From: Candidatus Bathyarchaeia archaeon
Lineage (GTDB): Archaea; Thermoproteota; Bathyarchaeia; Bathyarchaeales; Bathycorpusculaceae
Direction of reading: 5' to 3'
Assembly (NCBI GenBank): GCA_049521795.1
Contig: JBEKOM010000001.1
Span: 320,001 to 384,000, forward strand
DNA: 64,000 nt
In this document: positions 1 to 64,000 of the stretch, piece by piece
Layout of the letters: the number at the start of each line of letters is the position of its first letter
How positions within the stretch are numbered: position 1 is the first letter of the stretch
Position numbers and translations under genes: made by a program
Notes under the pieces: model-generated
Told to the model about the DNA's origin: nothing
Databases searched by the model: none
Seen by the model: the letters and a program-made list of their open reading frames with translations, nothing else

Positions 1-66
1 GGATGATGACAAGTGAGCCAGTGGGCCTTCGGGCTCGCAGGGGTTCGAGTCCCTTCCCCGGCGCCA
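1..66 (+). tRNA. tRNA-Ser, probably (UGA): 3' end of a canonical 37/38 intron (1-15) plus 3' exon (16-66); 5' part lies outside the window
   Basis: Long variable arm GGGCCTTCGGGCTC, T-arm AGGGG-TTCGAGT-CCCTT, acceptor 3' strand CCCCGGC, discriminator G, encoded CCA. The intron end CAAG-TG^A fits a BHB whose central helix pairs with C32-U33-U34-G35, implying anticodon UGA (inferred). Confidence 0.85.
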
Positions 67-110
67 TTTTCCCAGTAGGAGCCTTTTTTAGGCTAGTTCT
101 GTGCGCGCGC

Positions 111-2078
111 TCAACTAGTTTTGATCTTAACTCTGATTGAATTAAACCGAGGACCTGCACCAAGAATCTGTGGATTACTTGATGCCAAGCTGTTTAATGG
201 AACACCGTTCTTCCCAGTCAAAGGCCTTGGCGACCACAGAACTCCCTTGGAAACGTTTTCGGTTATGATTGCTTCGACAGTCAGTGCTCCAAACTCGTTG
301 AAAATGGTAACATCATCTCCGTTCTCGATCCCAAGAGTGCCTGCATCAGCGGGATTGATCCAGACGATCTCTGGGATCGGACCGTAAACGTCTCTGAACT
401 GGCTGTGGGTCCAATTAGGGAGAGAACTGTTCAGTAGGGTAAACCAGCTTTCATTCTCCTTGGGTGGCAGCTGCGCTGGCAGAGGGTTCGCACCTATTTC
501 ATGGGCTTTTGAAGAATATAGTTCGATCTTCCCTGAAGGCGTCTGATACTCTTTCGTGGGCCGCTGCCGGAGTTTGAGGATCTCCCCTTTGAACAGGTCA
601 TCGAAGCGTCCATTTTCAAACGACTCTGCCGTAGACTTTTGAAGGGCTTGCCATGGGTCCTCAAACACCCAAGACTCACGGCAACTCATCCTCTCAGCAA
701 GCTGTTGCATGATCCAGACTTCGTGCTTACACTCCCCAAGCGGCTCAACTGCCTTTGCAGAAAATCGAGTGTAAGGGTGATGGTCAGAGAAATTCAAGTC
801 AGACTTCTCTAGGTACGTGGCCGCGGGGAGAACAACATCCGCGAGTTTCGCGGTCTCGGTCCAATGTGTCTCATGAACAACTACAAACACGTCTTCTCTT
901 GAAAGACCAGCTCGTACAGCGTTCTGGTTTGGAAGCGTTGAAGCAGGGTTGGAACCCTTGATGAAAACGAACTTGAACTCACCAGAGCTTAATCGCGAAC
1001 CGACCGAAACCTGCTCAACGATTTTGGAACTTCTGCTGCTCATCTTGCTGCCGTTCATATAACCCCAATCAATGAATCGTCCTCTGGAGTCACTGTAGTG
1101 GAACCCACGATGCTGCCCAAGTAGCGCCGGTAGTAGACTCACAGCCCTAACGGCCTCTGCGCCATGACTCGACTTGTTTAACCCCAAACCTATCATGAAG
1201 CATACGGGGAGTTTTTCAACGAGTAACTCACATAGCTCCTCAACTCTTTTCCACGGGAGGTTTGTTGAACTTTCCACACGGCTGGGTGTCCAGCTCTTTG
1301 CCTCTTCCTTGAACTTGTCGTATCCTGTGGTCCATTCTTCAATGAATTGCTCAGCCAGTTTATCGTGTTCAATGAGCCATCGAGCTATTCCGTAAGACAG
1401 TGCTACGTCGCTGCCTGGGCGAGGGTTGACCCAGAGGTCGCAGCTCTCAGAGGTCTCGCTCTTTCTAGGGTCAATAGATATCAACGTTGCATTTTTTTCC
1501 TTCCGTGCTCTCAGCGAGAGGGCCCAAAGGTGAGGTGAACTGACTCTTGCGTTGTTTCCCCAGAACAGGATGGTTCCGCAATTGAGAACTTCCTCAAATC
1601 CGAGACCGTATGTGAGCCCGTAGTGGAGTCCGATTCCAGTGTGCCCGGATGTGCTGCAGAGAGCGCCGTCCGTGACCGTTACGCCTAGTGCGCGCCATAG
1701 TCTTTGGGAGAACTGCAAGCTAAGACATCCTTGGTTGCCCGCATAATCATAAAGCAAAACCGATTCATTGCCGTAATTCTCCAGGACACTAGTCAATTCT
1801 CTGGCAACCAGTTCCAGAGCGTCTGACCAAGAAACCCTTCCAAACTTGTCTCCGTTATTGACGTGAGGATAAAGAATGCGCTCTTTACTATATACCCGCT
1901 TAGGGTCTCCCACGCCTCGGGGACAAAGAAATCCCTGAGTTATCGGGTTTTCTTTGCTGCCCCTCGTAGATACGATCCTGCCATCTTCAACGATGACGTC
2001 AACAAAGCACGTATCTGGACAATCCCGGTGGCACACAGTCTTTACAACATTGGTTGATTTCTCGGGCCTGATTGACAC
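111..2078 (-). CDS. Molybdopterin (Mo-bisPGD) oxidoreductase, YoaE/YyaE-like, with N-terminal Fe-S motif
   Basis: CHRDCPDTC...C Fe-S motif, TETAKLADVVLPAATYLE, TPSGKIELYS, C-terminal dinucleotide-binding domain (WINPADAGTLGIENGD). Confidence 0.9.
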   Translation of the reverse strand: MSIRPEKSTNVVKTVCHRDCPDTCFVDVIVEDGRIVSTRGSKENPITQGFLCPRGVGDPKRVYSKERILYPHVNNGDKFGRVSWSDALELVARELTSVLENYGNESVLLYDYAGNQGCLSLQFSQRLWRALGVTVTDGALCSTSGHTGIGLHYGLTYGLGFEEVLNCGTILFWGNNARVSSPHLWALSLRARKEKNATLISIDPRKSETSESCDLWVNPRPGSDVALSYGIARWLIEHDKLAEQFIEEWTTGYDKFKEEAKSWTPSRVESSTNLPWKRVEELCELLVEKLPVCFMIGLGLNKSSHGAEAVRAVSLLPALLGQHRGFHYSDSRGRFIDWGYMNGSKMSSRSSKIVEQVSVGSRLSSGEFKFVFIKGSNPASTLPNQNAVRAGLSREDVFVVVHETHWTETAKLADVVLPAATYLEKSDLNFSDHHPYTRFSAKAVEPLGECKHEVWIMQQLAERMSCRESWVFEDPWQALQKSTAESFENGRFDDLFKGEILKLRQRPTKEYQTPSGKIELYSSKAHEIGANPLPAQLPPKENESWFTLLNSSLPNWTHSQFRDVYGPIPEIVWINPADAGTLGIENGDDVTIFNEFGALTVEAIITENVSKGVLWSPRPLTGKNGVPLNSLASSNPQILGAGPRFNSIRVKIKTS

Positions 2079-2370
2079 AGCTGTCTCCTTCTCGGTTGGT
2101 CACGCTTTCATAGGCAGATGAAGGAGATTCATAATAAGCCTTCCTAGATCTTCGAAGCTCTTGCGCAACAGGCAACTTGCGGCGCTCACTCGAGCTCTGA
2201 AAGCAATGAACTTGGAGGACGAGGCCAAGCAAACCAAGGGGTCTTTTGACCTGCAAGGTTCGAGTTCCTTCGATGACGCCATTAGCTTGTGCTGGGGTGA
2301 GGATTGCAACATGTTTAGTAGTGATCAATTTTTCTGGTTCATAACCCATATTAGATTCATAACAGAGAAC

Positions 2371-3192
2371 GTGTTTGAGGGTTCAATCTTGACTGTAACT
2401 GCGTGCGATGAAAAGGTAGTCATATCGGCTGAAACGGTACTTGCGAATGAGAGAATAGTGGAAAGGAAGACCATCGTCTACGAGACTCGTGTTGACCCGA
2501 CCGTGATAAAGGTGGCCGGGGAGAAGCTCAAGGATCAGCTGTTCACAAGGTTTGGGTTCTTGAAGCCTAAACCAGAAGAGATTCAATTCGTTTCCATCGA
2601 TAAGTACTATGAACCCTACACGATGATCAGTGGAAAATACGCGATTGATTACTACCGCAAGTGCGTTCACTCGGTTAAAGTGGACAAAGAAGTTCTAGAA
2701 GTTGTTCTTCTAAATCAAAAGTTTGAGCCCGAACAATCGACGGATTCTTCTGCCAAAGACCATAATGTGATTAGGCTCGAAGGAGAAGAGAGGTTAAGGA
2801 ATGAGGTCAAAGCCTCCCTTATCCTAGACAGGTTTGGGCGAGACGTCACACTTGAAAAACTCCCATCTGCTCCTTCGGAGAGAAATCCTAAGAAAATACT
2901 AGCACAATATAGCGTGGAAGAAATCGCTTCGAATGCTGATTTAGACTTTATAAGATCCAAAATAGTCAACCGGCCAAGGGACATAAATCGGCTTGTCAAT
3001 GAACTCTTTGAAGTTAACGAGCGAGTCGTAATCTACACTCCAAGGTTCAGAGTTCTCTACAGAAACGCAAAAACAGGCGAGCAAAAAGCCGTAGAATTTG
3101 ACGGTGTCACAGCTGAAAGAATCCAACAGAGCAAGAACGCAACTTCACGTGACGCTCTTCCTGTTCCTCCTCCGCCTCCTCCACCTACATAA
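2371..3192 (+). CDS. Hypothetical protein with C-terminal polyproline tail; start uncertain (2371-2458)
   Basis: Long ORF. Motifs YYEPY and IYTPRF..FDGVT echo the 45733 protein. The ORF-track extension to 2161 crosses AT-rich promoter-like DNA. Confidence 0.6.
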   Translation: MFEGSILTVTACDEKVVISAETVLANERIVERKTIVYETRVDPTVIKVAGEKLKDQLFTRFGFLKPKPEEIQFVSIDKYYEPYTMISGKYAIDYYRKCVHSVKVDKEVLEVVLLNQKFEPEQSTDSSAKDHNVIRLEGEERLRNEVKASLILDRFGRDVTLEKLPSAPSERNPKKILAQYSVEEIASNADLDFIRSKIVNRPRDINRLVNELFEVNERVVIYTPRFRVLYRNAKTGEQKAVEFDGVTAERIQQSKNATSRDALPVPPPPPPPT

Positions 3193-3301
3193 ACACGGCC
3201 TTGTCTATTTCTCGAGACTAAGCAAGCGTCAAAGTTGTTCGTTCGAAGATTCTTTTAATGCTTCTTCCATTTGAGCTTCCAAATTCACAAACGCACCACA
3301 G

Positions 3302-3742
3302 TCAACATTGTATGACCAATCGGCAGCCTTCATTTAGTTTTTCGATGCTGCTCCTGAACCCCAGCAGTCTGTAGGCATGAGGATAGATGATAGAGCAAAT
3401 GTGATCGCAGAAGTAGTCAGAGGGTAGGTCTTCACGGTGTTGATTACTCATCAATCTGATTGGGCACTTCTCCACGACGCCGACGCGTCCCTCAACGTTC
3501 AATTTCTCGACTTTTCTTCCTACCCATACCTTTTCTATTCTAGCCTCAAATTCAAGAAAGTCCTGTTTAGATCTTGCGACTAGGTTTCTTCTTTCTGCCG
3601 AAGCGCCAGTTTCTGCCCCGAATCTTGCAAAACTTCAAGCACATTTATGCCAGTTTTTCGTAAGATAATGGGTGATCAACAGGTAGACTCCAAACTCGAA
3701 AGACTTTCTTAGTTTGAGCTCCTCTTCGGGTGAGACTTTCAT
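3302..3742 (-). pseudogene. Decayed gene, possibly of the V4R/ATC-hydrolase-like fold
   Basis: ATG at 3742 (MKVSPEEELKLRKS), a frameshift in a T run, an in-frame TGA, then an open frame with CP...FCDHIC...C ending at 3302. Confidence 0.45.
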
Positions 3743-3843
3743 TTCTCTGTTCATTTGTGACACTAGAGAGAATAAAATTAAAGGGTGTATCAAGAGATTT
3801 TGTGAATTGTAGTGGTTTGATTTATCGAAGTTCGAGGGATACT

Positions 3844-4197
3844 ATGAAAAAGCTGTACGTTTGCGGAAGTTTCAGGTTCACCAGTGAGATGGAAGGATTG
3901 GAACGTGAGCTCAAAGAGGAGAACATCCAGTTTAAGATATCAAAGAAAACGGACAGTCGCGGGATCCTGGGATGCTTGAAAAAAGTCGATGGTGCAGATA
4001 TCGTATACGTCGTTAATCCACAAGGTTACATTGGTAAGAGCGTCTCCGTTGACATAGGATACGCCTATGCAAAGAATAAGTCAATATACGTCATGTACGC
4101 CGTAGACGACCCCCCAATAATGAACTTGATAAGCGATGTCCTATCTCCGAAAGCTTTAATCGCCTTTCTCAAGGAAAGCATTCCTAAGCGACGCTGA
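3844..4197 (+). CDS. Nucleoside 2-deoxyribosyltransferase-like (NDT/RCL) small protein
   Basis: LYVCGS start; ADIVYVVNPQGYIGKSVSVDIGYAYAKNKSIY matches the NDT-like pattern, with Asp at the usual Glu position. Confidence 0.65.
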   Translation: MKKLYVCGSFRFTSEMEGLERELKEENIQFKISKKTDSRGILGCLKKVDGADIVYVVNPQGYIGKSVSVDIGYAYAKNKSIYVMYAVDDPPIMNLISDVLSPKALIAFLKESIPKRR

Positions 4198-4229
4198 ACC
4201 GAGCCAACCACTAGGATAGGCGACTGTAA

Positions 4230-4780
4230 TTGCTTGAAGGCAGGAACGTGAACTTAAGGCTCATGGAGAAAGACGACGTAGACTTCATGGTGCAGTTGCG
4301 GAACGATATAGGTTCCAATGCGTATGTTTCTGTAAAACAGATATCGAAAACAGAAGCAATGAAAGAGTTTGACAATCCTACACCGTTAGCACTGATAACC
4401 GAAAGAACATGCTTCATCATTGAGAAAAAAGACGGCACAAAAATATTTACATGGTGCACTGGGTCGTTCAGCCCTCAAGGCACGTGGAAATCGGGTATTT
4501 TATGCTTACTAGCGAAAGGGGGAAAGGCTACTGCTCTGAAGCCGTTCAAGTAATGGTGGATTACCTGTTTCTCCCCAAGAATATTGTGCGGATTCAGGCA
4601 GGAACTGACGTAAGAAACGAAGCTTCCCCAAAAGTCTTGGAGAATGCAGGCTTCGTAAGAGAAGGCACAGTGCGCAAATCGGCCTTTAACAAGGGAGAAT
4701 GGTTCGACGGCTACATGTACAGCACTCTTAGGGAAGAATGGAAAGAACCTAGGATACTCTCAAAGAAGCTTACTCATTAA
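4230..4780 (+). pseudogene. RimJ/RimL-family GNAT acetyltransferase, frameshifted near 4445
   Basis: N-half MLEGRNVNLRLMEKDD..KKDGTKI is in one frame; C-half EIGY..ERGKGYCSEA..NEASPKVLENAGFVREG is in another. Confidence 0.8.
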
Positions 4781-4844
4781 GGGCCGATGTTTAGAGACTG
4801 AAATGGGGGTCAATGTCTTCTTGTCGCGCGCGTTTTTGGTATCG

Positions 4845-4917
4845 CGCGCCATGGATGACTCGCCGGTGATGGATTTGATAAATGATATTTTGTCCTTAGA
4901 AGCGTTGATTAACTTTC
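4845..4917 (+). pseudogene. Diverged duplicate fragment of the C-terminus of the 3844-4197 gene
   Basis: AMDDSPVMDLINDILSLEALINF versus AVDDPPIMNLISDVLSPKALIAF. Confidence 0.65.
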
Positions 4918-5039
4918 AAAGGGTTCTTTGCCTACCTGTATTCTCTTCACCTGTTACCGTAACCTTGTCAAGGAGGTCGTTTCTTGCCGCAAAGGTTTAA
5001 TTTTTCCTTGCCTAGATTTGACTACGAGAGTGTGTCTAG

Positions 5040-5642
5040 TTGAGGGAACCTTTTGCCGACTTTGTTAAGGCCGAGTTAGAGCCCAGAACTCTACTGATTA
5101 CCTGTGGACTCCCAGGAACCTGGAAAACAGAGACCTCAGAGGAGGTCTCAAAAATCAAGGGATACCCCATCCTTCGAACCGATTTGATTCGATTGGAGGT
5201 TCTCAAGAACGAGGACATTTTTGACGAAAAAGTTGCCTCGAACATGAGCAAACGAGAGCTTGTCTATGATGAGACGTTTCGCCGGGCAGAAGATCTTGTA
5301 AAGATGGGCAGAGACGTAATATTGGATGCTACCTTTGTAACCCAAGAACTGCGAAGACGAGCTGCTGCGATCGCTGCAAAATACAACATGACTTTTGCCA
5401 TACTTCAGACTCACTGCTCTGAAGAAGTGTCAATTGCACGGATTTTGAGAAGAACCAAAGGGAACTACGAGTCAAATGCCTTAACCAAAGAAGCTTATCT
5501 TAACAACAAGAAGAAGTTTGAGACCGTTGACTTGGATGATTTGGAAAAGAGATATCCGAAACTTCGGATACTACACTTAACAGTCGACACTGAGTATGAT
5601 AATCCTAAGGACTGGTACGTAATCGGGATGGAAAAAAGGTAG
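5040..5642 (+). CDS. AAA_33-family P-loop kinase (COG0645-like)
   Basis: CGLPGTWKT (variant Walker A), RTDLIR, VILDATF. Confidence 0.85.
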   Translation: MREPFADFVKAELEPRTLLITCGLPGTWKTETSEEVSKIKGYPILRTDLIRLEVLKNEDIFDEKVASNMSKRELVYDETFRRAEDLVKMGRDVILDATFVTQELRRRAAAIAAKYNMTFAILQTHCSEEVSIARILRRTKGNYESNALTKEAYLNNKKKFETVDLDDLEKRYPKLRILHLTVDTEYDNPKDWYVIGMEKR

Positions 5643-5656
5643 ATGGACCCTGTTTT

Positions 5657-6532
5657 ATGATAATAGATTTGCATATTCATTCAAAAAGCTGTTCTGATGG
5701 AAACTTAACTGTTGAAGAACTTGTTAAGGAAGCCAAAATCAGAAAAATCGGGTTGATGTCGATCACGGATCACGACTCAATTGGCTGTCAAGAAGAAGCT
5801 ATAGCTTTGACGAATGAAAACGGAATCCGTTATGTTGTTGGAGTTGAATTGAACGTAACCCTGTTGGATGCCAGATTTTTGAGGGGCAGATCACTGTCTC
5901 TAGATTTCTTGGGTTATCAATTTGACACGAAGAATAAGGAGTTAGGTGACAAGCTGACACAAATCGCACAGTATCGAGAGGAAAGAGCGGCTAGGATTTT
6001 GGACAAGATTAATGCAGAGTTTGAAAAAGAAGGAATCGAAAAGTTAACGAAAAACGATTTGGGCAAGATTCAGAGTTCCGTTGACGGAGTTATTGGAAGG
6101 CCTCATATAGCAAACTATCTTGTGGGAAAGGGAATTGTTAGAACAAAACAAGAAGCTTTTGACAAGTATCTTGTGAAATGTGATGTTCCCAAGTTTCCTC
6201 TTTTCATAAAAGAGGCTTCGAGAGTTGTAAGAAATGCTGGAGGACTAGTAGTTTTGGCTCATCCTAACGACCCTCATGGGACCTCACTTGCGACCCTGAC
6301 CAAATCTCTGCAAAAGCAGACGGACATGATAAAAGAGTTGTTCTTAGGATATATTGATGGAATAGAGTGTTGGCACTCTAGAAGCGACTCCGCAACGACG
6401 AATCATTACATAAAGTTTGCAAAAGAGCATGGACTAATCATGACTGGGGGAAGCGATTGTCATCAAAAGCCGGTCCTCATGGGAACTGTGAAAGTCCCGG
6501 AATTTGTAGCTGATCAATTCAGCCCTAGGTGA
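5657..6532 (+). CDS. PHP-domain phosphoesterase (TrpH/YciV-like)
   Basis: DLHIHS, ITDHD, GRPHIA, LAHP, GGSDCH motifs. Confidence 0.92.
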   Translation: MIIDLHIHSKSCSDGNLTVEELVKEAKIRKIGLMSITDHDSIGCQEEAIALTNENGIRYVVGVELNVTLLDARFLRGRSLSLDFLGYQFDTKNKELGDKLTQIAQYREERAARILDKINAEFEKEGIEKLTKNDLGKIQSSVDGVIGRPHIANYLVGKGIVRTKQEAFDKYLVKCDVPKFPLFIKEASRVVRNAGGLVVLAHPNDPHGTSLATLTKSLQKQTDMIKELFLGYIDGIECWHSRSDSATTNHYIKFAKEHGLIMTGGSDCHQKPVLMGTVKVPEFVADQFSPR

Positions 6533-6544
6533 ACTTCCGGTGAT

Positions 6545-7579
6545 TCAGAGGGCCGCGCTTTTCTTTGGGCCCATCAGAGTTTCCGCATAAGCGGAAGCTA
6601 GTTGGAAGTATGCCTTTGCTTCTTCCATTGCTTGTCTCTTTTCCCCGCTACTTACACTGGCGTCTTCAAGTTTGAAACTGGCAACTTTTCCTCGCACGTA
6701 GGCTCGGTAGCATTTGTAGAAAGGAAGAATCTTCTTCAACTTTCGGTCTCCAGAATATTCGACATATCTATTGATGAAGAAGTCAGATAGATCGGTTCGT
6801 CCTTTGAAGTCTAAATCCATAGCTAAGAAGGCGATATCGGAGGCAACGTCAGAAAACCTAAATCTTTCGTTGAATTCTATCGCGTCGAAGATGTAAATTC
6901 GGTCTGCTAAAAAGATGTTACCCGAATGAATGTCCCCGTGACAGTCTTTGACTCGGTCCTCCTCAGCCCTATTCTGAAAAAAAGACCCAGTTCTCTTCAT
7001 AAACTCGTACACTCTTTCACGGATTAGCTTGAAATCCCTTGTTGATATCGTTTTGCCGACAAATCTCGAGGTCTGTTCAAAATTTTCTTTCCAATTGGTT
7101 TCTATTATCGCCAAGGAACCGAACTCGCTTATCATCTTGTTCGTATCCGCCTTTGAATGGAATTCAGCGATGATCTTCGCTATTCTGTCAATAAGCTCAT
7201 TATCCACCTTGTTCTCTTCGAGCAGCTTGCTCATCATCTTTTCCTGAGGCATTCTCTTCATCTTCACAGCATATTCGACAGTTTGCCCTTCGCCCCTAAT
7301 CTTAATCACGTTTGATCTGTTGATAGGAACAACCTCAAGATACATACCTTCGCACAAGCGCTTGTTGAGCTCCAGTTCTCTTTCGCAGAAGAACCGCCTC
7401 TTTTCGAGAGTTGTGAAGTCCAGAAATCCAAGATTCACAGCCTTCTTCACTTTGTAGACAAAGTTTCTGGTCAAAAAGACGAAGGATATGTGGGTCTGGG
7501 TAAGTTCAATTCTGCCTGGTTGCTCATCATAAGCCTCAGGTGTCATTAGAGCTTCTACAACTTGTTTCTGAATGGACAT
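6545..7579 (-). CDS. Aminoglycoside phosphotransferase-like kinase (COG2187 type)
   Basis: QTHISFVFL, YKVKK..LGFLDFTTLEKRRFFCERELELN, HGDIHSGNI, FDAIEFNERFR, YRAYVRGKV. Confidence 0.9.
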   Translation of the reverse strand: MSIQKQVVEALMTPEAYDEQPGRIELTQTHISFVFLTRNFVYKVKKAVNLGFLDFTTLEKRRFFCERELELNKRLCEGMYLEVVPINRSNVIKIRGEGQTVEYAVKMKRMPQEKMMSKLLEENKVDNELIDRIAKIIAEFHSKADTNKMISEFGSLAIIETNWKENFEQTSRFVGKTISTRDFKLIRERVYEFMKRTGSFFQNRAEEDRVKDCHGDIHSGNIFLADRIYIFDAIEFNERFRFSDVASDIAFLAMDLDFKGRTDLSDFFINRYVEYSGDRKLKKILPFYKCYRAYVRGKVASFKLEDASVSSGEKRQAMEEAKAYFQLASAYAETLMGPKKSAAL

Positions 7580-7680
7580 CTACTAGGTCTGCTTCCTTTA
7601 GACCATTTGACAGCCTTTCTGTCGCTGATAGAACATCAATTAGCCATATAGGGCTTTCCAGTATCGCGAGCTAGGCGGGT

Positions 7681-8301
7681 TCAAATCTGCTTTTTCATCC
7701 ACATGCACGGCTTTGATACGAAGCAATTATCCTTTATGAAAAATCTCCAAGGCAAGTGCTTCCATTCCTCTGCGTAGTCTACGTTAACCCTTGTTGTTTG
7801 AATGACCTGTTTCTCATTTATCGTCACACCCGTGTCAATGAATAAAGGTGGAACAGACAAGTCTGTACCATTTTGTTTTTTCGATATGCCCATGGCAATG
7901 CAAAGCTTGCTTGGGCCATTGGCTAAACTTACTATCCGACTTCTGGCAGAACTCCTCCTTCGGATCATGAGGTCAACGCCCTCTATCGGCTCAAACGCTC
8001 TAACCAAGATTGCCTCCGGTTTTCCAACAAGGCTTCCACTCGTGACGTTAAAACAGAAATACATTCCATAAACTTGATAGATGTATGCGTGTCCCTTAGG
8101 CCCGAACTGAACTTCTGTCCGTTGTGTCCGGAGATTTTTGTAGGCATGAGATGCCTTATCCTCTGGACCTGTGTAGGCTTCTGTCTCAACGATTTTGCCT
8201 ATCGTGGTTCCTTCTGTGTTCTCATGAACAAGGAATTTTCCAAGGAGCTCTTTCGCAACAGTTAATGTGTCTTGTTCATAGAACGTTCTGTTCAGGATCA
8301 T
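7681..8301 (-). CDS. mpg: 3-methyladenine DNA glycosylase (AAG/MPG family)
   Basis: IVETEAY, DKASHA, YIYQVYGMYFCFNV, NGPSKLC, PWRF. Confidence 0.93.
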   Translation of the reverse strand: MILNRTFYEQDTLTVAKELLGKFLVHENTEGTTIGKIVETEAYTGPEDKASHAYKNLRTQRTEVQFGPKGHAYIYQVYGMYFCFNVTSGSLVGKPEAILVRAFEPIEGVDLMIRRRSSARSRIVSLANGPSKLCIAMGISKKQNGTDLSVPPLFIDTGVTINEKQVIQTTRVNVDYAEEWKHLPWRFFIKDNCFVSKPCMWMKKQI

Positions 8302-8426
8302 CTGTCACAGTGAGGAGTTGGATTATAATAAATTCTTATCGCCCAAGATCCTCTGCCTTTCACGCGCGAAGCTGGATATCTCATTTATGAGGTGGCAGAA
8401 AAACTGTTCGGCAACATTTTCTTGAG

Positions 8427-8615
8427 CTAACGCCTTGCTTTCATCACAGCTAATGCTTTCAATGGTCTTTTTTCTTGTGGTATGGTTACAACCAACACGG
8501 CCATCTTTCTAATGGCTTCTTCCGCTGCATGTCGGGCCTCTTTTCTGGCTTCATATTCCCCTTTAAGCTCAATCCAGGGCAGTGTTTCTTCAACTCTTAT
8601 CATCACCGTATACAA
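8427..8615 (-). CDS. Small hypothetical protein
   Basis: 62-aa ORF with protein-like composition (LPWIELKGEY), divergent from 8796. Confidence 0.5.
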   Translation of the reverse strand: MYTVMIRVEETLPWIELKGEYEARKEARHAAEEAIRKMAVLVVTIPQEKRPLKALAVMKARR

Positions 8616-8795
8616 GCTTTGACGCCTCTGAACGAGAGGTTACGTGTACCCATTAAAACGATTATGAATTCTGAATAATGACCCTAGATCAACGTGCGAC
8701 GGAGAACGAAGAACATGCATTCCTTATTAGTGATACTGACTCTCACTGCATTAGCACTATAAGGGGCAAGATCTGATCGTTATCGATGGTCAATT

Positions 8796-9188
8796 ATGCA
8801 AAGAAAGAAGAAGAGTGCCAAAGAAGGCAAGTTTGCGTGTCCGAATTCGTCGTGTGGCCTGGTCTTTTCGAAGCCTGTGAAAGTCAAGAACGTGGGTTCC
8901 GAAGATTCACAATGTTATGACGCGTGTCCACGTTGTCTGACATCTATAACCGTAGAAGAAAGCGTTCCAGTTGTTTACGCGAAGCCGGGTGCAACGGTTG
9001 AGAATAACAAAGAACAGGATATTGTCGTCGGCAGCTCGGAAGAGAGAATGGCAACGTCATCAACGACTGTGCAGTGTGCGTACCATCTTGGATACCTGAG
9101 TGAACGGGCAAGGAATGAAAAGATACCTGAAGATTGTATAGTTTGTGAAAACATAGTGAAGTGTATGCTCAAAGCTGTCAACGGTTAA
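8796..9188 (+). CDS. Cys-rich zinc-finger hypothetical protein
   Basis: CPNSSC...CPRC and C..HLGYL...CIVC...C clusters. Confidence 0.7.
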   Translation: MQRKKKSAKEGKFACPNSSCGLVFSKPVKVKNVGSEDSQCYDACPRCLTSITVEESVPVVYAKPGATVENNKEQDIVVGSSEERMATSSTTVQCAYHLGYLSERARNEKIPEDCIVCENIVKCMLKAVNG

Positions 9189-9294
9189 GATGACTGAAGA
9201 CAAAAAGATCGTTAGCTGACTTTTACCTTTTTGCCCCAGAGTGAAATTGGTTAACACAAGCTTCTTGTAGAATAAAAAAAACTAGGCGTCTTGG

Positions 9295-9666
9295 TTATTC
9301 TTCGCCTTTTTTCTTCTTTTCTGGTTTCTTTGTCTCTTCCTTTGGCATTTCCTTTGGCGTCTCTTCGGCTGGTTTTTCTTCAACAGTAGGCTTCTCTTCT
9401 TTTTCCATTTCACTTGTGATCTCTTCGATCGGTTTTGGCGGCGGTGTCGTGGCCATTGTCCAACCTATCCATGCGCCTATGCCCATTATGGCGATGAAGG
9501 CGACCAGAACTGGTATTGCTACGACCCAGAATTGGACACCCGAGGTATCTAAGCCGAATGCTTGGTTGAGCCATCCTGGCCAGAAGAGCGTAATGACATA
9601 CAGAAGGCCAACAATCGCGCAGACGATGAATATTACTCCACCTATCGCTTGATCTTTACTAACCAT
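9295..9666 (-). CDS. Two-TM small membrane protein with K/E-rich tail, DPM2-like pattern
   Basis: DQAIG-TM1...VVAIP-TM2-IGWTM followed by TPPPKPIEEI and a charged tail. Confidence 0.7.
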   Translation of the reverse strand: MVSKDQAIGGVIFIVCAIVGLLYVITLFWPGWLNQAFGLDTSGVQFWVVAIPVLVAFIAIMGIGAWIGWTMATTPPPKPIEEITSEMEKEEKPTVEEKPAEETPKEMPKEETKKPEKKKKGEE

Positions 9667-9739
9667 TGGCATCACCACATGTTAGCCATGTTTATCTCTT
9701 TAATACCTTTTAAAGTTTACCATGTCTTAAGGTGAGCTG

Positions 9740-11011
9740 TTACGTTGTACCCAATTCCCATGTCGCTAGATATTTTCTCTGCTCCTTCGTTAGTCTGTCA
9801 ACCTTGATGTGCATAGAGTCGAGTTTCAGTTTTGCCACGTCATCATCTATTTCTTTTGGCACCGGATAGACTTTCGGCGGTAACTTCGCTTCTTTCGCTA
9901 GGTATTCAACGCAGAGAGCTTGGTTTGCAAAAGACATGTCCATGACCTCGGACGGATGTCCCTCGGCTGCGGCCAAGTTCACAAGTCTTCCTTCGGCCAA
10001 GAGGTACAGTCTTCGTCCATCCTTAAGCGTGTACTCGTCGAGGTTTAGTCTGATGTTTCTTTTTTTCGTCGAGAGTTCTTCGAGGTCTTTGAAGTCTATT
10101 TCAACGTTGAAGTGTCCGCTGTTGGCCAGAATGGCGCCGTCTTTCATCCTCACCATGTGTTCTTTCCTTATCACGCTGGTATCGCCGGTTGCCGTCACGA
10201 AAATGTCGCCTACTGCAGCCGCTTCGATAATTGGCATAACGCGGAACCCGTTCATCGCGGCTTCAAGTCCCCGTAGCGGGTTCACTTCGGTGACGATCAC
10301 GTTCGCTCCCATCCCTTGTGCTCTCATCGCGATGCCTCTTCCACACCAGCCGTAACCGCAGATGACAAAGTTCTTGCCCGCTAGAAGAATATTTGTTGCT
10401 CTCAATATGCCGTCCAACGTGCTTTGGCCCGTTCCGTAACGGTTGTCAAACAAGTATTTCGTGTAAGCGTCGTTCACTGCAATTATTGGATACTTGAGTG
10501 CACCCTTTTTCTCCATGGCTCTCAAACGAAGCACGCCCGTGGTTGTCTCCTCTGTCCCTCCTTTGATTTTCGGCAAGGCCTGTTTTCTCTTCCTGTGCAG
10601 TGTGCCAACGAGGTCTGCCCCATCATCCAAAGTTATCGTAGGGACAAGATCTAACGCTTTCTCAACGCACCAGTAGTATTCTTCGGTCGTTTGACCTCGC
10701 CAGGCAAAGACGTTTACACCTATCTTTGCAAGCGCTGCTGCAACATCGTCCTGTGTTGAAAGAGGGTTAGAACCGCACAGTGCAACTCTTGCTCCTGCGG
10801 CGACGAAAGTGTCAACGAGCACGCCTGTCTCTTTTGTCACGTGCAGACATGCCCCTAGGGTCAAGCCTATCAGCGGCTTTTCTTTGGCAACTCTCTCCCT
10901 AATCTGGGTTAAGACTGGCATATGCTTTGATGCCCATTCGATCTGCAGATTTCCACTGGAAGCTAACGTTAGGTCTTTGACCTTGAACTTTTCCATAATT
11001 GTTTTCTCCAT
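9740..11011 (-). CDS. ahcY: S-adenosylhomocysteine hydrolase
   Basis: [56 protein letters not shown]. Confidence 0.98.
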
Positions 11012-11145
11012 TACGTTCTGTGACAGTTCGCTATTTAAGGCTAAGTGCGAATTGATTCATTCTTTGGCACTTCCCTTGATTTCTCGGCTTGTATCGCTAT
11101 ATTTTTAACTTGTAGCCGATAACTCTTCGCTTTGGATGTGATTTC

Positions 11146-12234
11146 TTGCTTGAATTGAAGGCTGAAAGAGTGGAGGAGTATCTCTCAAGTGTCTATAAGG
11201 CAGCGGCTAAGGTCTTGCGAGTCGTGCCCTTGCGTAACGGTCAGGTTGCTGACTTGAAAGGCTTCGGGTACGGGGTGCCCTACCTTATTGAGTTCAGTGT
11301 ACAAGGACAAACCAAGCGGGTGGTCTTGGAAACCATGCGGCCTGAAGGCTTTGGACATGACTACTTCTCTGACAGGGCCGCCGTTCTGCTGTGGCAGCAC
11401 TCCGCGTTTAACAAACTGCCTAAGCATGTCAGTTCTGTTGATGTTGGCTCCTTTTCAAACGACGGAGAGACTTTGAAGTCATTGGGAGACTGTATTGAAT
11501 TCTTCATCCTAACCGACTTTGTTGAAGGCTCATTATACCTTGAAGACTTAGACCGCATCAAAGAAACCTGCAAGGTGACGGATCTAGACGAGGAACGGTG
11601 TGTGGCGTTGTCTGACTATCTTGTCGAAGTCCATTCGGTCAAGAAGAATGACGCGCCAGAACTTTACGTCAGACGAATTCGCGACCTGATTGGGCAAGGT
11701 GAAGGCATCTTTGGACTGACGGACAGTTATCCGAGCAAATTGGGCTACGTTGACGAGAAGTATTTCATCGAGCTTGAGAAGAACTGCTTGGAGTGGCGCT
11801 GGCATCTGAAAAAGAAGGCGCAAAGGCTTTCGCAAGTGCATGGGGACTTCCATCCTTGGAACGTTCTGTTCAGGCAGGGATTAGATTTCACCGTTCTAGA
11901 CCGCAGCAGGGGCGAATGGGGGGAGCCTGCCGACGACGTGGCTGCTATGACGATCAACTACCTCTTCTATTCTTTACAGACCTTCGGTGAGATGAACGGA
12001 CCTTTCGGAAGGCTGTTCATACTTTTCTGGAAGAACTACTTGGACAAGACGGGTGACGACGAGATTTTGAAGGTCATTCAACCTTTCTACGCTTGGCGCA
12101 GTCTTGTCGTTGCATCACCCTTGTGGTACCCGAATCTTCCCTTGATTGCGCGGAGGAAGATCCTCCGTTTCGCGAGCAGGGTACTCGAAGCGAGAGAATT
12201 TGAGGTTGAAAGCGTCAAATCTTACTTAAAATAG
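11146..12234 (+). CDS. APH/choline-kinase-like phosphotransferase
   Basis: VHGDFHPWNVLF, LDRSRGEWGEPADD. Confidence 0.85.
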   Translation: MLELKAERVEEYLSSVYKAAAKVLRVVPLRNGQVADLKGFGYGVPYLIEFSVQGQTKRVVLETMRPEGFGHDYFSDRAAVLLWQHSAFNKLPKHVSSVDVGSFSNDGETLKSLGDCIEFFILTDFVEGSLYLEDLDRIKETCKVTDLDEERCVALSDYLVEVHSVKKNDAPELYVRRIRDLIGQGEGIFGLTDSYPSKLGYVDEKYFIELEKNCLEWRWHLKKKAQRLSQVHGDFHPWNVLFRQGLDFTVLDRSRGEWGEPADDVAAMTINYLFYSLQTFGEMNGPFGRLFILFWKNYLDKTGDDEILKVIQPFYAWRSLVVASPLWYPNLPLIARRKILRFASRVLEAREFEVESVKSYLK

Positions 12235-12337
12235 CATTTGCGACCTTTCACCGCCGGCGTCAAGACGATATATCAACGGTGAGACTAAAGTATAAATAGA
12301 GTCAAGGGTAAGGCTGATTTGGGTAAGGGGTTCAACC

Positions 12338-12457
12338 TTGGGCGTAGAGTCTATAGATGACCTGAAGAGACTTCTCAGCGAGATGGGCTATTCTTCGAAC
12401 GCAGTCAGTGAAATATTGAAATGGTACAGGGAGAACAGTTCTACCAGAAGAGCATGA
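12338..12457 (+). CDS. Unannotated 39-aa small protein, translationally coupled to the next gene
   Basis: TTG start; MGVESIDDLKRLLSEMGYSSNAVSEILKWYRENSSTRRA; its stop overlaps the 12454 ATG as ATGA. Confidence 0.55.
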   Translation: MGVESIDDLKRLLSEMGYSSNAVSEILKWYRENSSTRRA

Positions 12458-12855
12458 AGGGCATCTACGTTCTCATAATCGCAATAGACAGGAACATCAG
12501 TGTAAACATTGGCGCATTAGGCAAGTTGAGTTTGGAAAAGGGCCTATACGCTTACGTGGGCTCAGCCCAAAACAACTTGGAAGAACCCATCAAACGGCAT
12601 CTCAGAACAGAGAAGGCGAAGTTTTGGCACATCGATTACTTGCTGGGCAACTCGCCTGTCAAGGTTGTGAAAGTCTTCTACAAGAGAGCAGGAAAGCCAA
12701 ACGAATGCAAGATCGCGACACAACTTGCGAAGAAGGGTTCTCCAATACGAGGCTTCGGCAGTTCAGACTGCAAGTGTGAAAGCCATCTGATCAGGGTCGA
12801 AGACTATCAGTTTTTAAGAGAACACATGAGAGAAACTGTAGTGGGACCAGCATGA
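12454..12855 (+). CDS. DUF123 / GIY-YIG (Uri) endonuclease
   Basis: KGIYVLII, GLYAYVGSA, WHIDYLL, GFGSSDCKCESHL. Confidence 0.9.
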   Translation: MKGIYVLIIAIDRNISVNIGALGKLSLEKGLYAYVGSAQNNLEEPIKRHLRTEKAKFWHIDYLLGNSPVKVVKVFYKRAGKPNECKIATQLAKKGSPIRGFGSSDCKCESHLIRVEDYQFLREHMRETVVGPA

Positions 12856-13430
12856 AAGAAAGAGCCTCCGCTAGACTGGGCTGGTGCGTTTGGGTCACAG
12901 GCTTACCTGGAAGCGGCAAGTCCGTCGTGTCCGAAGCTCTGCTCAAGCTTCTCAATCAGAAGGGTATCCATGCTCAACTGTTGTCCGTGGACGCTCTCCG
13001 CAAAGTTTTGACTCCTAAGCCATCCTACTCTTTGGAAGAACGCGACACGGTTTATGCAACGCTCGTCTACTTTGCTGAGCTTCTGACAGAGAATGGTGTG
13101 AACGTTTTGATCGACGCGACTGGTAACCTTAGACGCTTCCGCGAGGACGCAAGAAAGCGAATTCCAAAGTTCGTCGAGGTCTATCTTGCGTGTCCAATGG
13201 GAATTTGCATGGATCGTGAGGACAGAAGAAGGAAAACTCACCTTGCTCCAAGGAAAATCTACTCAAGGGGCCTGAAGGGTGAAGCCACAACTGTCCCCGG
13301 GATCGGGCAACCTTACGAACCTCCTGTAAACGCTGAAGTAACGATCAACGCTGCCAAATGCTCACCGCAAGAATCTGCACGGGAAATACTGCACAAGCTA
13401 TTACTTGTCCAGACTGGAGAAAGAGAGTAG
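12852..13430 (+). CDS. Adenylylsulfate kinase-like P-loop kinase
   Basis: WVTGLPGSGKS, FVEVYLACP, VPGIGQPYEPP. Confidence 0.85.
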   Translation: MKERASARLGWCVWVTGLPGSGKSVVSEALLKLLNQKGIHAQLLSVDALRKVLTPKPSYSLEERDTVYATLVYFAELLTENGVNVLIDATGNLRRFREDARKRIPKFVEVYLACPMGICMDREDRRRKTHLAPRKIYSRGLKGEATTVPGIGQPYEPPVNAEVTINAAKCSPQESAREILHKLLLVQTGERE

Positions 13431-13434
13431 GCCT

Positions 13435-14055
13435 TCAGGCATTCTTGACGTAGTTGAAAACAGCGTCGGCTTGCTCTTTCGAGATTTTCGAGTCTCGAAG
13501 GAGTCTATCTGCAAGCTCGGTGACCTTTGCTAGGGAGTGCACTCCGTAGCCAAGCTTTCCTAGGTTTTCTGCGCCATGCTGTTCCCTGTCCACCACTACT
13601 AGGATGTTTTCTACGCGGGCCCCAAGCTGCTCGAGGGGCTTTATCGCTTCGAGCTTGGACAAGCCCTCGCTGATAACATCATCAAAGAAGAGAATCCGTT
13701 CGCCTTTTGCGACTTCTGCACCTGCAATTCTTCCCGTGGCGCCGTACGCTTTTACCTCTTTCCTCACCACGATGCATGGCAGGTTCGTTCGACAAGCGAT
13801 ACTTGGCAGAATCAAAGCACCTTTCAACTCGATCGAAGCCAATTTGTCTATCCTATCCTTGGCCCCAAGGCATCTAATTCTGTCTGCAGCAATATCTGCA
13901 AGGGTGCAGAAGTCTCTGGGAGAGGACAGCAGGCATGCAAGGTCAATGTAGTATGGACTTAGGGCTCCAGATTTGATGTGGAAAGTACCAAACTTCAAGC
14001 AACCGGAATGATACAGAGCTCCTGAAATCTCAGAAGCAGTATCGACCATCATCAA
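13435..14055 (-). CDS. pyrE: Orotate phosphoribosyltransferase
   Basis: KFGTFHIKSGALSPYYID, VRKEVKAYG, FFDDVISEGLS, VVVDRE. Confidence 0.9.
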   Translation of the reverse strand: MMMVDTASEISGALYHSGCLKFGTFHIKSGALSPYYIDLACLLSSPRDFCTLADIAADRIRCLGAKDRIDKLASIELKGALILPSIACRTNLPCIVVRKEVKAYGATGRIAGAEVAKGERILFFDDVISEGLSKLEAIKPLEQLGARVENILVVVDREQHGAENLGKLGYGVHSLAKVTELADRLLRDSKISKEQADAVFNYVKNA

Positions 14056-14274
14056 TCCTCAACAGGACTAGACACCGCCATATTTAATACTTGCCAGACT
14101 TTGTTTAACTCGTGAATTTCAAAGTGTACAAGTGTAAATAGCCAAGTTCGGTATACAACAAATCACGCACAGGCCGCGATAGAAGCACGCAAATAGACGC
14201 TGAAACACTGCATGCAAAGTTCTAAATCCATATGTGTCTCAGTTGAAATAAATGATGCAAAGGAGAAATAGTAT

Positions 14275-14898
14275 TTGTCCTGGGAAAGTTCAATTATTCT
14301 TGAAAAAGGCGAGAAAGTAGTTACTTCTTGGAGGGGCAATCGTGAGATTACCGAGAAAGTGGTAGCGAGAGGTTCCTTCGGACGAAAGAAAGTAGAAGAG
14401 GCGAAGGAACGTAAGAATGGTTACCTAGCGTTGACGAACCAGAGACTATTGTTTCTTGAAGAGCACGGGATGTTCGGCAAATCATACCATCAAGTGCTTG
14501 CTGTACCGTTGATGAAAGTGGGAGGAGTATCGATGGGAGGCATGTTGTCTCCTTTTGTGTCAATAGCAGACGATGTGGAGACTCACATGTTCCATGTCTC
14601 AGGAGTTGGCAAGAACGAATTCGAGCCTTTCAGACAATTGATTACAGAACAGTGTCGTGCGAGAAAAGAAGAGTTCGAAGCGGAAAAGAAGAAGGAGAGG
14701 GTCCAAGTGGTCTTGGACTTCTCATCATTGAAAGATTACATGGAGAAAGGCGGCTTGGTCCTCCAAAAAACGAAATGCCCAGAGTGCGGAGCACCGATGA
14801 CGTTGCCCAAGTCAGGAAATCAGACCAATTGTGAGCATTGCGGAAGCACGGTGTACGCGCAGGACATCTTCGAGAAGGTAAAATCACTGATTGGATGA
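14275..14898 (+). CDS. PH-like domain protein with C-terminal zinc ribbon
   Basis: GYLALTNQRLLF (PH/GRAM-like) and CPECG...CEHCG. Confidence 0.7.
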   Translation: MSWESSIILEKGEKVVTSWRGNREITEKVVARGSFGRKKVEEAKERKNGYLALTNQRLLFLEEHGMFGKSYHQVLAVPLMKVGGVSMGGMLSPFVSIADDVETHMFHVSGVGKNEFEPFRQLITEQCRARKEEFEAEKKKERVQVVLDFSSLKDYMEKGGLVLQKTKCPECGAPMTLPKSGNQTNCEHCGSTVYAQDIFEKVKSLIG

Positions 14899-14913
14899 TG
14901 TTCGAGGAGTTCG

Positions 14914-15108
14914 CTACGGGGCAGGGTTCTTGCTGACTTTGGTCAGCTTGTAGTTGCCAATGAAGTCTTTCTTGTAGAAATGGAACAGGCCACAATTCCG
15001 ACACTTCATAATCTTCGTTGACTGCTTAATGTCCAATTCAAACAATTCTAGAGGGCCACCGCAATCGTAGCATTTGCCAGTGTGCTTTTTTGGTTCCTCT
15101 TCAACCAT
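14914..15108 (-). CDS. Small zinc-ribbon protein
   Basis: CYDCG...CRNCG; upstream TATA-like AT stretch. Confidence 0.7.
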   Translation of the reverse strand: MVEEEPKKHTGKCYDCGGPLELFELDIKQSTKIMKCRNCGLFHFYKKDFIGNYKLTKVSKNPAP

Positions 15109-15403
15109 GCAAAACCCAACGTTTCTTGCTGTTTACTTCTCTAGGCTAAAATATCTTTCCGTGGAACGACAAAATCAGAATAACTGTTCGTGGCGGTTCT
15201 GCTTTTCCCAATTGTCTCAAGGCCACTTACAATGTTTGAGATCCAAAGTTGTGGGTGTTCTGCGAAGAAGGCTCTATTGAATTGTGGATGATTTGCATAT
15301 TGTGGCGCTCATGGATAATGCAAATGATTATGACTGTATGGAAGATTTCTTAAACCACTTACGAAATAGTATAGATAGGCTTGTTTGTCAGGAGGCAGGT
15401 TGT

Positions 15404-15973
15404 TTGAAGGAGATAGAGATCAGACTGGTTTGTGAGCTCATTAGGAACAGCAGAAAAAGTGATAGGGAACTGGCAAAGGCAATTGGTGTTTCTCAGCCTA
15501 CAATCTCCAGAATCAGAACAAGGCTTGAAAGAGAAGGAGTCATCGAGTACGGCGGATCTGCGAATCTGAGAAAACTGGGTTTTGAGATCATAGCAATTAC
15601 GTTTGGAAACAAGAAACGTGAACAGCGTCCCGATACCAAAGTTGCAAAGGGAAAGGTTTTCACGGCAAAGAATCCTAACATGATCTTCGTTTCCACCGGC
15701 ATGGGCTTGAGTTCAGACATGGTAGCAGTCTCAGTCCACAAGACCTATTCAGACTATGCTGAATACTTACAAGAAATCAGGGCAGAATGGGCGGAATCCA
15801 TGGCAGTGACTGGCTCATTTCTCATAGCCTTAAACAGTGACAACGTCTTAAGACCTCTCTCCATGAGGTACATAGCTGATTGCTTAGAGAGAGAAATCAG
15901 AGCAAGGACTCAAAGCCCTGTAACACGAAGGATTTCGGGAGATAACAACAGTTCAAGGTCGAAGCAAATATAG
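15404..15973 (+). CDS. Lrp/AsnC-like HTH transcriptional regulator
   Basis: GGAGG at 15391 before the TTG; SDRELAKAIGVSQPTISRIRTRLEREGVI. Confidence 0.85.
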   Translation: MKEIEIRLVCELIRNSRKSDRELAKAIGVSQPTISRIRTRLEREGVIEYGGSANLRKLGFEIIAITFGNKKREQRPDTKVAKGKVFTAKNPNMIFVSTGMGLSSDMVAVSVHKTYSDYAEYLQEIRAEWAESMAVTGSFLIALNSDNVLRPLSMRYIADCLEREIRARTQSPVTRRISGDNNSSRSKQI

Positions 15974-16098
15974 AGGCGTTATTTTTCCGCAGGGCCAGCC
16001 GATTTGGGAAAAAGTAGGCCAACCCCTTCTGGCGCAACGGAACCAAAATGTTAATAACTCATTGTTCTCATTCCTAGAAGTCGCGAAGCGAAAAAATA

Positions 16099-17112
16099 AT
16101 GGGACATCGTAAGACGCACGCTCCGAGACATGGTTCTCTGGCATATTTGCCCAGGAAACGTGCTGAACACTTACTGGCCAGAGTGCGCTTCTGGCCCAGA
16201 GTTGAATCAGAAACGCCTCGGCTTCTAGGGTTTACGGGCTACAAAGCCGGCATGACCCACGTGTTCACGATAGAAGACCGGAAGCGGTCGCCGGATTTTG
16301 GCAAGGAAGTGATTCTTCCAGCCACGATCTTGGAGACCCCGCCCATTATTGTCTGCGGTGTAAAGGTCTACGCGAAAGATGTCAATGGTTTGCGGACCTT
16401 AAGTGAAGCATGGGCGAAAGACCTGCCAGACGACTTAAGAAGAGTTTTCACGGTTGCGGAAGATTTCAAGACGGAGGAAGCTCTGAAGAAGATTGAGGAG
16501 AACCTGTCTCGAGTTGTGAGGGTCCGTGTTATCAGTGTGACTCAGCCAAGGCAGGCAAGTCTGCCGAAGAAAAAGCCTGACATGGCAGAAATAGAGATAG
16601 GTGGAGGAACAGTCCAGCAGCAGTTCGAGTACGCAAAAAGCCTTCTTGGAAAAACCGCAACCCCAGCGGAGATTTTCAAGGAAGGCCAGTACGTTGACAT
16701 AGCTTCAGTTTCAACAGGTAAGGGCTTTCAAGGACCTGTGAAACGTTGGGGAGTCACAATACTTCAGGCTAAGGGAAGAAAGACAAAGAGAGGCGTTGCA
16801 ACGCTAGGCCCGTGGAACCCGCACCACGTGATGTACAGCGTCCCAAGAGCGGGGCAGATGGGTTTTCACCAGAGAACAGAGTACAACAAACGAATCATCA
16901 AGATAGGCAAGGATGGAAAGGAGATCACGCCAAAAGGGGGTTTCCTGAGATACGGCATAGTCAAAGGTTCATACGTGCTTCTTGCAGGAAGCATAGCAGG
17001 CACGGAGAAGCGTCCAATACGGATTCGCTACCCGGCACGCCCGCCTAGAGGAATACCGGAAGAGCCGCCGCAAATAACCCAAATATCCCTTGAGTCTCCA
17101 CAGGGAAGATAG
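16099..17112 (+). CDS. rpl3: 50S ribosomal protein uL3
   Basis: PRHGSLAYLPRKRA, GYKAGMTH, GKGFQGPVKRWG, GQMGFHQRTEYNK. Confidence 0.98.
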   Translation: MGHRKTHAPRHGSLAYLPRKRAEHLLARVRFWPRVESETPRLLGFTGYKAGMTHVFTIEDRKRSPDFGKEVILPATILETPPIIVCGVKVYAKDVNGLRTLSEAWAKDLPDDLRRVFTVAEDFKTEEALKKIEENLSRVVRVRVISVTQPRQASLPKKKPDMAEIEIGGGTVQQQFEYAKSLLGKTATPAEIFKEGQYVDIASVSTGKGFQGPVKRWGVTILQAKGRKTKRGVATLGPWNPHHVMYSVPRAGQMGFHQRTEYNKRIIKIGKDGKEITPKGGFLRYGIVKGSYVLLAGSIAGTEKRPIRIRYPARPPRGIPEEPPQITQISLESPQGR

Positions 17113-17125
17113 TCGGTGAACGCCA

Positions 17126-17917
17126 ATGGTTAAGAAGGCGGCGAAGGTTTTCAACCTTGAAGGTAAGGCGGTGGGAAAGATTGAGCTTCCAGCAGTTTTC
17201 ACGACACCGCTGAGACCGGACGTCATAAAGCGGGCTGTCCTGGCAATACAGTCGAATAGGCTTCAACCACAGGGCAGAGACCCCATGGCTGGAAAGAGAA
17301 CGACAGCCGAATCCAGAGGCACAGGCTCAGGCCAAGCCAGATTGCCAAGACGCAAGACTGCGTCTGCAAGAGCGGCTTTCGCACCGGGAACGGTCGGGGG
17401 AAGGCAGTCTCATCCGCCGACTTCCGAGAAGAAGATTGTTAAGAGGATTCCGAAGAAGGAGAAGAGGCTAGCCTTGTTCTCGGCTATAGCAGCGACGGCG
17501 TCGAAGGAGACTGTGACCAAGAGGGGTCACCGCATTGAGGATGTGCCGCAAATTCCGCTTATAGTCTCGCCTGAACTGGAAGGCTTGAAGAGGGCCAAGG
17601 AAGTTGAAGAGGTTCTCATACGGTTGGGAGTATTGTCAGAGATTCTCCGGGTAAGAGAGAGCAGAAAGGTGAGGGCTGGGAGGGGTAAGAGCAGAGGAAG
17701 AAAGATGAAGCAGGCTGTTGGGCCACTCATAGTCATTAGTGAGAACAAGGGAATAATGGAAGCAGCAGGAAACATTCCGGGCGTGGACGTTGTCGCGGTC
17801 ACAAACCTTAACCCGGAGATATTGGCTCCGGGCACGCATCCTGGAAGATTCACGATATGGACGAGCAGCGCGGTTGAGGAGCTTGCTCGGTTGCACGGTC
17901 AAGGAGGACAGGCATAA
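17126..17917 (+). CDS. rpl4: 50S ribosomal protein uL4
   Basis: FTTPLRPDVIKRAV, AGKRTTAES, LAPGTHPGR. Confidence 0.98.
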   Translation: MVKKAAKVFNLEGKAVGKIELPAVFTTPLRPDVIKRAVLAIQSNRLQPQGRDPMAGKRTTAESRGTGSGQARLPRRKTASARAAFAPGTVGGRQSHPPTSEKKIVKRIPKKEKRLALFSAIAATASKETVTKRGHRIEDVPQIPLIVSPELEGLKRAKEVEEVLIRLGVLSEILRVRESRKVRAGRGKSRGRKMKQAVGPLIVISENKGIMEAAGNIPGVDVVAVTNLNPEILAPGTHPGRFTIWTSSAVEELARLHGQGGQA

Positions 17918-18177
17918 TGGACCCCTACGATGTCATACTCTATCCTTTAATGACAGAGTCGTCTAGTCTCATGGTTGAAAAAGAGAACAAACTGGTTTTC
18001 ATGGTCAACCTGAGAGCAAACAAATCTGACGTCAGAAAGGCGGTTGAAAGGCTCTACGAAGTGAGAGTTGAGGGCGTCCACGTTCTTATCACCTCGACCG
18101 GCGAAAAGAAGGCGTTCGTCAAGCTTCATCCAGATTTCAAGGCAGTTGACATTGCAATCAGACTTGGAATACTTTAA
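17917..18177 (+). CDS. rpl23: 50S ribosomal protein uL23
   Basis: PLMTE, ENKLVF, KKAFVKL, DIAIRLGIL. Confidence 0.97.
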   Translation: MDPYDVILYPLMTESSSLMVEKENKLVFMVNLRANKSDVRKAVERLYEVRVEGVHVLITSTGEKKAFVKLHPDFKAVDIAIRLGIL

Positions 18178-18197
18178 ACCTGTATGGTGGACTGAAA

Positions 18198-18962
18198 ATG
18201 GGAAAGAGAATTCGTGTTCAAAGACGCGGACGTGGGGCCTCTACGTTCCGAGCCGCAACTCACAAGAGGGTGGCCCCTGCTCGGTACCCGCCAACGACAA
18301 AACTGAAGGAATTTGAGTCATCGTTCAACTGCGTGATTGAAGAGCTTGTTCATGACCCAGGGCGAGGAACACCTCTGGGGCTGATAAGGTCTGAAGATGG
18401 ACAAACATTCTACACGGTGGTTCCTGAAGGGGTCTACGAGGGCAAACAGATTCAGATCGGCGGGAGAGCCGCGGTCGACGTGGGCAACATCATGCCGCTT
18501 GGCAAGATCCCAGAAGGAACCATGGTCTGCAACGTAGAGCTCCGCCCCGGGGACGGCGGCAAGCTTTCAAAATCCTCAGGATCGTACGCGACGGTCGTTA
18601 CTCACACGCCCAATGGGACGATAATCAAGTTGCCGTCGGGAAAGTCAAAGTACGTCGCTGATTATTGTCGGGCAACGATCGGCGTCGTCTCAGCGTCCGG
18701 AAGAACGGACAAGCCCTTCCTGAAAGCAGGCGCGAAGTTCCACTTAATGAGAGCTAGGGGGCGCAAGTACCCGAGGACAAGTGGAAGAAAGATGGTTGCA
18801 GCCGTGCATCCGTACGGCAGTAGTAAAAGAAGTGCAAGAAAGGTCACTACAACGTCGCACGGCGCTCCACCAGGACAAAAAGTCGGCTTGATTGCTGCAA
18901 GAGGCACCGGAAGGAAAAACAAGAGCGCGCGCGATAAGCAAAGAATAGGAGAAGGTCCATAA
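18198..18962 (+). CDS. rpl2: 50S ribosomal protein uL2
   Basis: MGKRIRVQRRGRG, HDPGRG, PGDGGK, HPYG, PPGQKVGLIAARGTG. Confidence 0.98.
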   Translation: MGKRIRVQRRGRGASTFRAATHKRVAPARYPPTTKLKEFESSFNCVIEELVHDPGRGTPLGLIRSEDGQTFYTVVPEGVYEGKQIQIGGRAAVDVGNIMPLGKIPEGTMVCNVELRPGDGGKLSKSSGSYATVVTHTPNGTIIKLPSGKSKYVADYCRATIGVVSASGRTDKPFLKAGAKFHLMRARGRKYPRTSGRKMVAAVHPYGSSKRSARKVTTTSHGAPPGQKVGLIAARGTGRKNKSARDKQRIGEGP

Positions 18963-18992
18963 TGTCTAACGTGGCAAGCAGGGTGAGATAAA

Positions 18993-19397
18993 ATGCCGAA
19001 AGAGTTCATGTATCGCGGGCTTTCGCTGAGCCAGCTGCAGAGCATGTCCATGGACGAATTCATTGACCTTCTCCCTTCAAGGCAGCGAAGGAGTCTTCAT
19101 AGGGGTTTGCAGGCGGAGCAGAGGATACTGCTTGAAAAAGTCAGACGCGCGAGAGAAGAGCTTCGAAAGGGAGGCAACCCTGCCATTAAAACGCACGTGC
19201 GGAACATGATCATTCTGCCTGAAATGGTCGGCTTACTGATCCAGGTGCACAACGGCAAAGATTTCGTGCAGGTGGAAATAAAGCCCGAAATGATTGGACA
19301 TTACCTTGGGGAGTTTGCAGTCACAAACAAGCCTGTTAGACACGGTACTCCAGGTATCGGCGCGTCGCGTTCATCGATGTACGTGCCGCTGAAGTAA
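18993..19397 (+). CDS. rps19: 30S ribosomal protein uS19
   Basis: [33 protein letters not shown]. Confidence 0.98.
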
Positions 19398-19424
19398 CTG
19401 TTGCCAGCTTGCTTCTCGCCCTGT

Positions 19425-19850
19425 TCAAGCGCTGTAGTCCCTGCCTGAGGGTTTCTTCTCCCCTGGCTTAGTTTCCCCTGTTTGGGGCAGCGGGATTGGC
19501 GGCGGGATGTTCAGGGTTCTGGATATCAGGACAGACTCGATGAAGGCAACGTTTGAAACTGACTGTACTATAATTGGTGGCGGGGGTTTCTTCTCTTCGT
19601 ATTCCTTGTAGACCTTTTCAGTTTCACCTTTGTCGCCGACCACGAACGCGGTTCCTTTCAAGTTTATCTGCGCCACTGAAGGGTTGTAACTGATCGTTAA
19701 AACGAACGGAACGTCTAATGACTCATCCGCCCTCTTCTCCATCCCCGTTAGGTTAAGGTTCGTGTTTATATGAACCTGAGGGAAAGGCTTTCTAAAGTCC
19801 AAGAAACGTTCCGCAGAAATGTTTGAGATGACGACGTTTACTCTTAGCAT
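19425..19850 (-). CDS. Conserved archaeal hypothetical protein
   Basis: Last gene of the rps6e-rps27ae cluster; ISAER, YNPSVAQI.LKG, LNIPPPIPLP. Confidence 0.75.
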   Translation of the reverse strand: MLRVNVVISNISAERFLDFRKPFPQVHINTNLNLTGMEKRADESLDVPFVLTISYNPSVAQINLKGTAFVVGDKGETEKVYKEYEEKKPPPPIIVQSVSNVAFIESVLISRTLNIPPPIPLPQTGETKPGEKKPSGRDYSA

Positions 19851-19899
19851 TTGGCAAATCATCAGGAAGCTATCACGGTGTCGGATAATTTAAAGATGT

Positions 19900-20220
19900 T
19901 CATTCCTTAGCGGGCTTGTACCGCGTGAACCCGCAGTGTCCACAAGTGTACCTGTTACCATGGTCTGCCATGAAGTATCCGGGTCCGCACCGTTCGCATG
20001 TTGGGCGAAGTCTAATGACCTTTTCAGCCTCAACCTTGTACAGTTTGAAAACGCCCTTTTCCTTCTTCTTCTTTTTCTCGGGTTTTGGAGCTTTCTCAGG
20101 TTTCGCAGGTTTTGCTTCTTCCTTCGGCGCTTCCGCTGGGGCTTCTTCTGCCTTTTTCACTTCTTTCTTGGGTTCTTCTCCCTTCTTTGGCGCCTCTTTC
20201 TTTTCTTCCTTCTTGGGCAT
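19900..20220 (-). CDS. rps27ae: 30S ribosomal protein eS31 (S27ae) with long K/E/A/P-rich N-terminal extension
   Basis: CERCGPGYFMADHGNRYTCGHCG. Confidence 0.95.
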   Translation of the reverse strand: MPKKEEKKEAPKKGEEPKKEVKKAEEAPAEAPKEEAKPAKPEKAPKPEKKKKKEKGVFKLYKVEAEKVIRLRPTCERCGPGYFMADHGNRYTCGHCGFTRYKPAKE

Positions 20221-20228
20221 TTTCTACT

Positions 20229-20546
20229 CTACCCCTTCTTCTCTTCTTCTTTGGGCTTCTCGGGAGGAGGAACGTTTCTCTTGACTACGTAATCGGGTTC
20301 GATGAGCTTCGCCTGCTCGGCAGAATCGTAAAGGTTCGCCACGCCTACAGCCGTGTGCGTTCCAGGCCTTGTTTCGAATTTTTTGACATAAATCAGGTCC
20401 ACGTTTGACTTTAACGCGTCTGCGACTGCTTTTCTGACTTCTAGTCTCGGAGGCGTGGCGCCTGCGACGTGTTTAACGTTAAAACGAATTTCCTTCCGCT
20501 TCAGCAGCGGGTTCTCTTTCTGTGACACTATGTTGACTTCCATCAC
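20229..20546 (-). CDS. rps24e: 30S ribosomal protein eS24
   Basis: ENPLLKRKEI, TPPRLEVR, EPDYVVKRN. Confidence 0.95.
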   Translation of the reverse strand: MMEVNIVSQKENPLLKRKEIRFNVKHVAGATPPRLEVRKAVADALKSNVDLIYVKKFETRPGTHTAVGVANLYDSAEQAKLIEPDYVVKRNVPPPEKPKEEEKKG

Positions 20547-20589
20547 GTTTCCTCGTGTGCGGTGTTGACTTGATGTTACACTCTCTTAT

Positions 20590-21120
20590 TTAGCTTTTTG
20601 AGCGCTTCTCCATGGAGTTGAGGATTGATGTGATTTCTGTTTTCTTGTCAGGAGTGACCTTGACTACGACGATGCCTTCGTGGGGCTGACCGTATATGAC
20701 GTATGAGTCTTCGGACGCGTGGGCGATGGCGGCGAGCGCCAGCAGGTCTTCTTCGCCTTTGACGACGATTTTGACATGTTCACTCTGTTTCAAGGCGGCT
20801 TCTATCGCTTGTTCGGCTTCGTCTGTAATTGTTCCTCGAGGGTTTGTTATGTAAACTGTCCGGTCTGCAGGTAACTTGAACGGTTTCGTGCTTCTCCTCA
20901 TGCATTTGTTGTCTATGATGAACAATTTGGGGGAAAAGCCGTTCTCTGCAAGGTTCTTTGAGACAGTGTCTCCAACGGAAATTATGCTCGTGGGGTTTTC
21001 TTGCTCAACCATTTTCTTCAGTCTTTTCATCGTGTCGACGAAAGAGCCTCTAATCAGAGTGCCTAACGGTTGCTTCAGAGCTTTGCGCAGTTCGGGTGTA
21101 AGATAGTGTTTAACCGCCAT
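20590..21120 (-). CDS. GTP-dependent dephospho-CoA kinase (DUF359)
   Basis: LKQPLG, SVGD, NPRGTI, GEEDLL, YGQP.EG; conserved position after spt4. Confidence 0.9.
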   Translation of the reverse strand: MAVKHYLTPELRKALKQPLGTLIRGSFVDTMKRLKKMVEQENPTSIISVGDTVSKNLAENGFSPKLFIIDNKCMRRSTKPFKLPADRTVYITNPRGTITDEAEQAIEAALKQSEHVKIVVKGEEDLLALAAIAHASEDSYVIYGQPHEGIVVVKVTPDKKTEITSILNSMEKRSKS

Positions 21121-21121
21121 C

Positions 21122-21307
21122 TTATCTGACCCTTAGGGCAAAGCGGCCTTTGTCTTTGATGTTCATGGCCTTTGCGATTGCTGAGCCTTCAGGATCAAAG
21201 ATGATCACCAACCCGCTAAAATCGTCGCTCAGGCTTGTCGTTTTGCACTTAGGACAGACGTTTCCTCTGCTCAGAGAGTGACAGTTTGGGCAGGCTTTCT
21301 CGCTCAT
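21122..21307 (-). CDS. spt4: Transcription elongation factor Spt4 (RpoE2)
   Basis: KACPNC..CPKC, SGLVIIFDPEGSAIAK, GRFALRVR. Confidence 0.95.
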   Translation of the reverse strand: MSEKACPNCHSLSRGNVCPKCKTTSLSDDFSGLVIIFDPEGSAIAKAMNIKDKGRFALRVR

Positions 21308-21900
21308 TCTGCTCTCACTCTTTTTTCGGTTGCTTTCTTCTCCGCTGCTTCCTTCATCTTCTTCAAGTCGGTTTCAATCCATTCAAGCTTGCCGAGGAAG
21401 GGCTGTCTTGCTGTGACGCCGATTTTTCCTGAACTTCCAGCTCTGCCAAGCGATACTGCAGTTATGCGGACACGAACTTGGTCGCCGCTCATCAGCTTGC
21501 GTTTACTTTCCTTTCCCAGCAACACTCCTTGCTTCTCGTCGTAAGAGATGAAGTCGTCCATGAGTTGGGAAACGTGAAGTAGCGCGTCAATCGGTCCGAT
21601 GCGGACGAAAGCGCCGAAGTCGGCCATCTCAACGACCTCGCCTTCCACGACTTCTTGAATTTTAGGGTAGAAGGTTAAAAGCGAAAAGTTCACCTTGTGA
21701 TACGTGGCGCCGTCGCCTGGAATTATCTTGCCTATGGAGCTTACTTTCACTGCGGTTACGGCTATGACATAGCCTAGCTCCTCGTCGACGACTCCTTCGT
21801 ATTTCGCCTTGACCTGCTGGTGTCCCACCGATTCAAGTGGGTTGCCGAACGTGTTAGGCGGAATCCGAATCGTGTCTTCTAAGGTTACAAGTTTAAACAG
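21304..21900 (-). CDS. rpoE1: RNA polymerase subunit Rpo7 (RpoE1), apparent CTG start
   Basis: The frame stays open upstream of the ORF-track start: CTG-FKLVTLEDTIRIPP. GGGAGG lies 9 nt before the CTG. S1 domain FGAFVRIGPIDALLHVSQ. Confidence 0.93.
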   Translation of the reverse strand: MFKLVTLEDTIRIPPNTFGNPLESVGHQQVKAKYEGVVDEELGYVIAVTAVKVSSIGKIIPGDGATYHKVNFSLLTFYPKIQEVVEGEVVEMADFGAFVRIGPIDALLHVSQLMDDFISYDEKQGVLLGKESKRKLMSGDQVRVRITAVSLGRAGSSGKIGVTARQPFLGKLEWIETDLKKMKEAAEKKATEKRVRAE

Positions 21901-21903
21901 GGG

Positions 21904-22329
21904 TTACAGCCTCCCGTCAATTTCTAATCGTGACTTTTGCCTCACATAAATAACTGGCACATTTATATCTCTTAGCCTGTTCTTGAGTTGTCTGTCGTTC
22001 GTGAACACCGGGTACTTGTACTTGGCGGCCGCTTGAACGATAAGGTCGTCTGTGGACGCGTCTGGTCGTTGAGCAACATTCAGTGGCTTGCACCTTTCAG
22101 CCAGTTTCAGTGCAAGAGCCGCGTTCTTGCGCCTGCTGGAGGAACCGTGAGTTGCTATTCTCTGAAGCTCCATCCGGGTTGGCGAAAGCAGGACAAGTTC
22201 AAAATTCCTGTTCAAAAGCTTTCTTAAATCTTCAAAAAGGTCAATGTTGAACTGAAGCGGAACGAACAGAGCGTTTGAATCGAGTATGATCTTCAATTTT
22301 CTTCTTGCAGGCTTAAGTTCTGCCGTCAT
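21904..22329 (-). CDS. PIN-domain protein (Fcf1/Utp24-like)
   Basis: IILDSNAL, TDDLIV, VFTNDRQLK, VPVIYVRQ; conserved between eif2g and rpoE. Confidence 0.9.
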   Translation of the reverse strand: MTAELKPARRKLKIILDSNALFVPLQFNIDLFEDLRKLLNRNFELVLLSPTRMELQRIATHGSSSRRKNAALALKLAERCKPLNVAQRPDASTDDLIVQAAAKYKYPVFTNDRQLKNRLRDINVPVIYVRQKSRLEIDGRL

Positions 22330-22330
22330 T

Positions 22331-23575
22331 TTACCGTATCATTCCATAGCCTATTAGCCGCCATCTCCCCGCCATTTTTCTGCTCAGTGCAACTCTTGAT
22401 CCTGTTTGCACGCAAACTGGCCGTGTGAGTTTAATCTGAACGCTGTCCTTTCTTATTGAGGAGACTTTCCCGACTGTTATGGCGGCACCGACGTGCATGA
22501 GCAGTGTTTCGTTCATGGCGACTTCTTCGATTTTCATCAGCTCTTTTGTTCCTACAGCTCTTTCAAGAATGTGAGTTTCAAGGATAACCTCTGACGATAT
22601 TGGAGGCAGCATTCCTCGTTTTCCAGCGATGTTTCCGATGAGGCTGTCGGCCTTCGAATATGATGGGTCAAGGAGTGTTCCTACGCCTACTAGGCCGCCG
22701 CAGTGAGCTTCATTCACGTCTTTTCCACCGGCTTCGAGGCTTACGATTTCGCTGAACAGGGGCTCGTACGTGATCTTTCCTTCAGTCGCTATTCCTGGGA
22801 GTATCTCAAGTTCTTCAGCGACCGTGAACTTGCCCTGAACTATCGTGCCCCCTAGCACCCCGCCTTCAAGCTTGTCGACAAGCGTGCCCGGCTTGTTGAT
22901 GTCAAAAGAACGTATTATGTACATGAACGGCGGCTTTGTTTCATCCCTTTTCGGCGTCGGCATAACCTCTTCCATCGCTTGAAGGAGAACATCCACGTTG
23001 ACTCCGTGCTGTGCTGAGATGGGAATGATGGGGGCGTCTTCCGCCACAGTTCCTTTCACGAAGTTCTTTATCTCAGCGTAGCTCTGGCGGGCCCTCTTCT
23101 CGTCAACGATGTCAATCTTGTTCTGGACTATGACTATGTTCTTTATGCCTACAACACCGACCGCGGCCAAGTGTTCTCTGGTCTGCGGTTGAGGACACGG
23201 TTCGTCTGCCGCTATCACGAGTAGCGCTCCGTCCATTATCGCCGCTCCTGAGAGCATGGTTGCCATCAGAGCCTCATGACCTGGGGCGTCAACGAAGCTG
23301 ATCGCTCGGACGAAAACGGCTTTGGAGCCGCAGGCGGGGCAGGCTGGTTTTGTAGTGTAGTTCTTCGGCGGCTCACACTTGGGACACATGTAAACTGCCA
23401 TGTCTGCGTAGCCCAGTTTGATCGTGATGCCTCTCTTGAGTTCTTCGCTGTGCCTCGATGCCCAAACACCCGTCAGCGCCTGAACGAGTGTTGTTTTGCC
23501 ATGGTCCACATGTCCTATTGTGCCGATGTTGATTTCGGGTTGACGAGGCATTGGTGCCCGTTTTTCGCTGCTCAT
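22331..23575 (-). CDS. eif2g: Translation initiation factor aIF2 gamma
   Basis: QPEINIGTIGHVDHGKTT, RGITIKLGY, DAPGHE, WRLIGYG. Confidence 0.98.
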   Translation of the reverse strand: MSSEKRAPMPRQPEINIGTIGHVDHGKTTLVQALTGVWASRHSEELKRGITIKLGYADMAVYMCPKCEPPKNYTTKPACPACGSKAVFVRAISFVDAPGHEALMATMLSGAAIMDGALLVIAADEPCPQPQTREHLAAVGVVGIKNIVIVQNKIDIVDEKRARQSYAEIKNFVKGTVAEDAPIIPISAQHGVNVDVLLQAMEEVMPTPKRDETKPPFMYIIRSFDINKPGTLVDKLEGGVLGGTIVQGKFTVAEELEILPGIATEGKITYEPLFSEIVSLEAGGKDVNEAHCGGLVGVGTLLDPSYSKADSLIGNIAGKRGMLPPISSEVILETHILERAVGTKELMKIEEVAMNETLLMHVGAAITVGKVSSIRKDSVQIKLTRPVCVQTGSRVALSRKMAGRWRLIGYGMIR

Positions 23576-23651
23576 TGTTCACTTTCCTATGAACGTTTAC
23601 AAATTATTGAAGGATTAGAAATGCTGCGGCTAATAAACGTTTTAGCCCTCA

Positions 23652-24104
23652 TCAAGTGCTGGTTTGCGTTTGAGCTTTGGCTTGTTGCTCAGGTTCTTTC
23701 GGAGCCGTTTTTTCTTCCTTCTTTTCCTTCGGCTTCTTTCCTTCTTTAGGATGTTTTGGCTTTTCCACGATTTTCGCGTTTACCTGAACGATCTCGTCCG
23801 TTATGACGTTTCCCCGAATGCTTTTGCGTCTCCTCATCCCTCCGTTCAGCGGGTTGAAACCTACGCCGCCGCTGAGAACTATGCGTCGGCGAACACCGCC
23901 ATGTACGCTCGGCCTCATCGGGAACCCGTCCTTGTCGGAGCCGCCCATGATTTGGACCTTGTGTCCTGCGAAATCGACTATTGTTCCGTCTATGACTTCG
24001 CCTATTCTCCTGCCGATCAACGGGGTAGCGCGTGCTTCTTCAAGCTCAACCGCTTTTGATGTTCCCGTTTCGGGGTCTGAAACGATGACTTTGAACTTGG
24101 CCAT
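23652..24104 (-). CDS. rps6e: 30S ribosomal protein eS6
   Basis: FKVIVSDP, GGSDKDGFPM, RRRKSIRGN. Confidence 0.97.
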   Translation of the reverse strand: MAKFKVIVSDPETGTSKAVELEEARATPLIGRRIGEVIDGTIVDFAGHKVQIMGGSDKDGFPMRPSVHGGVRRRIVLSGGVGFNPLNGGMRRRKSIRGNVITDEIVQVNAKIVEKPKHPKEGKKPKEKKEEKTAPKEPEQQAKAQTQTST

Positions 24105-24534
24105 TCGTCGTAGCCTCTTAGGTGGTGGTATGAAAGTTGAGCATCTCTCTATTAAGAATTGCGTGTTTTAGCAGTGTGAAGTTTGCGTCAATCGATGCCC
24201 AAAAAGCGCGTTGGCTTGTCCCTAAATTCGCAAAAAAATGAATTTTCAAAGCATATACGTTTTGCATATACACTTAACGAGCATCGTTGAAAACGGTGAG
24301 GCTGTTCATGTTAGCTGCGGAGCTCTGCGGGCTGTTCAAGTTCGCACGCATGATAAAAGGACACGGCAGCGCGCTACAAATTGCTCAACAACCTAGGCGC
24401 GTTCTTGATGAGAGAATCTTGACGAGGCAATCGGTTGCGATTCGTGATAACGCGCTTTTAGCGTGCAGTTCGAGAGGGAAATCAGCTTCGAGGGAGTAAA
24501 AGTTTTAATCTTGCTTTGAAGAGGTTTTCTGGCC

Positions 24535-25722
24535 ATGTGGCGGCTGGGGTTCTTTTTCCACGAAATGGGGTTCGGATTGCTCTCGATTTTTCTGCCGCTT
24601 TACTTGCTTAGAATCGACGCTGCGAATGGGCTGTTCTACGTTGGGGTAATCACTGCTATCGCTCTCTTCGCGGCTATTCCTGCCTCTTTCTTCTGGGGCT
24701 ATTTATGCGACAGGACACGGCATTATAAGCGTTACATCCTTCTTGCGTTCCTCGCGTCGGCCGTCTTGCTCTGCCTCTTCGCGTTTACGACAGAAATAAC
24801 TTTGCTGATTGTAATATACGCGATAATGTCGATTTTTCACGTTGCCCATGAAGCTCCGAAAAACATTCTCATCTCTGAGCTGTATTCTCATCGAGATTGG
24901 GAGAAGAATTTCGCCTTCTACGAGGGGGTCACGGAAGTCGGGACGCTAATCGGTCTTCTGTTAGGCTTCTTTGCCTCGTATTTTGGGGTTAGTGCGGTGA
25001 ACACCCTTTTTCTCGTAGCAGGGTTGAACTTCGCAGCCTTCGTTCTATCTGCAATACTCGTCGTGGACCCCCCAATGATTTTTGAGAGAAGCTTAGTGAG
25101 CATCGAGAAGACTGTTGACTTCGCGTCTCACGGTGTCTTCCTGGCTTCCAGAATGGTGGACGGCATAGGTCTGGATGAGAAATTGAAAAGAGAGAACGTC
25201 ACAGCCTTCTGCTTCGGACTAGTGCTTTTCTCGCTTGCCACGAGCATACTGTTCACTCCTATGCCCGTGTTTGTGAACAGCATCGCGCCGGCGGGGTTCG
25301 TCTTCGCGATTTTCGTGCTCAATTCCGGGGGAGCTATAGGGGGCTACGCGTTGGCTGGAAAAAGGTCGCAGGGGCCAACTGGAAAAGCCCGCGTGGCCGG
25401 ACTAGTGCTGTTTCGAAGCCTGCTTGCCTTCGTACTTCTCGCCGCCTTGAATCTGTCATCTTTTAACGTTCTGCTGACCACTGGAATTCTAATCGTCATG
25501 GGATTTCTCTTTGCATTCTTTATGGTGACGATTCTTGCTCTATCTATGGAGCTTATACCAGCGGGCAAAGCGGGTCTGATCAATGTTCTGATAGGGCTGG
25601 GAGGAGCATTCGGCTCATTTATCGGCCCTTTCATCGCTCAGGTTTCGGGTTTCCTCCAAGTTTTCATTGTGGCCGGTGCAATATTCTTCGCCGCCTTCGT
25701 CTTCTTCAAGATCTTCGCATAG
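24535..25722 (+). CDS. MFS transporter
   Basis: About 12 hydrophobic segments; WGYLCDRTRHYK matches the MFS motif-A pattern. Confidence 0.85.
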   Translation: MWRLGFFFHEMGFGLLSIFLPLYLLRIDAANGLFYVGVITAIALFAAIPASFFWGYLCDRTRHYKRYILLAFLASAVLLCLFAFTTEITLLIVIYAIMSIFHVAHEAPKNILISELYSHRDWEKNFAFYEGVTEVGTLIGLLLGFFASYFGVSAVNTLFLVAGLNFAAFVLSAILVVDPPMIFERSLVSIEKTVDFASHGVFLASRMVDGIGLDEKLKRENVTAFCFGLVLFSLATSILFTPMPVFVNSIAPAGFVFAIFVLNSGGAIGGYALAGKRSQGPTGKARVAGLVLFRSLLAFVLLAALNLSSFNVLLTTGILIVMGFLFAFFMVTILALSMELIPAGKAGLINVLIGLGGAFGSFIGPFIAQVSGFLQVFIVAGAIFFAAFVFFKIFA

Positions 25723-25749
25723 GCAGGAGAAGAAAAAGGGGACAGATGC

Positions 25750-27204
25750 TTACTCGACGTGTACTCTGAAGAGGTCTATGTCTTCTCTCATTTCAGGCGT
25801 TGCTTCGAGGAAGTCTCTCACCGCGTGTTCAACGTCCCTTGATTGTGTCACGTATCTTCCGACGATGATTATGTCAGCGCCTTTTTGCAGGGCTTCTCTT
25901 CCAGTCTCTGGCACTATTCCGCCTGCCACAGCGATCAGAAACTTCTTGTCCTTGAAGGTCTGCCTAATTTCCGGGATGATCTCCAACCCGTGTGTTCTTC
26001 CTGTTTCTTGGTCTATTCCCCTGTGGAGGATGATGATGTCGGGGAACTCTTTGATCGACCTAAGCTTCTTGAGTGCGTCTTCAACGTTCATCATGTCGAC
26101 GACGGCGTATATTGCGAGTCTCTTTGCTTCGTGAATGAACGAGTCGAGTGTTTCAGGAGCTGCCAGTCCCGAGGCGACAACGGCGTCTGCCGTTTCGTCG
26201 TAGGCGAGGTCAACTTCGACTTTGCCGACGTCCAGGGTTTTGAGGTCGGCTACGAAGAAGATGTCCTTGGCCACTTCTCGCAGTTCGTTTATCACTTTTG
26301 TTCCGTATCTCTTGATCAGAGGTGTTCCAACTTCCAGGATTATTCTGTCGCTTCCCGGCAGCTGTGCTATCACTTTCTTTGCTCTTTCTACGTCTGGGTT
26401 GTCAAGCGAAATCTGCAGGTACGGCGGTCTCCACAGGCGGGGCACTTTGAACCCCATTATCGGGTGTCTGGCTCTGTCCTTGTCGTAGAGGATCTTCTCG
26501 AGCGATGGGTACTTTGCTAGGGCCCTTTTTAAAGCCAGCTTGGTGGCTCCGTAGTTGTAGTGATAGATCTTGCGGAAGTCGCTTGCTTGAGGATGCACGA
26601 ATACGCTGGCCACTATGACCCAGTCGTCGATCTTGTCTCTGGGGATTATTCCGTCTTCCACTGAGTCAGCAACAGCTTTTGCGACTGCAGCTTGGGCTGG
26701 TCCAAATATCTTGCCCACGTCTTGAATGTTTTTTATGGTTACTTTGGGCACGAGCAACGTGTGCGGTTTAGGCGGAAGGTTCGGTCTTATGACTGCCAAC
26801 AAGGGCGTGTGTCCCGCAGACAGGTTGCACATTCCTGCTGCAAAAGCAGCTCCGACCGGCCCGTTCTTGTCGCCTATGAGCAGGTCTATGTGTGCAACCT
26901 CGTTTCCCTCTCCGACAAGTGCCTCGCCAATCAAGTATGTGCATCCTGATTCTTCGACAGATTCCGACATTAGATTTGTCGGCAAGCTGTCCGTGATCTC
27001 TTTGAAATCAACATTGAATTCTTTGAGCCACGTGTAAAGCGTGTCCCTGTGAATGTCCAAGGCTTCAGCCGTTCCTAGGACTGTAGGCTTTGTCGGTTTG
27101 ATTCTCGTAACAGTACGGGTTTCGGTGGCTCTCTTGGCAGCTTCCGTCAGCATCTTAACGAGTTCTTCTCTTGTTTCAGGCTTTTTGATGTCGTGTTCCG
27201 ACAT
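25750..27204 (-). CDS. fae-hps: Formaldehyde-activating enzyme / 3-hexulose-6-phosphate synthase fusion with an extra N-terminal Fis-like HTH
   Basis: Fae: [56 protein letters not shown]. Hps: [32 protein letters not shown]-terminus carries [19 protein letters not shown]. Confidence 0.93.
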
Positions 27205-27430
27205 TTCTGACTCACAACTGGTATCTAGCTGTGCATTAGGTATATAAGAGTGTCGGCCACATAGAAGTCAGAAGGACCAATAGCCCTGTGGCCGCCATAG
27301 AACTGTCGCTTTTAGGCTGCATATGAGGTATTCTTCAGGCGCCACCTGTGGTCTCTGGTCGCAAAGTGTCGGAGTTGGAGGGCCGAAGGCATTTCAAGGA
27401 TGGCTAGGTGTCGGGATGTCTGATGTCAGA
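26912..27430. promoter_or_regulatory. Array of TGTCGG/CCGACA hexamers around the fae-hps promoter (TATA TTATATA at 27241-27247, - strand)
   Basis: Exact copies at 26912, 26964, 26977, 27091, 27198, 27251, 27367, 27409; near-matches at 26954, 26988, 27189, 27304, 27417, 27424. Confidence 0.6.
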
Positions 27431-27531
27431 CTGCATGGTGTAATGGTTGATGATTCTGTTCTCAGAGCGGCAAAGTCTATATACTCTGAGACAGTGTAGA
27501 ACGGTAAAAACTGGCTTCGGGAGTTGCCTCG

Positions 27532-27711
27532 ATGTGGCGGAGAGACGTAGTGTTTCTGTTCCTAGTGATCTTAGGTGTGGTCTTGTTCTTGTATGGCGCT
27601 AACTATTATGGCGTCACAGTGGGTTGGACTGGCATCGGCCTGCTTGTTGCTGGGTTTTTTGGTTATTTGGCTCTGAAAGTGTATGAGGCCTCAGCGAAGA
27701 AGAAAGAATGA
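27532..27711 (+). CDS. Unannotated 59-aa two-TM membrane protein
   Basis: MWRRDVVFLFLVILGVVLFLYGANYYGVTVGWTGIGLLVAGFFGYLALKVYEASAKKKE; TATA-like CTATATA near 27478. Confidence 0.7.
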   Translation: MWRRDVVFLFLVILGVVLFLYGANYYGVTVGWTGIGLLVAGFFGYLALKVYEASAKKKE

Positions 27712-27848
27712 GTAAGATCCGCGGACGCTACATCCTTGTATTCGAGTTTTCACCAAGGCTATTTCGACTACCCCTTCCCCCCTAGGGTGTTGCTACTGCA
27801 CGTGGGCGCTGGGGAAAGGCCCTTTGACTTAGTTATCATCTATTCTTC

Positions 27849-28850
27849 CTAGGTTACTCTGAGCTGTTCCACTTCTTCTTTCTGTGGGACTTGAACACTC
27901 AGTGGTTTCTCGCAGCGCTGCTTGCCGAATTTCACTTGTACGTTGCCTTGTTTCTTGTCTGAGTGGTAAGCGGTCAGCTCCGCGGCTTTCTCGATGGCGA
28001 TTCTGGTTTTGGGTCCTTGGAGCAAGGCTATGGGGCTTCCGCAGTCTTGGGCTTCGAAGCAGTAGTCATTCGCATCCTTCATTCGGATCAGGAGCTTGTT
28101 TTCAGTTTCGTTTCTGCCAACTATGATTTTGTTCTTTTCAAACCTGAAGTGTCGTCCAGTTTTCAGCAGCTGCACGTCCTTCAAGGAGACTCTTCTTTTG
28201 TGCTCAAACAGGTCTTTCAGTTTGGCAGCAAATTCCTTGTACGTTAGTAGGCAGCCTCCGCTGGGGCACGAATAGCCAATTACGCTCATCTCTTCTGCAA
28301 GCTTGATCTGCTTCTTTCTTGAGCGGCCCTCGATGCCGAGCAGGGCTTCTCCGTTTACGAAGCCCTTCTCTTCGGCTTCACTCTTCGGCAGCAACCTTGC
28401 AGACAGGGGCCTGAGGACCTTTCCCTTCAAGCCTGCTTTTTCCTCTATTAGGCTTAGAGTTCTTCCATGCTGTGACATTGGTCTTTGACCTAAGACTTCG
28501 CCGGTGATGATGAACCGCGCGCCTGTTTCCTCTGCATACTTCTTGGCCTTCTTCAGCATGAAAATTCTGCAGTCAACGCAGGGGTTCATGTTCTTTCCGT
28601 AGCCAAACCGCGGTTTTCTGACGATCCTGAGGTATTCCTCGCCGACGCTGATCGTTCTCAACGGTATGCTAAGGCTCTTTGCCACTTCTAGGGCTCCGCA
28701 GCCGCCTTTTCCGCAGAGACAGAAGGGGCTCACAAAGTTAACTGCTTCAACATCTATGCCTTGATCCAGCATGAGCTTCACGGCCAGCGTGCTGTCTAAC
28801 CCGCCGGACAGAAGGGCTAGAGCCTTCGTCTTCTTGCCTCTCGAAGCCAT
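27849..28850 (-). CDS. ThiI/MnmA-like PP-loop tRNA thiolation enzyme with DUF814-like C-terminus
   Basis: LLSGGLDS, NPCVDC, GEVLGQRPMSQ, PSGGCLLT, GRHFR. Confidence 0.85.
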   Translation of the reverse strand: MASRGKKTKALALLSGGLDSTLAVKLMLDQGIDVEAVNFVSPFCLCGKGGCGALEVAKSLSIPLRTISVGEEYLRIVRKPRFGYGKNMNPCVDCRIFMLKKAKKYAEETGARFIITGEVLGQRPMSQHGRTLSLIEEKAGLKGKVLRPLSARLLPKSEAEEKGFVNGEALLGIEGRSRKKQIKLAEEMSVIGYSCPSGGCLLTYKEFAAKLKDLFEHKRRVSLKDVQLLKTGRHFRFEKNKIIVGRNETENKLLIRMKDANDYCFEAQDCGSPIALLQGPKTRIAIEKAAELTAYHSDKKQGNVQVKFGKQRCEKPLSVQVPQKEEVEQLRVT

Positions 28851-28976
28851 AGTTTTCACAGCGTTAACACACGCCTTTAACATTCTGACGTATTAATGGG
28901 TTACTCAGAAGCTTCGCACACTAGAAAAAGAGGGTTTGTCAAGGGGTTTATTTTGCCCTTGATCATCCTTCTGGAA

Positions 28977-29396
28977 CTAGACAAAGAGAGTTACGTCTGC
29001 ACCTGCTGCTATGTTGAGGAATGTTGCTGCGCCGACTAGTTCATCCACTTCAGGAATCAGGGCTTCTTTTTTTATGCTGAACATTTCCATGCTCGGAGTG
29101 CAGGCGTATATCTTGAGGAGCCCCGAAGTCTTCATTCTCTTGAGCATTTCGTAAGGCGTGGGATAATTCATCTGTTTCAACCTTTCTCTCATCGGTTTTT
29201 CCATCTGCTTGTAATCGCTTGGCAAGCTTGCTTTTTCCATTGCTCCTTTGACGAGTGCTTGGAGACCCCAGAAAGTGAAGTAGAGGTGCGCTTCCCACCC
29301 CATCGACGTTGCGGTTGACCCCAATATGAACGCACAGTAGAGTTTGTCCAACGTTCCGCTCTCAACTATCAACGCTAGTTTCTTTTTTTCAGGCAT
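28977..29396 (-). CDS. DsrE2/peroxiredoxin-like sulfur carrier
   Basis: SGTLDK, YFTFWGL, IYACTPSM, VGAATFL. Confidence 0.88.
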   Translation of the reverse strand: MPEKKKLALIVESGTLDKLYCAFILGSTATSMGWEAHLYFTFWGLQALVKGAMEKASLPSDYKQMEKPMRERLKQMNYPTPYEMLKRMKTSGLLKIYACTPSMEMFSIKKEALIPEVDELVGAATFLNIAAGADVTLFV

Positions 29397-29552
29397 AAGG
29401 TCACATTCCATTTTAGGTTAAAGCGGAATATGACATATGTAATATTTAATGCTTTCTGCACCCTCTGTTGAGTTGAAGCACTAGCGCGGGCTTCTCCAAC
29501 GGTACCAAGAGTTGAAAGATTGTCTGGGGATGCTTAGAAATGAGGGTTGAAT

Positions 29553-32129
29553 TCAAATGCCGTTTTCGTATTTCGCCAGGGCAGCTATTTCGACTGGCAC
29601 CACTTTTCTGTACACGGACTCGGGTTTTCGTACAACCCCATCAACGTTCAAGAGATCTTCGACTTGTATGCCGAACTGATTTTCGTTTTCCTTGAGCAAG
29701 GGCAATATTTTCCCCCAGTCTTCTTCAGAGATCGTGCAGATTCTGCCGCCGTTAAGCTGGTCTTCACCAACTGTCTCTCTGGGGTCTCTCAGGTACACAG
29801 CGCTTGCCGCGGCGAGAGGAAACAGGTTTCCGCCTTGGTAGGGGGTTTCCTGCTCTGCGATTTTTCCGTGGTCATCAAACGTCATTCCGTTTAGAATTGT
29901 GAACCCTCTCGCTGCCATGCAGGATTCGCCCATGTAATCTTTGCATGAACCGTTGATTACGGCGGTGGCGCTTCCGACAGCGTTGATCAGCGGTCTGTCG
30001 ATCAAATCCCCTAGAATGAACGTCACTCCGCCCTTGGCGCCGTATTCAAACGCTTTTCCAGCGTCCCCGAAGATTACCAGTTTTCCTGATTTGAAGCAGT
30101 AAGCCACAGAGTCCTGGGCGCTTTCGTGAACGTAAAACTCTGGGCCGTCTGCAAAAGCTGCAAGGCAGTCGCCGACTCTTCCGTACACGTCGATCCTAAC
30201 TTTGTCTCTTGCAACGAGACCAGCTCCGAAGTTTCTCTGCCCTCTGAAGTTGTAGGCGATGAAGTTTTTCCAGCCTAGTTCGTAGGCTCTTTCAAGAAAC
30301 TGGCATGTTCCCTTTTCTCCCTCGGGCTGAAATTCAGAAGCGTCTACAATGAGAGTTTGACCCAAACGTGCTGGGCTTCTCAGGTCTTTTCTCTCTTTAA
30401 AGTTGGTCAAACAGTAATTGCTGTTCACGTTGGACCCTGCAGAATGCGCTGAATCGAAAATGTTGAAGAGTTTCTCTTCTAGCAGAGAGACAATGTCACT
30501 TCTTCTCTTGCCGCCGGTATCATATCTTCTGTCTATCAGCAGCGTAAGCGTCTCTATGACGACTGATTTCTCTTCATCTCCTTTGTCAGCGTATTTCTTC
30601 ATGATTTCTGCAAACGAACACACCTCGTCGAAACTCCAGTCTCCGATGTTCTTTGCAGCGTATGCGAGCAGGTCGGCGGCAGTCGGCCTTCCCTTAAGTC
30701 TTTCATCAAAGCTGGAAGGTCGAGGTGGACCATGAATATTTATTCTCCTGGAATGTTGCTGGCTTCTTGTGACTGTGATTGGTTTCCCAAACTTGTCGGT
30801 GCAGATGAGGTTGTTTGATTTGTCGACGGTGAAAACAAAAGCGCCTCCGTCGGTGTAGCTGCCTCCTCTGGCATACCAGTATAAGTCGCACATTGGATAG
30901 AATCTCGAGTCTTCCTTCGACAGCTCTTGTACCATCGCGTCTATTGCCTGTTTCTCGGAGGCTATGAACCCCAGTTTGACTTCTCCTTCTTGGAGTGCGA
31001 AGACCTGTGGTCTCAGCATTGACGTGTCAGTTATGCCGATTAGCTGGAACTCATTTTTGTAGGGATTGTTTCTAGCGATGATGAAGAACCATGGTCCGTC
31101 TGGAGAACTCTGAATGTGCGTTGCTTGGACAGCCTTGTAGATTGTCTTCTTATCCTCTGGAAGCATGGCAAAGTCTCTTTCAGTCGTTGGTGCAATGGCT
31201 TCAATTGCGTATTCCAGGGGGTATCCATAGATCCTCGTCAAGAGGTCCCAGTACAGAGCAGCAACCTCCGTGTCCGTTAAGAATAGGGGGAAAATCTCTC
31301 TCTGCTTGAGGTATTCTGTTATTGAGTGATAATTTGCAAAATCGCCGTTGTGAACCAAAGCATCGTGCAAGCCTATGAATGGGTGGGAACCGCCGGGATG
31401 CCAGATTTTTCCCTTCGTCGGGTATCTTTGATGTCCAATCCAAATGTGTGCCTCAAACTCTTCAAGTTGATAGTACCGCAGAACCTGTTCAGCGTATCCT
31501 ACAATTTTGAAAACGACCATGTTTTTTCCATGAGAAAGAACGAAGGCTTCCTTTTCGCCCAGAGAAGCGTAATATTCTTTGTTGAGGGCAAAACTGTTTC
31601 TGTAGATGAACTCGTCCTCTGCTCTTCCAGATTCGAACCCTTCTAACTCATTCTTCTCGATGAATTGTCTTAGTTTGTTTTCTTTTGCTCTTACGAAATA
31701 TCTCCAAACCTCTGGAGGTCTTACTTCTAGACCTATGCTTGTGTGGTTCTCGATCACGGGGATTTTCTCTACGTGCTCAACGTTGAGGTTGGAGTTTATG
31801 AATTGAGATTCAACTTCCCCTCTTGATTTTGGGTCAATGTAGGCTATTTGCAATATGTAATCTTCTTCCAGGACCCTCTGCGAAACGCCTAGTTGTTTCG
31901 CAGAAAGACCGACCGCCGCTATGCCGCCGCCCTTACCGTTTCCCCTGTTGTGCATCTGAATAAGTGGCCTCAGTAAGTGTCTTCCTTTTATCGGGACGGA
32001 GCTGGCCACTCCGAGGACGCCGCATCCCCCTTCAGCCACTTTCTCATAGACCAGATCATTGGAGTGGTCTGCACCGCACTCTTTCCTTGGAACATTTGGA
32101 TTTTGATCGTTTCTATCCACAGCTGTCAC
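29553..32129 (-). CDS. Glutamate synthase-like amidotransferase (GltB1) fused to a GXGXG (GltB3) domain; start 32129 or 32120
   Basis: EGGCGV, MHNRGNGKGGG, HQRYPT, HPGGSHPF, VHNGDFANY, TDTEV; C-terminal beta-helix repeats. GTGA overlap with the upstream gene. Confidence 0.85.
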   Translation of the reverse strand: MTAVDRNDQNPNVPRKECGADHSNDLVYEKVAEGGCGVLGVASSVPIKGRHLLRPLIQMHNRGNGKGGGIAAVGLSAKQLGVSQRVLEEDYILQIAYIDPKSRGEVESQFINSNLNVEHVEKIPVIENHTSIGLEVRPPEVWRYFVRAKENKLRQFIEKNELEGFESGRAEDEFIYRNSFALNKEYYASLGEKEAFVLSHGKNMVVFKIVGYAEQVLRYYQLEEFEAHIWIGHQRYPTKGKIWHPGGSHPFIGLHDALVHNGDFANYHSITEYLKQREIFPLFLTDTEVAALYWDLLTRIYGYPLEYAIEAIAPTTERDFAMLPEDKKTIYKAVQATHIQSSPDGPWFFIIARNNPYKNEFQLIGITDTSMLRPQVFALQEGEVKLGFIASEKQAIDAMVQELSKEDSRFYPMCDLYWYARGGSYTDGGAFVFTVDKSNNLICTDKFGKPITVTRSQQHSRRINIHGPPRPSSFDERLKGRPTAADLLAYAAKNIGDWSFDEVCSFAEIMKKYADKGDEEKSVVIETLTLLIDRRYDTGGKRRSDIVSLLEEKLFNIFDSAHSAGSNVNSNYCLTNFKERKDLRSPARLGQTLIVDASEFQPEGEKGTCQFLERAYELGWKNFIAYNFRGQRNFGAGLVARDKVRIDVYGRVGDCLAAFADGPEFYVHESAQDSVAYCFKSGKLVIFGDAGKAFEYGAKGGVTFILGDLIDRPLINAVGSATAVINGSCKDYMGESCMAARGFTILNGMTFDDHGKIAEQETPYQGGNLFPLAAASAVYLRDPRETVGEDQLNGGRICTISEEDWGKILPLLKENENQFGIQVEDLLNVDGVVRKPESVYRKVVPVEIAALAKYENGI

Positions 32130-33676
32130 CTCAAATGGTCGAGATGAACCATGTGTCCAGTTCTGCCTTTTTTGAACTTCACTTCGTCGCGGGGTCGAAG
32201 TTCTCGGATGCTCTCTAAACCCAGCTTCCCCAGAATGTAGCTCCACTGCCCCTTCCATGCGCTGTAAAGGTTGATTATTCTTTGAGAACCCCAGTCCACG
32301 TCGATGAAATACTTAAGCGCCGCGTCCGTTGTGGCTATACCAGCCGGGCAGCCTTTTCCTCTCTCGCAGTTTTCACATCTCTTGCATCCGAGTGCGATCA
32401 GTTCCGCTGTTCCGATTACCGCTCCATCAGCTCCTAAAGCTATAGCCTTAGCAACGTCAAACGCCGTCCTAATCCCACCGCTGGCCATTATCGTTATCTC
32501 GTCTCTGACTCCTTCTCTTACCAAGTAGTTGTGAACGATTGGGATTGCATACTCAACCGGCATAGCAATGTTTTTCTTAGCTATGTCAGGGGCTGCCCCT
32601 GTTCCGCCGTACCCGCCGTCTATTTGCAGAATGTGGGCTCCCGCGTAATAGCTGCCGATCGCTACCATGTCAACGTCTGTGGGAGTTGAAACTTTCACAG
32701 AAATCAGGGCTTGAGGGTTTATGTCTTCCATCAATTGAACGTGTCTGTAGTGATCTTCAACAGAGTAAACGTTGTGAAAGGGGAATGGAGAAAACAGACT
32801 TATGTAGGGGACTACCTCGCGTATTCGCGCGACATCAGGGGTGACCTTGTCAGCAAGTAAGTGTCCTCCCAGGCCGGGTTTCGCGCCCTGCGCGTATTTC
32901 AGAACGATAATCTTTGTTCTCTTAACAGTGCTGGCGTTCACCCCGAAGTGGCCAGTGGCAACTTGCGTTATGACGTGATTCTTGTACTGGATTAACTCGT
33001 CAGGGTAGCCGCCTTCACCCGTGCTGGTGAAGGTGTTCCAGGCCTCAGCTGCTTTGGCTCTTGCAAGCATCACGTTCAAGCTCACGGAGCCATAGGACAT
33101 GTCACCGCCGTAGACTGGAATGGGAATCTTGATGTCTGGTCGTCCATCATTTCTCTTGTTCAGAACTATTGAGGTGTCCCTGTCCTCTTCGTTATACAGC
33201 TCGTCGTCGCAGAGTCCTTTGTCATGCAGTTCAAAATCAAATCGCAGCTTGTCAAAACCTCCTCCAGAGCCTCCGACTCTGTGCTCGTATTTTTTTGATA
33301 CGTTTCCGACTTCAGCCTGTTCCCAAGTTGACATTACCAAGTCAGCGGTCCATCGTAGGTCGCCGAGGGCAAGGTACTGTGGGCTGAGTTTAACGGACAA
33401 AGCCTTGTCTGGGCACTCGTTCACGCATCGGTTACAAGAAAAGCCTTCACAAGAAATCTTTGGAACGGCTAGGCGCAGGTATCCACTGGGCTTCTTGTAA
33501 GCTTCATAATCGATCGATGAAGATCCTATGCACGATGGGCAGACTTCGGCGCATTTTCCGCACATTGAGCATTTGGACCTGTCCATTATCACTTCATACT
33601 TTTCTATTGAGCTTGGAAATTGAAAAGGGGCGGGTTTTACTTCTGGCGTTTGAGAAAGAAGTTCTTTTTGCATCAT
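32126..33676 (-). CDS. Glutamate synthase FMN-binding subunit (GltB2) with ferredoxin domain
   Basis: CxxCxxCxxxC, MSYGS, TGEGG, QVATGHFGV, KYAQGAKPGLGGHL, DGGYGGTGAA, CKRCENCERGKGCPAGIAT. Confidence 0.92.
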   Translation of the reverse strand: MMQKELLSQTPEVKPAPFQFPSSIEKYEVIMDRSKCSMCGKCAEVCPSCIGSSSIDYEAYKKPSGYLRLAVPKISCEGFSCNRCVNECPDKALSVKLSPQYLALGDLRWTADLVMSTWEQAEVGNVSKKYEHRVGGSGGGFDKLRFDFELHDKGLCDDELYNEEDRDTSIVLNKRNDGRPDIKIPIPVYGGDMSYGSVSLNVMLARAKAAEAWNTFTSTGEGGYPDELIQYKNHVITQVATGHFGVNASTVKRTKIIVLKYAQGAKPGLGGHLLADKVTPDVARIREVVPYISLFSPFPFHNVYSVEDHYRHVQLMEDINPQALISVKVSTPTDVDMVAIGSYYAGAHILQIDGGYGGTGAAPDIAKKNIAMPVEYAIPIVHNYLVREGVRDEITIMASGGIRTAFDVAKAIALGADGAVIGTAELIALGCKRCENCERGKGCPAGIATTDAALKYFIDVDWGSQRIINLYSAWKGQWSYILGKLGLESIRELRPRDEVKFKKGRTGHMVHLDHLR

Positions 33677-35058
33677 TCTTTGTCACCGAAAATCTTTGTT
33701 TCAAGGTCCTCATAGAACATCGCTCTGCCAAGCTCGCCTGTTTGTCTTCTGACTTCTCGCAAGCCCATTCCTCCGAGCACTTCCAGCAGTTGGTCCCTCC
33801 ATGAGCCGACCAGGTTTGTGATTCTCTGGGTTGCCAGTTCCACGTCTCCATCTTCCAGATTCATCGGGCAGTCTTGGCTGTGCTTATTTCCATGGCAGAC
33901 TTTGCATCCGAGGGCGATTTGGTATGCTATTCCGACCGCGACAGCATTGGCCCCGAGAATTATGGATTTAGGAACATGGGCTGCCTCCGCTATTCCTCCG
34001 CTGGAGACTAGAGTGATCTTGTCCCGATTGCGTTTGTCGACGAGATGTGAGTGAACAGAGAGAATGGCTCTTTTTATTTCGTCAGGGTCTCGCTCGACAG
34101 CTCCGTCGTCAACGTGAAGGTGAAGGATGTCGCCTCCCATCTCAGCAATTGCATCCGCTCTTTCGGGCGCCTCTTTATCATAAGACAAGTAGAAAGAGAC
34201 TAACACTGAAGGATTGGTCGCTTTGACCTTCTTTAACTGATCCTTCATGTCGTCATCCTTAAAGTCAACTTCAACGATCTGCGACGTTTTGATCAGATCT
34301 TCAAACTCATCTATTGCATCTGAGTTAATTCTGGGTATCAGATTTGCTTTGTAACGAGCTAGGCCGGAGGAATATTCTCTTGCGTTCACTATGGCAAATG
34401 TCTTGAGCCCAGTGGCAGCCTTTGCCAAAGCTAATTGGAGACTCTGACCTGTTTCGCAACTGAGCGGAGCATCAAAAATCATGGGTATAGGAATCTCTAC
34501 AGTTTTGGGAACGTTGGAAACCAGCTTCTCATTCTCATCAAACTCAAGGGATTGGAGTCTTCTTCCCAAATCTACCGAAGTCGAAATGTACTCTCTACCG
34601 TGAATTCCATCCCTTGTCGGTCTAACTATCTCTGAAAAATCGAACCAGATGCTGTCAAAACCCTCTCCCGCGAAAGGCCCGGTATAACCGGCGCCAGAAA
34701 CAGGAACCCTGCCGGTTTCTGCTTCAAAGTAGATCGTCTTTATTCTTTCTGGAGAAAAATAGGAATTTCCTAATTTTCCAAATTGAGGGTTGATTCCGAT
34801 CGAAATGGCGCCCTTTGGACATTTTAAGACACACATGTAACATCCCCTGCACAGATCTTGGATAGGCTCTGCAATCTGCTCGCCCTCGGTCGCTTCGTGA
34901 ACACCGTATATGCAAGCTTGGGTGCATTCCTGAGCATTTGTGCAGTTGTTATAGCGATTGACTATGTACTTTGGAGGCAATTTGATTTTTGGCGGTGCAT
35001 CTTTCACCGTTATGTGGTATCTTTCGTAGACGGATTTCATTAAGAGCACCTGGTCCAA
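33673..35058 (-). CDS. Second, divergent GltB2-like subunit with 4Fe-4S domain
   Basis: CRGCYMCVLKCP, EIVRPTRDGIHGRE, SSGGI..AAHVPKSI.LGA; lacks the QGAKPG motif. Confidence 0.8.
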   Translation of the reverse strand: MDQVLLMKSVYERYHITVKDAPPKIKLPPKYIVNRYNNCTNAQECTQACIYGVHEATEGEQIAEPIQDLCRGCYMCVLKCPKGAISIGINPQFGKLGNSYFSPERIKTIYFEAETGRVPVSGAGYTGPFAGEGFDSIWFDFSEIVRPTRDGIHGREYISTSVDLGRRLQSLEFDENEKLVSNVPKTVEIPIPMIFDAPLSCETGQSLQLALAKAATGLKTFAIVNAREYSSGLARYKANLIPRINSDAIDEFEDLIKTSQIVEVDFKDDDMKDQLKKVKATNPSVLVSFYLSYDKEAPERADAIAEMGGDILHLHVDDGAVERDPDEIKRAILSVHSHLVDKRNRDKITLVSSGGIAEAAHVPKSIILGANAVAVGIAYQIALGCKVCHGNKHSQDCPMNLEDGDVELATQRITNLVGSWRDQLLEVLGGMGLREVRRQTGELGRAMFYEDLETKIFGDKE

Positions 35059-35340
35059 GAGTCGCAGTTCGGGATTGTTTGAAGCCTAATGTGTGTCATG
35101 GTGTTACCTTAATGTGCAAATTAATAATATATTGAAGTTGGGATGTACACATAAAAACTTTATTGCCATTTTGGAAGTCAAATGTTAAGCAAACAATGTG
35201 AATATTGGATGAACGTACAGTAACGCTTCTTTAACCAAGCATTGGACGGAACAAACGTCAAAATCTTCGTTGACTGCTGATGTTAAACTTTCGTTCAAGC
35301 TCTCGATTTAGTGATGGATGCGGATTGGATTTTCATAGTT

Positions 35341-36330
35341 TCATAGGTCGTGAATTACCCCCGGTGTTTTGGGAAAAACCTGCGTCTCTCCGATGTGCTT
35401 GGCTCCAACTATCCAGCTGACGAGTCTTTCTATGCCTATTCCAGCGCCGGCTGAGGGTTTCAGTCTTCCCTCTTTGGCGAGTTTCAGCAACAGCTTGTAG
35501 TTCTCCTTTCTCACGCCGTCTCTATCCATTTTTAGGGCCATCTTATCGTATTCGAACTCCCTTTTTGCACCGGACAAGACCTCTCCGTATCCCGGCAGGT
35601 ACAGGTCGTAGTTGTCCCATTTGCCGCTCTCGAGGTCCTCAAAATCGTAGAATTCTCGGGGAATGTTAGTCACCCAAACAGGGTCCTCAGTTTTGTACGG
35701 TATCTGGAGTTCCCATCCTGTTCCATAGTCCTCTTCAAGCTCTGCCCTATCGCAAACTCTGAAAGGTGTTCTTGGTGTTTTTAAACCGTCATTTTCTCTC
35801 AGAAAGAGCAGCTCGTCCTTCATGTTCGTTTTCAAACTTTCTATCAGTCGCCAAACGATTGTTTCGACCAAGCTTCTGACATCCTGTGATGTCGTGTTTC
35901 TGGCTTCGAAATCGAGTTGAGTGAACTCGTAGGCGTGCATTCCGGTGGCTGCCCTTTCACTTTTTTCTATCCTTACGTTTGGGGAAAGTATGAATAGTTT
36001 AGGAACGGCTAAGGAGCAAGCGACCATCTTGTGGATTATCATGCTTGTTGTTGTTCTGACTGTTTTCCCGTAGATTTCGACCTCGATGCGTTTTTCAATG
36101 GATGCGCATGAATCTGGCCACAGAGGATCCGTTGACTGCGAAAATATGACCGGTAACATCCATTCAAAGTCGTTATCCGTGAATTCTTGAGTGAGGTACT
36201 TTAAAGTGTAAGTCATGATCCTGCTAATTCGCTGCTTTCGTTGAATTTCATATTCAGACAACTCTTCCAAGGGCTTGGGCAACTCGGCAACCGTAAGACT
36301 TCGCTGCGGACAGAAACGTTTTTCACTCAT
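35341..36330 (-). CDS. Archaeal asparagine synthetase (AsnRS2/AS-AR type, aaRS catalytic core without anticodon domain)
   Basis: TDPLWPD, SMIIHK, SPNVRIE, HAYEFTQLDFE, GEVLSG.KRE, SAGAGIGIERL. Confidence 0.9.
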   Translation of the reverse strand: MSEKRFCPQRSLTVAELPKPLEELSEYEIQRKQRISRIMTYTLKYLTQEFTDNDFEWMLPVIFSQSTDPLWPDSCASIEKRIEVEIYGKTVRTTTSMIIHKMVACSLAVPKLFILSPNVRIEKSERAATGMHAYEFTQLDFEARNTTSQDVRSLVETIVWRLIESLKTNMKDELLFLRENDGLKTPRTPFRVCDRAELEEDYGTGWELQIPYKTEDPVWVTNIPREFYDFEDLESGKWDNYDLYLPGYGEVLSGAKREFEYDKMALKMDRDGVRKENYKLLLKLAKEGRLKPSAGAGIGIERLVSWIVGAKHIGETQVFPKTPGVIHDL

Positions 36331-36491
36331 CCAACCATCTTCTTGGTTTCGGCACATCTTGTTAACACAGATTAACCAGCCTTAATGCCTGTAAGAAAGA
36401 GTGCGCTGGGTAATAAATTTTTTATAAGAAAAATTGGAATTTTCTCAGAAAAAGATAGCTTTTTATGCCAATAGATGTAATAATTACAAAT

Positions 36492-36992
36492 ATGGAAGCG
36501 AAGCTCGACGAGAAAGATGTAGCAATCTTGACGCTTATACAAAGAGACTGCAAACTCACGGCAAGGGAGATCGCGAGAAGAGTTGACTCGCCGATAACGA
36601 CTGTTTTTGCGAAGATAAAGCGCATGGAAGAGCTGGGCATCATCAAAGGGTGCAAGGCAATTTTGGATTCGACAAAGCTTGACCGCGGTGCAACCGCTTT
36701 CATTTTGGCTTCCGTTTCTTATGAAACGAAAAATGATGGTACTCAAGTCTCTCAGAGGAGCATGGCCAAAGACATCGCAAGGTTTCCAGAGGTCCAAGAA
36801 GTTCACATAATTACAGGGGATTGGGATCTGCTGATAAAAGTCAAAGGCAAAGATGTGGACGCGGTTGGAAAATTTGTTATTGACAGGTTAAGGATGGTCA
36901 GGGGAATAGAGAAAACCCTAACGTGCATGGTTTTCGAAACTTGCAAGGAAACCACAGAAATAGACGTTGATCCAAAACTCATTAAAGGGTAG
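36492..36992 (+). CDS. Lrp/AsnC regulator, divergent from the Asn synthetase gene
   Basis: LDEKDVAIL, TVFAKIKRMEELGII, EVHIITGDWDLLIKV. Confidence 0.92.
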   Translation: MEAKLDEKDVAILTLIQRDCKLTAREIARRVDSPITTVFAKIKRMEELGIIKGCKAILDSTKLDRGATAFILASVSYETKNDGTQVSQRSMAKDIARFPEVQEVHIITGDWDLLIKVKGKDVDAVGKFVIDRLRMVRGIEKTLTCMVFETCKETTEIDVDPKLIKG

Positions 36993-37230
36993 CGTCCGCA
37001 GCGCGCTTTTAGTTTGTCTCCACCGATTAGTCTTGGCTTGAATGCGAAACTGAAGTCTTTGACTTTTCTCACCGTTGCGGACAGAAGCCTGGCAGCGTCT
37101 GCGACATCATTTGCATCCAGCACTTCGTACGAATAAGCAGGGTGAAACCTCGCCCGACACGGCTAGCCTCCCGCTCTCACTGTTTATATGTTTTGTTGAT
37201 ACATTCTGTTTATACACGAGGGCGAAGCAC

Positions 37231-37566
37231 ATGCCCAAAGAGTTTAAGGCCTTCAGGTTTAACTCTCAACTCTACGCGAGTTTTAAGGAGTTAGCATCCA
37301 AGAACGGCTACACTGTCACCGGCGCTCTGGAGAAGTTCATGAGCTCCGCTGTTGAACACGGCCTGGTTTTTCCGTCAACCGCCCAGCTTGAAGATGTGGA
37401 GCGTGAAGCCAGGATTATGCTGACGTGGCTCCGAAAAGGCGATAACTGGGTCAATCTCGACGGCAAAGAAGAAACGAGCACAAAAGGTAGACTATTGGCC
37501 CTGCTTACGAAAGTCAAGGATGCCGCGTTGAAAACGCAGATTACAGAGGCTCTTGAGAAATCCTAG
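37231..37566 (+). CDS. Small protein with ribbon-helix-helix-like N-terminus
   Basis: KAFRFNSQLYASFKELASKNGYTVTGALEKFM; TATA TTTATA at 37209; next to the tRNA-Glu 3' flank. Confidence 0.6.
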   Translation: MPKEFKAFRFNSQLYASFKELASKNGYTVTGALEKFMSSAVEHGLVFPSTAQLEDVEREARIMLTWLRKGDNWVNLDGKEETSTKGRLLALLTKVKDAALKTQITEALEKS

Positions 37567-37812
37567 CGAGTTGCACTTTCAGCCTGCAACTCTCCAATCC
37601 AAAAGCTCTCAACTCCTGAGGTTCTCACACACGCTAGTTATTTCCCGCAAAACGATAGTTCCTAGAGAAGTCTGAACCGAGGGTTCGAAGCTCAAACTAT
37701 CGTTCCCAATGTTTTTATTAGTAAACGCGTCCTCCGATTTTGACCATGCTTTCAGAGCAGCTCAAATTAGACTTCTGTAGCTAAAATAACCTCATAATAT
37801 GCTTGAACTTGA

Positions 37813-37890
37813 TGGTGCTCCGGCCGGGATTTGGACCCGGGTCTCCGGCTCGAAAGGCCGGAATACTTAACCGGGCTATACTACCGGAGC
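37813..37890 (-). tRNA. tRNA-Glu(UUC), intronless, CCA encoded
   Basis: GCTCCGG acceptor stem, anticodon arm CCGGC-CTTTCGA-GCCGG, T-arm CCGGG-TCCAAAT-CCCGG. Confidence 0.95.
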
Positions 37891-37938
37891 GCTTTAGCCC
37901 GATGCATCATCCAGAGTATTTCTTCGTTCGAATAAAGG

Positions 37939-39111
37939 TTACCGTTGGAATGCTGCTCTCAAGCACTCTTTCATCGGGCTAAGGATTGTTTCCGCTTTAC
38001 TTAGCGTTGGCGCGTAGTAAGCTGTTTTCGCGGAGTTGGTCATGATGGTCTCTATGCCGAGTTTTTCGGTCCAGGAAACGACCGTGCACACGCCCGCCAA
38101 CACTTGGCCTCCGCTTCTCTCTATTTCGTTGACGTAGTCTTTGGCGGCTTCTTTGATGTGGCTTGAGGTGCAGACCCAGAACTCTGTTTCATGCTTTACT
38201 TTCTTTCCCTGAACGGTTTGAGCGATTTGTTTCATCTCGGCTAGGGAGCAGTGTGGGCATCCTATGAAGACTAGGTCACACTTCTTGCACGATGCGGTTG
38301 ACAATTCTTCGACCGTGCGTCTTATGTCCTTGGCTACTACGTTTATTCTTTCAATTCCTTTTGTCTCTGACCGTGCGTTACAGCGAAACATGTTTGTCAT
38401 GCCTGTCGTGGCCACAGCGGCGCTTAGCTGTTTTAAGCTATCTTTTGAGGTTTTTTTCAGGCCTTGAATGATGGGAATCTTGTCTCTCAGCATCTTGCCT
38501 AGAAGGATTCCTAAAGCTCCGAACTCTGTCTCGTTCTGCATTTGGGTTTCAACGTTTACTAGGAGGTTTGGTTGTCGGTTCTCAGCTCTGTGCATTCCGT
38601 AGTCTGGAGTTTTGCCCATCAATGCTGCGGCGAGTGCGCTTGGTCCGCCCTCGCGGTTTGTCCATGCGCCGAGAACAGAGTTGGCGTAGACTACGGCTGA
38701 GGATTCGGCCCATGCAAGGTGAGACTCATGTTTCGGCTTTTCTAGGTAGTATGGCGTGCACGTTAGGGATTTTGTTGTGCCCATTCTTTCAAACTGTTTG
38801 AGGATGTTGAGTTGTTTCTCGCGCAGAGTCTTGGGCAACCTTTTTGCCAGGTGTTCTGGGTCGAGGCTCTGCGGGTTGAGTGTGGTTTTGACTTTTACCT
38901 TGGCACCGGCACCTGCTAACGCCCGGAGGAACTCTACTGGGGCGTCGCCTAACGTTTTGTATGAGACGCCGGAAACGTGCGCTGAGCTTATCGGGATCAG
39001 CTTTTCAGCGTTGAACAGGTCGCCTAGACGGGTGAGTATTTTCATGCAGGTCTGGTTTGCCCATCCGCGTTCGCCGTTGAGGATTCGTTCCTCTTCTTTA
39101 GTCAAGTACAC
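37939..39111 (-). CDS. Aconitase X large subunit (phosphomevalonate dehydratase)
   Basis: MYLTKEEE, AHVSGVSYKTLG, TCTPY, WAESSAVVYANSVLGA.TNREGG, IGCPHCS, TNSAK. Confidence 0.92.
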   Translation of the reverse strand: MYLTKEEERILNGERGWANQTCMKILTRLGDLFNAEKLIPISSAHVSGVSYKTLGDAPVEFLRALAGAGAKVKVKTTLNPQSLDPEHLAKRLPKTLREKQLNILKQFERMGTTKSLTCTPYYLEKPKHESHLAWAESSAVVYANSVLGAWTNREGGPSALAAALMGKTPDYGMHRAENRQPNLLVNVETQMQNETEFGALGILLGKMLRDKIPIIQGLKKTSKDSLKQLSAAVATTGMTNMFRCNARSETKGIERINVVAKDIRRTVEELSTASCKKCDLVFIGCPHCSLAEMKQIAQTVQGKKVKHETEFWVCTSSHIKEAAKDYVNEIERSGGQVLAGVCTVVSWTEKLGIETIMTNSAKTAYYAPTLSKAETILSPMKECLRAAFQR

Positions 39112-39118
39112 GTGTTTG

Positions 39119-39532
39119 CTAGGTCCCCCTTCGTCTTACGATTTTGGCAACGCCTTTGTACGCGTCGACTTCAACCGTGTCGCCGGTCTTGATTTTTCTG
39201 ATGTCCACCTGATCCATCATGGGAACGTTCGCTATTATTGCGCCGACTACGACAACAGAGTCGGCGGTCTGGTTGATTATTGCCTTCGGTGCAAGTCCTT
39301 TCTTGGCCAGAGAGTAGAGCACGTAGCTGCCGACTGTTGAGCCGTGGCCATGGGGGAAGCACAGAACTGTGTCTTTTATGCAAAGGCCGCACAGGTCATG
39401 TTTTTTCTCGATTATTTTGCCGTCCGCCGGGTCAACTCCGCCTAGGAAACTGATCGGTTTTGTGCTGACCAGGGCTTCTGCCCTGCAGCGGCCTTCAACG
39501 ATGGCTCGGCCCTTCAAAACAATCGATGGCAT
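39119..39532 (-). CDS. Aconitase X small (swivel) subunit (DUF126)
   Basis: ISFLGGVDP, GSTVGSYV. Confidence 0.92.
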   Translation of the reverse strand: MPSIVLKGRAIVEGRCRAEALVSTKPISFLGGVDPADGKIIEKKHDLCGLCIKDTVLCFPHGHGSTVGSYVLYSLAKKGLAPKAIINQTADSVVVVGAIIANVPMMDQVDIRKIKTGDTVEVDAYKGVAKIVRRRGT

Positions 39533-39544
39533 TTTTGAAAGCCT

Positions 39545-40825
39545 TCAGTAAGAGATCTTTGCTGATGAGGGGATCCTGCCCAAGACCTTTGTGGCTGCGG
39601 TGCTCACTTTTTCGCGTTCCTCCGCCATTGTGTATACGCGCAGTATGTTCATGAACCCTTTTAGCGTTTCGAAGATTCTTGAGATTTCGCTTAGGCGTTG
39701 TGGTATCTTCTTTCCCTGTGGTGTCTTGATGAACACTGGGATCTCCATACTTTCCGTTAGCACCGAATGTTCGTACGGGACAGACGGAACAGTGGGTACG
39801 TCGATGATGACAGCCTCTGTTTGGACGTTTGCTTCTTCGGCGATTTCGGATTGTAACTGTTTCCTGTATGATTCGCGGCTGAAGATGTTTGAAATCATCG
39901 TGTCTTTTTCGTAGAAGGTCTTTTCGTAGGCGCACTTGAGCATTTTTCTGTTTTCGAGGTCACGGATGATCTTTTTGGATTTTGTGCAGTCTTTCAGCTT
40001 CGCGTATACGGTGTAGTCGTCCATGGCTAAGTACTGCTCTGGAGTTTTGAAACGCGTGAAACCGAGTTCTTCGTTTGCGTTCTCCATGGCCGTGGCGAGC
40101 ATTATCTGCGCGGCTCTGCCGACTCGGTGGAAGTATATGCTCTTGAAGGATTCTATGCGGGCTATTAAGAGCGATTCTAAGGCTGAGAGTGCGCCTACCT
40201 CGACTGCCAAGTTTTCGCCGAGTACGTCTAAGGTGTGGATCAGTCGGTAGACGTCGATGTACCCGTACTCTGCGCCCGTGTGGTACGTGTCTCGAACGAT
40301 GAAGTCCTGCTTGTCAACGTCAACCGTGCTGCTTATTATCTGGTCTAGGAAGGCTTTCTTGGGTTTGTGCAGTTTTCCCACTGCGAGTTTTCCAACGTCC
40401 TGCGGGTTGTAGCCTGCCCTTCTTATGATATCGTTCAGTTCGCTCTTCTGGATTATCCATGTTGTTAGGTCTTCATGGGTCTTGTCAAGCTCCTTGTTGA
40501 GCAGGTACTCGAACACGTGTGAAAACGGGCCGTGCCCAACGTCGTGAAGCAAGGCTGCAACTCTGAGCGTTTCTGCCTCGTCCTTGCTCACGTACTGTGA
40601 AATGTTTGGGTTCTCAGCCACTCTGCCTGCCAAGTACATTACGCCGACAGAATGTTCGAAACGCGTGTGGTTTGCTCCGGGATAAACGTACTCTGCGCCT
40701 GCGAGCTGGCGCAGTCTGTGCAGCCTCTGAACAGGGTAGGAGTCGATGATCGTTTTCTCTTCCTGCGTTATGTACACGTAGCCGTGCACTGGATCCTTTA
40801 TTTCGCCCCAATATTCAATGGGCAT
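39545..40825 (-). CDS. HD-domain phosphohydrolase (SAMHD1/dNTPase-like)
   Basis: DPVHGY, QRLHRLRQL, HTRFEHSVG, LLHDVGHGPFSH, DVDKQDF..RD. Confidence 0.93.
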   Translation of the reverse strand: MPIEYWGEIKDPVHGYVYITQEEKTIIDSYPVQRLHRLRQLAGAEYVYPGANHTRFEHSVGVMYLAGRVAENPNISQYVSKDEAETLRVAALLHDVGHGPFSHVFEYLLNKELDKTHEDLTTWIIQKSELNDIIRRAGYNPQDVGKLAVGKLHKPKKAFLDQIISSTVDVDKQDFIVRDTYHTGAEYGYIDVYRLIHTLDVLGENLAVEVGALSALESLLIARIESFKSIYFHRVGRAAQIMLATAMENANEELGFTRFKTPEQYLAMDDYTVYAKLKDCTKSKKIIRDLENRKMLKCAYEKTFYEKDTMISNIFSRESYRKQLQSEIAEEANVQTEAVIIDVPTVPSVPYEHSVLTESMEIPVFIKTPQGKKIPQRLSEISRIFETLKGFMNILRVYTMAEEREKVSTAATKVLGRIPSSAKISY

Positions 40826-41062
40826 CGATCTTTCCCCAAATGATCTTGATCAGTCACTAATGCAGCTTCGCTCTTATAATGCCTGATGTTAGTTTCCTAA
40901 GACGTGCGCGCACAGGGTCGGAATAACCCGAGGAGGGCGTTGAGGTAGGAGCTCATGAGAGAATCTGCACTTTTCTTCAAAGCACATGATTTTGCGATCG
41001 AAGCATGCCTTGCTGCAGTCAATTCTATAAGAGGTTACGTGTGATATTATTTGTTGAGGAAA

Positions 41063-41989
41063 ATGAGTAACCTGCATGAGGTCATTATCGTTGGTGGTGG
41101 ACCGGCGGGTTTAGCTGCTGCCATTCACTGTGGAACATTCGGCTTGCGTACACTCGTTTTAGAAGCAGAAGACAGGGCAGGTGGATTAGCAACAAAGATT
41201 CGCAGATTAGAGAATTATCCCGGGTTTCAAAGGAAGGTTTCTGGGCTGAGACTTACGGAGAAAATGGCACATCAAGCTGAGAAAAACGGCGCCGAACTTC
41301 ACATTTCAGAAGAGGTTACCAATCTTTCTTTGGGCAGAAAAGACAAGGTTGTCGAGACGCGAAGAGGCACTTATAAATGCAAGGCTTTGATCCTCGCGAC
41401 CGGAGATGGCATGAAAGGTATAGGAATGAAGTGGGAGACTTGGCTAGGTGCAGGTGTTGCCTACTGTGCAGAGTGCGGTGCGCCTTTCTTGAAGGGAAAG
41501 GACATTGTCGTCGTTGGCAACGTCAAAGATGCCATAGATGAAGCTCTGCGTTTAACGAGTGTAGCCAAGAATGTCAGGCTAGTTAATCACAGTAACATGA
41601 TTGAAGTTGATGAGCAGGCGAGGAAGCAGCTGGAAAAAAGGAAGATCGGTCTGATAGAGTGTTTTGAAGGGAAAGAGATCAAGGGTAGACCACCGTCTAA
41701 ACAGCTTGCGCTGCGCCACCTGAGCGGCTCTGGAAATAAGACGTTGAGAACGAACATGATTTTTGTCGTCGCAGGTGTCAAACCTTTCGTTTCAGTCTTG
41801 CGCAACGCGGGCATAGAGACTCATAGGCAAGGCTGCGTCGTCGTGGACGGGTTTGGAAGGACGAGTGTTGAAGGAGTCTTTGCAGCTGGAGGATGTGCTT
41901 CAACGATCGGAGACCTAGTGCCCGCATGCGTGGGTGATGGAGCCGCAGTTGCCACCTGTGCACGCTTATATTTAGCATACGGATGCTGA
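41063..41989 (+). CDS. Thioredoxin reductase-like flavoprotein
   Basis: GGGPAG, ENYPGF, LILATG, redox motif CAEC, TSVEGVFAAG. Confidence 0.85.
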   Translation: MSNLHEVIIVGGGPAGLAAAIHCGTFGLRTLVLEAEDRAGGLATKIRRLENYPGFQRKVSGLRLTEKMAHQAEKNGAELHISEEVTNLSLGRKDKVVETRRGTYKCKALILATGDGMKGIGMKWETWLGAGVAYCAECGAPFLKGKDIVVVGNVKDAIDEALRLTSVAKNVRLVNHSNMIEVDEQARKQLEKRKIGLIECFEGKEIKGRPPSKQLALRHLSGSGNKTLRTNMIFVVAGVKPFVSVLRNAGIETHRQGCVVVDGFGRTSVEGVFAAGGCASTIGDLVPACVGDGAAVATCARLYLAYGC

Positions 41990-42022
41990 GTCTCATGCTC
42001 AACCTCAACGGATGGATAACGC

Positions 42023-42622
42023 ATGGGTAACCGTGGAATCTTCATTTGTGTTGAAGGGCTGGACGGTTGTGGAAAGACTACACAGGCAAAGCTGCTCGTG
42101 AAAAGACTGAAAGGAGACTACGATGCAGTCTACACGGCTGAGCCGAGTGACGGAAGGATTGGAAAACTCATCAAGAAACATTATCTTCACGCTGATAAGC
42201 GTGGCTCTGCTGTGGTTGAGGCTTTGCTCTTCGCCGCCGACCGTCTTGAGCACTTGAAGAGTGAGGTTCTGCCCGCTCTGGATCAAGGAAAGCTTGTGGT
42301 TTCGGACCGCTATATCTACTCGTCGTTCGCCTATCAAGGGGCGGCGGGGTTGGATTTGAAATGGATCGAGAAGATCAATGAACACGCTGTTCGCCCTAGT
42401 CTGGCACTTTTCATCGATGTCGAGCCGGAGACCGTGATTCGAAGGTTAAAGCGAAAGAGATCGGTGATGGAGAACCTTGAAACGCAGCTGAAAGTGAGGG
42501 AGATCTACCTCAGATTCGTCGACAAAGGTGCGCTTGTCAGGGTAGATGGAAACAGGTCGAAAACAGAAGTTGCGAGAGAAATCGCCTCAACGGTCAAGAG
42601 TTTCTTGAAGAAAGCCTGCTAG
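42023..42622 (+). CDS. tmk: Thymidylate kinase
   Basis: EGLDGCGKTT, LLFAADR, SDRYIYSSFAYQ. Confidence 0.96.
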   Translation: MGNRGIFICVEGLDGCGKTTQAKLLVKRLKGDYDAVYTAEPSDGRIGKLIKKHYLHADKRGSAVVEALLFAADRLEHLKSEVLPALDQGKLVVSDRYIYSSFAYQGAAGLDLKWIEKINEHAVRPSLALFIDVEPETVIRRLKRKRSVMENLETQLKVREIYLRFVDKGALVRVDGNRSKTEVAREIASTVKSFLKKAC

Positions 42623-43128
42623 GCGACTTCTTGAGCTCTCAGCACTCTTCTGGAAAACTGTGCGTTAATCTTGTCGGCTACGAAATAGGGGAGGTCCTTG
42701 TGCGACACGTACATTAATCCCTTTTCGTGGAAGACTCGCATCTGCGCGGTTTTCTTGCTAAAACTAAACCGGAGCATGTAATAGTCAAACTTCAACGGCG
42801 TTCTAGTCTCATTTCGAAGTTTGTAGTAGCGAATGACGCAGAGAAAATCCATGGTTGAGAAAAGTTTTTTCCCTATGACTTTTAGCAGTCGGTTTCGCTC
42901 TTCTTCGTCGAGATAGTTGAAGTCGTCGCCTTCGGCTACCCCAAACTCGAACATGACCGTGCACTGAGGCACTGACGGTGTGGCCACTTCTTCCAGGCTG
43001 AAGGTTCCGTTGTTTAACTTGTAAAAGGTTTCGACCAAAGCTTTTTGCAGCGTCTTCCCTGAGATTGAGGTGACAAAACGTACTGTTTTATGAACGCTTC
43101 TGGGAAAGTTGTTGTAGAAACCAAGCAT
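42619..43128 (-). CDS. Hypothetical protein
   Basis: 169-aa ORF co-oriented with 43144-43509. Confidence 0.7.
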   Translation of the reverse strand: MLGFYNNFPRSVHKTVRFVTSISGKTLQKALVETFYKLNNGTFSLEEVATPSVPQCTVMFEFGVAEGDDFNYLDEEERNRLLKVIGKKLFSTMDFLCVIRYYKLRNETRTPLKFDYYMLRFSFSKKTAQMRVFHEKGLMYVSHKDLPYFVADKINAQFSRRVLRAQEVA

Positions 43129-43143
43129 TTTCCTTGGTTCCGG

Positions 43144-43509
43144 CTAGGTTTTCCTGATCTTTCTTGTTCTTTCAAGGTTCTCAAGCAGTCCAGAAAGAGC
43201 TGTGCCCAGTTTCTGGAGTTCCTCAGGGTTCTGCTCACACTGCATCTTTTTCTGTATTTCCTGCACCTTGACCATGAGCGTGGCCTCAAGACTGTCGAGG
43301 GCTGCGGACCTTTCCATTCTGAGAGGCTCTTCCCCCTCCTTCACGACTATGACTTTCTTTTCGCATCTTCCACACCAGAGTTCTCCGCTTTTCAGCCTGA
43401 ACAACGGTGAAGCGCACACGGGACAGGCTAACTCTGTCAGGGTTGACCCTCGCCTCAGCAAGTCTGCCATTCTTTTGATGTGCGGCTCTTCAGGTTGCTT
43501 TCGGGACAA
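43144..43509 (-). CDS. UPF0148 zinc-ribbon protein (SSSCA1-like)
   Basis: MADLLRRGSTL...CPVCASPLF...C..C. Confidence 0.85.
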   Translation of the reverse strand: MSRKQPEEPHIKRMADLLRRGSTLTELACPVCASPLFRLKSGELWCGRCEKKVIVVKEGEEPLRMERSAALDSLEATLMVKVQEIQKKMQCEQNPEELQKLGTALSGLLENLERTRKIRKT

Positions 43510-43584
43510 GCTTTAAAACCTCAAACTAAATAGGTATCAAGGCCTATATAATTAGGCCATAACGATCTTTGTGAGGTGGCGTGA

Positions 43585-43863
43585 ATGGTTGGGAAGAAGA
43601 AGATGGAGGAGTACGAGGAGCGCATCAAACAGGCGATGGTCGTGCTCACCGCTGTTTCTGAAGACAACACGACGCCTAGGAACATCAGAAGGGCGGCCAA
43701 GGACTCGATGAACGCTCTGCAATCGCCAGAGTTCACGCCTGCTGTAAGGGCTTCAAACGCTGTATCGCTTATGGACGAGATCTTGCAAGACCCGAACATG
43801 CCGCCCTACACGAGAGTGAAGCTTTGGAACGTTATGAGCTTGCTGGAAGCAATAAAAGACTAG
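43585..43863 (+). CDS. UPF0147 protein
   Basis: DNTTPRNIRRAA, DPNMP.YTR..LW. Confidence 0.92.
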   Translation: MVGKKKMEEYEERIKQAMVVLTAVSEDNTTPRNIRRAAKDSMNALQSPEFTPAVRASNAVSLMDEILQDPNMPPYTRVKLWNVMSLLEAIKD

Positions 43864-43902
43864 TGCAAATGGCTGAACGATAATTGTTTTTGGCTTAGTT
43901 CG

Positions 43903-44253
43903 GTGATCGAAATGAAAGTGTTTCCGTACAAGGACGTTGAAGCAAAAGCCGCGGATGAAGGGTCTTCAAAACTGAAAGTGAGATGGCTCATCACAAGAGA
44001 GATTGGCGCCCCAAATTTTGCCATGAGACTTTTCGAGATGGAACCTGATGGCTACAGTCCCCTGCACACGCATGGTTGGGAACACGAGGTTTTCATCCTA
44101 GAGGGCGAAGGCGTCGTGAAGGGCGACGGCGGAGAGAAGAAGTTCAAGGCCGGCGACGTTGTTTTCGTTCCATCAAACGAGAAGCATCAGTTCAGGAACA
44201 CGGGTAAGAAACTCGTGAAGTTCATCTGTGTCGTACCCTGCCATGAAGAGTGA
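43903..44253 (+). CDS. Cupin-domain protein
   Basis: GAPNFAMR, PLHTHGWEHEVFILEG, HQFRN. Confidence 0.9.
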   Translation: MIEMKVFPYKDVEAKAADEGSSKLKVRWLITREIGAPNFAMRLFEMEPDGYSPLHTHGWEHEVFILEGEGVVKGDGGEKKFKAGDVVFVPSNEKHQFRNTGKKLVKFICVVPCHEE

Positions 44254-44346
44254 CGCAGCAGTCTCGGTTTGTTTTCGTTTTCATCTGCTCGCTAGAAATA
44301 TATCCTAGTTGCTGCATCTAGTTCTGGGTTTCAGGGGATAAGCCCG

Positions 44347-45729
44347 TTGAAGTATGATGTGATAATTGTCGGCGCGGGGCCAGCTGGGATATTCTCCGCC
44401 CTAGAACTGTCTGAAAAGACCAAGTTGAGCATTCTGATGCTTGACAGAGGGCACGACATAAATCAGCGCAAGTGTCCTGCAAGCCGGGGGTTCGAGTGCG
44501 TCAACTGTGATCCCTGCATGGTCTTGTCTGGGTGGGGTGGAGCTGGAGCCTTCAGTGACGGGAAACTCACGCTGTCCACGGAGGTCGGCGGGTGGTTGGA
44601 CCAGTATGTTTCTGTTAAGGAACTCCATGGGCTTTTGGACTATGCCGACAGTATTTACCTGAAGTATGGGGCTCCTGAGCACGTTTACGGCACTGATGCC
44701 GAGAAGATAGAAGAGATCGAACGCAAGGCATCGCTTGCGGGTTTGAAGCTTGTTCGTCAGAAGATTCGTCACATGGGCACTGAGAGATGTGCCCAAACAC
44801 TTCGAAAGATGCGGCAAGAACTGAACGGCAAGGTTGAGTTCAAACCGAGAACTGACGTGAAGGCCCTTATAGTGAAGAATAACATTGTGGAAGGCGTTGA
44901 GACTGCTAACGGCGAGAAGTATCTTGCAAAGTATGTTATCGCTGGTCCAGGAAGAAGCGGGGCTGAATGGCTTAAGACGGAGGCTCAGATTCTTGGTTTG
45001 AAGACGCTTAACAACCCTGTTGATGTCGGAATAAGGGTTGAAGTGCTAGCGTCCGTGATGGAAGACCTGACGAGCGTTCTTTATGAGCCGAAGCTCATAT
45101 ACTATTCGAAGTCTTTCGACGACCAGGTTCGAACGTTCTGCGTTGCTCCTCACGGTGAGGTCATAACCGAATCATACGACGGAGTTCTAACCGTTAACGG
45201 TCAAAGCTACGCTGAGAGAAAGACGGAGAACACGAACTTCGCCATTCTGGTGAGCACGTCGTTCACTGAGCCTTTCAAGGAGCCTATAGCGTACGGAAAA
45301 TACGTTGCTAGGCTGTGTAACCTGCTCAGCGGAAGCGTGATCATACAACGCCTCGGCGATTTGGAGTCGGGAAGAAGGTCCACTCCTGAAAGGATCGCTC
45401 GAAGTGTCGTGACTCCGACGCTGAAGAACGCGACGCCGGGTGACCTGAGCTTCGTGTTGCCCTACCGCTATCTTGCAGACATAAGAGAGATGCTTCAAGC
45501 ATTGGACAAGCTCACTCCGGGACTGCACTCGCGGGACACGCTGTTGTACGGTATTGAGGTCAAGTTCTACTCGTCAAGGCTGCAGCTGAGCCATTGTTTG
45601 GAAACGAAGATTCACAACCTCTTCACGGTAGGAGACGGAGCCGGCGTAACTAGGGGCCTGATTCAGGCTTCAGCGTCCGGAGTAATCGCGTCAACAGAGA
45701 TAGTCAAGAGGGAGCAGCAGAAGGCATAG
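44347..45729 (+). CDS. FAD-dependent oxidoreductase (COG2509-like)
   Basis: GAGPAG, GWGGAGAFSDGKL, VDVGIRVE, VNGQS, GDGAGVTRGL. Confidence 0.88.
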   Translation: MKYDVIIVGAGPAGIFSALELSEKTKLSILMLDRGHDINQRKCPASRGFECVNCDPCMVLSGWGGAGAFSDGKLTLSTEVGGWLDQYVSVKELHGLLDYADSIYLKYGAPEHVYGTDAEKIEEIERKASLAGLKLVRQKIRHMGTERCAQTLRKMRQELNGKVEFKPRTDVKALIVKNNIVEGVETANGEKYLAKYVIAGPGRSGAEWLKTEAQILGLKTLNNPVDVGIRVEVLASVMEDLTSVLYEPKLIYYSKSFDDQVRTFCVAPHGEVITESYDGVLTVNGQSYAERKTENTNFAILVSTSFTEPFKEPIAYGKYVARLCNLLSGSVIIQRLGDLESGRRSTPERIARSVVTPTLKNATPGDLSFVLPYRYLADIREMLQALDKLTPGLHSRDTLLYGIEVKFYSSRLQLSHCLETKIHNLFTVGDGAGVTRGLIQASASGVIASTEIVKREQQKA

Positions 45730-45732
45730 AGC

Positions 45733-46485
45733 ATGGGTGTCGTAGAGGAGATAAAGTGTTCACACTGCGGCGCGCCCATAGCCTTCGAGCCAGGCGAAAT
45801 GCTGGCAACGTGCAAGTACTGCGGTTTCACCGTTGTCATAGAGACTGGGCAGCCTTTCACTTTTGAACACTCACTTTTGCTCAACAAGTACGACCCGACG
45901 CAGATCGAGGAACCGGCCAGAAGCTGGATGCGGGAGGGTTTTCTAAAACCCTCAGACCTCGCGAGGAAATCAAAGATAGTCGAGAAAGAACTGATTTACT
46001 TACCGTTCTGGGTTGTTTCAGTCGAGGCCAGAAGCAGTTACAAAGGGATTTTCGAGCGGATAACTCCTGCTGTCGAGAAGGAAGGAACAATCGAGAAAGA
46101 GTACGATTGGCTCGTTTTGGCGAGGAAGGCCACGGAGTTCCCTACTCGGGATTACGAGGTGCCGTTGGAGGGGAAAATTCCTTATGACTTCCGGAGGATT
46201 GAAGCCTTCGCCAAAGTTCTTAACAGCGAAATGGACAAGAATGGTGCTGAAGCGCAGGCAAAGCAGGAGATTGAAGGCAACCATCGATTTCTGGCTCAAC
46301 AAGACGTGGACAAGATAGTTGACATGAAGACCGATGTGAAGATAGAAGGAGCAGTCTACCTCCACGCGCCTCTATGGTTCATAAAATACGAGTACAAGGG
46401 CAAGGATTACCAGCTGATCGTTGACGGCGCAACGGGGACCGCTATAAAGGGCGACATTCCACCCGCGGGCTTCGGAATACTCTGA
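45733..46485 (+). CDS. Zinc-ribbon protein (YdjG-like)
   Basis: CSHCGA..CKYCG, LIYLPFW, IVDGATG. Confidence 0.7.
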   Translation: MGVVEEIKCSHCGAPIAFEPGEMLATCKYCGFTVVIETGQPFTFEHSLLLNKYDPTQIEEPARSWMREGFLKPSDLARKSKIVEKELIYLPFWVVSVEARSSYKGIFERITPAVEKEGTIEKEYDWLVLARKATEFPTRDYEVPLEGKIPYDFRRIEAFAKVLNSEMDKNGAEAQAKQEIEGNHRFLAQQDVDKIVDMKTDVKIEGAVYLHAPLWFIKYEYKGKDYQLIVDGATGTAIKGDIPPAGFGIL

Positions 46486-46538
46486 TCAAACTTTAAAAGC
46501 AACGATATAACTAGTAGTCGAATAAAAACTGCGAGGAA

Positions 46539-46886
46539 ATGAAGATGAAAACTGAACGCAAGCGTTTCAGCTACGGCGTCGGAGCTCTTGCCGTCATAGT
46601 CATTTCAATCGGCATCGCCGCGATAGTCTACAGTCTCGGCATCCTTACCTTCAACGCGTACAATCTTCTTGCATGGATCATCGGCCCCTGGGGAGTGTAC
46701 ACAGTCGTTTACTCGTTTGCGGCCAGTGGCGAATCAACCTATTATCTAGTCTGGGGAACAGTGATGGTTGCCCTCAGCATCGCGTCAGGATTCTACAACT
46801 TTGTGCAACCACTGCTTGTCCTGGGAATACTGCTCATAGCTCTCGCGGTGATAGGAGTAACAGCATATTTGAAGGGTAGAAAATGA
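46539..46886 (+). CDS. Four-TM membrane protein
   Basis: Four hydrophobic segments; ATGA overlap with the next gene. Confidence 0.75.
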   Translation: MKMKTERKRFSYGVGALAVIVISIGIAAIVYSLGILTFNAYNLLAWIIGPWGVYTVVYSFAASGESTYYLVWGTVMVALSIASGFYNFVQPLLVLGILLIALAVIGVTAYLKGRK

Positions 46887-47419
46887 GTGGAAAAGACTAT
46901 TTAGAAAAAGTACAGGGAGAAAAAACTCTTCTTGAGAGAATGATGAGCTACATCCCTGGATACCGAGGTTACAAGGAAAAGGAGCTGAGACGTGAAAGCG
47001 ACCGCCTTGTAAGGGCGGAAGCCGTCAGCAAACTCAAGGCCGCCAAGAACCCGATCAGAATGGCTCTTGCAAACCCAACGGTGGTTCAGAAACTTTCCCA
47101 GAGCGATGCGTACAGGATTGACGCTTTCAACTATCGTCTCGACAGAGTCACCCAGCGAATAGACAGGGCAATCGCAGGGTACGCAGGCATGTTCGACGCA
47201 GTGAAGGTCAAAGAGGACAAGCTTGATGCAACGCTCCAGTACGACGTCGGCTTGATAGAGAAGGCCGAAGAGATAAGAGCCGGCAGTGAACAAGTGGCCA
47301 AGATGCAGCCGGGAAACGATGACTGGGGAACGGCGATGGACGCGCTGACGTCCAAGGTTGAAGAATTTGACGGTTTGATCGACAAAAGGTCGGAGATGCT
47401 CAGAGCATTAGCAGGATAA
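46883..47419 (+). CDS. Conserved alpha-helical hypothetical protein
   Basis: IPGYRGYKEKELRRESDRLVR, AGYAGMFDAVKV. Confidence 0.75.
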   Translation: MSGKDYLEKVQGEKTLLERMMSYIPGYRGYKEKELRRESDRLVRAEAVSKLKAAKNPIRMALANPTVVQKLSQSDAYRIDAFNYRLDRVTQRIDRAIAGYAGMFDAVKVKEDKLDATLQYDVGLIEKAEEIRAGSEQVAKMQPGNDDWGTAMDALTSKVEEFDGLIDKRSEMLRALAG

Positions 47420-47448
47420 ACCTCGGAAGCTATAAGGAGATGAATTGA

Positions 47449-48498
47449 ATGCCAAAAGTTATTGAATGGGTCGGAGCGAGAGATGGAGACATAGTCTGGA
47501 AGTATCCCACCGAGGAGATCGGTTGGGGAGACAACCTCATAGTCCACGAGTACGAAGCCGCAGTGTTCTTCAGGGACGGAAAAGCCTACGACGTGTTCAC
47601 CGCAGGACGCCATGTCCTGTCTACGGCAAACCTTCCACTGCTGACGAAAATCCTCACGAAGATCACCGGGTTCGGCAGAACTCCGTTCACTTCTACAATA
47701 TTCTTTGTGTCGCTGAAACAGTTCCAGGGCAAGTTCGGAGCGCAAGGACAGACTAAGGAACTCGCACCTCTGAAGTTCTTCGGAGGCTTCTGGTTCAGAG
47801 TTGAAGAGATAAACCTGTTCGTGAACGAGGTGGTCGGCGGTCAGGGCCTGTTCACAACAGATGGACTGCAAGACTTCCTAAGAGGCTACTTCAACGAGAG
47901 GCTAATTGACAATCTGAGTCAGTACTCGCTTTCAGACGTTTATGGCAAGCTGGACGACACAAGTCTTCTTGCAAAGAACGTTCTGTTCGACGCCTTTCAC
48001 AGGATAGGCCTCGAACTGATCGACGTGAAGTTTGAAGGGATCGATACCACTCCAGAGTGGAGGGACAGGCTGTTCTATGTAAAGACAGGGGTAAGCGCAT
48101 CAGAGGTTCTCAGGATGGAGACGGTTCAAAAATCAAGCGAAAGCCTGTCAAAGAGTACAGGAGGAGCAGCCATCGGGGCTGGAGCAGTGCTCATTCCACC
48201 GCTGTTCCAACAACCAGCAGGTCAAGCAGGGCAGGTCATGGTAGTCTGCCCGAAATGCGGTTTCCAGAACCCCCAAACTTCAAAGTTCTGCAACAACTGC
48301 GGCGCACCGATGCAGTCAAGTGCACAGGCGGCGGCAACTGTCAACTGTCCCAAGTGTGGAACTGCAAACCCGACCACTGCGAGGTTCTGCGTCAACTGCG
48401 GAGCCCAAATGCAAGCAACTGTGAAATGTGCGAAATGCGGAACTGAGGCCCCTGTAGGGACAAAGTTCTGCCCTAACTGCGGAGCAAAACTGAAGTAG
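47449..48498 (+). CDS. SPFH-domain protein with three C-terminal zinc-ribbon repeats (YdjI-like)
   Basis: LIVHEYEAAVFFRDG..GRHVLST.NLP; three CxxCG...KFCxxCG-type repeats. Confidence 0.88.
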   Translation: MPKVIEWVGARDGDIVWKYPTEEIGWGDNLIVHEYEAAVFFRDGKAYDVFTAGRHVLSTANLPLLTKILTKITGFGRTPFTSTIFFVSLKQFQGKFGAQGQTKELAPLKFFGGFWFRVEEINLFVNEVVGGQGLFTTDGLQDFLRGYFNERLIDNLSQYSLSDVYGKLDDTSLLAKNVLFDAFHRIGLELIDVKFEGIDTTPEWRDRLFYVKTGVSASEVLRMETVQKSSESLSKSTGGAAIGAGAVLIPPLFQQPAGQAGQVMVVCPKCGFQNPQTSKFCNNCGAPMQSSAQAAATVNCPKCGTANPTTARFCVNCGAQMQATVKCAKCGTEAPVGTKFCPNCGAKLK

Positions 48499-48618
48499 CC
48501 AACTCCCATCTTTCACATCTATCGCTCTCATCCTCTTTCTTGCGAGTGCCAGATTTGATGCTATCATGTAACATTTTTATCTGTAACCAGTTTATGCTAT
48601 GAGAGAGCACGGTTCGGC

Positions 48619-50226
48619 ATGAGCGAGAAACTAATCGGTCACGGCACTTGGTACGATAAGATGGCCGCAAAGGTGGTGGCCAGGGAGGGGAAGCTTGGAA
48701 GAAGCTTGGACTTGGTCAGAACCGAAATGGGCATAGCTGCTTCGGGCTTCCCTCACGTGGGCAACCTGAGTGACGCGGCCAGGTCTTTTGCTGTGACCTT
48801 GGCGCTTAGAGAACAAGGCTTTAAGTCTGAACTTGTCGCTTTCAGCGATGACAAGGATGGGTTGCGAAAGGTTCCGGCTGGAATGCCTGATTCGCTGAAA
48901 GAGCACTTGGGTCGGCCTGTCACGGACATTCCTGACTTTTACGGCTGTCACGGCAGCTACGGAGAACACATGTCCCTTCTTCTGCGCGAGGCCTTGGACA
49001 AGTGCGGTATCGATTACAAGTTCATGTCTGCCACTGAAGTCTATAGGAAAGGCTTGTTCAACGAAGAGATCAGGACGATGCTTCTGGGTGCAAAGAGAAT
49101 AGGAGAAATAGTCAAGGAGGAGATCGGCCAAGAAAAGTTTCTGGAAGCTCTGCCTTACTTTGCTGTTTGTGAAAACTGCGGCCGCATATACACGACTAAA
49201 GCGTATGATTTTTTGGCAAAAGAGAACAAGATTCTTTACAAATGCGAAGGTATGGAGGTCAAGGGGCAATGGTTGCAGGGCTGCGGCCACCAGGGAGAAG
49301 TCGACTACAGAAGTGGCATGGGTAAACTCAGCTGGAAGGGCGAGTTTGCGGTTCGGTGGAAAGCCTTGGACATAAGGTTTGAAGCTTTCGGAAAAGACGT
49401 TGCCGACTCTGTGCGCGTTAACGACCGCATCTGCCGGGAGATACTGAACTGGGAGCCGCCCGTGCACGCGAAATACGAGCTGTTCTTGGGCAAGAGCGGC
49501 AGGAGGTTCTCAAAGTCGGCTGGATTCTTGTTGACACCGCAAACGTGGTTCAAGTATGGCTCTCCACAGTCGGTCATGCTTCTGTTGCTGAAACGATTCG
49601 TCGGTTCTCGTGCGTTAGACGTTACAGACATCCCGGCATACATGGACGAGCTGGACTCTCTGGAAGACGTGTACTTCGGAAAGAAGGCGGCAAAAGACGA
49701 GCGTGAACGCGCAAAGCTGGCGGGTCTATACGAGTACTGCTTTGCATTGCGCGTTCCAGCGAAACCAAGCCTGCACGTACCGTACAACTTGCTAACTTAC
49801 TTGGCAAAAGTCGCTCCTAAGGGCAGTGAGGAAGAATACGTCGTTGATAAGCTTCGAAGCTATGGCTACTTGAAACAGGGACAAACATTGGATGAGGCTT
49901 CGAGGAAACGCGTTGAGTACGCATTCAATTGGGCAAGGGATTTTGAAGAGATTAAGGAAGCATCAGTTACCTTGAAAGAAGGGGAAAGAGTTGCAGTGAC
50001 AGAGCTGGTAAAGATGCTAGCGGCTGAAGATGAACCGGAAAAAATACAGAACGCCATATTCAACGTCGCCAAGAAGCATGGTTTGCAGCCGAGCAGCTTC
50101 TTCAAGACGATATACACGGTCCTTTTAGGTGCGCCTCAAGGTCCAAGACTTGGACCTTACATAATCGCGATGGGAAAACAAAACGTGATCGCCGCTCTGC
50201 GTCGCGTTCTAGGAAGCCAAGGCTAA
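48619..50226 (+). CDS. lysS: Lysyl-tRNA synthetase, class I
   Basis: SGFPHVGN (HIGH-like), DDKDGLRKVP, RFEAFGKD, FSKSAG, GPRLG. Confidence 0.96.
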   Translation: MSEKLIGHGTWYDKMAAKVVAREGKLGRSLDLVRTEMGIAASGFPHVGNLSDAARSFAVTLALREQGFKSELVAFSDDKDGLRKVPAGMPDSLKEHLGRPVTDIPDFYGCHGSYGEHMSLLLREALDKCGIDYKFMSATEVYRKGLFNEEIRTMLLGAKRIGEIVKEEIGQEKFLEALPYFAVCENCGRIYTTKAYDFLAKENKILYKCEGMEVKGQWLQGCGHQGEVDYRSGMGKLSWKGEFAVRWKALDIRFEAFGKDVADSVRVNDRICREILNWEPPVHAKYELFLGKSGRRFSKSAGFLLTPQTWFKYGSPQSVMLLLLKRFVGSRALDVTDIPAYMDELDSLEDVYFGKKAAKDERERAKLAGLYEYCFALRVPAKPSLHVPYNLLTYLAKVAPKGSEEEYVVDKLRSYGYLKQGQTLDEASRKRVEYAFNWARDFEEIKEASVTLKEGERVAVTELVKMLAAEDEPEKIQNAIFNVAKKHGLQPSSFFKTIYTVLLGAPQGPRLGPYIIAMGKQNVIAALRRVLGSQG

Positions 50227-50335
50227 GAGACAGTGCACGCACGGCAAGATCATGTCGGGCATAGTTTGTGAGAATTGTTTTTCTTAGCGCAAGGAATTTA
50301 TGCTCTCAACGTATATGGGTTCAAAGGTGTTCAAA

Positions 50336-50578
50336 ATGGTTGAGTCTTTCGTATTAGTCAGAGTAGGCACAAGTGAAGCTATGAATTTAACCAAGACGAT
50401 CAGAGAAGTACTCAGCAAAACCAAGGGTGTCAAAGACGTTTACGGAGTCTTTGGGCGTTGGGACTTCCTCGTCAAAGTGGAGACAAAGACGCTTGAAGAC
50501 CTGGGAAAACTAGTCACCGATTGCATAAGGGGCATCAATGGAGTAGTTTCCACAGAGACGCTGATAATAGGTTTCTAG
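50336..50578 (+). CDS. Lrp/AsnC ligand-binding (RAM) domain-only protein
   Basis: VYGVFGRWDFLVKVE, IRGINGVVSTETLI. Confidence 0.85.
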   Translation: MVESFVLVRVGTSEAMNLTKTIREVLSKTKGVKDVYGVFGRWDFLVKVETKTLEDLGKLVTDCIRGINGVVSTETLIIGF

Positions 50579-50679
50579 CAAGACTTACAGCAGACATATT
50601 TTCCACAATTTTTTTTGCGCACGAAATCTTTAGAGCAACCTCTGAATGATAGGATAACAGCAAGGAGAATGCTTGATCA

Positions 50680-51720
50680 ATGGGCCTTGTAAACTCTCTG
50701 AAGAGGTTCTTGTTGGTTTTGGTTCTTCTGGCAGGAGTAACGTTGAGCGTCGCGCTCGTGTTTGACCAGCTGGTCGCTGGATCGACAAAGCTCTCCGTCC
50801 TGTTTGTGCAGACGATTAGAACCGTGCTGGTCATCGCTTTCGGCTCGATAATCATACTTTTCATACGGCGCTTCAGATCTCTCATAGCGAGCCGCGTCGG
50901 AGTTCATCCTGCAACAGTCTTACAATTCTTCATTGGTATCATAGTCGTCATCGTTATGACCTTTGCCGTTCTGAACATATTTCAGGTTCCACCGACGACG
51001 CTGCTGGTGGGCGGAGGCGTGGTCTCGATCGTCTTGGGCCTCGTAATATCCACGTTTGTCGGGAACATCCTGGCTGGAACGTTAGTGCTTATGACCAACC
51101 CGTACAGAGTGGGCGATGACGTTCTGGTGAATAACGTTCCGGGCAAGATAGTGGAGATAACGGCGATGACCACGCGGATAATGAACTATGCTGGCGGCCA
51201 GATGGTTATTCCCAACGCTGCGATAATTCAGGGAGCCGTGATCGTTACTAAGGTGTCTGGGCACGAAACCGTTTTGCAGAGCAGGCTTCCGTATTCTTTG
51301 GGCGACCGGGTCTACACAACCTACTTGAGTGCGGAGGGTGTGGTCAGGGAGCTTAATCAATTCTACACGAAGATTCTGTTGGACTCCGGTAGAGAACTGA
51401 CCTTTTTGAACAACAGTGTTCTCACCGGTTCGGTGGCTGTGGCAAAGATAAGCCCAGGCTTCGATGACGTGGTGAAATTCTCGCTCAAAGTTGACTGGGA
51501 ACCTGAGAAAGTGGCTAAGGCAATAAGGGACATGGCAGGCTCAAACCCTGAAACCTTCAAGTCAATTCCGACAGTGCTGTATTCTTCACTTGACCGAGAG
51601 ATAATCGAGTTTGAGATCACCTGCAAAGTTGACCCGAGCAAGAGAAGCGAAGCCAAGAGCATGATCATAGAAGCTGCCTATCGGTCAGGCGCGCGCGGAC
51701 TGAAGAAACGATCCAGCTAA
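50680..51720 (+). CDS. MscS-family mechanosensitive channel
   Basis: TM segments, GNILAG..NPYRVGD, IPNA. Confidence 0.85.
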   Translation: MGLVNSLKRFLLVLVLLAGVTLSVALVFDQLVAGSTKLSVLFVQTIRTVLVIAFGSIIILFIRRFRSLIASRVGVHPATVLQFFIGIIVVIVMTFAVLNIFQVPPTTLLVGGGVVSIVLGLVISTFVGNILAGTLVLMTNPYRVGDDVLVNNVPGKIVEITAMTTRIMNYAGGQMVIPNAAIIQGAVIVTKVSGHETVLQSRLPYSLGDRVYTTYLSAEGVVRELNQFYTKILLDSGRELTFLNNSVLTGSVAVAKISPGFDDVVKFSLKVDWEPEKVAKAIRDMAGSNPETFKSIPTVLYSSLDREIIEFEITCKVDPSKRSEAKSMIIEAAYRSGARGLKKRSS

Positions 51721-51771
51721 CTTTGCATCCGTCTCAAGCATGCGCAAGACAAATATAGAATCGCCGAGTTT

Positions 51772-52950
51772 TTGATCAAACCGAGTGTGAGGAAGATCGG
51801 AAGCAAGGTTAGCCGCATCGGGTACATCAACAGGATCATGGACAACCTGCTCAACCTTAGAAAAAGAGAGCTAACCCCATTGTACGAAGACCTCAAGGCT
51901 GCTGACTGCGTGATCTGCGGTGGGTCTGGCAGGTCGCTGTATTCCCTTAATGCAGCGATGAGTCAGATTGCGATCAGCCACATAGGGTGGAGGAACAAGG
52001 TCGTGCTAACCCCAGATGACCCGGGTTTTCCGGGGAAAAACATGTACGACGCTGCGGCAGGACTTGAAAGGCGGTACAACAAGACGTTGCTCTTGATAAA
52101 CTCTGGAAGCGGCGTCTCTGGAGACCCACTGGGTCTCGCCCAGGACCTTTGTAGGTACATCGGCGAAAAGAAGACGTCAAAGTTTTCCATAGGGCTCATT
52201 ACGTCTAACATGAGTTCACCGTTAGCAGAAATCGTCTCAAATAGTGGGCACGTTATCGAGCTGAGAGGCCGAGGGAGGGCGAAGCCTTCGCTTGATTATG
52301 GCAAGACAGGGATCATGGGCGATGTCTTCGAATTGGGCAGTCTTCTTCTTCTATCCATGATGACGGAAGCCATTTTTCGAAACTTGGAGGCAGGCGAGGT
52401 TTTTCGTCTCTGCGAAGAAGAGTTTGCCAAGCTGGGGCCGTTGGTGGACTCAATAGTTGAGTCTGAAGTCTACACGCATCTTGTAGACATCTTGGAAAAA
52501 CGGACAAGCGTGTTTCTCGGCGGAAAAGGTACGGGCAGCGAAATTGTCAAGATGGTTGCAGTGAGGCTCTTTCACATCAAGAGCACGCTGGGAGACAACG
52601 TGTACATAGCCAGAGGCGTGAACACGCCGCCTCCGAGACCGGGCGACCTTGAAATTCTAGTGTCCTTCTCTGGCGAAACCAAGCCCGTCATAGCCTGGGC
52701 AGACACTTTGAAGAAATTGAACGGAACGGTTCTTTCAATCACTGGAACAAGAAAATCAACTCTGACCGAAAAGTCGGACCTGCAGATAGTGTTGGATGAA
52801 GAAACTAAGCCAGGAACGCCTAGAAGGTTCTACATGAGGACAGCGTACGTCCTGAGCCCACTGCCAGTCAGACTCGTCGAGAGACTGGGAGAAAAAGGGC
52901 TAAAGCTGCCCGAATACATAATCAACTGGCATCACTCGCTCACTGATTAG
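51772..52950 (+). CDS. Tandem SIS-domain protein, 6-phospho-3-hexuloisomerase-like; start uncertain
   Basis: GSGRS..NSGSG..ITSN.SSPL..MGDVFE in the first domain; GKGTG..GDL..SFSGET..ITG..STL in the second. Confidence 0.75.
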   Translation: MIKPSVRKIGSKVSRIGYINRIMDNLLNLRKRELTPLYEDLKAADCVICGGSGRSLYSLNAAMSQIAISHIGWRNKVVLTPDDPGFPGKNMYDAAAGLERRYNKTLLLINSGSGVSGDPLGLAQDLCRYIGEKKTSKFSIGLITSNMSSPLAEIVSNSGHVIELRGRGRAKPSLDYGKTGIMGDVFELGSLLLLSMMTEAIFRNLEAGEVFRLCEEEFAKLGPLVDSIVESEVYTHLVDILEKRTSVFLGGKGTGSEIVKMVAVRLFHIKSTLGDNVYIARGVNTPPPRPGDLEILVSFSGETKPVIAWADTLKKLNGTVLSITGTRKSTLTEKSDLQIVLDEETKPGTPRRFYMRTAYVLSPLPVRLVERLGEKGLKLPEYIINWHHSLTD

Positions 52951-52962
52951 GGACTCGCGGTC

Positions 52963-53280
52963 CTAAGACGTTCGCGAGTGTGCACCGGTCTTTCCAAAGA
53001 TCTCTTCCAGTCGTCGCTTGTGAACCTCGCGCGTGGTGAGCGGTTAAATTTCTCTGTCAGTGTAGAAGAACAGCGGGTCTTCACCCACTATGCTTGCCAG
53101 TTGTTCATCCGAGTCTGCGTTCACTATCAGAACATCGCCTTGATGACCTATCAGATGGTACGAAACCTCAACAGTCTTCTTCTTTTCCAACCCGTCAAGA
53201 TACTTGAAGTGTGCCGGAAGAAGCTTAGCCCAGATATCCACACTGGTCGGTCTCATCTTGGTAATTATTAAGAACTTCAT
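52963..53280 (-). pseudogene. Muconolactone isomerase/YciI-like small protein with premature stop
   Basis: ..EDPLFFYTDREI*PLTTREVHKRRLEEIFG: the TAA at 53044 sits where Tyr (TAC/TAT) would give EIYPL. Confidence 0.6.
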
Positions 53281-53498
53281 CTTAGGTCGTTCTTCACTCT
53301 TAAGCTCAGCATATAAATGATTTTTGGAAAATTGCGCGGCTTCTTCCCCCATGCTGGTTTGCTGCTTAGCGTGCTGGCGCGTTGAATTCTAAGCCTCACA
53401 GCGGGCGTTTGCTGAAACCCTGCGGAGCGTGTTGAAAGCGTAGTTGAGAAGACTTTAATTGTTTGCGCAAAGATAGCTGCTTCAAGGGTTAGAGGGCG

Positions 53499-53843
53499 TT
53501 GACAAGAAGAAGCATTGGCTACTTGCAGAGATTTAACCGTCTTCTCGTTTGGCCTACTGTGGTGCTTCTGATAATCTTTGTGATTTCGGGATTTGGTATC
53601 GATAACCCGACGATGACGAGCGATCTGACTGGAGGCGTGTTTACGCGCAGCTTCTCACTGTACCTGCATCTGAATCTGGCCGTGCCCGTTCTGATATTGC
53701 TGATGATTCACGTGCTGATCGCGTTGAAGACCGCTTTGACACGGTGGGGACTGGGAGAGGAAAAGCTGTTGAATGTTGTTCTCATCGCACTGGGCCTTTT
53801 TGTCACGGTTCTGATTGTTCTGGCGCGGTATCTGGTGTTCTGA
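53499..53843 (+). CDS. Three-TM His-containing membrane protein (cytochrome b-like)
   Basis: ISGFG, LYLH...MIHV spacing of His residues within TM helices. Confidence 0.6.
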   Translation: MTRRSIGYLQRFNRLLVWPTVVLLIIFVISGFGIDNPTMTSDLTGGVFTRSFSLYLHLNLAVPVLILLMIHVLIALKTALTRWGLGEEKLLNVVLIALGLFVTVLIVLARYLVF

Positions 53844-53883
53844 GACGTTGAAATGTGCAATGATCAATTCTTTGTGATTTGCG

Positions 53884-54595
53884 TCACTTGTTCTTCCGAC
53901 TCTTCAGGACCATCCTTCTGTAGATTGCGCCTAGGATTATGGCCACGAATAAGACAACAGGTATTATCAGCAGCAACCATGGAAACTCCGTGGTCGCACT
54001 GAGTATTTCCATTTTCACCACGAATTTGACCCAGTATGTGGACTCCGTTGCCAGTCGTTCCGGTCCAACGATCGCAAGGCGCAGGGGGCCTTCATCTGAA
54101 GAAAGGTTCGCACCGTCAAAGAAGTATGCCAGAATCGGAGTGAGAGATTGGTTGTGAGGCGCTTGTTGACCTGTCACAGGGTCGAATGTTGTGAAATTAC
54201 CGTTCACTTCATCATAAACTAAGAGTCTTGGTGTAGTTGTCAGATGCTATTATTCTGAGGCTACTGCCGTTAGCTAATCCTCCTACTAGATTACAGAAGG
54301 CTATCAACGGGACCCCCGTGTAGTTTCCTAGACCTCTGATGAATCCGCCCTGGGTTTCATACCCTCCATAAGCCATGTAAGAGAGGAGGCTTCCAATGTC
54401 GCTAGAGGTCAAGACGAGCTGGGTGCCATTTGCCGCGACGAGAGTAACAGTCATTTGAGGAAGATTGATGGCGGCAGCCGCCGCCTGTACCCTCGCACTT
54501 GAACAGTAAACTGTGCTGGTGGCTAGCAAAACCAGCGTGACTATGAGAAGAACGCGTTTTCCGTAACTGCTTTCTAGTTTGTGATGCGACTTCAT
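53884..54595 (-). pseudogene. Secreted molybdopterin-binding-like domain protein with PEF-CTERM-like anchor, frameshift near 54215
   Basis: Removing one T restores ASDNYTKTLSYDEVNGNF; YTGVPL, EGPLRLAI, WVKFV; C-terminal TEFP-TM-RR..K. Confidence 0.7.
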
Positions 54596-54758
54596 GTTTT
54601 CACTTGTGACATCATTGGACAGTTTGTCTAACGGTATGCGTTGCGCGCATTAAAAGCGTTCTTGACCGAGCTTGATCAGTTGCTTCGGTTGGTGCGAGGT
54701 ACGAAGGCAAAATGCATATAGGTATGACGTAAGTCATATTCTTTGAGGCGAGGGAACG

Positions 54759-55424
54759 ATGGATGCAAGGAAAATCCTCTTGCTGGCGATTCTCGCGATA
54801 ATAGTGGTCGCTGCCGCATTCGTGGGAAATTGGGTGTGGACCAGCCTGACCAGCGGTCCAACAATCACTTATAACGGGGAAATCAGGGTGTACAACGGGA
54901 TGCAGCTCGGGTCGATAAATGATTTCAGACTCGAAGCGATAACTGGTGTACAATACATAAACGTGAGTTCTTACCAGCTTGCTGTCACAGGGCTTGTTCA
55001 AAACCAAACAGTCTACACATACGACGACATTGTTAACAACCACACAAGTTACCTGAAAGTTGTCACGCTCAACTGCGTGGAAGGCTGGTCAGTCAGGGCT
55101 TTGTGGCAGGGTGTACTCGTGAAGGATCTCCTTGAAGAAGCTGGGTACGATCAAAGTGCCCAAGTCGTAATATTCTATGCTCAAGATGGATACACGACAA
55201 GCCTGCCGCTTTCCTACATAGTGAACAACAACATAATGATAGCCTACAAAATAAACAACGTAACCCTTCCGGCACGAGAAGGCTACCCGTTTCAATTAGT
55301 TGCCGAAGGCAAGTACGGGTACAAGTGGATAAAGTGGATAACCAAGATGGAAGTATCCAACGACACCGGCTTTCGAGGCTATTGGGAAAGCAATGGATTC
55401 CCCAACGATGCCAACTTACCATGA
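54759..55424 (+). CDS. Membrane-anchored sulfite-oxidase-family molybdoenzyme (MsrP/YuiH-like)
   Basis: TLNCVEGWS, WQGV, DGYTTSLPL, GYPFQLV, YGYKWIKWI, GYWESNG. Confidence 0.9.
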   Translation: MDARKILLLAILAIIVVAAAFVGNWVWTSLTSGPTITYNGEIRVYNGMQLGSINDFRLEAITGVQYINVSSYQLAVTGLVQNQTVYTYDDIVNNHTSYLKVVTLNCVEGWSVRALWQGVLVKDLLEEAGYDQSAQVVIFYAQDGYTTSLPLSYIVNNNIMIAYKINNVTLPAREGYPFQLVAEGKYGYKWIKWITKMEVSNDTGFRGYWESNGFPNDANLP

Positions 55425-55679
55425 TGCCTGAATCTCACGCTGCTTTTCTGAACAAGACCTTGCTGTGTCGTGTATTCTGAGTAGCCCTTCACAGAGCTTG
55501 AGGCGTGTCCTTGGTAGATAAAGACGTATCCCCTCCTAGGTTTCAACGTACCATGGATATTTGGATCCAAATATATCCCCGTCTCCAACGTGCCTTTTGA
55601 GTCTGATCTGCTCGGCCAAAGGTCGCTTTCTGATACGCGAAAACACGGTAGGATATTTGCGCGCGCTTTTCTTATGTGG

Positions 55680-55728
55680 TTGAATACTGATTATGTGTCG
55701 AGTTTGGAGTCGTTTTTGAATACTGATT
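55680..55728 (+). repeat. 13-bp direct repeat TTGAATACTGATT upstream of the histidine kinase
   Basis: Exact copies at 55680-55692 and 55716-55728. Confidence 0.6.
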
Positions 55729-55819
55729 TTGAATTCGCAAGTGTTAATCGGGACCGAGGCATTGAAGGAAACATTGCTGTTGCACGTGCATGTAATGGCC
55801 AGTGTGAAGTGCGATTTGC

Positions 55820-58800
55820 ATGGTTGAATCTGCTGTTCAGTCTCGAGCCGAAATAGTTGTGGGTTCTAGTGAGAACAAACTGATTCGCGTCTTGCATGTT
55901 GACGACGAACTTGGTTTCTTGAAAATAGCGAAGCAATGCTTGGAAATGCAGGGGCCGTTTCACGTTGATACGGCAGGTTCTGTTGGAGAAGCTTTGAACA
56001 AACTGAAAGAGACGGAGTACGATGCAGTAGTCTCAGATTATCAAATGCCTGGGAAAGATGGGCTTGAATTTCTGGAAATGCTGAGAAAGAACGGAAACAC
56101 TATCCCATTTGTCATGTTCACTGGAAAAGGAAGGGAGGAAGTTGCTGTTAAGGCGTGGAGTCTGGGCGCTGATCATTATGTTAACAAGACTGGCGATCCT
56201 GAAACAGTGTATTGCGAACTGGCGCATTGTCTGCGGTCTACTGTGGAGAAACACTTCGCAGAAGCCCAGATGAAGGAGACAGTCCAGAAGCTTCAAACGA
56301 TATACCAGAATGCGGTCGAAGGGATCTCGTATGTGGATGCTGAAGAGAACATCGTTTATGCCAACAAAGCGTTTGCAGGGATAGTTGGTTATGAACAAGA
56401 CCAGCTTGCAGGCATGAGCCTGCGCAGATTAGCTGACGATGAAAACTGGGCAAGAATAGAAAATGAGACAAATCGACGTCGGCAAGGAGAATCCAGCCGC
56501 TATGAAGTAGAGTTCCGCAGAAGCGATGGCACGGTTCGAAATACTCTGATTTCAGGTGCTCCCTTGCTTGATCATGATGGACGGTTCGTAGGCACAATCG
56601 GCATAGTTCTTGACATCACAGAACAGAAGAAGACCAAAGAAGCCATCAAAGAGTCAGAAGAGAGATTCAAAAGCATTTTCGAAAGTGTCGATGACGGTCT
56701 AATATATCTGGATACAACTGGAAGGATTATCGAGATCAATAGAAAAGCGGTAGAATTCTTCGGCGGGTCCAAAGAAGAACTCTTGGGAAAGCACTTCACA
56801 AAAATCGGCATATTCCCTATCAAAGAGATGCCCACCCTCACGAAGAGGTTCGTAGATATTCTACTTGGTAAAAGAACTATTCTTGACATTACAATCAAGA
56901 ACAAGAAAGGCCAGGCAATTCCATTAGAATGCTCAGCTTCTCTTTCGAAAGCATATGACAAATCAACGATAGCAGTGGTCGCCAGAGACATGACCGAGCG
57001 CAGAGAAAGGGAACGACTTCTGAGAGAAAGAGAGGAAAAATACCGATCACTAGTCGAGCAATCAATGCAGGGAATAGTGATCGCGCAAGGATCGATACCT
57101 CATATGGTCTTCGCTAACTTTGCCATGTCAAAGATTCTGGGTTACAGTGTTGAGGAATTGCTGTCACTCTCGCCTCAACAGACGATAGGTCTCGTGCATC
57201 AGGACGATCGGGAGCTCTTTTTCGGACGATTCAAAGATCGGTTGGAAGGAAAGCCCGTGCCGCCACAATACGAGGTTCGCGGAATCAGAAAAGACGGAAC
57301 TATTGTTTGGCTTGAACTGTCTTCTGCTCGAATAGAATATGGTGGGCAACCAGCCGTGCAAGCAATATTTACGGACATAACTGAACGCAAGAAAACAGAG
57401 GAAGAGGCGTTTGCTGAAAGAGATAGGCTTGAAACGGTTACAAGAAGCATTGGTGCGGGGCTTGCCATCATTTCGAAAGATTACCGGACCCTTTGGGCGA
57501 ATGACGTTCTCAAGAAGATATTCGGCGATGTGGAGGGCAAGATCTGCTATTCAGTCTACAATCAGAGAAGCAGCATTTGCCCAGGATGTGGAGTTCGAGA
57601 GATTTTTGAAGCTGGAAAAGCCAAGGTTGTTCACGAACAAGTGGGAAAGGATGTAGACGGAAAAACTGTCTGGTCAGAGATTACGGCTACGCCAGTTAAG
57701 GACAGAGATGGAAATATCACAGCGGTGCTGGAGCTGGTCGTACCCATCACTGAACGCAAGAAAGCTGAAGAACAGAAGAACAGGCTTGCTTATGACCTCA
57801 ATGAACGTGCCAAGGAACTCCGCTGCTTGTATGGCATATCCAAGCTGGTTGAAACGTCTAGAATTACGTTAGATGGCATATTGCAGGGGACGACGAATCT
57901 GCTTCCTGAAGCTTGGCAGTACCCTGAAATCACTGGGGCAAGAGTAGTCCTCGAGGATCAAGAGTTTGTGACATCCAACTTCAAGGAGACCCGTTGGAGG
58001 CAGCAGTCCGAAATCAACGTGCAGGGAAGGAGCGCAGGTTTTGTGGAAGTCTGCTACCTCGAGGAAAAGCCAGACATTGCTGAAGGTCCATTCCTTAAAG
58101 AGGAAAGAATGCTGATAGACGCCGTTGCCGAGAGACTGGGTCGAATCATAGAAAGAATCAGAACTGAGGAGTGCCTGAAAAGCTCAAATGAACGACTGGG
58201 AATCATGTTCGAGAATGCGCCTGACGCCTACTACATTAGTGATCTTGCGGGTCATTTCATAGACGGGAACAGAGTTGCGGAGGAAATGACTGGCTACCGA
58301 AAAGATGAGCTTATCGGAAAAAGCTTTCTGCAACTGGGCCTCCTCTCAAAGAAGCAAATACCCACAGCAGTCAAACTGTTGGCTCTGAACTCTCTGGGCA
58401 AGTCGACTGGACCTGACGAGCTTGTATTGAACCGAAAAGACGGCACATGGGTCGTGGTGGAAATCAGAACAGTGCCAACGAAAATTGGCGACAAAACGGT
58501 GGTGCTTGGCATCGCCCGCGACGTAACAGAGCGCACGAAGATCCAGAAGACGATGGCAGAGAATCAGGCGAAATTCAAGGCTTTATTCGTGGGCAGTCCT
58601 GAAGCTGGAGTCTTTCTCGATGGGGACTTTCACGTTGCAGATATTAACCCTCGCTTCGAGGAGCTTTTCGGATACTCTCTTGCAGAGATCAAGGGAAAGC
58701 ACATCAACGATGCCGTAGTGCCGAGTGACAAGTTGAAAGAGGCACGATCGCTAGACTGCCAAGCAATTCAAGGTTACGCCCATCGAAACACGTGGAGAAG

Positions 58801-59599
58801 ACGGAAAGATAGGTCTCTCGTACCCGTTTCCGTATCTGTTGCGCCAATAATCATCGAAGACCGACTCGCAGGCTACATTGGCATATACAAGGACATTTCT
58901 GAACTGAGGAACACTCAGAAAAAGCTGGAGACTATGAACGAGAAGCTTCGAGTGGTCGGTGGACTGACGAGACATGACGTTCGAAACAAACTCTCTTTAA
59001 TAACTGGCAACATTTACCTTACCAAGAAGAAACTAGTGGATCATCCTGACGTTCTCGGAAACTTCAACGACATGCAGTCGGCTTGCGAACAAATCGTGAG
59101 AATATTCGAGTTCGCCAAAGATTATGAGAGGCTAGGCATCGAGGAACTAGGCTTCGTGAACGTGGAGACAACGGTTGACAAGGCTGTAAGCCTATTCTCA
59201 GACTTGAAAGGGCTTAGGATCGTGAACGAGTGCCACGGGTTAACTGTTCTGGCTGATTCGCTTTTGGAGCGATTCTTCTACAACTTGATTGATAACTCGC
59301 TAAAGTATGGCGAGAAGCTTACAAAAATCAGAATCTATTACGAAAAATCTGAGAGTCAGCTGAAACTAATCTATGAAGATGACGGCGTAGGCATACCCAA
59401 GGATGCTAAAACAAAGCTCTTCACTGAAGGTTTCACCACTGGCAAAGGCTCAGGCTACGGGCTTTACCTAATTGGAAGGATCATGGAGGTTTATGGTTGG
59501 ACAATCAACGAAACAGGCACGCATGGCAAAGGAGCACAATTCACAATAAACATGCCTAGGGCTAAACCGGACGGAAGACAAAACTACAAACTTCGCTGA
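55820..59599 (+). CDS. Hybrid sensor histidine kinase: REC, six PAS domains, one GAF-like segment, HisKA, HATPase
   Basis: VLHVDD..SDYQMP..FTGKG (REC); repeated PAS/PAC ending D(I/V)TE; H-box RHDVRN; NLIDN; DDGVG; GYGL. Confidence 0.93.
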   Translation: MVESAVQSRAEIVVGSSENKLIRVLHVDDELGFLKIAKQCLEMQGPFHVDTAGSVGEALNKLKETEYDAVVSDYQMPGKDGLEFLEMLRKNGNTIPFVMFTGKGREEVAVKAWSLGADHYVNKTGDPETVYCELAHCLRSTVEKHFAEAQMKETVQKLQTIYQNAVEGISYVDAEENIVYANKAFAGIVGYEQDQLAGMSLRRLADDENWARIENETNRRRQGESSRYEVEFRRSDGTVRNTLISGAPLLDHDGRFVGTIGIVLDITEQKKTKEAIKESEERFKSIFESVDDGLIYLDTTGRIIEINRKAVEFFGGSKEELLGKHFTKIGIFPIKEMPTLTKRFVDILLGKRTILDITIKNKKGQAIPLECSASLSKAYDKSTIAVVARDMTERRERERLLREREEKYRSLVEQSMQGIVIAQGSIPHMVFANFAMSKILGYSVEELLSLSPQQTIGLVHQDDRELFFGRFKDRLEGKPVPPQYEVRGIRKDGTIVWLELSSARIEYGGQPAVQAIFTDITERKKTEEEAFAERDRLETVTRSIGAGLAIISKDYRTLWANDVLKKIFGDVEGKICYSVYNQRSSICPGCGVREIFEAGKAKVVHEQVGKDVDGKTVWSEITATPVKDRDGNITAVLELVVPITERKKAEEQKNRLAYDLNERAKELRCLYGISKLVETSRITLDGILQGTTNLLPEAWQYPEITGARVVLEDQEFVTSNFKETRWRQQSEINVQGRSAGFVEVCYLEEKPDIAEGPFLKEERMLIDAVAERLGRIIERIRTEECLKSSNERLGIMFENAPDAYYISDLAGHFIDGNRVAEEMTGYRKDELIGKSFLQLGLLSKKQIPTAVKLLALNSLGKSTGPDELVLNRKDGTWVVVEIRTVPTKIGDKTVVLGIARDVTERTKIQKTMAENQAKFKALFVGSPEAGVFLDGDFHVADINPRFEELFGYSLAEIKGKHINDAVVPSDKLKEARSLDCQAIQGYAHRNTWRRRKDRSLVPVSVSVAPIIIEDRLAGYIGIYKDISELRNTQKKLETMNEKLRVVGGLTRHDVRNKLSLITGNIYLTKKKLVDHPDVLGNFNDMQSACEQIVRIFEFAKDYERLGIEELGFVNVETTVDKAVSLFSDLKGLRIVNECHGLTVLADSLLERFFYNLIDNSLKYGEKLTKIRIYYEKSESQLKLIYEDDGVGIPKDAKTKLFTEGFTTGKGSGYGLYLIGRIMEVYGWTINETGTHGKGAQFTINMPRAKPDGRQNYKLR

Positions 59600-59608
59600 A
59601 TCCAAGTC

Positions 59609-59628
59609 TTGACAGAGCATTGACAGAG
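59609..59628 (+). repeat. TTGACAGAG tandem direct repeat, 11-bp period
   Basis: Copies at 59609-59617 and 59620-59628, just after the kinase stop. Confidence 0.55.
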
Positions 59629-59843
59629 GTCTCAAAAGCAAGGGCGTGCGCGTTGCCTAGTAGTTCGTCGTTAACCCCGAGTCCCTTCAGAGTCATTAAT
59701 ATTCGCGCGCTGTGAATACACGGACGGCGCAAAACTGTTTAAGAAGAAAAAGCTGTATTATTCCACGCTAGCTAAAGCCGAAACTGGGCTGTAGTCTGGT
59801 GTTGGGGCGCGCGCGCGAACGTTTAAGTGGAGAACGGAAAATT

Positions 59844-60287
59844 GTGAATAGAAAATGGAAAGCTGTCGGTCTAGTGCTGGGGATTGTAATAGTTGTTGTA
59901 ATAGTTGCTTTTTTTGCTTTGTCTTATCTAGGACTTAATCCGCTTTATCAATTTCCGTCAGCCTATACTAAAGTTGTTGTTCCATCGGGAAACTACGGTT
60001 CATACACCGATAGTGGGAGTTACGCAACGACTGTATACACTTTTGCATGGGGGTCTTCTGAGGTAATTTATGGACAGTATAATGACCAAACGAAAGCGTT
60101 TTTTGTCGGTACGATATCCTATGTCAAAGATTCTATTGTGCCCAGTAATCAGAATTTTACATCCTATCCAGTTAGTCTCGATACTACATACGAGATGGGT
60201 TCCAAATCTTCAGTATATGGTGGAATAGAAATCAAGGTTTCAGAGATTCACTCAGACTACATTGTTCTGTTGGTCAAACCTTTATGA
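59844..60287 (+). CDS. Membrane-anchored secreted hypothetical protein
   Basis: GTG start; N-terminal TM, then an S/T/Y-rich beta domain ending IEIKVSEIHSDYIVLLVKP. Confidence 0.7.
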   Translation: MNRKWKAVGLVLGIVIVVVIVAFFALSYLGLNPLYQFPSAYTKVVVPSGNYGSYTDSGSYATTVYTFAWGSSEVIYGQYNDQTKAFFVGTISYVKDSIVPSNQNFTSYPVSLDTTYEMGSKSSVYGGIEIKVSEIHSDYIVLLVKPL

Positions 60288-60495
60288 CAAAAAGACAAAA
60301 GAGCGCGCGCTGTCGGGGTGGAGCTGACAGGGTTGTTCGTGATATTGCTCGGAAAATTTTGTTTTCTCGTCGTTAGCGAGCGCTTCACAAGATTATTATA
60401 ATGAAGGAATCATTGATTAAAGATGTGGCGCACATTGGCGTGGGCTACGACGGTTCTGTGGCCTTCTTTTGAAGGAAGGTCAAAAAGGTGAGTGC

Positions 60496-60927
60496 ATGAC
60501 TAGAAGCAGGCCGATGGGTGTTACTACAGTGGGAATTCTGACGATATTCAGTGCACTGGCGCTATTTTATTTGGCACTTAGTATTTGGTTAGTATCGGCG
60601 TTAATGGGACCGTTTGCGTGGAGTGGTTTTGAATCCTATGTTCTGGGATTTGGGGTTATCTTGTTGGTTGATGCAGTTTCGATTTTGAGGGGTGTACGGT
60701 TTGGTTGGCATTTTTCGGTTGTTGTATGGATTCTGATGTTTGTTTTTCTCTGCGTCGTCTACTACTCGTGGGGCCTCTTCGGACACTTTGGCGTGTATTT
60801 CATGGGTGGATATCCTGATTTCGAGAGCATACGGACTGACTTTGTTTTGGCATGTCCATTTCTCTACGTTATTGGTTGCTTGCTATACTTCCAGAAGAGG
60901 CATGTGAAAGAGTATTTCGGCGCATAA
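60496..60927 (+). CDS. Four-TM membrane protein
   Basis: RPMGVT start, four TM segments, C-terminal YFQKRHVKEYFG. Confidence 0.75.
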   Translation: MTRSRPMGVTTVGILTIFSALALFYLALSIWLVSALMGPFAWSGFESYVLGFGVILLVDAVSILRGVRFGWHFSVVVWILMFVFLCVVYYSWGLFGHFGVYFMGGYPDFESIRTDFVLACPFLYVIGCLLYFQKRHVKEYFGA

Positions 60928-61155
60928 TCTTCGCGTTCGCTCGTGCTTCTTGCGGTTGAGGGTGTTTCGGCTTTTTGCGGAACGTGGGCTTTGTTAGCGC
61001 GCGCTGTTTTGGCTTGTATTAATTCAAGCATCAATTCGTCTAGTAGGTGCGATTTCTTTGATGATTTGTTTGGGTCTGATGGTTTGCCTAATTGGGTTGT
61101 AGATGAGAGTTTGTCGTATGGGTAGCGGTAGCTCTGTTTGTTGATGTAGCGCGCG

Positions 61156-61908
61156 CTAATGCGGTCGATTCGTTTTGACTCTGTCAATCATGATCAACAG
61201 GATTTGTGTCATGTCCTCTATCTTTGCCTTTCTGACATACCTCATATCGTCGAGGTATTCAATCACTTGATGAGCTTTCGAATTTACGTCTCTTCTGAAG
61301 GGATGAACGATATTCAGAAATTTCTCTATCAAAACATGTTGATCAGGATCGAAGTCGGGTTTGTGCTCCTTCAGATTCTTAAGAAGAACTCCGAAATCAT
61401 GCGCCCGTCTATTGGAGATATCATAATAAAGCGATATGTTTTGAACCCCGAATTTGTATTCAAGCAAGTTGTAAAGGAGATTTTCTATCAACTTCCTTGT
61501 TAGCATGTAAGTAGCATTCGGCAGTTTCGGATTACTGTATGCTGTGTTGATCTCGTCTTCAAGAGTATTGTAAAAGGTTTGAGGATATTTCCCCTTGAAT
61601 CGTAACAGTCGTCGAGTTGAGGATTGAGGACGTTTCTGACTTCCCTTTCGAGTTGTTGGAACCTTAACCTGAGTTGGTATTTTTTGTGTTTCTAAGTGTT
61701 GATTCAGTTCCACGATCTTTTGCCTTGGCACCGAGAACATAGGTTTGGCAACGTTGATCTTGTTTTCATGGGCAATCAGAAGAAGTGCAACATCTGGATC
61801 TGTAATGCCTTCTTCTATTCTTTTGTTTGCGACAAGATTGTGTAGCTGTCTCTCTTTGATCTGTAATTTTTTGCAGAGAATCTCTCTAAGCTTTTTCGGA
61901 AGAGTCAT
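61156..61908 (-). CDS. Putative HEPN-domain RNase with a helical N-terminal domain
   Basis: EINTAY...ATYMLTRKLIENLL (HEPN/DUF4145-like start) and an Rx(n)H motif RRDVNSKAH. Confidence 0.7.
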   Translation of the reverse strand: MTLPKKLREILCKKLQIKERQLHNLVANKRIEEGITDPDVALLLIAHENKINVAKPMFSVPRQKIVELNQHLETQKIPTQVKVPTTRKGSQKRPQSSTRRLLRFKGKYPQTFYNTLEDEINTAYSNPKLPNATYMLTRKLIENLLYNLLEYKFGVQNISLYYDISNRRAHDFGVLLKNLKEHKPDFDPDQHVLIEKFLNIVHPFRRDVNSKAHQVIEYLDDMRYVRKAKIEDMTQILLIMIDRVKTNRPH

Positions 61909-62182
61909 CTGATCCCTTTGAGGGAGTCTTGGTTTTGTCCTTCTTATCTTTGTACAGAGCTTGGTGTACAGCTGGCTGACTAATTCCGAGTAAATCAGCT
62001 ATCTCTTGTTCGGAGAAATCAAACACTCTCAGAAAGCGCGCATTCGCCGTTGTTCCAGCGTCACGCCTTATTTGTCCAGAAGCGTATACTTTGGTCAGAT
62101 TCTGTATTGCCTTAATGATAGTATTGAACTGTCTTGGCTCTATAGAGATCGTTTGATTTGCTTCCTTTTTGGATCGGCTCAT
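61886..62182 (-). CDS. Small HTH protein, paralog B
   Basis: FSEQEIADLLGISQPAVHQAL; ATG overlaps the upstream stop as ATGA. Confidence 0.8.
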   Translation of the reverse strand: MSRSKKEANQTISIEPRQFNTIIKAIQNLTKVYASGQIRRDAGTTANARFLRVFDFSEQEIADLLGISQPAVHQALYKDKKDKTKTPSKGSDDSSEKA

Positions 62183-62439
62183 TTTTCTTCCTTCTTTGTT
62201 GAAGCTTTTCCTGCTAGAATTCGACTTATTGTAGGCTGGGAAAGATGAAGGATTCTCCCAATTTCCTCTTGACTGTAATTGGCTGAATTTAGAAGCCACA
62301 CATTCCGATCTGTTTCATTTTCTTTTGTGCCACTTAGAGCCATAACTCTAAGATAGTTCTGCAAGAATTTCTGCAGTTCCTTGAATTGGGCATTAGTGAA
62401 AGTAACGGAATTATCCTCATTATGTGTCTTTTCACTCAT
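62179..62439 (-). CDS. Small HTH protein, paralog A
   Basis: YSQEEIGRILHLSQPTISRIL. Confidence 0.8.
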   Translation of the reverse strand: MSEKTHNEDNSVTFTNAQFKELQKFLQNYLRVMALSGTKENETDRNVWLLNSANYSQEEIGRILHLSQPTISRILAGKASTKKEEK

Positions 62440-62442
62440 AAA

Positions 62443-62469
62443 TTCGAATGATCGTTCGGAGTATTTAAG
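62443..62469 (-). promoter_or_regulatory. TATA box (CTTAAATA) plus an 18-bp imperfect palindrome operator before the HTH-HTH-HEPN operon
   Basis: TTCGAATGATCGTTCGGA at 62443-62460 matches its own reverse complement at 14 of 18 positions and lies between the TATA box and the ATG. Confidence 0.55.
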
Positions 62470-62588
62470 ATTGTATTAAAGCGCGTATGTTGTTTAGGTG
62501 ATTCTTTTGTGGGTTGGAGCGCGAGCGTGATGCGAGCGCGACATAGCGGTTAAGCATGATATTGAATAGAAAAAGGGGGATTTGTTTT

Positions 62589-63713
62589 TTATTTGCGTCT
62601 TCGGTAGAGTTTGTATCCGTCTATATCGTTAACGTATTGGTATCCTGCTTCGATTAGTTGTACGGCTTCTGTTTTGTTGTTTGTGGCTTTGCAAGTGTAT
62701 TCTTCTTCTCCGCCTGTTGTTATTCCTCTTATGTAGTGCATTGTTGTTTCTAGTTTTTTGTGTCTTAGGTGGCGCATTACTGCTATGGGGTCTTGTGTTT
62801 TGTAGTAGAGTTGTGCGCCTGAGTAGTTTCTGAGGTTTTGTAGGTGGATTTTGTTTAGTTCTGGTTTGCATAGTTTTTGTGATGCTCTTTTTCTTGTTCG
62901 TCTCCAGATGTCGCCCATTATTTCTGATGTTGGGAATGGGTGTTCTTGTGGGTTTTTGTGTAGGTAGATTCTGAGCATCTCGGCTGTGCGGGTTTTGAGT
63001 TTGTATGTGCCTGATGCGTGGCCTTTGTGTCCTCTGATGCTGATTAGTCCTTGTTCATGGTCTATGTCGGCTTGTGAGACGTTTTCTAGTTCTTTTCCTT
63101 CCGCTCCTATTTCTGCTAGGAGTGTGAAGATTATGGAATAGTGTTCGGTTGCTGTGTCTATTATTGCGTTTACGTTTTCTGTTGTTGGTATTAGTGGGGT
63201 TTTTTCTTCTGTTTTGTAGTATGGCTTGTTCCACGTGATACCTTGTTTTTGACAGTATTTGTCATAGACGTAGAGGAACTTGTTTTTTGATTCGTCTGAG
63301 AGGGGTCTTTTTGTTTTTTGGTTCTTTGCTTCTGCTATGTATAGTTTGACGGCTTCGGGGTTTGTTATGTCGGTTTCTCTTGCGAGTTGTCTGAGTTTGC
63401 AGTCTATATGTGTGCGTGTTGCTTCTTTGATTCCGTCGGCTTTTAGTGCTATCATTGTGTTGATGATGGTTTGCTCGATTTTTGGTGGGATAAGGTTTAT
63501 CTCGTTTGCGAATCGTCCTTGTATTCGGGCCCGTAGTCTAGTCTGGATACCAGAGTCCGACACGAATTTTCCAGTTTCGTGGATTAAGACGCTGGCCTGC
63601 GGAGCCGGAGACCCAGGGTTCAAATCCCTGCGGGCCCGCCAAAACCTTGTATGAAGTGTCTGCGTGCGCGCTCCTTGGCAAATAGGTACCTGGGGATAGA
63701 GGAGCTCAAGCAC
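62589..63713 (-). CDS. Tyrosine recombinase/integrase; true start uncertain, frame runs antisense through tRNA-Arg
   Basis: GHKGH (K), NLRNY (xxR), LRHKK (H), TTMHY (Y); C-terminal EAVQLIEAGYQYV tail. Confidence 0.85.
   Translation of the reverse strand: MLELLYPQVPICQGARTQTLHTRFWRARRDLNPGSPAPQASVLIHETGKFVSDSGIQTRLRARIQGRFANEINLIPPKIEQTIINTMIALKADGIKEATRTHIDCKLRQLARETDITNPEAVKLYIAEAKNQKTKRPLSDESKNKFLYVYDKYCQKQGITWNKPYYKTEEKTPLIPTTENVNAIIDTATEHYSIIFTLLAEIGAEGKELENVSQADIDHEQGLISIRGHKGHASGTYKLKTRTAEMLRIYLHKNPQEHPFPTSEIMGDIWRRTRKRASQKLCKPELNKIHLQNLRNYSGAQLYYKTQDPIAVMRHLRHKKLETTMHYIRGITTGGEEEYTCKATNNKTEAVQLIEAGYQYVNDIDGYKLYRRRK
63527..63641 (+). tRNA. tRNA-Arg(GCG) with a 36-37 nt insertion or intron in the D-loop
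   Basis: GGGCCCG/CGGGCCC acceptor stem, D-stem GTCT/AGAC, anticodon arm CTGGC-CTGCGGA-GCCGG, T-arm CAGGG-TTCAAAT-CCCTG, GCCA end. Confidence 0.88.
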
Positions 63714-63785
63714 GTTGAGGAGTGAGAAGAAATTCTCTTAAGAACGCGTGCTGTATGCATGAGGTAGACTCTTGGAAGGAACCTT

Positions 63786-64000
63786 ATGGTTTCAGAAGTC
63801 CTCATCGAGGCGCAGAACCTGACGAAGAAGTATGACGATTTCGTTGCGGTGGATAACATAAACTTTCAAGTCTTCAAGGGTGAATGTTGCGGTTTTCTTG
63901 GGCCCAACGGTGCGGGAAAGACGACAACAATCAAAATGATTCACTGTGTCTTGCCCCCCGCGTCAGGCAAGCTAACGGTGGCGGGAATAAGTGTGTCCGA
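63786..64000 (+). CDS. ABC transporter ATP-binding protein (NodI/DrrA-like), truncated by the window end
   Basis: NLTKKYDDFVAVDNINF..GECCGFLGPNGAGKTT. Confidence 0.9.
   Translation, partial: MVSEVLIEAQNLTKKYDDFVAVDNINFQVFKGECCGFLGPNGAGKTTTIKMIHCVLPPASGKLTVAGISVS

Follow-up and report, generated by a model that had tools for sequence, protein, structure and literature searches.

The window, a 64,000-nt stretch of a Bathyarchaeia contig, carries on its minus strand a gene for the bifunctional enzyme Fae-Hps with an N-terminal extension. The ORF listing gives a single uninterrupted frame from an ATG start, encoding 484 amino acids, and domain searches, alignments and AF2 models divide it as follows.

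25750..27204, minus strand: whole ORF (HTH, linker, Fae, Hps), 484 codons plus stop; ORF listing, Pfam and NCBIfam
26989..27204, minus strand: N-terminal HTH module, residues 1–72; AF2 models, weak HTH family matches and fold matches
27019..27051, minus strand: probable recognition helix, residues 52–62 (11 residues); alignment and AF2 model
26938..26988, minus strand: variable linker, residues 73–89, with pLDDT below 50 at 76–88; alignment and AF2 model
26455..26937, minus strand: Fae domain, residues 90–250; Pfam, NCBIfam, and E 5e-45 to PDB 1Y5Y/1Y60
25813..26424, minus strand: Hps domain (HUMPS/OMPdecase-fold), residues 261–464; Pfam and NCBIfam

PF08714 (Fae) scored 234 bits at residues 92–250 and PF00215 (OMPdecase/HUMPS) 116.2 bits at residues 261–464, each against a Pfam cutoff of 27, and the order from Fae to HUMPS/OMPdecase is that expected of a bifunctional Fae-Hps. 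The Fae-Hps equivalog NF009833 was matched over its full length with 579.7 bits (NCBIfam curated cutoff 274), residues 90–483 aligning to model positions 2–390 of 392. Since this alignment begins at residue 90, 89 residues lie ahead of the normal Fae-Hps start. Like canonical Fae-Hps (NF009833/PRK13307, ~392 aa), the window protein thus has Fae followed by Hps. It scores at the equivalog level, and its core shares 51–65% identity with Fae-Hps from other classes within the phylum, but it adds the 89 residues as an HTH module. The Fae-Hps part shows 82% mean column identity across 20 orthologues, and this domain conservation is best explained by a gene product that is a working Fae-Hps enzyme. 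Fae is a pentamer; the two Fae crystal entries (1Y5Y/1Y60) contain 10 chains.

The initial annotation, made from the sequence alone, had described about 85 extra residues before Fae in one frame from an ATG, a 19-residue peptide within them and a TATA box about 37 nt upstream. The frame and the peptide are present, the extension measures 89 residues, and the TATA box (TTATATA) occupies -43 to -37 relative to the ATG.

Conservation and fold of the extension

A survey of Fae-Hps homologs, which the initial annotation had proposed, found the extension to be conserved. Uninterrupted matches run from residue 1–6 to 484 in 27 of 41 related genomes (to 467 in G011), and three further genomes contain the same full-length match split into adjacent pieces. 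The 20 aligned orthologues share the start position and have the TATA box 36–38 nt upstream of it; 14 residues of their extension are invariant, with a mean column identity of 65%. The start codon, the TATA box and a 13-residue peptide core recur in ~95 Bathyarchaeia loci, and ~900 database clusters carry the extension under the plain name 'Fae/Hps'. Thr55 is invariant despite the use of four synonymous codons (35, 26, 15 and 9 of 85), and is therefore under purifying selection on the protein. This conservation is far beyond chance, and the extension is a translated, conserved module. From these sequences, one order of uncultured Bathyarchaeia appears always to have Fae-Hps with an extra HTH domain.

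We regard it as scarcely credible that the extension is an annotation artefact, with translation beginning at or near the canonical Fae start. The ~392-aa length of the NF009833 model would suit such a start, as would an in-frame ATG at codon 79, the Met in NLMSES that the initial annotation had named as a possible start. However, Met79 is not conserved, other genera having Leu, Val or other residues there, and extension-less relatives begin directly at M-[YF]-LIGEAL. The start and TATA spacing kept in all 20 loci and the synonymous variation at invariant residues of the extension also argue against this reading. No RNA sequencing run was listed for window positions 26800–27400. A stand-alone HTH ORF in genome G025 was only apparent, the ORF being cut by the contig end, and short matches of the extension profile (e.g., P0144, P0151, P0156) may come from fragments or from calls with frameshifts. 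The initial annotation knew of no description of this three-domain form, and literature searches, covering papers apart from their supplementary files, likewise found no published description of an HTH-Fae-Hps.

AF2 models of the extension contain a long helix (12–30/33), an HTH (42–48 and 53–62) and a further helix (67–72/73), with a mean pLDDT of 70. H52, R53, D54, T55, L56, W59 and E62 are invariant in 20/20 orthologues. On the models, the extension is best explained as an HTH domain flexibly tethered by the low-confidence linker. Of the checks suggested at the outset, structure prediction modeled the HTH helices and HMM searches gave weak HTH matches for all 20 orthologues. GP3_package, HTH_23, HTH_28 and HTH_29 were each weakly matched by all 20 extensions, and every HTH family score of the window protein was below the Pfam cutoff.

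The initial annotation had proposed a DNA-binding HTH of the Fis/HTH_8/PucR type. The conserved HTH module stands, and its probable DNA binding is taken up below; the family assignment is not supported. The window HTH has the loose pattern A..L.I.R.TLY..L in common with the Fis/NtrC-type HTH_8 and the PucR HTH_30, but no orthologue exceeded the Pfam cutoff for these families, and other HTH families were matched more often and with better E values. HTH_8 (PF02954) was weakly matched by 13/20 orthologues (best E 0.0056) and not by the window protein at E <= 1, while 17/20 weakly matched HTH_30 (PF13556), for which the window extension scored 14.2 bits (cutoff 27).

The nearest relatives of the HTH are apparently the HTHs of phage small terminases (gp3), not those of Fis or PucR, judging from profile matches. 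GP3_package (PF16677) gave weak matches in 20/20 orthologues, with a best E of 6.5e-6; the window protein scored 16.2–20.0 bits (cutoff 29.4), its extension covering only model positions 27–69 of 105. PF16677 is in the precomputed annotation of 2 among the 120 relatives listed. The extension profile in turn retrieved proteins at E 2.5e-7 to 9e-5, and 5/5 of those scanned pass PF16677 at 62–85 bits, against 29.4. Against PDB sequences the best hit was 2AO9 at E 0.084, with nothing lower. Foldseek of the HTH model found no PDB match at E <= 0.001. The best VIA-align rows included the HTH DNA-binding domain 3mkl_B (Z 6.3, RMSD 3.1 over 63 aligned residues) and the P22 small terminase 3p9a_A (Z 5.2, RMSD 4.5 over 79), where Z 4.4–6.3 is a range the tool calls common for helical models.

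Small terminase gp3 (PF16677; PDB 3P9A, the P22 nonamer; 2AO9) has the core motif (V/I)HRDTLYxW(A/L)KE(F/Y) in common with the HTH, and in both small terminase and Fae-Hps the HTH would sit on an oligomer. Unlike small terminase, the window protein lacks the terminase oligomerization core, is fused to an enzyme and is encoded by a conserved cellular gene. The kinship, if true, would mean that a viral DNA-binding module was recruited by a metabolic enzyme.

A CCGACA/TGTCGG array on the promoter and first codons

The 5' end of the gene carries eight copies of a 6-mer, CCGACA or its inverse TGTCGG, whose positions are listed relative to the copy next to the TATA box.

27409..27414, minus strand: upstream CCGACA, position -158 from the proximal copy; motif scan
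27367..27372, minus strand: upstream CCGACA, position -116 from the proximal copy; motif scan
27251..27256, minus strand: TATA-proximal CCGACA, array position 0; motif scan
27241..27247, minus strand: TATA box TTATATA, -43 to -37 from the ATG; TTAWATA in 89/89 distinct loci
27198..27203, plus strand: inverted copy, position +53, TGTCGG on the gene strand over the start codon and Ser2 (ATG TCG G)
27091..27096, minus strand: CCGACA in the CDS, position +160, codons Pro37-Thr38 of KPTKPT
26977..26982, minus strand: CCGACA in the CDS, position +274, over the linker codons Pro75-Thr76
26964..26969, plus strand: inverted copy in the CDS, position +287, ATG TCG G of Met79-Ser80-Glu81
26912..26917, plus strand: inverted copy in the CDS, position +339, codons Leu96-Val97-Gly98

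This array is new here and is specific to the HTH-Fae-Hps gene. The 6-mer is nowhere denser in the 2.44-Mb genome than at the gene's 5' end, with 8 copies per 500 nt against 4 at the next best site, and CCGACA-N3-TTAWATA occurs once in that genome. We saw no sign of a regulon: of 1836 crude ORFs, 5 begin with ATGTCGG, about the chance level, and CCGACA-N35-65-TGTCGG pairs number only 3 genome-wide. Three other loci in the genome have 4 CCGACA/TGTCGG copies per 500 nt. In the 41 relatives, 29 CCGACA-N3-TTAWATA sites were found against 4 control sites, 26 of the 29 being immediately in front of this gene.

Among 89 distinct upstream sequences, CCGACA begins 9 nt before TTAWATA in all and TGTCGG covers the start codon in 87. 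Loci contain 3–9 copies in 620 nt, where 0.24 are expected, and across 85 loci the copies peak at -53 (36/85), 0 (85/85), +53 (82/85), ~+160 and ~+265. The site is short, at 6 bp, the distance between the proximal and start-codon arms varies from 49 to 55 nt, and the ~53-bp phasing, which rests on few positions, may be numerology. One genome (G026) is without the start-codon copy, and loci L009 and L014 deviate at the start.

Codon usage at the copies is biased. Ser2 is TCG in 84/85 loci, a codon that makes up 14% of Ser codons genome-wide, and ACA encodes Thr41 in 73/78 and Thr38 in 55/58, against 15–48% at five control invariant Thr positions. CCG is used for Pro37 in 54/63 loci but for Pro40 in only 46/78. 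The array thus constrains synonymous codons, which indicates selection at the DNA level. The copies within the CDS coincide with conserved residues (KPT) and so owe some of their conservation to the protein. These operator-like copies make the gene a clear example of protein and DNA codes that overlap.

The same codon constraint at in-transcript copies would be expected if the motif acted in mRNA, with the start-codon UGUCGG pairing with a downstream CCGACA to control translation initiation. The two 6-mers are exact complements, and the start-codon copy and those at +100 to +119 and +210 to +222 are all in the transcript. Yet the invariant proximal copy and the copies at -53, -116 and -158 lie upstream of the TATA box, and therefore outside the expected transcript. 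The complementarity extends to just 6 nt across a loop of ~100 nt, and a minimum free energy fold of the window RNA from -13 to +135, a single sequence, left the start unpaired with the downstream copy. We consider control through mRNA pairing very unlikely.

Parallel fusions in sister lineages

Sister lineages have a ribbon-helix-helix (RHH) domain or a shorter HTH fused to Fae-Hps at the same position instead. In the class sample, 69 of 99 classifiable Bathyarchaeia Fae-Hps genes (~70%) encode an N-terminal DNA-binding module. The short, resolvase-type HTH passes the Pfam cutoffs of HTH_7, HTH_23 and HTH_28, and hhalign aligned it with the long HTH of the window type at 21% probability over 22 columns. 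The RHH extensions scored 18.9, 19.1 and 13.1 bits against RHH_1 (cutoff 20.5). A word-indexed search with the RHH extension returned 7 clusters, a number that understates the 27 genomes found by direct inspection.

The promoter motif differs with the fused domain. Within 160 nt upstream, long-HTH genes contain CCGACA in 88/89 cases and GTGACAC in 0/89, whereas RHH genes contain CCGACA in 0/17 and GTGACAC in 17/17; the RHH locus L162 has no GTGACAC in ~220 nt upstream. Short-HTH genes have GCGGCA/TGCCGC repeats in the promoter. Neither CCGACA nor GTGACAC was present in this interval in 20/20 extension-less genes, which thus differ from the window gene with its array in the promoter and 5' CDS. 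Where the recognition helix has decayed, in one paralogue, the array copies are absent and the Ser2 codon is TCT. Each fusion type forms one group on the core tree, which kept 47 of 52 rows (the five dropped include 4/5 outgroups), includes 21 of the ~95 long-HTH loci and was rooted by one long-branched outgroup and by midpoint. Since each type is a single clade, the covariation of domain and motif reduces to some three gains and a single loss and should not be read as hundreds of independent observations. The three fusion types, each a single group, suggest strong selection for direct feedback on Fae-Hps.

These fusions bear on the view that the extension is a structural or oligomerization module that binds no nucleic acid, to which we give only a slim chance. 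The sub-threshold HTH family scores and the moderate model confidence (pLDDT 70) would fit such a module. Against it, three kinds of DNA-binding module (long HTH, RHH, and a resolvase-type HTH above Pfam cutoffs) occupy the same position in different lineages, each accompanied by its own promoter repeats. The gene-specific array and the unrelated DNA-binding domains of the sister lineages indicate that the HTH probably binds DNA, and CCGACA is most likely the sequence it recognizes.

Alternatively, a separate transcription factor could use the array as its operator, or the array could be a special BRE for one TFB, with the fused HTH serving another role such as unspecific nucleoid tethering or partner docking. 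The proximal copy does sit where a BRE would, 3 nt ahead of the TATA box, the link between HTH and motif is drawn from sequence, and genome G047 keeps HRDTLY with only aCGACA-N3-TTTTATA and an ATGTCA start, that is, the HTH without an intact array. However, a BRE leaves the copies at -53, on the start codon and in the CDS unexplained. The motif type switches with the type of fused domain, extension-less genes lack such repeats, the paralogue with the decayed HTH lost all copies, and an invariant recognition helix is paired with an invariant 6-mer. We therefore judge a separate factor or BRE to be unlikely.

A putative autoregulating enzyme

We favor, as the probable though by no means assured reading, that Fae-Hps with its HTH is an autoregulating enzyme-repressor of the PutA/BirA kind, in which DNA binding and repression are putative. 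Sequence and model put an intact enzyme together with a predicted DNA-binding domain on a single polypeptide, as in a trigger enzyme. A Fae-Hps enzyme would have gained an N-terminal HTH akin to the one with which phage small terminases bind DNA. The binding sites of this HTH would be the CCGACA copy by the TATA box, the inverted one over the start codon, those farther upstream and those in the first ~290 nt of the CDS, roughly 53 bp apart. Fae domains oligomerize, so a single particle would present several HTHs and could occupy more than one copy simultaneously. We infer that the protein is an oligomer and that the effect is repression of its own gene: the bound oligomer would cover the TATA box and transcription start, and Fae-Hps would repress itself like the trigger enzymes PutA and BirA. 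That formaldehyde, H4MPT, ribulose-5-phosphate or hexulose-6-phosphate changes DNA binding is speculative. In the sister lineages, a pentameric Fae with a dimeric RHH would be a symmetry mismatch.

PutA of gamma-proteobacteria is likewise a metabolic (proline catabolic) enzyme with an N-terminal DNA-binding domain, and its RHH fold is matched by the RHH-Fae-Hps of sister Bathyarchaeia. It represses its own operon through several short sites, and its switch consists of flavin reduction and membrane binding, for which window Fae-Hps has no known counterpart. The window protein differs in its enzyme, its archaeal host and its domain, an HTH rather than an RHH. BirA acts as a ligand-induced dimer on a palindromic operator, whereas the window gene has a dispersed 6-mer array and a larger oligomer is presumed. 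In both BirA and the window protein the HTH is N-terminal on an enzyme. PutA gained its RHH in some lineages only, and BirA, with an N-terminal HTH on biotin ligase, is enzyme and repressor in one (PMC8449670).

A more elaborate form of autoregulation, doubtful though worth setting out, has a multi-HTH Fae-Hps oligomer wrapping the promoter and 5' CDS through phased CCGACA copies into a repressive complex, with metabolite-responsive occupancy, an internal start and three origins. The sites, ~53 bp apart, would run from about -160 to +340. The first 100 codons would be shaped as much by operator as by protein function, and tandem CCGACA would have given rise to the KPTKPT peptide as a by-product. 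Occupancy would answer to C1 or pentose-phosphate status, and NTG-TCG-G at codon 79 could double as an internal start for an HTH-less isoform. Such a solution would have arisen three times in Bathyarchaeia, on a different DNA-binding fold each time.

Bathyarchaeia are among the most abundant uncultured archaea of sediments, peat and soil, and to our knowledge almost nothing is known of their gene regulation. HTH-Fae-Hps and its array are a candidate regulator-operator pair in a central pathway, that of pentose synthesis and H4MPT-dependent formaldehyde handling.

Domain architecture and conservation of the N-terminal extension

The gene consists of a single unbroken frame, and Pfam assigns two domains to its product downstream of the extension:

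25750-27204, minus strand: HTH-Fae-Hps open reading frame, 484 residues
Residues 92-250: Fae domain
Residues 261-464: HUMPS/OMPdecase fold

The protein matched NF009833, the NCBIfam Fae-Hps equivalog, with 579.7 bits (cutoff 274), and residues 90-483 aligned to model positions 2-390 of 392. This confirmed the extra residues ahead of canonical Fae-Hps described in the initial annotation, and sets their number at 89. The gene is probably transcribed monocistronically. From reading of the translations, the ORF on its 3′ side is convergent and multi-pass membrane transporter-like (24535-25722, plus strand), the nearest minus-strand ORF on its 5′ side is PP-loop (SGGxDS) ATPase-like (27849-28883), and a further neighbor is ribosomal protein S6e-like (23652-24104, minus strand).

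The extension proved to be translated and conserved in relatives, as judged from the sequence comparisons that follow. In 27 of 41 related genomes one unbroken match runs from residue 1-6 through 484 (467 in G011), and in three more the match is present as adjacent pieces. The ORF start position is identical in all 20 extracted orthologues (17 ATG, 2 GTG, 1 TTG) and is directly followed by Ser in each. Across the aligned extensions, mean column identity is 65% and 14 positions never vary, among them H52, R53, D54, T55, L56, W59 and E62. Met79 (in ‘NLMSES’), raised initially as an alternative start, varies among the orthologues. The invariant Thr55 is encoded by four synonymous codons (35, 26, 15 and 9 of 85 loci), indicating selection on the protein. 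We regard it as extremely improbable that the extension is an annotation artefact.

Residues 1-90 as query retrieved 901 protein clusters at E ≤ 0.001 from 1003 candidates. All 120 matches listed contain the Fae domain and 119 also PF00215; where a name is given, it is Fae/Hps or formaldehyde-activating enzyme and says nothing of an additional domain. When one genome per species was scanned, 327 encoding stretches were found; 80 loci were kept, and 79 of these are titled Bathyarchaeota, Bathyarchaeia, Bathyarchaeales or MCG. The contig of locus L098 is titled ‘Limnocylindrales bacterium’, carries an HTH-Fae-Hps gene of the Bathyarchaeia type, complete promoter element included, and is probably mis-binned. 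No paralogue of the extension domain was found in the window's genome, where the search gave a single match at E ≤ 1.

AlphaFold2, using the 20-sequence alignment, predicted helices at residues 12-30, 42-48, 53-62 and 67-73 (mean pLDDT 70). In the full-length model, residues 76-88 between this module and Fae have pLDDT below 50, which suggests a flexible tether. Foldseek returned no match to the extension model at E ≤ 0.001. The best VIA-align row was AraC-type 3mkl_B (Z 6.3, rmsd 3.1, 63 aligned); the top rows, which also include TetR-family proteins and sigma-28, are HTH DNA-binding domains, and 3p9a_A, the nonameric small terminase of P22, was matched with Z 5.2 (rmsd 4.5, 79 aligned). Seven chains reached Z ≥ 5 and none Z ≥ 8, values that are common for helical models. 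HTH matches of the window protein's residues 1-89 all lie below the Pfam threshold. Among the 20 extensions, GP3_package, HTH_23, HTH_28 and HTH_29 were matched weakly by all, PucR HTH_30 by 17 and Fis HTH_8 by 13, and none reached a Pfam cutoff. Searching 1.84 billion representatives with a profile built from the extension yielded 96 matches at E ≤ 0.001. Besides fragments of the same gene, these include proteins of 126-194 residues with (V/I)HRDTLYxW(A/L)KE, and all five scanned pass GP3_package (62-85 bits, cutoff 29.4). The best PDB profile match was phage protein 2AO9 (E 0.084). From the predicted fold and the profile matches, we take the module to be an HTH; the closest relatives that could be detected are the HTHs of small terminases. 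The HTH proposed initially is retained; its assignment to the Fis or PucR family is not supported. Seven proteins from the profile search (P0159, P0163, P0169, P0174, P0176, P0177 and P0182; 314-679 aa) contain 6-7 tandem HTH units related to the extension, and P0163 and P0174 match many HTH families.

A CCGACA/TGTCGG array across promoter and coding sequence

The gene has a specific motif array, absent from the initial annotation. In all 89 distinct upstream sequences (95 loci), CCGACA begins exactly 9 nt 5′ of TTAWATA, and in 87 of them the reverse complement, TGTCGG, overlaps the start codon ((A/G/T)TG TCG G). The start-to-start distance between these copies is 49-55 nt, most commonly 53. 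The 2.44-Mb genome has a single CCGACA-N3-TTAWATA site. The 41 relatives contain 29 sites in 27 genomes, versus 4 control matches, and 26 of the 29 lie directly 5′ of the HTH-Fae-Hps gene. In other families of the order the element persists in slightly altered form, with TTTTATA for the TATA box or CCGGCA for the 6-mer, and further TGTCG(G) copies often lie upstream. Away from fae-hps, CCGACA-N3-TTAAATA was found at G016:C16:56723, G035:C39:2673 and G035:C228:3506; each is followed on its 3′ side by an open frame, one with a P-loop (GxxGxGKS), and the start-codon copy is absent at all three. Fae-Hps was not found in genome G035 with the query used.

Array copies over 85 distinct loci, relative to the TATA-proximal copy (27251-27256, minus strand, in the window)
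-54 to -52, forward: 36 loci
0, forward: 85 loci
+51 to +55, inverted: 82 loci
+146 to +170, forward: about 100 occurrences (codons 36-41, KPTKPT)
+260 to +275, forward: about 53 occurrences (Pro-Thr in the linker)
+287/288, inverted: 15 loci

All of them lie near multiples of 53 bp, which we take as no more than suggestive. Per locus, 620 nt contain 3-9 copies, against 0.24 expected from the genome-wide frequency. The window gene has eight within 26912-27414, and the whole 64 kb has 35, about chance level (26.6 ± 4.6). The 5′ region of fae-hps is the genome's densest cluster of the 6-mer, with 8 per 500 nt (runner-up 4). Three other places in this genome hold four copies within 500 nt (C64:1156-1621, C32:5832-6177 and C10:46980-47461), and could be chance or further HTH targets.

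Codon choice inside the array
Ser2: TCG in 84/85; 14% of Ser codons genome-wide
Thr41: ACA in 73/78; 15-48% at five control invariant Thr, 26% genome-wide
Thr38: ACA in 55/58; same controls as Thr41
Pro37: CCG in 54/63; 12-41% at eight of nine control Pro, 69% at one
Pro40: CCG in 46/78; weaker

The bias at Ser2, Thr41, Thr38 and Pro37 indicates that the array is conserved partly at the nucleotide level. Such selection could also act through mRNA pairing by the array; the minimum free energy fold of the window's 5′ RNA gives this no support, and we consider it very improbable. At 26964-26970, Met79-Ser-Glu is encoded by ATGTCGGAA, as at the true start, with CCGACA 7 nt 5′ of it. NTG-TCG-G occurs near codon 79 in about 23 of 85 loci. 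It might represent a further operator copy, or else an internal start from which an isoform lacking the HTH would be made.

Promoter repeats covary with the fused domain

In a class-wide sample, Fae-Hps was present at E ≤ 1e-60 in 105 of 201 genomes and was typed by inspecting 5′ ends; six genomes (contig ends or partial) were left untyped.

Fae-Hps types by genome
Long HTH, the window-type extension: 40, comprising 39 in the window's order (one partial) and G047
Ribbon-helix-helix (RHH)-like extension, ~55 aa: 27; consensus ...KGLVRAPGRITxEQYxFLExLVxxGRYxSxSEAxRAAI...
Short HTH, ~70 aa: 2 (G051, G073)
Extension-less: 30 (20 by sequence, 10 by too short an open frame)

RHH-like extensions scored 18.9, 19.1 and 13.1 bits against RHH_1 (cutoff 20.5), and all three matched ParD_antitoxin. 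The short HTH of G073 exceeds the cutoffs of HTH_7, HTH_23 and HTH_28; an hhalign comparison of short with long HTH gave 21% probability over 22 columns.

The repeat within 160 nt upstream follows the fusion type. Long-HTH genes have CCGACA in 88/89 and GTGACAC/GTGTCAC in 0/89, RHH genes 0/17 and 17/17 (at least two copies in 13), and the 20 extension-less genes neither. By eye, repeats are visible at 18 of 20 RHH loci; L162 has none and L147 is truncated. Both short-HTH genes have GCGGCA/TGCCGC repeats on both sides of the TATA box. G137 holds two long-HTH genes (C105:125715-127151 and C94:3770-5245). The second (L139), counted among the 20 extension-less genes, is a decayed paralogue with a decayed recognition helix (IQLDTLY) and a long branch; it has no 6-mer from -300 to +330 and keeps Ser2 as TCT. 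G047 is a partial exception, with HRDTLY kept but only aCGACA-N3-TTTTATA and an ATGTCA start. It is unlikely, though far from negligible, that a separate factor binds the array; a role of the extension that does not involve nucleic acid seems very improbable.

A maximum-likelihood tree was built from the Fae-Hps core (47 rows; one outgroup left after filtering, without extension), and every fusion type forms a single group on it. Long-HTH genes from the window's order have support of 99/94, and G047 joins them at 86/41. Support is 93/64 for RHH and 95/93 for the short HTH, whose genes lie among extension-less ones. The decayed paralogue falls within the long-HTH clade. Since HTH and RHH are different folds, there were at least two independent fusions, and the tree fits three. 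Three convergent fusions would be unusual, as are putative operator copies written into coding sequence.

A candidate autorepressing enzyme

The HTH most likely recognizes CCGACA. The enzyme part is, by sequence, a normal Fae-Hps. We propose that one oligomeric particle would present several tethered HTHs and hold several array copies simultaneously, namely those next to the TATA box, at the start codon, farther upstream and within the gene. The bound particle would block TBP/TFB or polymerase and so repress its own synthesis. Fae is a homopentamer, which fits the 10 chains in the two solved Fae PDB entries; HTH-Fae-Hps is presumably oligomeric too. Control by formaldehyde, H4MPT or sugar phosphates is speculative.

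The proposed enzyme-repressor role matches the trigger enzymes PutA and BirA. Like the extensions of Bathyarchaeia Fae-Hps, the RHH of PutA was gained in some lineages only (PMC8449670). Enzyme-regulator fusions are known as a class; no description of HTH-Fae-Hps was found in searches of the text of open-access articles. Judged by titles and abstract openings, the papers listed for Fae-Hps and Bathyarchaeota were all metabolic or community studies; judged by title, none of those listed for formaldehyde-activating enzyme and helix-turn-helix was on topic.

The window's genome has a second Fae copy on contig C2 (L021:1513-2991, minus strand). It makes up the C-terminal portion of a 492-aa ORF, and the first ~300 residues of that ORF read as DapA/DHDPS-family aldolase-like. 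Frames of ~490-545 aa surround this type of paralogue in most relatives, and the aldolase-Fae fusion seems conserved among them. The Fae domain also matches the 290-residue PDB chain 8ub7_B (E 1e-44, residues 129-286 of that chain). It goes by the name ‘Avd’ (9 entries, 45 chains) and is possibly an artificial fusion with a Fae scaffold.
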